Virus record (IMG/VR): IMGVR_UViG_3300024187_000023
Span: 1-25,769 of that record
Reading direction: 5' to 3' (one strand)
From: a virus
Lineage: Duplodnaviria > Caudoviricetes
DNA: 25,769 nucleotides
The position numbers were made by a program, and so were the translations under genes. Shown here piece after piece: positions 1 to 25,769 of the stretch. Position 1 is the stretch's first letter, and every line of letters begins with the position of its first letter. The notes beneath the pieces are model-generated. The model made no database searches and had not been told where the DNA came from. It worked only from the letters and a program-made list of their open reading frames with translations.

Positions 1-23
1 AACCAATCAAGGATAGCGCAGCC

Positions 24-209
24 ATGACGCCGTGCGCGATCCCGGATTGTCCCGCGCTCGCGCTGTCCACGGGTCGCTGGTGCGCCGCACATGCTGCGAT
101 GTCTGAGCTTGAGCGCACGCACGCGAGAATTACGGCAGAAGCGAAACAGCAGGGGCCGAACCTGCGGCCTATCACCGATCGCATCGTCTACGAGCGGGAG
201 AAACCATGA
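24..209 (+). CDS. Small Cys/His zinc-finger phage protein
   Basis: AAGGA upstream; CAIPDC...WCAAH motif; ATGA overlap with next gene. Confidence 0.65.
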   Translation: MTPCAIPDCPALALSTGRWCAAHAAMSELERTHARITAEAKQQGPNLRPITDRIVYEREKP

Positions 210-412
210 CAGACGAATCCTGGCGCCGCCTGCAAGTCGTGCGCGTCTGCGCGCACGGCCATCCCGCGGTCACGTATCTCGCGCGGCGCGATCAGCCCGA
301 GCCGCTGTGCCCGAGCTGCGCCGTGCGGGACTCCCGAGGCCGCCTCATCGCGCCGCCGCAGACGGAGCCGCCCGCGCGGCCGGATGGGCCGTGGAACAGT
401 AACGGGAAATGA
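206..412 (+). CDS. Small zinc-ribbon phage protein
   Basis: GGGAG upstream; CAHGH...CPSC; ATGA overlaps at both ends. Confidence 0.65.
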   Translation: MTDESWRRLQVVRVCAHGHPAVTYLARRDQPEPLCPSCAVRDSRGRLIAPPQTEPPARPDGPWNSNGK

Positions 413-1260
413 AGCCGTTGGCGATCGACATCTTTTGCGGTCTCGGTGGCTGGACCGAAGGTCTACTCGCAGAAGGCTACCGCGTCGTCGGCTTCGACAT
501 CGAACGCCATGTCTACGGCGAGGCGCGCTATCCCGCGCAGCTTGTCCTACAGGACGCGCTCACGATTCACGGCGCGCAGTTCAAGGATGCCGCGCTCATC
601 GTTGCGAGTCCCCCGTGTCAGGAGTTCTCCTACATGGCGATGCCGTGGACGAAGGCAAAAGAGAAAGCGCGGCGGTTGCGCGAGGGCGAGGACGATCCGA
701 AGCGGCTGACCGCGCTGTTTGATGCGTGCTTTCGGATTCAGAGCGAAGCGTGCGAAGCGGCAGGGCGGCATGTGCCGCTCGTCGTGGAGAACGTGCGCGG
801 GGCGCAGCCATGGGTCGGGCGGGCGCGGTGGCACTTCGGCAGCTTCTACTTGTGGGGGGATGTGCCGGCGTTGATGCCAATGACGAAGGCGCGCGCGAAG
901 GTGCCGAGCGAGCCTATATGCGATTGCGGCCATCCAGAAGGTGCGCACGAGACCGTCTACTCGGCGATCAATCCAGACCAGCCGTGCAATCTGTGCTCGT
1001 GTATCAATCCGGTGTGGCTGCCTGCCAGCCGAAGGACCGATGTCGGCAACGGCGTGCGGTTCACGACGCGCGATTGCGGCGTGGAATCCAGCGGCATTAA
1101 ACAAGGCGGCGACTGGTTCAACGACACCGAGCCGTCCATCTCACGGAAAACAGGCAGCAAGAGCACCGCCCGCAAAGCCGCCTCCGCGCACATCGCGAAA
1201 ATACCGCTCGTGCTCGCGCAACACATCGCCCGCGTCTATTACCCACACGAAAGGATCTGA
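409..1260 (+). CDS. Orphan C5-cytosine DNA methyltransferase
   Basis: Motif I (IDIFCGLGG), motif IV (ASPPCQEFS), motif VI (VVENV); no cognate restriction gene adjacent. Confidence 0.9.
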   Translation: MKPLAIDIFCGLGGWTEGLLAEGYRVVGFDIERHVYGEARYPAQLVLQDALTIHGAQFKDAALIVASPPCQEFSYMAMPWTKAKEKARRLREGEDDPKRLTALFDACFRIQSEACEAAGRHVPLVVENVRGAQPWVGRARWHFGSFYLWGDVPALMPMTKARAKVPSEPICDCGHPEGAHETVYSAINPDQPCNLCSCINPVWLPASRRTDVGNGVRFTTRDCGVESSGIKQGGDWFNDTEPSISRKTGSKSTARKAASAHIAKIPLVLAQHIARVYYPHERI

Positions 1261-1261
1261 C

Positions 1262-1567
1262 ATGCCGATCATCCTCTGCTGCGAAGGCCCGCGCTGCAAC
1301 GCCGGCCTTGACGCCTCGACCCAGGAACGCGATCTCATCGCCGCCCTGCCCGGCCAGACGCTCGAACTGCGCGCCGAAGCCGAACGCTACGCCCGCGCGA
1401 AAGTCACCGCCACGCTCGCGCGCACGCCGCATACCGAGCTGAATCGGCAGCGCGGCGGCCGGCTGCTGTTCCGTTGCGATACCTGCGGACACGAGCGCGT
1501 CTACGGCGGATCGTATTGGGCGCCCTACGTCGGCGAGGGGTCGGAACGGTCGCGGTATTTTCGATGA
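1262..1567 (+). CDS. Hypothetical zinc-ribbon protein
   Basis: AAAGGA then ATG at 1262 (trimmed from track ORF 941..1567); CEGPRC and FRCDTCGHERVYG. Confidence 0.7.
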   Translation: MPIILCCEGPRCNAGLDASTQERDLIAALPGQTLELRAEAERYARAKVTATLARTPHTELNRQRGGRLLFRCDTCGHERVYGGSYWAPYVGEGSERSRYFR

Positions 1568-2091
1568 GTCTCATCTACGCGATCGACCCCGGCACGATTC
1601 AATCCGCGCTCGTTGTCCTGGGAACGCAATCTATCGGCCCGCCGATGGTGCTCGAGCACGTCACGGCGCTCAACGGCGCGATTCTGCCGCGCCTCGAGAC
1701 CGCGCCATTCGGCTCCACGCTCGTCATCGAGCAGATCGAAGCGATGGGCATGGCGGTCGGACACGAGACTTTTGAGACGGTGTTTTGGTCCGGCCGCTTC
1801 TACGAGGCGTGGCCGAATCACCAACGGTATCGACTCCCGCGCCGGCCCATCAAGCTCCACCTGTGCGGCAGCATGCAGGCGAAGGACGCGAACATCCGGC
1901 GCGCGCTCATGGACCGCTACGGGGGAGACAGCGCCATCGGCACGACGAAAGCGCGAGGGCCGCTCTACGGGTTGAAGGGGCACGAATTCGCAGCTTTGGC
2001 TTGCGGTGTCGCGTGGATCGACCAGCACCCACAAGCGGCTGCGCTTACGGAAAGTAAGGGCGCGATACAGACGGGATTGCGCGAGGCGTGA
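1564..2091 (+). CDS. RuvC-like Holliday junction resolvase (phage type)
   Basis: N-terminal IYAIDPG, VIEQ acidic strand, KDANIRRAL helix and C-terminal ALA helix; ATGA overlap start at 1564. Confidence 0.8.
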   Translation: MSLIYAIDPGTIQSALVVLGTQSIGPPMVLEHVTALNGAILPRLETAPFGSTLVIEQIEAMGMAVGHETFETVFWSGRFYEAWPNHQRYRLPRRPIKLHLCGSMQAKDANIRRALMDRYGGDSAIGTTKARGPLYGLKGHEFAALACGVAWIDQHPQAAALTESKGAIQTGLREA

Positions 2092-2123
2092 CGCGGGCGT
2101 AAACTGCGGGCTACGTGTAGAAT
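2077..2123 (+). promoter_or_regulatory. Putative sigma70-type promoter(s) for the RNA leader/replication operon
   Basis: TTGCGC (2077-2082), 17 bp, TAAACT (2100-2105); second -10-like TAGAAT at 2118-2123. Confidence 0.5.
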
Positions 2124-2132
2124 AACCCCCAA

Positions 2133-2212
2133 GCCGAGAGGGACCTCATGAATCCCGTTCGAGCGTGTTGCCTAGTCCCAACACGCTCGACTCGGCGCTC
2201 TCTGACTAGGAG
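2133..2212 (+). ncRNA. Structured RNA leader: three-way junction with loop-RBS pairing (c4/CI antisense-like or cis pseudoknot)
   Basis: GCCGAG 2133-2138/CTCGGC 2191-2196; GGGA 2140-2143/TCCC 2153-2156; perfect 12-bp TCGAGCGTGTTG 2159-2170/CAACACGCTCGA 2179-2190; loop CCTAGTC 2171-2177 complementary to GACTAGG 2204-2210. Confidence 0.65.
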
Positions 2213-2219
2213 TTGAGCC

Positions 2220-2453
2220 GTGCCTGTTCTTGACGCACACGACCCCGTTATCGTCCTCGCTGATCAAATCCTCGCTCTCTTGCCCGGACATGCGAATGGC
2301 ACCGCCGTCGCCGCGTTAGCCGCGTGCTTGGGCCTTGCCTTGGATCGCGCGGCCGAGCGTGGCGCCCAACCACCCGCAGGACGCGCGTTGCGATATGAAC
2401 TCCAACAGCTCGCCGCGCAAATTATCGCGCAGCGTCCCGTGCGTGAGTCATGA
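2220..2453 (+). CDS. Hypothetical helical protein, first gene of the replication operon
   Basis: AGGAG 2208-2212 then GTG start; ATGA overlap with the helicase gene. Confidence 0.65.
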   Translation: MPVLDAHDPVIVLADQILALLPGHANGTAVAALAACLGLALDRAAERGAQPPAGRALRYELQQLAAQIIAQRPVRES

Positions 2454-3679
2454 GCGCACCCGACCCCAACGCCAAATTCCGCACGGCGGTGACGCCGCAC
2501 AACGCCGTCGCCGCGTGGGGACTGCAATGCAACGACAAGCACCAGCCACTCTCCACGCTCGCGAACATCGTCACGGTGCTGCAAAAAGATCCGCTCTACG
2601 GCCCCGATCGTCTGTATTACGACGAGTTCAAAGACCGCGTGCTCGTCACCAACAGCGAGCAGCGCGAAATGCGCGGAGAAGACGTCACGCGCATTCGCCA
2701 TTATCTGCAAGAGAGCATCGGCCTCACGCGCGCGACCAAGGCCGACGTGAAAGACGCGATCGACCTCATCGCGTGGCAGCGGCGCCGGCACTGCGTCCAC
2801 GACATGCTGGCGTCCTACGTCTGGGACGACGAACCGCGGATGGACCGCTGGTTGATTGACTATCTCGGCGCCGTGCCGTCCGATGCGCAGCCCCTTGATT
2901 ACCTGCTCGCGGCCGGCCGCAATACGCTCCTCTCGCTCGTGGCGCGCGTGGCGCAGCCGGGGTGCCAAGTGGACACCATGCTCGTCCTGGAAGGGCCGCA
3001 GGGCGTCGGCAAGACCACCGCCCTGCGCATTCTCGGCGGGGACTACTACCGCGTCGCGCTCGAGTCCATGACGCAGAAGGATTTTCTGCAAGCGCTCCGC
3101 GGCGCGTGGCTGATTGAAATCGCCGAGTTGTCGTCCACGACCAAGGCCGACGTCGATCGCATCAAGGTCATCGTGAGCACGCCGAGCGATCCCTATCGCC
3201 CGACCTACGGCGCGTTCACGCTTACGTTCCCCCGCCAGTGTATTTTTATCGGCACGACCAACCGCGACGATTACCTGCTCGACGAGACGGGCGGACGCCG
3301 TTTCTATCCGGTGCGTGTCGGCACCATCAACACCGCCGCACTTCTTGCCGATCGCGCGCAGCTCCTCGCCGAGGCGCATGTCCGCATGTCCAACGGGGAA
3401 CCGTGGCATCTGATGCCGGCGACGACCGGCCCTGTTCAGGCGCATCGGCATGTGCTCGACGCCTGGACGAACACCGTGCTCGATTACCTCATCGGCAAGC
3501 CGGATGTTACCATTGCCGAGGTGCTGAAAGAGGCGCTGAAGTTCCACGAGTCCGCCATCACCGACCGCGAATCCAAGCGCGTCGGGCGCATTCTCCGGTC
3601 GGCTGGCTGGGAGCGTCGGACCATCCGTAGAATGGGCCGAGCCGTGCAAGGATATACGACAGAGATAGACATTGACTGA
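2450..3679 (+). CDS. VapE/VirE-like SF3 helicase (phage replication ATPase)
   Basis: PGCQVDTMLVLEGPQGVGKTT (Walker A), WLIEIAE (Walker B), YRPTYG, FIGTTN, YLLDETGGRRF; C-terminal winged-helix-like segment. Confidence 0.92.
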   Translation: MSAPDPNAKFRTAVTPHNAVAAWGLQCNDKHQPLSTLANIVTVLQKDPLYGPDRLYYDEFKDRVLVTNSEQREMRGEDVTRIRHYLQESIGLTRATKADVKDAIDLIAWQRRRHCVHDMLASYVWDDEPRMDRWLIDYLGAVPSDAQPLDYLLAAGRNTLLSLVARVAQPGCQVDTMLVLEGPQGVGKTTALRILGGDYYRVALESMTQKDFLQALRGAWLIEIAELSSTTKADVDRIKVIVSTPSDPYRPTYGAFTLTFPRQCIFIGTTNRDDYLLDETGGRRFYPVRVGTINTAALLADRAQLLAEAHVRMSNGEPWHLMPATTGPVQAHRHVLDAWTNTVLDYLIGKPDVTIAEVLKEALKFHESAITDRESKRVGRILRSAGWERRTIRRMGRAVQGYTTEIDID

Positions 3680-3697
3680 CTTTAACGGACATTTGTC

Positions 3698-3967
3698 CGA
3701 TTACATTTCGCTGCGTTCGATTACATCGATTACGTGTAAGTTGTTGATTCTTATGGTATGTAATCTATGTAATCTATGTAATCTGTATATGTATACCTGT
3801 ATGTGCGCACGCACACGTATAAGTTTCAGCGTGGTGCGATTACGCGATTACATCGATTACAAATGGAGTAAGTTGCGCTCTGTGTGGTGTTTGCGGCGAT
3901 TTAGCGATCGATTACATTCGCTCAAAAGACCGATTACGGCGCTTTTTGCGAGGTTGGACCGATTACA
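3698..3967. repeat. Iteron array, probable replication origin
   Basis: Nine forward CGATTAC copies (3698, 3718, 3727, 3837, 3845, 3854, 3909, 3931, 3960) and three tandem inverted ATGTAATCT copies (3758-3784) in an AT-rich stretch directly after the helicase gene. Confidence 0.85.
3737..3749 (-). promoter_or_regulatory. IHF-consensus binding site in the origin
   Basis: Minus strand reads AATCAACAACTTA, matching WATCAANNNNTTR. Confidence 0.6.
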
Positions 3968-3982
3968 TTTCAGGAGGCGCAC

Positions 3983-4138
3983 ATGGATGAGCTAGTCGGG
4001 CGGTTGCGGGCGTGGGCGAGCGACCTCACGCGCGAAGCTGCGTGCGGCGGCGTATGGCAGGAGAGCATTGACGCGAACCACGCGGACGCGCGCGTTCCGA
4101 GAGTGGCACGCGTGGCACATCCAACTGCACTACGCTGA
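3983..4138 (+). CDS. Possible small hypothetical protein (51 aa)
   Basis: AGGAGG 3972-3977 then ATG; MDELVGRLRAWASDL...; below ORF-track cutoff; an overlapping alternative frame is also open. Confidence 0.4.
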   Translation: MDELVGRLRAWASDLTREAACGGVWQESIDANHADARVPRVARVAHPTALR

Positions 4139-4207
4139 CGTGAACGGGCGTCTCCAGGCGTACGTCATAGCCGGCGCCTTGCGCCCCGGTGTAGACTGAG
4201 CAGCGAC

Positions 4208-4372
4208 ATGGCTGACGCTTACGACGTGGAGCTGGACGAGACGTGCTCGCATTGCGGGTGGTCGGTGGCGTCTCATCGCGGCCCAGGATGTCCATGTCAC
4301 GTCTGCGGGCAATACGGCCATCGGTGGGTGGATTGCGTCCTTGTGCGTGAAGATACGCCGAAGCAGCCATGA
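4208..4372 (+). CDS. CCHC zinc-knuckle microprotein (54 aa)
   Basis: Hand translation MADAYDVELDETCSHCGWSVASHRGPGCPCHVCGQYGHRWVDCVLVREDTPKQP; ATGA overlap with next gene. Confidence 0.65.
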   Translation: MADAYDVELDETCSHCGWSVASHRGPGCPCHVCGQYGHRWVDCVLVREDTPKQP

Positions 4373-4584
4373 ATCACGAATGCCCACGGTGCGTGTTCTA
4401 CGCCAAGGGATATATCCATCCCGATTACGTTTGCCCCAATGACGGCGAACGCCTCATTCTTCTCGTCCGCCCACTGTGGCGCCGCGTTGTTCGATGGCCT
4501 ATGATGGTGCGTCGTTACTGGCACATTCCTGGCGTGTCGCTTGTGTGGAGCGTTCGGCTCGCCACCAGGACACTCTGCCCATGA
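4369..4584 (+). CDS. Small zinc-ribbon protein with basic/Trp-rich tail
   Basis: CPRC...CPND; ATGA overlaps at both ends. Confidence 0.6.
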   Translation: MNHECPRCVFYAKGYIHPDYVCPNDGERLILLVRPLWRRVVRWPMMVRRYWHIPGVSLVWSVRLATRTLCP

Positions 4585-5021
4585 AGCCCTGGCCCTGCCC
4601 GCGCTGCCAGTCCGAGCAGACGCACGACACGCACTGCCAGAACTGCGACCAGCCGCGCTTCCAGTGGTTCGAGGAGCAAATCTGCCGGCACATCCTCGAG
4701 CATATCGAGGACGGTATCAGCGAGCCGCTGGAGATGTTCACGGCGCTGAAGGACCGCGCGTGCTACGCGTCCTGGCCGGGCAGTGTGGTCCAGGTCGCGC
4801 GCTACATGCGGCTGCTGACGAAGGACACGAAGCTGCTCGCCGGCCAGATTGCCGACGCGCACGCCGCGCGCATGATGCTCGACGTGGTGCATCATGGCGA
4901 CACGAAGGACAAGATCGCGATCCTGAAGGGCCGCCAGGTGCTCGGCGACACGATCAAGCACGACATTCAAGGCACAACGGTCGTCAAGCACGTCTACGAG
5001 ACGGAGCCGCCGAAGTCGTGA
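4581..5021 (+). CDS. terS: Putative terminase small subunit with N-terminal zinc ribbon
   Basis: Immediately upstream of TerL with GTGA overlap; helical core and C-terminal GDTIKHDIQG beta-strand tail; WPCPRC...HCQNC at N-terminus; start trimmed to ATG 4581. Confidence 0.55.
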   Translation: MKPWPCPRCQSEQTHDTHCQNCDQPRFQWFEEQICRHILEHIEDGISEPLEMFTALKDRACYASWPGSVVQVARYMRLLTKDTKLLAGQIADAHAARMMLDVVHHGDTKDKIAILKGRQVLGDTIKHDIQGTTVVKHVYETEPPKS

Positions 5022-6421
5022 CCGAGCGCGTCGTCGAAATGCGCTGGCGCAAACCAATAAGTGATTTCATGCGCGACGAGACGCCAGAAATCGACCTTGA
5101 GGGCGCGCTGTCCAGTGGTAAAACGACCGCGTGTTGTTGGAAGGAATTCAACGCGTATCAGGAGATGCCAGGGATTCATGGCTGGATCGGTCGCTACGGC
5201 GACGGCGAGACACAAACGAAGGTCCGCCCAGCGTTTGAGCAGGTCTGTCAAGAGGCAGGGTGTATTCCACGTTGGAACGCGAAAGAACTCGCGTATGAAT
5301 TCCCAAATGGTTCGAAAGCGTTCAGCTACGGACTCAAGTCGCCTGATGCGCTCTCGCGCTACTCAAAGATGCGCGGCATGGGCGTGGCTCGCATCTACAA
5401 CGACCAGACGGAAGAACTGCCGGAGGACTTCAGTCTTGAGCTGCGCTTGCGCCTACGGCAACCGGGTTTTCCTCACCAGTTAATTTTTAGTCCCAACCCG
5501 CCTAACGTGACGCACTGGTTGGCGAAGCAGTTTCCCTCGAACAATAGCATCCCAAATCGCCGCTACTACGCAGTCAGTATCCACGATAACGCGCACAACC
5601 TACCCGCGGCGCTGTTGCAGGCGGCACTCCAGTCGTTTCCGCCGGATCATGCGAAGCATCGCAGTTCCATTCTCGGGCTGCGCGGCATGAACGTCACGGG
5701 CGAGCCGGTTTACAAGGGCGCGTTCGTGCGGGCGCTGCACGAGGTGAAGCTCGCGTATGACCCGCGCCTGCCGCTGGAGATGGGCCTCGACTTCGGGAAG
5801 CATCATCCGTGCGCGATCTTCCGGCAGGTGTCGCCGCTCGGGCAGGTCCGCTATCTCGGCGGCATTCTCGGCCAGTCGCTCTACTTGGATGACTTCCTCG
5901 ACCTCGTGCTGCGCTATCGCGCGCAGTGGTTCCCTGATCCGGTCGCGCTGAAAGAGTGCTGCGACCCGGCGGGCGCGTCGAATCCCATCGGCGTGGACAT
6001 GGGGCAGACGCTGCGATCGAAGGGCATCCGCGCCGTGTATCAGCAGGACAGCAACAGCCCGGCGATGCGCGTGGCCGCAGTGGAACGGATCGCGGCGCAA
6101 ATGCGACGGCGCGCGGCGGATCGGCAGGAGTCCTTCGCCATTAACAGCGATCCGGAGCGGTGGCTCACGATTTCCGAGTCGGCGACGACGCTGGACCTGT
6201 TCCTGGCGGATGGCTTCGAGGCTGGCTATGTGTGGGACGAGCACATGGTGAGCGTCGGCAACAAGCAAGTCCGCAAGCCGAAGGCGGACGGGTGGTATGA
6301 GCACGGGCAAGTCTGCACGCAGTATCTGGAGCTGAACTTCGGGAGTGCGCCGCCGAAGCCGCGGGTCCAGCGGCCGTCGCGGATGCCGATGGTGACAGGC
6401 GAGCACGGGTGGATGGGGTAG
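5018..6421 (+). CDS. terL: Terminase large subunit
   Basis: Walker A GALSSGKT, Walker B-like IYNDQTEE, SPNP coupling motif, nuclease MGLDFG and CDPAG; GTG start at 5018 after GGAG. Confidence 0.93.
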   Translation: MTERVVEMRWRKPISDFMRDETPEIDLEGALSSGKTTACCWKEFNAYQEMPGIHGWIGRYGDGETQTKVRPAFEQVCQEAGCIPRWNAKELAYEFPNGSKAFSYGLKSPDALSRYSKMRGMGVARIYNDQTEELPEDFSLELRLRLRQPGFPHQLIFSPNPPNVTHWLAKQFPSNNSIPNRRYYAVSIHDNAHNLPAALLQAALQSFPPDHAKHRSSILGLRGMNVTGEPVYKGAFVRALHEVKLAYDPRLPLEMGLDFGKHHPCAIFRQVSPLGQVRYLGGILGQSLYLDDFLDLVLRYRAQWFPDPVALKECCDPAGASNPIGVDMGQTLRSKGIRAVYQQDSNSPAMRVAAVERIAAQMRRRAADRQESFAINSDPERWLTISESATTLDLFLADGFEAGYVWDEHMVSVGNKQVRKPKADGWYEHGQVCTQYLELNFGSAPPKPRVQRPSRMPMVTGEHGWMG

Positions 6422-6445
6422 GGTGTATACTGCTGGGCGATTCGC

Positions 6446-6847
6446 ATGAACCGACGCGCCTTTCTCGCCACGCTCGCGACGGCTGCCGCAGGTCTAGCAC
6501 TCGATCCGGAGCGGTTGCTGTGGGTGCCGGGCGCGAAGACGATCTTCATGCCGGCAGAGAAGCCGTCGCTGGTGTCGTCGTGTGCGCTCAAGCGCGGAGA
6601 CGTCATAACGCTCAGCGGCGTGTTCGCGGTTAATCCGATGACTGGCGAGGAGCAACCCTACACCCAGCAATTCGTCATCACATCTGACGTGTCATACGGA
6701 GACGTGCCGGTTTCTCTGCTTTGTCCGCGCCCGATCGATGCGGGTCCGTATCGCAACGTGAATCGATTCAGCGGTAGGCACGCCGTCCAACCGCTGTTCA
6801 CCGGCAAGGAAATCCCCATCGCGGTGGAGTGGAGCATGCCCGCATGA
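6446..6847 (+). CDS. Twin-arginine-leader protein with stand-alone coat I-domain homologue
   Basis: MNRRAFL leader; residues 47-83 share 21/37 ungapped identities with coat residues 246-282. Confidence 0.8.
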   Translation: MNRRAFLATLATAAAGLALDPERLLWVPGAKTIFMPAEKPSLVSSCALKRGDVITLSGVFAVNPMTGEEQPYTQQFVITSDVSYGDVPVSLLCPRPIDAGPYRNVNRFSGRHAVQPLFTGKEIPIAVEWSMPA

Positions 6848-7182
6848 GTGAAGCCTCCGAGCGCATCAAACGCCGCGATCTTCGCCGCGCGGTCGGCGTG
6901 GAAGCGGTCAGCGAAATTGAACAGCAGGGCGTGGCGCTCGCGCATCACGCGTTCGTGCTGAACCAGCACACGCAGCAGTTGCACGAGGTGCAGAAGCGGA
7001 TCGATGCGACCTCGGAGTGGGCCGCGCGCACGCATCCCGCAGGCACGCTCGTGCCGATTGTCGTCTACGACGTCCAGACAGACACGCACGGGTTTCACGA
7101 CGCACAAGCGAGGCAGGCTGTGCGCCTCGCCATCGGGGCGTCCTTCCTAGCCCGTCTCCGCTGGCTGTTCCTCGGACGCTGA
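6844..7182 (+). CDS. Hypothetical coiled-coil protein with amphipathic C-terminus
   Basis: ATGA overlap start at 6844; ends SFLARLRWLFLGR. Confidence 0.7.
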   Translation: MSEASERIKRRDLRRAVGVEAVSEIEQQGVALAHHAFVLNQHTQQLHEVQKRIDATSEWAARTHPAGTLVPIVVYDVQTDTHGFHDAQARQAVRLAIGASFLARLRWLFLGR

Positions 7183-7185
7183 TCC

Positions 7186-9522
7186 ATGCCTGCCTCTACC
7201 GCCACGAAGAAATTCCTCCAACTCGCCCGAGACCGCTTCAAGCTCGGGCAAGAGGCGAAGTCGAAGCAGACCAAGCGCGAACTCGAGGACATCGCGTTCT
7301 ACAACGGCGAGCAGTGGCCGGAGGATGTGAAGAACATCCGCAAGGGGCAAGCCGCACAGAACGGGATGCCGCCCGTGCCTGCGCGGCCGATGATCACCAT
7401 CAACAAGACGCGGCCCCCGATTCAGCAGGTGCTGAACGGCGAGCGCCAGTCGGACATGGGCATCTCGATCGTGCCGGCCGACGACTTCGGCGACGTAGCC
7501 GAGCCGATCGACGAGACGGAAATCAAGCTGCGCGAAGGGCTCGTGCGCCGCATCCAGCGGGAGTCGAAAGCCGCCGACGCGCGGACGTGGGCGTTCTCGC
7601 GCGCGGTGATTGCCGGGTCCGGCTACTACGGCGTGATGACGCGCTACGTGCCTGGCAAGACCAACGATCAGGAAATCTTCGTCAACCGCTTCTATAACCA
7701 AGCGTGCGTGACGGGCGATCCCGCGCGTGAACAGCCGGACGGGTCGGATGCGGAGTGGTGGTTCGTCGCCACGGATCTGCCGCAAGACGCCTACATCGCG
7801 GAGTATCCGAAGCGCAAAAACCAGAGGAACGCGCTCTGCGACTGTTCGGATGACCAGTGGCGTGCGCTCGGCGACGAGCGGCCGGAGTGGTTCCACACGG
7901 ACGGTGAGACGCGCATGGTCCGCGTGGTGGACTACTGGTATACGGTGCGCGAGAGCCGAGAACTGGTGACGTTCACGGACGGCCAGTCCGAGCGCGTGGA
8001 GTGGTCCGACGAAGTGGACGAGTTGCCGGACCTCGAAGGCTGGCAGGAAGTCGAGGACTCGCGCCGCACCGTCGTCGAGAAGCGCATCAAGTGGGCGAAA
8101 CTGGACGGCTGCGACGATGACGTGCTCGATGACACCGACTGGCTCGGGCCGGACATGCCGATCATCGAAGTCGTCGGAGAAGAACTGCAGCCGCACGACA
8201 AGGAACGGCGCCGTGAGGGTATGGTGCGCTCGATGCGGGCGCCCGGCTACGGGTTCAACGTCATGGTGTCGCGGTGGCTGGAGCTGATCGGCCTCGCGCC
8301 GCTCGTGCCGGTGATGGTCGAAGAGGGCACCATCGAAGGCTACGAGGATTGGTGGGTCGCCGCGAACACGCGGACGCTGCCGTATCTCCCCTACAAGCGC
8401 ACGAATCTCGATAACGGGCAGGCGAATCCCCCTACGGTGCCGCCGTCGCGCAATCCGCCGATTGAAGCCGTCGCGGCCTCGGTGCAGATGTTCGACGAGT
8501 CCATCCAGAGCACGAGCGGCATTCACGCGTCGGCGCTCGGCGAAGCGGCGCCGTCCGTCCGCAGCAAGCGGCAGAATGCGCAGCTCATCGAACAGAGCCA
8601 GAAGGGCGTCAGCCACTTTCTCGATAACCTGCAGCGGTCGATTCGCTACGAGGGACAGGTGATCAACAACCTGCTCTATCCGGTTTTCGGGCGTCCGGGC
8701 CGTCTCGCGCGCATCGTGAACGCGGAAGGCGACGCCGAGACGGTGCTGCTGCACACACCGATGGTGATGCAGGGCGGGAAGGCGATGCCGGCGCCGCAGG
8801 GCCATCCGAATCCGCAGACCTACACGCTGACGAAGGACGCGAAGTTTAACGTCACCGTGAAGGTGTCGAAGAATTTCGATTCGCGGCGTGAGCAGGAAGC
8901 CACGATCATCGGGGAACTGCTCGCGGCGAATCCGGAACTCATGACGTGGTTCGGCGATCTGTTCTTCCAGAACCAAGACGGTCCCGGCCATCAGCAGATG
9001 GCGGATCGTGCGAAAGTGATGCTCGCGCCGCCGATTCAGCAGATGCTCGCGGCGAAGGCGAGCGGGCAGAACGTGCCGCCGGAAGTGCAGGCGCAACTCG
9101 CGCAGGCGCAGCAGCAGATTCAGCAGTTGCAGGCGGAATTGCAGAAGGCGGCGAAGCCCACTGCGGTGGAGGAGATTCGGCAGCAGGGGCAGAGCGAGCG
9201 GACGCATCTGGAGCTGTTGGCGGATCGGGAGAAGCTGCACATCGAGTCCGAGACGAAGATCGCGGTCGCGGAACTCGGCGCGAAGGTGGATCGGCTCGCG
9301 CTGTTCCTCGAAGAGCGGGCGCGCATCGGCGTGCAGGATCACGCGGTCGGGATGGCCGCGATGGATCAGGCGCACGCGCGAGAGATGGCCGAGCGCGGGC
9401 AGGCGCACGAATCCGCCGAAGCGGCGAGCGGGCGCGAAGCGACGGCCGAGCAGGCGGAAGCGGCACGCGCGCACGACGCGGAGATGGCCGCGCAGGCGGC
9501 GCAGCAGCAGCCGGAGGCGTGA
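7186..9522 (+). CDS. Portal protein (P22 gp1-like)
   Basis: 778 aa; FYNGEQWP, RPMITINK, DP-x-QPDGSDAEW, GMVRSMR, long Gln/Ala-rich C-terminal barrel helix; position after terL. Confidence 0.93.
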   Translation: MPASTATKKFLQLARDRFKLGQEAKSKQTKRELEDIAFYNGEQWPEDVKNIRKGQAAQNGMPPVPARPMITINKTRPPIQQVLNGERQSDMGISIVPADDFGDVAEPIDETEIKLREGLVRRIQRESKAADARTWAFSRAVIAGSGYYGVMTRYVPGKTNDQEIFVNRFYNQACVTGDPAREQPDGSDAEWWFVATDLPQDAYIAEYPKRKNQRNALCDCSDDQWRALGDERPEWFHTDGETRMVRVVDYWYTVRESRELVTFTDGQSERVEWSDEVDELPDLEGWQEVEDSRRTVVEKRIKWAKLDGCDDDVLDDTDWLGPDMPIIEVVGEELQPHDKERRREGMVRSMRAPGYGFNVMVSRWLELIGLAPLVPVMVEEGTIEGYEDWWVAANTRTLPYLPYKRTNLDNGQANPPTVPPSRNPPIEAVAASVQMFDESIQSTSGIHASALGEAAPSVRSKRQNAQLIEQSQKGVSHFLDNLQRSIRYEGQVINNLLYPVFGRPGRLARIVNAEGDAETVLLHTPMVMQGGKAMPAPQGHPNPQTYTLTKDAKFNVTVKVSKNFDSRREQEATIIGELLAANPELMTWFGDLFFQNQDGPGHQQMADRAKVMLAPPIQQMLAAKASGQNVPPEVQAQLAQAQQQIQQLQAELQKAAKPTAVEEIRQQGQSERTHLELLADREKLHIESETKIAVAELGAKVDRLALFLEERARIGVQDHAVGMAAMDQAHAREMAERGQAHESAEAASGREATAEQAEAARAHDAEMAAQAAQQQPEA

Positions 9523-9734
9523 TGTCCGAGAGGCACCAGATTACCGGCGTTGTGTTTCCAGACCACGACGGCTACGCGACGATTCGATACGGCGCGGGCT
9601 ATGCTTTTCCTGCTACGGCGGAATGGTTCCATCTGGAAAAGCCAGCGAAAGGCAAGTGGATCGTGCTCACGACGGAACGCACACCGAGCGGCGCGCTGCG
9701 CGAAGGCTGGCGAGTCGAGAAGGCGGGCGCATGA
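9522..9734 (+). CDS. Hypothetical small beta-rich protein
   Basis: GGAGG then TGATG coupling; MSERHQITGVVFPDHDG... Confidence 0.65.
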   Translation: MSERHQITGVVFPDHDGYATIRYGAGYAFPATAEWFHLEKPAKGKWIVLTTERTPSGALREGWRVEKAGA

Positions 9735-9907
9735 GCCTCGCGGGCCTCTACAGCGTGCAAGTGCTCGCCGATGCGCTGATGACGAAGCCGCGCTATCGCC
9801 GCTGGATGTTCGCGCCGCTGCTCGTCGTGCGCTATCGGCGGATCGGAATGCCGTGGTTTATCGCGCTGCGGACGGTGCGGATTGTGATGACGGGGAGGCG
9901 GCAGTGA
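9731..9907 (+). CDS. Hypothetical basic/hydrophobic microprotein
   Basis: ATGA overlap; MSLAGLYSVQVLADAL... Confidence 0.5.
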   Translation: MSLAGLYSVQVLADALMTKPRYRRWMFAPLLVVRYRRIGMPWFIALRTVRIVMTGRRQ

Positions 9908-10071
9908 TTCGCGTGAATCTGCTGAAGCGTCTAGGTATCCCATATTCGGCTGGCGAGTTGAAAGCTGCATCCGTTCAGCCGCGAGACGAGTATCACCGCC
10001 ATTTGATGGCGTGGGCGTATCGACGAATCGTTTGGCTTGAACGCAAGGTAAAGGCGGCACGTCATGCCTAA
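9904..10071 (+). CDS. Hypothetical microprotein
   Basis: GGGGAGG then GTGA overlap; MIRVNLLKRLG... Confidence 0.55.
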   Translation: MIRVNLLKRLGIPYSAGELKAASVQPRDEYHRHLMAWAYRRIVWLERKVKAARHA

Positions 10072-10228
10072 GTTCCTCGAAAAGAAGCTCCGCGCCGAAT
10101 ACGGCAACAACGACAGGGCCGTCTACGGGACACTCAACGCGATAGGCGCAATGCACGGCAACAAGGAAACAGCGAAGGGTAAGGCGATGGAGAAAAAGCA
10201 CGCGAAGGATGCGAAGCGCAAGCGATGA
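10064..10228 (+). CDS. Small Lys-rich protein (54 aa)
   Basis: Hand translation MPKFLEKKLRAEYGNNDRAVYGTLNAIGAMHGNKETAKGKAMEKKHAKDAKRKR; ATGA overlap with next gene; not in ORF track. Confidence 0.7.
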   Translation: MPKFLEKKLRAEYGNNDRAVYGTLNAIGAMHGNKETAKGKAMEKKHAKDAKRKR

Positions 10229-10476
10229 GCGCCGACATCCAGTCCCTCGTGGCCTCCTTGCAAGACGCCCTCGGCATCCGCATCGCCTGCGGGCAGATCA
10301 CGCTGAACATGAACGACGGGCGCATCGAGAGTGTCGAGACGAAGACGAAACAGCGCGTCCCGAAGGCGAAGCGCGACTCGGACGCACACGCGCACGATTT
10401 CTACTACGACATGGGGTTTCAAGTCATGCGCTGCCGGTGCGGCGCACTGCAAGAGTTGACAAAATCCGCAACCTAG
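10225..10476 (+). CDS. DUF2292/YezD-like small protein with C-terminal His/Cys motif
   Basis: GQITLNMNDGRIESVE resembles the G-x-h-x-h-x-h-x-D-G-x-h-x-x-h-E pattern of that family (recalled, not searched); HAH...CRC tail. Confidence 0.55.
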   Translation: MSADIQSLVASLQDALGIRIACGQITLNMNDGRIESVETKTKQRVPKAKRDSDAHAHDFYYDMGFQVMRCRCGALQELTKSAT

Positions 10477-10486
10477 CGGATATTTA
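10456..10486 (+). promoter_or_regulatory. Putative promoter with internal dyad
   Basis: Perfect TTGACA 10456-10461; dyad ATCCGC 10464-10469/GCGGAT 10476-10481; only a weak -10 (TATTTA 10481-10486, 19-bp spacer). Confidence 0.45.
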
Positions 10487-10497
10487 GCGCAACAACA

Positions 10498-10558
10498 GCC
10501 CGACCGCACCAAGCGAGGGCCGGTTTGCACTCACGATGAGCGCAGATCGGCCCTTTTT
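10498..10558 (+). terminator. Intrinsic terminator with overlapping alternative hairpin (attenuator-like)
   Basis: AGGGCCG-GTTTGC-CTCA paired with TGAG-GCAGAT-CGGCCCT (10516-10554) followed by T-tract; competing hairpin 10498-10520. Confidence 0.7.
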
Positions 10559-10572
10559 GCGTTTTGAGGGAT

Positions 10573-11625
10573 ATGCCGCACACCGGAATCTGGCGATTCG
10601 CGCTGCCGCTGATGGACGTCGATGGCGGCGGGTCTGTCATCGAGACGCCCGCGCCGGTCGAAGTCGTCGAGACTGGCGGTGACGACGACGGCGAGTCGCT
10701 CGACGCCCACGAAGCGGCGTTCTCGGCTGACCAGCGCCGGCAGAAGCCCGCCGCGCAGGCTGCGGAACCTGACGCGAAGCCGGAATCCGCCGAACGCGAC
10801 GAAACGGGCAAGTTCAAGCCGCGCCACCGCGCAAAGAGCCAGGAAGCCAGCGCCGAGGACGCGCCGCGCATCAAGGAACTGACTCGTCGGCTGCGTGAAA
10901 CCGAGCGAGCACTCGACGAGTCGCGCCGAACCACCACGCCGACTCAGGAGCCCGTCCGCGAACAACCGCGCACTGCTACTCCGTCCGCCGCCGCGACGTT
11001 CCCGACATGGGACGAATACTTTGCCATCAAGGGCAACGAGGGCAAGTCCTGGGAGCAGTATTCCGACGAGCGCACCGACTGGCGCTATGACCAGCGCCGC
11101 GCCGCCGAACGCGCCGAAGAGGCGCAGCAGGCCGAAACGCGCAGTCATCGCGAGGTCGTCACGAAATACCTCGACCAGCTCGAGGACGCGCGGAAAGCCT
11201 ATGCGGATTTCGATGACATCGTGGGCGAGCACGCCGAGCCGATTCCTGTGTCTGACGTCGTCGGCCGTGCCGCGCTCGAAGTCGGGCCGCGTGCGTCCTA
11301 CTACCTGGCCACGCATCCCGAGGAGCGCGAAGCCTTGAGCCGAGACACCGCCATCGCGGCGGACACGCCCGGCTTCAAGGCGGCGGTTGCCGGTGTGGCG
11401 CGCTATCTGAAGTCCCTCGTTGCCGCTGAGCAACGCCCGTCTCCCTCTTCGCGTGCGGCGGCTGCTGCGACCGGATCAGCCCCCATGCGTGGTCCAACCC
11501 TGTTGCCCAAGCCGCCGAATCCGGTGCGGACGGGCACGGTGCGCAGCGCTGAGGCGCTGCCCGGCGACGATGCTCCGCTTGAGGAGCACGAACGGGTGTT
11601 CTATCGCCCGTCCCGTCGCGCGTAA
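10573..11625 (+). CDS. Scaffolding protein
   Basis: Acidic disordered N-terminus, ERDETGKF motif, RIKELTRRLRE coiled coil, YYLATHPEE; lies before the coat gene; start codon uncertain (10564 TTG, 10573 ATG or later ATG). Confidence 0.85.
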   Translation: MPHTGIWRFALPLMDVDGGGSVIETPAPVEVVETGGDDDGESLDAHEAAFSADQRRQKPAAQAAEPDAKPESAERDETGKFKPRHRAKSQEASAEDAPRIKELTRRLRETERALDESRRTTTPTQEPVREQPRTATPSAAATFPTWDEYFAIKGNEGKSWEQYSDERTDWRYDQRRAAERAEEAQQAETRSHREVVTKYLDQLEDARKAYADFDDIVGEHAEPIPVSDVVGRAALEVGPRASYYLATHPEEREALSRDTAIAADTPGFKAAVAGVARYLKSLVAAEQRPSPSSRAAAAATGSAPMRGPTLLPKPPNPVRTGTVRSAEALPGDDAPLEEHERVFYRPSRRA

Positions 11626-11629
11626 GGAC

Positions 11630-12064
11630 ATGAAGACCGATTGGACTGATTCGGAACTAGCCTATCTCGCCGGAATTATCGACGGCGAAGGATGCTTTGT
11701 CTTGCACGACCACGGAAGCCATCGTTTCGGATGCGCCTTGGCTGTGGGCAACACCGACCCTCGACTCACGGAATGGTTACGAGCGAGATTCGGTGGTTCT
11801 GTAGGCGTTGAAAAGCGCGGTCAGCGGTGGAAAGCCTGCTATCGATGGAAGGCAAGCGCCAAAGACCTCGAATCAATCATCTTGGCTGTTTTGCCGTTTC
11901 TGGTCATCAAAAGGGATCGCGCGGAATTGATACTCGCGTATCGACGCACGCTGAATCCGTCAATTAGTGGCCCGAGAAAGGCAGACGTCACATCCCAAGC
12001 GGTCAAGACCGAGCGACGCGCGATTCATTCGCAGTTGGCGGTCTTGAACAAGAGGGGAGCGTAG
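11630..12064 (+). CDS. Free-standing single-motif LAGLIDADG homing endonuclease
   Basis: LAYLAGIIDGEGC, FGG, LPFLVIKRDRA; TAAGGA then ATG 11630; visibly more AT-rich than neighbours. Confidence 0.92.
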   Translation: MKTDWTDSELAYLAGIIDGEGCFVLHDHGSHRFGCALAVGNTDPRLTEWLRARFGGSVGVEKRGQRWKACYRWKASAKDLESIILAVLPFLVIKRDRAELILAYRRTLNPSISGPRKADVTSQAVKTERRAIHSQLAVLNKRGA

Positions 12065-12069
12065 GTTAC

Positions 12070-13293
12070 ATGGACAGTTTTATTTCGCCAACTTGGGTCA
12101 CCAAGGACACGGCGGTCAACTTCAAGAACAACCTGAAGCTGATCGGTCTGTTCGACCGCACGTGGGAAAAAGGCGCGTGGGGCAACAAACCGCAGGGCGC
12201 ACAGATCGGCGACACCGTGCAGGTGCGTATCCAGCAGCGGTGGCAGGTCAACGAGGGCCAGGCGCTCGTCCAGCAGTCGATTCTCAACCAGACCGTCCCG
12301 CTGACGATCAATCACCAGTTCCAGATTGGCATGGGGTGGTCGAGCTCGCAGGACGCACTCGAAGTCGAAGAGGTGCAGGACCGCTACACGAAGACCGCCG
12401 GACGTCGGCAGGCCAACAAGTGGGACGTGACCGCGGGCAAGGAAGTCTACAAGTCGGTCTACTTCTCGATCGGCCAGCCTGGCGTGCCGCTGTCGGACAA
12501 CAAGACGTGGACCGATGGCGTCGCGCTGCTCCACAACAACGCGGTGCCGGACGACGAACTACTGGCGGTGCTCGATCCGCTGTCTCAGTCGGCGATCATG
12601 AATCCGAACTTCGCGCTGTTCCAGCCGAAGAACGACTACTTCAAGAAGGGGCAGTTCTCCGGCGCCGCGCTCGGCGTGGATCAGTGGTATTGGGACCCGA
12701 ACATCCCGACGCACACCACCGGCACGTTCACGGCCTCGACGCCGGCCGTCAACGCGGGCAGCCAGACCGGCTCGACGCTCGCAACGGACGGCTGGGGCAC
12801 CTACGCGCTCAAGGCGGGCGACGTGTTCACGCTGGACGGCGTCTACGGCATCAATCCGGAGTCCTACGAGTCCACCGGGCAGTTGCAGCAGTTCGTCCTC
12901 ACGGGGGACGTGTCGGGGTCGAGCACGGCGACGCTGGCGTTCTCGCCGTCGATCATCCCGAGCGGGCAGCTCCAGACGGTGAACCAGTCGCCGGCCGACA
13001 ATGCGGCGATCTCGTTCCTCGGCTCGACGGGCACCGTGGGCGCGACGATGGCGGCGCAGTCCTCGCGGCAGTCGCTGATGTTCAACCCGGCCGCGTTCGC
13101 GTTCGCGATGGTGGATCTGCCGGACAAGCTGGCTGGCGCGAACGCCAAGACCGTGGGCGACCGCGCGACAAAGATTTCGATGCGCTGGGTCGAGCAGTAC
13201 AACATCCAGACGGACCAGAACCCGTCGCGTGTGGACACCTTGGGCGGCATCGCGCCGATTCTGCCCTATTTCGCCCTGCGGGCGTGGAGCTAA
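12070..13293 (+). CDS. Major capsid (coat) protein, P22 gp5-like
   Basis: QIGDTVQVR, DPNIPTHTTG, I-domain LKAGDVFTLDGV...NP...QQFV, FAMVDLP, RVDTLGG; strongly biased codons. Confidence 0.93.
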   Translation: MDSFISPTWVTKDTAVNFKNNLKLIGLFDRTWEKGAWGNKPQGAQIGDTVQVRIQQRWQVNEGQALVQQSILNQTVPLTINHQFQIGMGWSSSQDALEVEEVQDRYTKTAGRRQANKWDVTAGKEVYKSVYFSIGQPGVPLSDNKTWTDGVALLHNNAVPDDELLAVLDPLSQSAIMNPNFALFQPKNDYFKKGQFSGAALGVDQWYWDPNIPTHTTGTFTASTPAVNAGSQTGSTLATDGWGTYALKAGDVFTLDGVYGINPESYESTGQLQQFVLTGDVSGSSTATLAFSPSIIPSGQLQTVNQSPADNAAISFLGSTGTVGATMAAQSSRQSLMFNPAAFAFAMVDLPDKLAGANAKTVGDRATKISMRWVEQYNIQTDQNPSRVDTLGGIAPILPYFALRAWS

Positions 13294-13297
13294 GGTC

Positions 13298-13942
13298 ATG
13301 GCACTCACTCAGGCCACTCTCTCGTCGGCGAACGCGATCGACGATTCCAAGCTCGTCGTGTCGGCCTCAACCGGCTTCGCGATTGGCTACAAAGTCCGCA
13401 TCGACGGCGAGGTCTATCAGGTATCGAAGGGCTACGTTGCCGGTTCGACCACGGTCCCGGTTCTGCGCGGGCAGGAAGGCACCGTTGCGTCGGCGCATCC
13501 GTCCGGCGCGAAGGTGCTCGTCGGCGCAGCCTCGGACACGGAATGGGGCACGATGCCGGCCGGGGCGCCGGTCATCTACCCCGTCGCCGGCAAGGCCGTC
13601 GTGACGGCCAGCTACTCGGCATCGGGAGCCATCACGCTCCCGCAGCCGGGGTCGGACGTCATCGCGTATCTCAACGGCACGTCGGTGCTGGCGATGACGA
13701 TTGCGGACCCTGGCAAGGCGCTGGACGGATCGAAGCTGTCGATCCGGGCTAATGGCGCGGCGGCGCACACGCTGACGTTCGCGTCGGGTCTCAGCGGCGC
13801 GGGCAGCAACTACGACGTCATCACCATGAACGGCACTGGGCCGATTTCGGTCGATTTCGTCGCCGTGAATGGCCTCTGGCACGAGCTGGTGCAGACGCCG
13901 ATGGCAGGCACCGTCACGAACATCACCGGCACCGTCGCCTAA
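13298..13942 (+). CDS. Probable capsid decoration protein
   Basis: TAAGG then ATG 13298; VRIDGE...RGQEGTVASAHPSGAKV motif of virion beta-tulip-type domains; co-terminated with the coat gene. Confidence 0.7.
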   Translation: MALTQATLSSANAIDDSKLVVSASTGFAIGYKVRIDGEVYQVSKGYVAGSTTVPVLRGQEGTVASAHPSGAKVLVGAASDTEWGTMPAGAPVIYPVAGKAVVTASYSASGAITLPQPGSDVIAYLNGTSVLAMTIADPGKALDGSKLSIRANGAAAHTLTFASGLSGAGSNYDVITMNGTGPISVDFVAVNGLWHELVQTPMAGTVTNITGTVA

Positions 13943-13948
13943 TTCGAC

Positions 13949-13980
13949 GCGGGGAGGCCTTCGGTCTCCCCGCTTTTCTT
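13949..13980 (+). terminator. Rho-independent terminator
   Basis: GCGGGGAGGCC-TTCG-GTCTCCCCGC stem with cUUCGg tetraloop, then TTTTCTT. Confidence 0.92.
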
Positions 13981-13994
13981 CTCCGAGGTGCTTT

Positions 13995-14519
13995 ACGGCA
14001 GAACTCCCGAACGTCGCAGGCGTGCAGCAGGAAGTCGAGTCCAACCCGTCCACGGGCGGCATCGATCGGCACTTCAGTGTGCCCGGTGGCGTGTTCCACA
14101 ACCCCGCTGGTGCCTACGCGCGTGAAATGGCGAAGTGGGAGATGGGCTGGAGTCCGTTCGGGCCTCCGGGGCGTCCCCGTGAGCGCGTGGGGCATCCGGC
14201 GTATCCGTGTCGGATGTATAAGGTCAAGCGCGCCGATCTCGGCGGCGACGTCGTGATCGAGCACTCGGCCGATGCCGACGACGAGGCGCAGGAGCGCAAT
14301 TTCCGGTCGCGCGGCTACTACAACGGGCTGGAGGAAGCGGCGAAAGCGCTCGCGCAGCGCGAGCAGGATGCCGCGCGTCTGGCCGCCGAGCGCGCGGCCC
14401 ACGAGCGCCACATGTCCGACGCGGCCCGCGCCGAAGCGGCGGCGGCCGACGACGCGCACGACGGGCATCTCGCTGCCGTGCCGGAAACCCCGATCCAGCG
14501 CCGCGTGCGCAAGGAGTAG
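13995..14519 (+). CDS. Hypothetical head-associated protein; start appears to be ACG
   Basis: GAGGTG 13985-13990, 4 nt, in-frame ACG-GCA-GAA; the track's ATG at 13869 lies upstream of the terminator. Confidence 0.65.
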   Translation, partial: TAELPNVAGVQQEVESNPSTGGIDRHFSVPGGVFHNPAGAYAREMAKWEMGWSPFGPPGRPRERVGHPAYPCRMYKVKRADLGGDVVIEHSADADDEAQERNFRSRGYYNGLEEAAKALAQREQDAARLAAERAAHERHMSDAARAEAAAADDAHDGHLAAVPETPIQRRVRKE

Positions 14520-14521
14520 CG

Positions 14522-14608
14522 ATGTCTGCCGAACCGATAGAACCCGAGGACGTGAAGTCCCCGCCGAATCCCGAGCCGGAACCGGAGAAGGCGTCGAAAA
14601 AGAAGTAG
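14522..14608 (+). CDS. Pro/Glu/Lys-rich microprotein (28 aa)
   Basis: AAGGAG then ATG; MSAEPIEPEDVKSPPNPEPEPEKASKKK. Confidence 0.55.
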   Translation: MSAEPIEPEDVKSPPNPEPEPEKASKKK

Positions 14609-14612
14609 TCCT

Positions 14613-14669
14613 GTGTCTCCCGCATTCCGCGGGGTGTCTCGCTCGGGCAGGCCGGGCGGTGTCTAGGAG
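14613..14669 (+). promoter_or_regulatory. Triple-GTGTCT/two-hairpin element abutting an RBS
   Basis: GTGTCT at 14613, 14634, 14659; hairpins 14619-14633 and 14640-14658 fill the gaps exactly; AGGAG 14665-14669. Confidence 0.55.
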
Positions 14670-14675
14670 TTGGTC

Positions 14676-15680
14676 ATGAACATCATCAAGGGCGGCGGCG
14701 CGTTTACCGCCAAGAACATCAGCGACATCAACGGCAATTTCTCGCTGCTGCAGGCGCTTGTCATCGGCAGCGGCGGCGTGCTCATCTGGTGCAATCCCGC
14801 GGTGGGCGTGGACGCCACGGCGGACGGGTCGCAGGAGAAGCCCTACGGCACGCTCGAGTCCGCCTACGGCAAGGGCCGCAGCGGCAAGAACGACGTCATC
14901 CTGCTGGTCGGAACGGGCGCGGCGGGCGGCTCGGCGCGCGTCAACGCGGCGTTCACCTGGGCGAAGGATGCGCTGCATCTCATCGGCATCGCGTCTCCGG
15001 TGCTCTATTCGCAGCGGGCGCGCATCGCGCCGAGTTCGGGCACGACGGCCTTCACGCCGTTCTTCACGATCAGCGGCAACGGCTGCGTGTTCCAGAACAT
15101 CCAGTGGTTTGGCGGCTTCTCGACGGGCACAACGTCGCAGATTTGCATGGTGCTCACCGGGTCGCGCAACTACTTCCAGAACTGCGCGATCGACGGCATG
15201 GGCGACAACGAATCGGCGCAGTCGGCCGGGTCGCGGTCACTCAAGATCGGCCTCGCCGGGTCTGGCGAGAACGTGTTCCAGTCGTGTTCCATCGGCGTGG
15301 ACACGATTACGCGGACGCAGGCGAATGCGTCTGTCGAGTTCACCGCCGACACCGCGCGCAACGTGTTCAAGGACTGCCTGTTCCCGTTCATGACGAGCGC
15401 GGCGGGCGTGCTGGGCATTCTCGGCACGGGCGCGGCCTGCATGGACCGGCATCAACTCTTCGACAACTGCACATTCGTGAACGCCATCAAGTCCACGTCC
15501 ACGACGATGACGGTGCTCGCGAGCCTCACGTCGGCGTCGCCTGGCGGCCTGATGATTTTCAAGCAGTGCATCCTGCTCGGCATCGGGGAATACGGGGACA
15601 CGAACGGCCTCGCTAATTCCTACATCGACGGGTTCACGGGCGCGGCGGCGACGAGCGGCATCGCGGTCAACCCCTCGTAA
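14676..15680 (+). CDS. Right-handed beta-helix (pectin-lyase-fold) virion protein
   Basis: N-terminal DGSQEKPYGTLESA cap motif; repeated NxFxxCxI/F rungs; AGGAG RBS. Confidence 0.75.
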   Translation: MNIIKGGGAFTAKNISDINGNFSLLQALVIGSGGVLIWCNPAVGVDATADGSQEKPYGTLESAYGKGRSGKNDVILLVGTGAAGGSARVNAAFTWAKDALHLIGIASPVLYSQRARIAPSSGTTAFTPFFTISGNGCVFQNIQWFGGFSTGTTSQICMVLTGSRNYFQNCAIDGMGDNESAQSAGSRSLKIGLAGSGENVFQSCSIGVDTITRTQANASVEFTADTARNVFKDCLFPFMTSAAGVLGILGTGAACMDRHQLFDNCTFVNAIKSTSTTMTVLASLTSASPGGLMIFKQCILLGIGEYGDTNGLANSYIDGFTGAAATSGIAVNPS

Positions 15681-15689
15681 GGACGGCCC

Positions 15690-16682
15690 ATGCCGGCCAC
15701 GACCGCACAAGGCATCATCGACGGCGCATTTCAGACCGTGGGCGTCGTGGCGCAAGGGGACTCCCCGAGCACCGCGCAGTCCACGGATGCCTTGCGCCGC
15801 CTGAATCTGATGCTGGGCGGCTTGAAGCTGCAGCCGCTCACGCAGGGCGTCGTCTCGCGCGAAGTGTTCCCCCTCACGGCCAATGTCGGCGTCTACACGA
15901 TGGGGCCGGGAGGGGACTTCGACACGACACGGCCGATTGCGCTCGAAGACGCTGCGATTCTCCTGAACAGCCAGGGGACTCCGGCATCGGCCACGCTCGC
16001 CCGCAGCGGCTATGTCGTGACGGCGACCGTCGCGAGCCACGGAGGGAGCACCGGCCAGAACGTGACGATTCACGGGGCGACGCAGGCCGACTATAACGGC
16101 ACGTTCCCGATCACGGTCACGGGCGTGAACACGTTCACCTACATCATCGACGCCAGCACGGCCACGACGCCCGCGACGGGCACGATTACGGCCTCGCTGG
16201 AGTCCAACGGTAACAGTATCGTCGAAGTGCCGCGCGCGGTGCTGACGGATGACGCGTGGGCGGGGATTCGCATCAAGTCGCTGACGAGCGCGCAGTTTAC
16301 CGTCGTGTATCTCAACGCGACCTACGCGGCCGATCTCGCGACGATCAACCTGTGGCCGATTCCGAACGTGGCGACGAATTCGCTCGTCCTCTACCGGAAT
16401 CAGCCGCTGACCTACTTCGCGTCGTTGTCGGCGGCCTACTCGTTGCCGGACGGGTGCGAGGATACGCTCGAATACAACCTCGCGCGGAGGCTCCTGACGC
16501 CCTACGGCATTGTGGACCAGGGTATCGTGTCGGACGTGATCGACATGGCGCGGACGACGCTGGCGACGTTCAAGCGCGCGAATACCAAACTCGTGGACAT
16601 GCCGACCGATCCGGCGCTCACGCAGGACCCGGCCGGCGGCTACAACATTCTCACCGGGACAGGCGGAGGGGGCGGATTCTAA
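15690..16682 (+). CDS. Head-tail adaptor (P22 gp4-like) with inserted beta domain
   Basis: TAQGIIDGAF..GV...G...DALRRLNLML N-terminus; LWPIP, LPDG..DTLEYNLA C-terminus. Confidence 0.8.
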   Translation: MPATTAQGIIDGAFQTVGVVAQGDSPSTAQSTDALRRLNLMLGGLKLQPLTQGVVSREVFPLTANVGVYTMGPGGDFDTTRPIALEDAAILLNSQGTPASATLARSGYVVTATVASHGGSTGQNVTIHGATQADYNGTFPITVTGVNTFTYIIDASTATTPATGTITASLESNGNSIVEVPRAVLTDDAWAGIRIKSLTSAQFTVVYLNATYAADLATINLWPIPNVATNSLVLYRNQPLTYFASLSAAYSLPDGCEDTLEYNLARRLLTPYGIVDQGIVSDVIDMARTTLATFKRANTKLVDMPTDPALTQDPAGGYNILTGTGGGGGF

Positions 16683-17050
16683 TGCTCACGACAGGACCAG
16701 TGCAAACGTTGCTGCTCGGCACCGACAACGGCGACGGCACCTTTACCGGCGTGACGACGGGCGCCTCTGTGCCGTTTCCGACGCGTGGCTTCGACGAGGA
16801 GGCGATCACGTTCGAGAGCGTCAACACCACGAGCGGCGGCACGCTGCTGATCGAAGAGGCGACACGGAAGGACTACAGCGGGACGTGGAGTCAGGTCGCG
16901 TCCGTGTCGGCATCGGCGTTCACGGGAGGCGCACAGCAGACGTATCACATCAGCCCGAGCGCCTTTGCGGGCTGGATGCGCGTGCGTATCAGCTCGGACA
17001 TCACGGGCGGCGGCAAGGTGCTCGTGTGGAACAACAGGCAGGGGTCGTAA
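16682..17050 (+). CDS. Small beta-sandwich virion protein
   Basis: TAATG coupling at 16682; Thr/Gly/Ser-rich; WMRVRISSDITGG. Confidence 0.7.
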   Translation: MLTTGPVQTLLLGTDNGDGTFTGVTTGASVPFPTRGFDEEAITFESVNTTSGGTLLIEEATRKDYSGTWSQVASVSASAFTGGAQQTYHISPSAFAGWMRVRISSDITGGGKVLVWNNRQGS

Positions 17051-17241
17051 TGTCGGCGCAGTCACGATTGATGCTCGCCCATCAGCGCAGTGTGGCGCTC
17101 TACCTGCAACGGCAGCAGATCGAAGCGAAGCGGCAACAACTTACCCAGCAGGCACAGGCGATCGAGGTCGAACTCGTGCAACTCGACGGAGAGATTCGCG
17201 TCCTCGAAGCGCTGATCGCTGAGGCGACCGATGGCCAATAG
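17050..17241 (+). CDS. Short coiled-coil protein, possible fibre chaperone
   Basis: TAATG coupling at 17050; heptad Gln/Leu pattern. Confidence 0.65.
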   Translation: MSAQSRLMLAHQRSVALYLQRQQIEAKRQQLTQQAQAIEVELVQLDGEIRVLEALIAEATDGQ

Positions 17242-18229
17242 CGTCTTTCTTAACCCCTACAACACGAACGCCAGCATTGCGTTTGCCGGGAACGTGTCCA
17301 TTGCGGGCACGTTGACGATGACGGGCAACGTCGTCATGGCGGACGGGTCGTTTATTGGACCGACGTCCACCACGGGCGTGGGGTTCAACAGCGGGCGCGT
17401 GGGTATCGGGACCACGAGCCCGCAAAAAGGCATCCTGGATATCAACGACGGCGCCTCCGCGAATCCTGCGGCGGCGCTGATGCCAGGCGCGATTGTCGCG
17501 ATGCTTCGCGGAGCCAATAGCGGAACACTACTCGGGGTGGCTGCGAGCAATACCAATGGACATTTTCCAGGCTTGTATTTGCGGTCGGTGCGATCGCGAG
17601 GCACCATTGACGTTCCTCTCGTGGTTGCCGCAGACGATTTGATTTCGCTCTACGAATCCGAGGGCTATAACGGCACGTCTCGGCAATCGATCGGCAATAT
17701 CGGGATGTTCTGCGAGGACGTGTCTGGGTCTACGTTGAGCGGTTACATCAATTTCCTGACGGCATCCTTGACGTCTGGCGGAGCGCCATTGGAGCGCGTT
17801 CGCATTTCCAGCGATCAGCTTTCGACGTTCGGAAACGTGGCTGTGCAGTTGTATGGCTACAAGGTGAGTAGCCGCGTCGCGTATGGACGAATCCAGACGG
17901 CAGTATCAGCGCTAACGCTATCAGGAGCGACCACGACGGCTACGAATCTTGTCCCTGCCGGAGCGACCCTTATTGGCGTAGCTACGACCACCACGACCAC
18001 GATTACCGGCGCGACTGGATATACCGTCGGAGACGGATCAGATGCGGATCGATTCGGAGACATTACCGGCACGGCGGTGGCCACGCACAGCGACAACACG
18101 AACGCGACGGCAGATCCAACCGGATGGGCCTCGGCGGCGCGGAGCATCGTGCTGACGGCGAAAACGTCAAACTTCACTGGTGGTGTGGTGCAAGTCGTTG
18201 CGGCTTATACGACCACCGGAAGCGGTTAG
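17231..18229 (+). CDS. Tail fibre/spike-like protein
   Basis: GRVGIGTTSP...LDI, RSRGT, ERVRIS fibre motifs; C-terminal jelly-roll-like VGDGSDADRF domain; lower-GC interior. Confidence 0.75.
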   Translation: MANSVFLNPYNTNASIAFAGNVSIAGTLTMTGNVVMADGSFIGPTSTTGVGFNSGRVGIGTTSPQKGILDINDGASANPAAALMPGAIVAMLRGANSGTLLGVAASNTNGHFPGLYLRSVRSRGTIDVPLVVAADDLISLYESEGYNGTSRQSIGNIGMFCEDVSGSTLSGYINFLTASLTSGGAPLERVRISSDQLSTFGNVAVQLYGYKVSSRVAYGRIQTAVSALTLSGATTTATNLVPAGATLIGVATTTTTTITGATGYTVGDGSDADRFGDITGTAVATHSDNTNATADPTGWASAARSIVLTAKTSNFTGGVVQVVAAYTTTGSG

Positions 18230-18234
18230 CGCCC

Positions 18235-19704
18235 ATGCCGCGCTATCCCGGCTTCATCGGCCCCAGCTACGTCAGCCAGTCGATCGTGGCGGCGGATGAC
18301 CAGTGCGTGAACTGGATTCCGGCAAAGATCGAATCCGGCACGGGCGCGGCGCCGTGGGTCTATGACCCGGCACCGGGATTCTCGTTGAAGATTAACCCGT
18401 CGGACATCGGCGGCACGCGGGCCAGCTACACCATCAACGATACGTGCTACATGGTGCAGGGCGACCGCCTGCGGAGTGTCGTGATCGGCAGCTCATCGTC
18501 GGTGACGGACCTCGTGGTGATTGGCGGCTCGGGAGGAACGGCTGCGTCGATCTCTGGGAATGGAGAGGGCGGTAATCAGATCATGGCGGCCAATGGGGCC
18601 GGGTCTGGCGATCTGTTCTGGTATAACACGGTCACGCTCGCGAGCGGTGCGATCACCAGCGTCAACGCGCACGTCCTCGCGTTCATGAACGGCTATTTCA
18701 TCGGCCTGAACACGTCCACCGCGACGATCTACGTCTCGGCGCTCGAAGATGGCACGTCGTGGGACCCGCTGGACCTTGCGCAGCGCAACGACTCGGCCGA
18801 CAAATGGCGCACGATGATCGTGCGGTCCACGGAACTCTGGTTGTTCGGCTTTACCACGACGAGCATCTACTACAACGATCCGACCGCCGAGTTTCCGTTT
18901 GTGCCGAATCCGAACATCCAACTACAGCGCGGGATTCGGGCGCCGCTGTCGCTCTGCCTGCTGCAGGGCTCGCCGATCTGGTTAGCCGATGACGGCACGG
19001 TGCGGTATGCGCAGGGCTACACGCCCGTGCGCGTCTCGAATCACGCGCTCGAATACGCGATCTCGCAGATGGAATTTACCGGCGATGCGGACGCCTTCAC
19101 GTATCAGGAGCAGGGCCATTCATTCTACGTGCTGAATTTTCCGGACTCCCCTGGGGCCACGTGGCGATATGACCTTACGACGGATCTATGGACGCAAGGC
19201 GGGGTCTATAATGCAGGCACGGGCAACTTCGACGTCTCGCCCGCGATCTTCGGCCTGAACATCACGCAGCACCAGAGCAGCAACGAGCCGAACATCATCG
19301 TCGGAAGCCGCACCGACAGCAAAATCTACCTCCAGTCGCAGACCTACGCGACCGAGTTCGACGGCACGACCGGCATCACGCGCCGGCGCCGCGCGCCCAA
19401 CCTCGTGGCTGAATTGAAGCGCGTCATCTACGACCGCTTCGAGTTGTTCATGGAAGTCGGCACCGCGAACGCTGCGCCTCCGGGGAATACGCCCACGGTG
19501 CTACTGCAGTGGTCCGACGACGGTGGGCACACGTTCAACAGCGGCATCTCTGTCTCCGCTGGTCTGCACAACGCGTGGAATACCCGCGTGTTCTGGCAGA
19601 AGCTCGGCATGGCGCGCAACCGCGTGTTTCAGGTGACAGTCTCCGATCCGATCCAATGGCGCCTCGTTGACGCGTTTCTTCAGACGCGGCCGGGAGCATC
19701 CTAG
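18235..19704 (+). CDS. Packaged-DNA stabilization/tail hub protein (P22 gp10-like)
   Basis: MPRYPGFIGPSY, ELWLFG, RVSNHALE, YQEQGHSFYVLNFP, LQWSDDGGHTF, LGMARNRVFQV. Confidence 0.92.
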   Translation: MPRYPGFIGPSYVSQSIVAADDQCVNWIPAKIESGTGAAPWVYDPAPGFSLKINPSDIGGTRASYTINDTCYMVQGDRLRSVVIGSSSSVTDLVVIGGSGGTAASISGNGEGGNQIMAANGAGSGDLFWYNTVTLASGAITSVNAHVLAFMNGYFIGLNTSTATIYVSALEDGTSWDPLDLAQRNDSADKWRTMIVRSTELWLFGFTTTSIYYNDPTAEFPFVPNPNIQLQRGIRAPLSLCLLQGSPIWLADDGTVRYAQGYTPVRVSNHALEYAISQMEFTGDADAFTYQEQGHSFYVLNFPDSPGATWRYDLTTDLWTQGGVYNAGTGNFDVSPAIFGLNITQHQSSNEPNIIVGSRTDSKIYLQSQTYATEFDGTTGITRRRRAPNLVAELKRVIYDRFELFMEVGTANAAPPGNTPTVLLQWSDDGGHTFNSGISVSAGLHNAWNTRVFWQKLGMARNRVFQVTVSDPIQWRLVDAFLQTRPGAS

Positions 19705-21420
19705 ATGGCGACCAAGGTCTATACGGACGCCGAGATTGATTTCGTCTCCGCGACGGGTGCGGCTGGGAATTGGGCGACGGTCGCCGCTGGCTGGACCGGG
19801 ATGAACGGCGATAGCGGTGTCGTGACGGGCGGCACGGGCGATCTACTCATCGTATTGGGTGAACCGCACGACGACGGAAGCCTGCCTACCGATATACGCT
19901 TCAGCAACGTGCGCACCGAGTTCGACTACGAGGTGGTCAATGTCGGCGGCTTGTCTCCGGAGACGTTTTTTAGCGCCACATTCGGCAGTCTCGTCAGCGG
20001 CACGGCTAATCAGGGGCCGGGCACGACGACAGGGCATCTCGTGTTCGATGCCAACGCTACCTACTTTGGCGGCCTCTACGGAGGCAGCCGATCGGATTTT
20101 TTCACTGGCGGGGGGCTATTTTTAGGATTCGGCAGGGAACCCGGCGGCACGGCAACCTCCACGCGACTCATCATCACGAACTACACCGTCACGCTCACCT
20201 ACGTCAGCCTGTCAACAGGATGGATCGTGAAAGTGAACGGTCTGACGAATCCGACCGGAGACACGGACGGATCGGCGCTACCGGATCAAGCGTTTCTCCC
20301 CAATGCGTCGATGTCTGGAACGATTGACCTCCCGATCTACGACACGGCGGGCGCGTTCATCTACGTTGATGGCGCTGCGCCGGTCGATGTGTCGGGACTC
20401 CCGGCCGGATTTACGCCCGATGACGCCTACAGCGTCTGGAATCTCATCGGCAACCAGGAAATCGGCGACACGACGGAATATGCTCTTTCAGGCGTATTCG
20501 ATTTCACGCACACCGATACGGGCACACCGGCCGAAGGCACGCAGTTCATCACCGAACTGACCGGCATGACGCTCGTGAAGTTGTCGGGCATGGTGGGACA
20601 GACGATTCTCGGCTCGATGGTGTCCTCGGCCGCTGGTGGTGGCCCCGCGCGCTGTTCTATTTCGGCGCAAACCGGATTCCCGACACCGCCAGACCAGACG
20701 TTCTACCTTCAAGGTTTCTACACGCTCGTCTCGCCGACGTTCACGAGCCTCAGTCCCGCGTCCGGCCTCATCCTCGGCGGCACGCTCGTCACGCTGTTCG
20801 GGACGTTTCTCGACGCTGGCATGACGGTGGAGTTCGACGGCGTCGCCGCGACGGTGCAAGACGTGTTCAACGACGGCACGGTGATGACGGTGCTGACGCC
20901 GGCCCATGCGGTCGGCGTCGTGGACGTCGAAATCCTGACCGTGGACACGCTGACGAACGCCTACACCTACGTGTCGGTGCTCAGCGTCACGCCGAGTTCC
21001 GGCACGATTCTCGGCGGCACGCCGGTCGTCATCAAGGGCGCCGGATTCACGGGTGCGACGGGCGTGGAGTTTGACGGCGTGGCCGCGACCGATGTTGTCG
21101 TGGTGAACGACCAGCGCATCACGGCTGTGACGCCCGCGCACGCGGCTGGTGCGGTGGACGTCGAAGTGCTCGTCGGCATCGGCACGCTCACGGGCGGCTA
21201 CACCTACGCGGCTCCTGGGAGAATCAAACTCCCGCCGGTCCCGGTGCTGTCGCCCGTCGCGCAGCCCGATGGCGGCACGTTCGGCGGAGGCGCGGCGGGG
21301 AAACCGGCGGGCGGGCGCAACGGAGGGGGATTCGGCGGTGCGAAACAAGCGCCGATGCAGACAGAGCATCTGCGGTGGCTCATGGCGGTGAAGCAAGCGA
21401 TCGAGGAACAGTCGAACTAG
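19705..21420 (+). CDS. Virion protein with two IPT/TIG Ig-like domains and a C-terminal tail-needle-anchor-like segment
   Basis: Two P.SG...GGT.V...G......V.FDG......TPAHA.G.VDV repeats (about 20734-21210); occupies the gp26 position after gp10. Confidence 0.75.
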   Translation: MATKVYTDAEIDFVSATGAAGNWATVAAGWTGMNGDSGVVTGGTGDLLIVLGEPHDDGSLPTDIRFSNVRTEFDYEVVNVGGLSPETFFSATFGSLVSGTANQGPGTTTGHLVFDANATYFGGLYGGSRSDFFTGGGLFLGFGREPGGTATSTRLIITNYTVTLTYVSLSTGWIVKVNGLTNPTGDTDGSALPDQAFLPNASMSGTIDLPIYDTAGAFIYVDGAAPVDVSGLPAGFTPDDAYSVWNLIGNQEIGDTTEYALSGVFDFTHTDTGTPAEGTQFITELTGMTLVKLSGMVGQTILGSMVSSAAGGGPARCSISAQTGFPTPPDQTFYLQGFYTLVSPTFTSLSPASGLILGGTLVTLFGTFLDAGMTVEFDGVAATVQDVFNDGTVMTVLTPAHAVGVVDVEILTVDTLTNAYTYVSVLSVTPSSGTILGGTPVVIKGAGFTGATGVEFDGVAATDVVVVNDQRITAVTPAHAAGAVDVEVLVGIGTLTGGYTYAAPGRIKLPPVPVLSPVAQPDGGTFGGGAAGKPAGGRNGGGFGGAKQAPMQTEHLRWLMAVKQAIEEQSN

Positions 21421-21427
21421 AAAGCGG

Positions 21428-21433
21428 TAGAAT
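21428..21433 (+). promoter_or_regulatory. Putative -10 element for a leaderless transcript
   Basis: TAGAAT 5 nt before ATG 21439; no Shine-Dalgarno in the 18-nt gap. Confidence 0.45.
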
Positions 21434-21438
21434 CACAC

Positions 21439-22143
21439 ATGGCTGCACCACTCTATCCGACGTCTGGCGTGCTCGCCGGGATGCCGCCGCGACCGGCGAC
21501 CCTGAATATCCCGACGTCGCCGCCGCTAGCCGCGCCGACCGCGCCCACGTTCACGCGCCGCGCACCGACGCCGACGCCCTACGGGGATTTCGTCGCGCCG
21601 AATCCGGCGGACATCGCGAACGATCCGAGTTACCAGTTTCGCTCGGCGGAAGGCGAGAAAGCCATCCAGCGGTCGGCGGCGGCTCACGGCACGCTGCTGT
21701 CGGGCGGCACGCTGAAGTCGCTGGAGCGCTACCGGCAGGGCGTAGCATCAGAGGAAGCGGGCAAAGCCTTCGATCGCGCGCTGGCGTCCTACACGACGAA
21801 CCGCGGCACGAACGCACAGAACTTCGACCAGCAGATGGGCGCGTTCGGCGGCGACCTGAACGCGTTCGGCGCGAACACGAACGCGGGCCTCGGCTACGGC
21901 CGTCTCGGTCTCGACACGGCGCAATACAACGACACCAACGCGTGGCGCACGGCGGAAGCGCAGCAGGCGAATCAGCAGGGCGTGAACGACTACACGGCGG
22001 CGGAACAGGACCGCGCGTCGAGTGACTACGCGCGACAGGTGGACGAGGCGCGGCGGTTGGAGGATGAGCAGCGGGCCGCCGCGGCGGCGATTCGTCCGGC
22101 GGCCCCGATCCGGTCGCCCTTGGCGCGGCGCGAACTGCGGTAA
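21439..22143 (+). CDS. DNA ejection/transfer protein 1
   Basis: DPSYQFR..EG..AIQRSAAAHG.LLSGGTLK.L..Y.QG.AS.E motif typical of podovirus ejection proteins. Confidence 0.8.
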   Translation: MAAPLYPTSGVLAGMPPRPATLNIPTSPPLAAPTAPTFTRRAPTPTPYGDFVAPNPADIANDPSYQFRSAEGEKAIQRSAAAHGTLLSGGTLKSLERYRQGVASEEAGKAFDRALASYTTNRGTNAQNFDQQMGAFGGDLNAFGANTNAGLGYGRLGLDTAQYNDTNAWRTAEAQQANQQGVNDYTAAEQDRASSDYARQVDEARRLEDEQRAAAAAIRPAAPIRSPLARRELR

Positions 22144-22146
22144 GTC

Positions 22147-23433
22147 ATGCTGAGCCGCGACGAGATCAACCAGCGCGCGATTCGCCTGAATCCAGGCCGA
22201 GCCGTGGACCGCTATACGGGCACGCTGAACGACCCGTTCCAAGAGGCGCAGTCGCGCTACATGGGGCCAGGCTGGGCGAATTGGTTCGGCGAGTTGCAAA
22301 AGCAGCAAGAGGACGCGCAGAACGAGGGCAAGAGCTTCCGCGTCGGCTGGGGCGGATTCGGCAACGCGATTCAAGAGGGAGATATGCCTGCACGCTCACG
22401 TTACGGCTCGCTCGCGGTGCCCACCGCCTCCGCTGACGATCTACCGGAAGGATTCGCGGGGAATCTCGCGCTCTCGGCGCTGGCGGATCGTAACAGCGCC
22501 AGAATCATGCAAGAGAAGACGTTCCGACAAGCGCAAGACCAAGAGGCAATCGACGCGGCGAAGCGGTCGTATCAGGAGCAGGTGCTCGCCTCTCAGCTCG
22601 CGCCACCTCCTGGCCCGCATGTCATCAGCTACGATGCCGCCACGCCGAGGGACGCCACGCACTTTTCCGTGAGTTCTGACACGTCTCAGGCCGAGGGCGA
22701 TCCGCGCGCGATGCTCGAGCAGCAGATTCAGCGACTGCCGGCGAATCATCCGGCGCGCATGGCGATTGAGAAGCAATTTGCCGATCAGGATGCAAAGAAA
22801 GCCGCCGCGCAACAGTTGGTAGACCAACTCGCCGAGACGCACCGCCACAACGTCGAGACGGAAAACACAGCAAAAGAGGCTATTAAGGCAAAGGGCGCTG
22901 ATAGCAAACCGGCGACAGGTGCCGAGCGTCAGGCGCTGTCGTTCTATAACCGTGCGGCGGAAGCAGCAAAGACCGTGACGCCGCTTGAAGAGGGCATCGG
23001 GCAAATGGGTCTCGCAGGACAGGCGCGGCTGGAATACGCCCCGAACTTTTTGCAGTCGCCGGAAGGCCAGTCGTATCGGCAGGCGCAGCGGGCCTTCACG
23101 GAAGCGCGGCTCAGGAAAGAATCCGGTGCGGCGATTCCTCCGGCGGAATACGAAAACGATTCGAAAACGTATTTCGCGCAACCTGGCGATAGCGCGGCGA
23201 TCCTTGAACAGAAGCGCAAGGCGCGACAGACCGTGCTGGATGGCTTGGCGTTTTCGTCCGGCAAAGCCTACGACGAGTTCTACGGAGAGCCGCGCACGAA
23301 ACCTGGTGGCGGCCAGGCCGCGTCCGCGACGGCAGAACCAAAGGTTGGCGACGTCGTGAACGTCGGCGGCAAACGCATCAAGATTTCTGCGCTGCATCCT
23401 GACGGTTCATTTGATGGCGATCCGGTGAAGTAA
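22147..23433 (+). CDS. DNA ejection/transfer protein 2
   Basis: Ala/Gln-rich helical; ETHRHN and LRKESGAAI...EY motifs; synteny. Confidence 0.7.
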   Translation: MLSRDEINQRAIRLNPGRAVDRYTGTLNDPFQEAQSRYMGPGWANWFGELQKQQEDAQNEGKSFRVGWGGFGNAIQEGDMPARSRYGSLAVPTASADDLPEGFAGNLALSALADRNSARIMQEKTFRQAQDQEAIDAAKRSYQEQVLASQLAPPPGPHVISYDAATPRDATHFSVSSDTSQAEGDPRAMLEQQIQRLPANHPARMAIEKQFADQDAKKAAAQQLVDQLAETHRHNVETENTAKEAIKAKGADSKPATGAERQALSFYNRAAEAAKTVTPLEEGIGQMGLAGQARLEYAPNFLQSPEGQSYRQAQRAFTEARLRKESGAAIPPAEYENDSKTYFAQPGDSAAILEQKRKARQTVLDGLAFSSGKAYDEFYGEPRTKPGGGQAASATAEPKVGDVVNVGGKRIKISALHPDGSFDGDPVK

Positions 23434-25355
23434 TGCCGAAGGGGACCTATCGGCTGTCGGACGTGACTGCGGACGCGCCCAAAGGGGCATTTCGACTGTC
23501 TGACATCGACGCAGAAGCTCCGCGCACACCCTACACGGGCGACCCGAACCGCCGCGCCGTCCGGGCGTCTGATTTCAACGTCAAGCGCGCCGATGGCGAG
23601 AGCTTTGGCGAAAAGATCGCAGACGCGGCGAAGTTTCTCGGCGGTGAAGTCGTGGGCTTCGGCAAAGGCGCACTGCGCAGCGCGCTCGGCGTCGGCCAGA
23701 TGGCAATCGATGCCGGGATGGTGCCAGGACAGACGCCGAGCGGATTCGATCCGAACTATCGGAATCCCACGCTCACAGCCGCGACTAATGCCGCCGCATC
23801 TCAGAATCTCGCCGAGGATGTTGGCGGTGGACTTGAAACCGCGACGGAGCTGACACTGCCTGTTCTGGAGGGAGGAAAGGCCGTTGGTGCGCTCGCGCGG
23901 GCAGGTATCGATAAAGCCGCGCCTATCGCGCGTCAGGTGTCGTCCGTGGTCGATACCGCGTCGAAAATACCCGTCGTCGGCAGGCCGCTCAAGGGTCCAG
24001 TTAATTGGATGGCTAAGGCGCTCAGCTATGCGTTGGATTCGTCTGCGACGAAGAAGGCTGCGACAGAAGCGACGAAAGCCGCCGCAGAAGCCGCTGCGAA
24101 GGCATCAGTGGACGCTGAGCGTAGCGCCCCTATCGCCACTACGACATGGGGAGCGTCCGCACCTGCGGCCGCACCTGCGGTCCCTGCGGCCGCACCTGCG
24201 CCAATGACAGGCTCGCTGTCTTCCCCGTTGCCTCCGGGCTACTCGATGCCGGTGATGCTGCCCAAGGCCGCTCCTGCGGCGCCTGTTGGCCGCGTGGTGC
24301 CCGCGCAGGAGCCGACGCTGAACCAGGTGCTCCAGCAGGCGCTCGCCGAGTCCAGCGCGCCGACACCGCCCGCCCGCGTCACGACGGCACCCGCGCCGGA
24401 GCTGCCACCCGGCTACACGCCGCGCACGTCCGCGCCGAAGCCGAAGCCCGCGAAGGCGTCACTGCCGGAGCCGGTGCGCGCGGCGATGGAGAGGGCGGCA
24501 CCAGCGAACGCCAAACCATACACTCGCGATGTTACCCATGTGACAACGCTAGAAGGTAAAGCCGGGATAGTGAAGTCTGGATTTGACGTGAACCGGTCCG
24601 GAGGCATCGGAGGAGATACCTACGGACCTGGTATTTATGTGTCCGATTCATCAAGTGATGTTGGTAGTTTTTGGCGCAACCAACTGGAAACCAAAAACGA
24701 AAGCGGCGTCGTGGATGCTGCGACTCTAAAAGGCAAGGCGACACTAGATAAAGCGCTCGTCATAGACGACATGAGGCATATTGGGAACGGGAGATATATC
24801 CCCAAAACTCCGGCTGAAATAGTCAAGCAATACATGCCTAGTAGGGTGGGCGAGTTCGAAAAGTCCGTTGGCGGCGGAACCTCCCCCAATCGAGCGCTAG
24901 GAGACCTTGCTCGCAAAAGCGGCTATGACGGGATGGTATTCGAGCGAACATCCGGAGATGAGGTGGTCGCATTCCACCCTAAAGGCGTATCGTGGGAAGA
25001 TGCAGCACCTAAAAAGGTCGCACCGACGTCCGCGCCGAAAGCCGAGCGGCCGTATTTCCTGAAGTCGGAAGAGCAGATGGCGATCGAAAAGGCCGCGAAA
25101 ACCGCGCCGAAGATCGCGCCGAAGGACCTCTCGATCGACGACCTACCGGACGCGTGGAAGTCGAAAACCGGGCAGGACATCTTCCCAATGACGGCGGCAC
25201 AGACACGGGAGATCGTGGACGCCTTTAAACAGGAAATCAAAACTCGCGGGATGTCTCCCGGAGAGGCGCTCGCGCGCGTGTCTGGTAACACCGACCTTCC
25301 AACAGCGATTCGCTCGCAGCTCATGCGGGCACTCACCAAGGCAGGCAAGCAATGA
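23433..25355 (+). CDS. DNA ejection protein 3 with inserted ADP-ribosyltransferase domain
   Basis: Ala/Gly-rich N-terminus, Pro-rich linker, then HVT...GF...YGPGIYVS...GYDGM...EVVAF. Confidence 0.75.
   Translation: MPKGTYRLSDVTADAPKGAFRLSDIDAEAPRTPYTGDPNRRAVRASDFNVKRADGESFGEKIADAAKFLGGEVVGFGKGALRSALGVGQMAIDAGMVPGQTPSGFDPNYRNPTLTAATNAAASQNLAEDVGGGLETATELTLPVLEGGKAVGALARAGIDKAAPIARQVSSVVDTASKIPVVGRPLKGPVNWMAKALSYALDSSATKKAATEATKAAAEAAAKASVDAERSAPIATTTWGASAPAAAPAVPAAAPAPMTGSLSSPLPPGYSMPVMLPKAAPAAPVGRVVPAQEPTLNQVLQQALAESSAPTPPARVTTAPAPELPPGYTPRTSAPKPKPAKASLPEPVRAAMERAAPANAKPYTRDVTHVTTLEGKAGIVKSGFDVNRSGGIGGDTYGPGIYVSDSSSDVGSFWRNQLETKNESGVVDAATLKGKATLDKALVIDDMRHIGNGRYIPKTPAEIVKQYMPSRVGEFEKSVGGGTSPNRALGDLARKSGYDGMVFERTSGDEVVAFHPKGVSWEDAAPKKVAPTSAPKAERPYFLKSEEQMAIEKAAKTAPKIAPKDLSIDDLPDAWKSKTGQDIFPMTAAQTREIVDAFKQEIKTRGMSPGEALARVSGNTDLPTAIRSQLMRALTKAGKQ
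24426..25039 (+). repeat. 14-bp direct repeats flanking the ART cassette
   Basis: ACGTCCGCGCCGAA at 24426-24439 and 25026-25039, exactly 600 bp apart. Confidence 0.8.
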
Positions 25356-25549
25356 GACTTGGACGACGCACAAAAGCCGCGCTCATCGCGCTCGTGTTCC
25401 TGGCGGGCATGGTCACGGCGCGGAACGCGATGGCCGACGATCTCGACTGGCTGCGCATCGTCTGCGCACCGTGGCCGCGCAACAGCGAGATTTGGGTGCT
25501 GCTGGGATGCTCTGCGCTGCCGGATGATGTCCATTCACCGCAGGGGTAA
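25352..25549 (+). CDS. Small signal-peptide/membrane protein
   Basis: ATGA overlap; basic N-terminus, hydrophobic stretch, AMA-D possible cleavage site, two Cys. Confidence 0.6.
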   Translation: MRLGRRTKAALIALVFLAGMVTARNAMADDLDWLRIVCAPWPRNSEIWVLLGCSALPDDVHSPQG

Positions 25550-25580
25550 TGCGGTGGGCGTCTTGCATCCGATCCTCCCG

Positions 25581-25676
25581 ATGCACTCGACGATGGAGAT
25601 CGTCACGCTGATGCTGTGCGCGCTCGCGTTCGGCGCGCTGCTCGTGTTCGCGTATGACCGCGGGCGCCGCTCGTGA
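25581..25676 (+). CDS. Single-TM microprotein
   Basis: MHSTMEIVTLMLCALAFGALLVFAYDRGRRS; start uncertain. Confidence 0.45.
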   Translation: MHSTMEIVTLMLCALAFGALLVFAYDRGRRS

Positions 25677-25769
25677 CGCTCGGACCCGCCGAGATTGCCG
25701 CGATGATTACGCTCGGCTCGACCGCCGGGTCAATGCTGTTCTGGGGCACGTTGCTGCTCGGGCGGCTGC
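25673..25769 (+). CDS. Partial membrane protein, possibly start of a lysis cassette
   Basis: GTGA overlap; MTLGPAEIAAMITLGSTAGSMLFWGTLLLGRL runs off the window. Confidence 0.4.
   Translation, partial: MTLGPAEIAAMITLGSTAGSMLFWGTLLLGRL

Follow-up and report, generated by a model that had tools for sequence, protein, structure and literature searches.

A twin-arginine-type leader in front of a stand-alone coat I-domain in a P22-like phage, and a family of leader genes that often carry pieces of head proteins

Why would a tailed phage carry one domain of its coat protein as a separate gene, behind a leader of the type used for export? The window, the whole stretch of 25,769 nucleotides analysed here, is part of a P22-like phage with terminase, portal (PF16510), scaffold, coat (PF11651, phrog_283), head closure and ejection genes. 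The gene that raises the question is placed between terminase and portal. This order is also found in the loci L001 and L002, and in L194 the flanking frames resemble terminase and portal by eye. The features concerned are as follows.

5021..6421, + strand: terminase large subunit, upstream neighbour (PF04466, E 1.5e-4; phrog_979; inferred start codon)
6446..6847, + strand: gene for a Tat-type leader and a stand-alone coat I-domain (ATG start, 133 aa)
6560..6811, + strand: residues 39-122 of this gene, P22-type coat I-domain beta-barrel (from sequence and predicted fold)
7186..9522, + strand: P22-like portal, downstream (PF16510, E 2e-110)
12070-13293: the phage's own coat gene (PF11651, phrog_283; model against Sf6 and P22 coats, TM 0.75)
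12799..12987, + strand: I-domain stretch of the own coat that matches the ORF, aa 244-306 (BLASTP)

A 112-aa ORF without a family (6844-7182, + strand) overlaps the stop of the gene; it is kept in L001 (82%, dN/dS 0.32), and a different ORF stands in its place in L002.

An earlier note on this DNA had reported an ungapped match with 21/37 identities between two 37-residue segments starting at 6584 and 12805. Both starts and the count hold, and BLASTP extends the similarity to residues 45-107 of the ORF against residues 244-306 of the own coat (26/63 identical, 41%, ungapped, pairwise E 1e-12). The ORF matches a profile of 26 coats, the window's own included, at E 2e-12, and PHROGs assigns it to the major head protein family phrog_283 (E 0.004), to which the 13 long homologues are all assigned too, at E 9e-6 to 0.31. 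The AlphaFold2 model, built on a 14-row alignment, has a pLDDT of 88-95 over residues 41-120 and of 57-69 over the first 40. Among 48,161 solved chains compared by VIA, the top five are coats or isolated I-domains of CUS-3, P22 and Sf6 (Z 5.1-7.2, the next row being 3.3); a Z under 8 is moderate, and rank and sequence agree. Superposed on P22 residues 232-348, the model aligns over 82 residues (Z 5.9, rmsd 3.2), and the Atlas structure rows for the ORF are P22 coat. Foldseek also ranks CUS-3, P22 and Sf6 entries first, the best at E 0.006; because it gave no match at E 0.001 or better, the claim of an I-domain fold rests on rank, VIA and sequence together. This fold comparison had been proposed in the earlier note, and its outcome agrees with the I-domain suggested there.

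In sequence motif and beta-barrel fold, the cargo resembles the I-domain of the P22, CUS-3 and Sf6 coats (PDB 2M5S, 6MNT; P22 gp5 residues 222-345), which is a non-conserved accessory domain of the coat (PMC9965877). It differs from this domain in being shorter, in having a gene and a leader of its own, and in lacking an HK97 fold around it: the N-arm, P- and A-domains and E-loop are absent from the 133-aa ORF, in which only the I-domain stretch matches coat.

Judged by its pattern of substitutions, the ORF is a real, old and selected gene. Occurrence in this genome alone with a dN/dS near 1, which the earlier note had named as evidence against its proposal, is contradicted. Searching 72 candidates gave 34 proteins; besides the query itself, 13 align over 65-100% of its length (38-62% identity), while for 20 the match is mainly to the leader. 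The dN/dS of the gene is 0.068 against L001 (dS 0.40) and 0.085 against L192 (dS 0.32), relatives that are 94% identical, and 0.28 and 0.26 against the 58-61% identical homologues of L002 and L194. For the cargo alone it is 0.084 (L001) and 0.081 (L192), compared with 0.081 for the own coat gene, and the leader stands at 0.03 versus 0.08 for the cargo. Purifying selection acts on the cargo itself (p 1e-9), which keeps 16/19 conserved coat columns. Many family cargos do look degenerate, as a decaying duplication without function would, but for the window gene these ratios and homologues already contradict that explanation and leave it a negligible chance.

Only 95/189 nt are identical between the cargo and the own coat gene, so the copy is old. 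In a tree of 40 rows (73 columns), the window cargo falls among other cargos and away from the own coat, with weak support; in local alignments against 23 coats, the own coat and that of G014, the closest complete relative of the window phage, score best. The grouping with other cargos fits an old duplication inside this coat family, one of the origins that the earlier note had suggested. Recent copying from the own coat was also considered and is ruled out by the nucleotide identity and the tree.

The N-terminus of the gene and the sequence before it contain three further features.

6426..6431, + strand: -10-like hexamer TATACT, candidate promoter element starting at -20, 14 nt before the ATG
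6446..6502, + strand: residues 1-19, twin-arginine motif and 15-residue uncharged h-region (mean hydropathy 1.92 over residues 5-19)
6503..6553, + strand: residues 20-36, conserved DPERLLWVPGxKxI motif, c-region-like or linker (low model confidence)

With 15 uncharged residues, the leader is above the TatFind threshold of at least 13 for the h-region. Its N-R-R-A-F-L fits the motif Z-R-R-x-Phi-Phi, which follows a positive n-region in Tat signals (PMC13673990), and MNRRAFL, whose fit to the Tat consensus the earlier note had claimed, is present at the very start; a Tat-type leader is supported on sequence. The TIGR01409 score of 16.7 bits is exactly the cut-off, which 8/29 scanned family members reach; PF10518 has no match to the ORF at E 0.1, and Pfam assigns the ORF no family. 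Candidate signal peptidase sites are A-A-G at residues 14-16 and V-P-G at residues 27-29, neither of them uniform across the family. No conserved AxA site is clear in the family leaders, and a Cys near the h-region, examined as a lipobox check, is found in 3/133. D20, W26 and G29 are invariant across 32 aligned leaders. A derivation of DPERLLWVPG from coat is unsupported (best E 0.012 over the leaders tested).

When searched with a clean profile, the leader also matched N-terminal sequences of Acidobacteriota host enzymes, among them a fucosidase, a sulfatase and a molybdopterin oxidoreductase; it thus resembles a Tat signal of host type to which a fixed extension has been added. Of 12 such N-termini scanned, 6 match PF10518, 3 of them above the cut-off, and several end in a similar A-x-L-D-P. 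Like Tat signal peptides (TIGR01409, PF10518), which comprise a cleaved class I and an uncleaved, Rieske-type class III (PMC13673990), the leaders have Z-R-R-x-hydrophobic-hydrophobic, a positive n-region and an uncharged h-region. Unlike them, they are phage-encoded, with a two-residue n-region, a short h-region, the fixed DPERLLWVPG, and a virion fragment instead of an enzyme as cargo.

The TATACT that the earlier note had placed at 6426-6431 is confirmed by reading the window. L001 and L192 keep it, whereas the upstream stretches read in L002 and L194 do not show it; neither a full sigma-70 promoter nor a -35 box was found upstream of the window gene. Across the family, TANNNT occurs at -12/-13 in 15/80 leader genes versus 0/189 control starts, an excess that suggests own, leaderless promoters for a subset of them. 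By the usual marks of a moron (own promoter and terminator, distinct base composition), the window gene shows the -10-like box only: no + strand terminator was found at it, and its GC of 0.64 is like that of its flanks.

The leader was found in 63 viral, 7 genome and 80 metagenome loci, the window's own record being among the 80. Searched against 1.84 billion representatives, its profile matches up to 2,431 clusters at E 0.001, an upper bound because weak matches may include ordinary Tat signals; the best 150 of the 2,431 are 46-201 aa long. Because this profile carried all of L063 into its match states (123 positions), E-loop cargos are favoured among its best matches. Among the 133 DPERLLW carriers taken from loci, 117 fit Z-R-R-x-Phi-Phi and 128 have RR, while four of the five others begin at a contig edge. 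The uncharged stretch reaches at least 13 residues in 72/128 leaders and only 9-12 in 56/128. Mean column identity of the leader is 59%, and it is far better conserved than the cargo. With the ORF and P0139 as tblastn queries, 50,697 GenBank phage records gave matches to coat genes only, in 29 and 33 records and none covering 80%, so there is no cultured carrier in hand.

RR leaders without DPERLLW can also bear coat fragments (L122:15997-16290, L144:9913-10236, L133:8659-9231, L098:9796-10116, L169:14384-14869), and the class is therefore wider than the leader profile. G025 has four leader genes, and L143:2281-3445 (G031) holds two tandem RR-leader paralogues of 181-197 aa with a cargo unrelated to any profile tested. 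Leaderless C-terminal coat fragments are found at L002:2948-3274 (E 0.006), directly upstream of the I-domain gene of L002, and at L176:6926-7216 (E 0.002). Fragment genes can use other N-termini as well, since G781 has, near its leader gene, a coat-spine fragment with a non-RR hydrophobic N-terminus and a leaderless mini-portal (L299:3839-4252 and L299:6165-6959), the latter at E 7e-6 to its own portal.

What do these leaders carry? The search of viral databases and catalogue of cargos that the earlier note had proposed uncovered a family whose cargos are often pieces of head proteins. Its reading of a stand-alone I-domain stands for the window gene and falls short as the whole scope, the family cargo being a rotating set of such pieces. 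Cargo comparisons drew on most of 41 carrier records. Against the large ORFs of their own record, 24/88 cargos match at E 0.01 (3/440 shuffles do), the targets being 22 coats, one probable head-tail adaptor and one unannotated ORF. Against 95 profiles from carrier genomes, 106/255 distinct cargos match, versus 0/510 shuffled and 5/255 reversed; the 255 include proteins found with the I-domain query, and less biased subsets give 36/108 (representatives matched by leader alone) and 38/84. In an independent set, 15/67 are assigned versus 0/134 shuffled. Cargos without assignment number 149/255, and 52/67 in the independent set.

Among the 106 assigned, 95 correspond to coat, 6 to portal, 3 to a probable adaptor, and single ones to head closure and an internal virion family; there are also three single weak matches to other clusters, one an antiterminator. 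Among 145 representatives, PHROGs searches recovered one piece of portal, one that is adaptor-like and one of terminase, the last (P0094) containing Walker A (E 8e-4). Six coat families give cargo (phrog_283, 14242, 371, 9953, 212 and 133), in the form of N-arm, E-loop, I-domain or C-terminus. In L084, N-arm, I-domain and C-terminal coat pieces are carried by three leader genes in tandem. Some cargos are spliced: P0120 from portal profile positions 49-93 and 324-353, P0133 from adaptor profile positions 34-78 and 203-221, L185:15723-16070 from coat N-arm and C-terminus, and the G040 cargo is likewise joined from two regions. A short C-terminal motif, EF-x-RR-Y-P or similar, is found in L039:1932-2126, L252:765-1091, P0104, P0115 and P0175; by eye it is like a portal segment, and it has no profile match.

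It could be supposed that the leader is the working part, occupying TatC or altering the envelope, and that the cargo rides along, having been picked up from head genes. The far better conservation of the leader (in column identity and in dN/dS), the many cargos without assignment and the fact that some are very short would all suit this. Against it, however, are the purifying selection on the cargo and its retained coat columns, as well as its reading frame: matches keep that of the coat, and antisense-frame profiles of coat and portal match no cargo. Moreover, just 1/250 other small ORFs match a coat profile, and the donor gene often lies far off, on the opposite strand (13/19 matched leader genes lie opposite the coat gene, 16-65 kb away in record coordinates). 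We therefore regard a role of the leader alone as decidedly unlikely. In the reverse direction, 33/41 small ORFs that match coat, portal or adaptor outside the main genes have an RR leader, in genomes picked for having one; among the other 8, 4 are edge pieces of real genes.

An alternative suggested by the terminase-portal position in the window, L001 and L002 is that the protein serves assembly, or is a minor component of the virion, and anchors the phage's own procapsids to the membrane or chaperones them there; the I-domain does help coat folding and assembly in P22 (PMC5701804). Yet the cargos are interchangeable and non-overlapping, and many family members sit in the replication region. 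Furthermore, the 167 GenBank phage records that match this coat type have no second matching place, which means that phages of this type assemble without a leader gene. Such a role has, in our view, a slim chance. More generally, one structural role does not account for pieces that do not overlap, are sometimes spliced, or come as three tandem genes (L084).

We favour a different reading, to which we give a probability of about 0.4: the leader-I-domain proteins may be decoys, which would bind the host factors that sense capsids and, through Tat, tether these factors or export them together with the decoy. It is favoured because no single structural task accounts for cargos that can be, interchangeably, pieces of coat, portal, adaptor or terminase, proteins whose common trait is that bacteria sense them (10.64898/2026.01.04.697583; PMC13728456). 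Sensor targets include the MCP, portal, portal adaptor and nozzle, and Lit and CapRel read short MCP motifs (Lee et al., 10.64898/2026.01.04.697583); the assigned cargos are mostly such proteins. The agreement of coat family between cargo and genome, the purifying selection on the cargo, the frequent location of leader genes far from the coat gene and on the opposite strand, and the many near-complete records without an integrase match speak for the decoy reading as well. A non-assembling replica of a head-protein surface would bind the host factor that senses or attacks capsid proteins. The decoy would be expressed from a promoter of its own, no later than the coat; its leader would engage TatC; the cargo would bind the host sensor or inhibitor; and the complex would stay at the inner membrane or, by Tat hitchhiking, be carried into the periplasm, leaving the defence silent. 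Tat can export heterodimers via one signal peptide (PMC10924467, PMC13111641) and tolerates small unfolded cargo (PMC13673990). A broader version, in which phages of Acidobacteriota, and perhaps of other hosts, keep a modular decoy library, in which one Tat leader is joined to segments taken from the coat, portal, adaptor and terminase of the phage itself, and which deports sensors to the periplasm, seems to us rather doubtful.

One main difficulty for the decoy reading is the part of the coat that the cargos appear to avoid. The 67 matches to the coat profile, which are not independent events, centre on the N-arm/F-loop (26), E-loop (8), spine (5), I-domain (17) and post-I region (11). None centres on positions 131-225, although these are equally detectable; they correspond approximately to the main A-domain block, P22 residues 128-221 (PMC9965877), and the A-domain is what Avs7, Avs8 and Avs10 bind, by whole-fold recognition (10.64898/2026.01.04.697583). 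A-domain pieces could trigger the sensors or poison assembly, or the target could be no sensor at all. In the parts covered of the capsid-sensing literature, no sensor of the I-domain is named. Two other main difficulties are that most cargos have no assignment and that leaderless head-protein fragments exist. In addition, export would take the decoy out of the cytoplasm, where known sensors act, and the 9-12 uncharged residues of many leaders are short for export. Replication proteins are Avs targets too (10.64898/2026.01.04.697583) and are absent among the cargos. From the other side, this absence counts in favour of the decoy reading, in that profiles of DNA polymerase, primase, helicase, exonuclease, recombinase and methylase match no cargo although such genes lie at most 3 kb from many leader genes.

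The place of action might instead be outside the cytoplasm, with the protein exported, cleaved, and soaking up periplasmic or secreted capsid-binding factors or acting after lysis. The likeness of the leader to the N-termini of host exported-type enzymes would be in keeping with this, as would the I-domain itself, which in P22 is folded and situated on the outer capsid face. Many cargos, however, are inner-face (N-arm) or non-virion (terminase Walker A) pieces that never meet the periplasm, and the conserved AxA site is not clear; we consider this explanation improbable.

The same distribution of pieces bears on interference. On this explanation the targets would be related phages that infect the same cell, or satellites: the fragments would attach to the coat, scaffold or portal of the former, or to the capsid-hijacking proteins of the latter, and hold these at the membrane. 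The most frequent pieces (34/67) are those of N-arm, F-loop and E-loop, which in P22 make contacts with scaffold and between subunits (PMC9965877), but the capsomer-forming A-domain is never copied. The family of the coat cargo is that of the genome's coat in 21/21 cases where both are known, 14 more having no coat in the record. Because the cargo belongs to the phage's own coat family, self-poisoning would be expected under interference. Thirteen loci have a common N-terminal piece of a second coat family, for which all seven records at least 65% complete hold a 418-434-aa ORF with a matching N-terminus (4 match phrog_14242, E below 1e-4). The own coat ranks first in 6/11 P22-like cases, which again speaks against interference, whereas in the phrog_14242 group another phage's coat often outscores the own (own ranks 1-5 of 7), which speaks for it; these ranks could come from relatedness alone, and strict tracking of the own coat is unproven.

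Lifestyle also bears on both sides of the interference explanation. One carrier is an integrated prophage: in G680:C35 (family of a genome labelled Bryobacteraceae), host FabH and radical-SAM genes and an integrase are followed by a P22-like prophage with a leader and N-arm gene in its early region. Among 20 near-complete records, 8 have a recombinase match; the 12 others, G014 included, have no tyrosine integrase or resolvase match, which points to a role during lytic growth, and the window gene sits in the terminase-portal block. On balance, interference appears unlikely. As for hosts, 3/7 genome loci are in bins labelled Acidobacteriota, and such bins can be wrong; the G680:C35 prophage, which adjoins host genes, is firmer evidence. 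The full leader was found in 1/401 genomes of a phylum-wide search (the centre itself) and in 3/401 of a family-wide one, with 19 candidates scored per genome in each. The G680 prophage also contains, beside its ejection genes, an open frame of 5,149 codons (L297:384-15830, - strand).

Returning to the decoy reading, its parts are known, and the overall design matches no system found. Fv1 and Ty1 p22 are capsid-derived, dominant-negative restriction factors. In them too a fragment of a capsid gene is reused as a separate protein, but they are eukaryotic, encoded by the host or the element, have no export leader and use one fixed fragment. The DNA mimic Ocr, and DSAD1, which acts against the tail-tube sensor DSR2, would share the logic of a small phage protein occupying a defence protein; in the sources covered, neither is presented as copying the sequence of its trigger or as bearing an export signal. 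The main text of the EVADES preprint (10.1101/2025.06.06.658234) contains no mention of capsid, twin-arginine or signal peptide. In Tat hitchhiker export, known from natural heterodimers and FLI-TRAP, a signal-bearing protein carries a bound partner across the membrane; phage use of it was not found in the literature searched and is here a hypothesis. Likewise, no description of a family of leaders with head fragments was found in that literature, a scope that excludes most subscription journals and the bioRxiv supplements of EVADES and Lee et al.

How do phages hide proteins that they cannot change, such as coat, portal and terminase, from the pattern receptors of bacteria? A direct test is offered by a family of up to thousands of small genes in which pieces of exactly these proteins are copied behind one export-type tag: the pieces would be ready-made baits for host sensors, and the tag suggests that a sensor is disarmed by moving it. 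If the reading as a decoy library is true, the cargo catalogue would be a phage-written map of the epitopes watched by bacterial immunity, including those of sensors not yet known. If the proteins interfere with other phages instead, they would still represent an undescribed phage use of capsid fragments and the Tat pathway.

Two other genes of the window deserve mention. A LAGLIDADG/HNH-type endonuclease gene (11630-12064, + strand; PF00961 weak, phrog_5046 E 3e-23) lies between scaffold and coat; in G014, the scaffold ORF reaches the coat, without the gap seen at the endonuclease gene of the window. The virion module also encodes a 571-aa protein (19705-21420, + strand) with two IPT/TIG domains (PF01833, E 1e-19).
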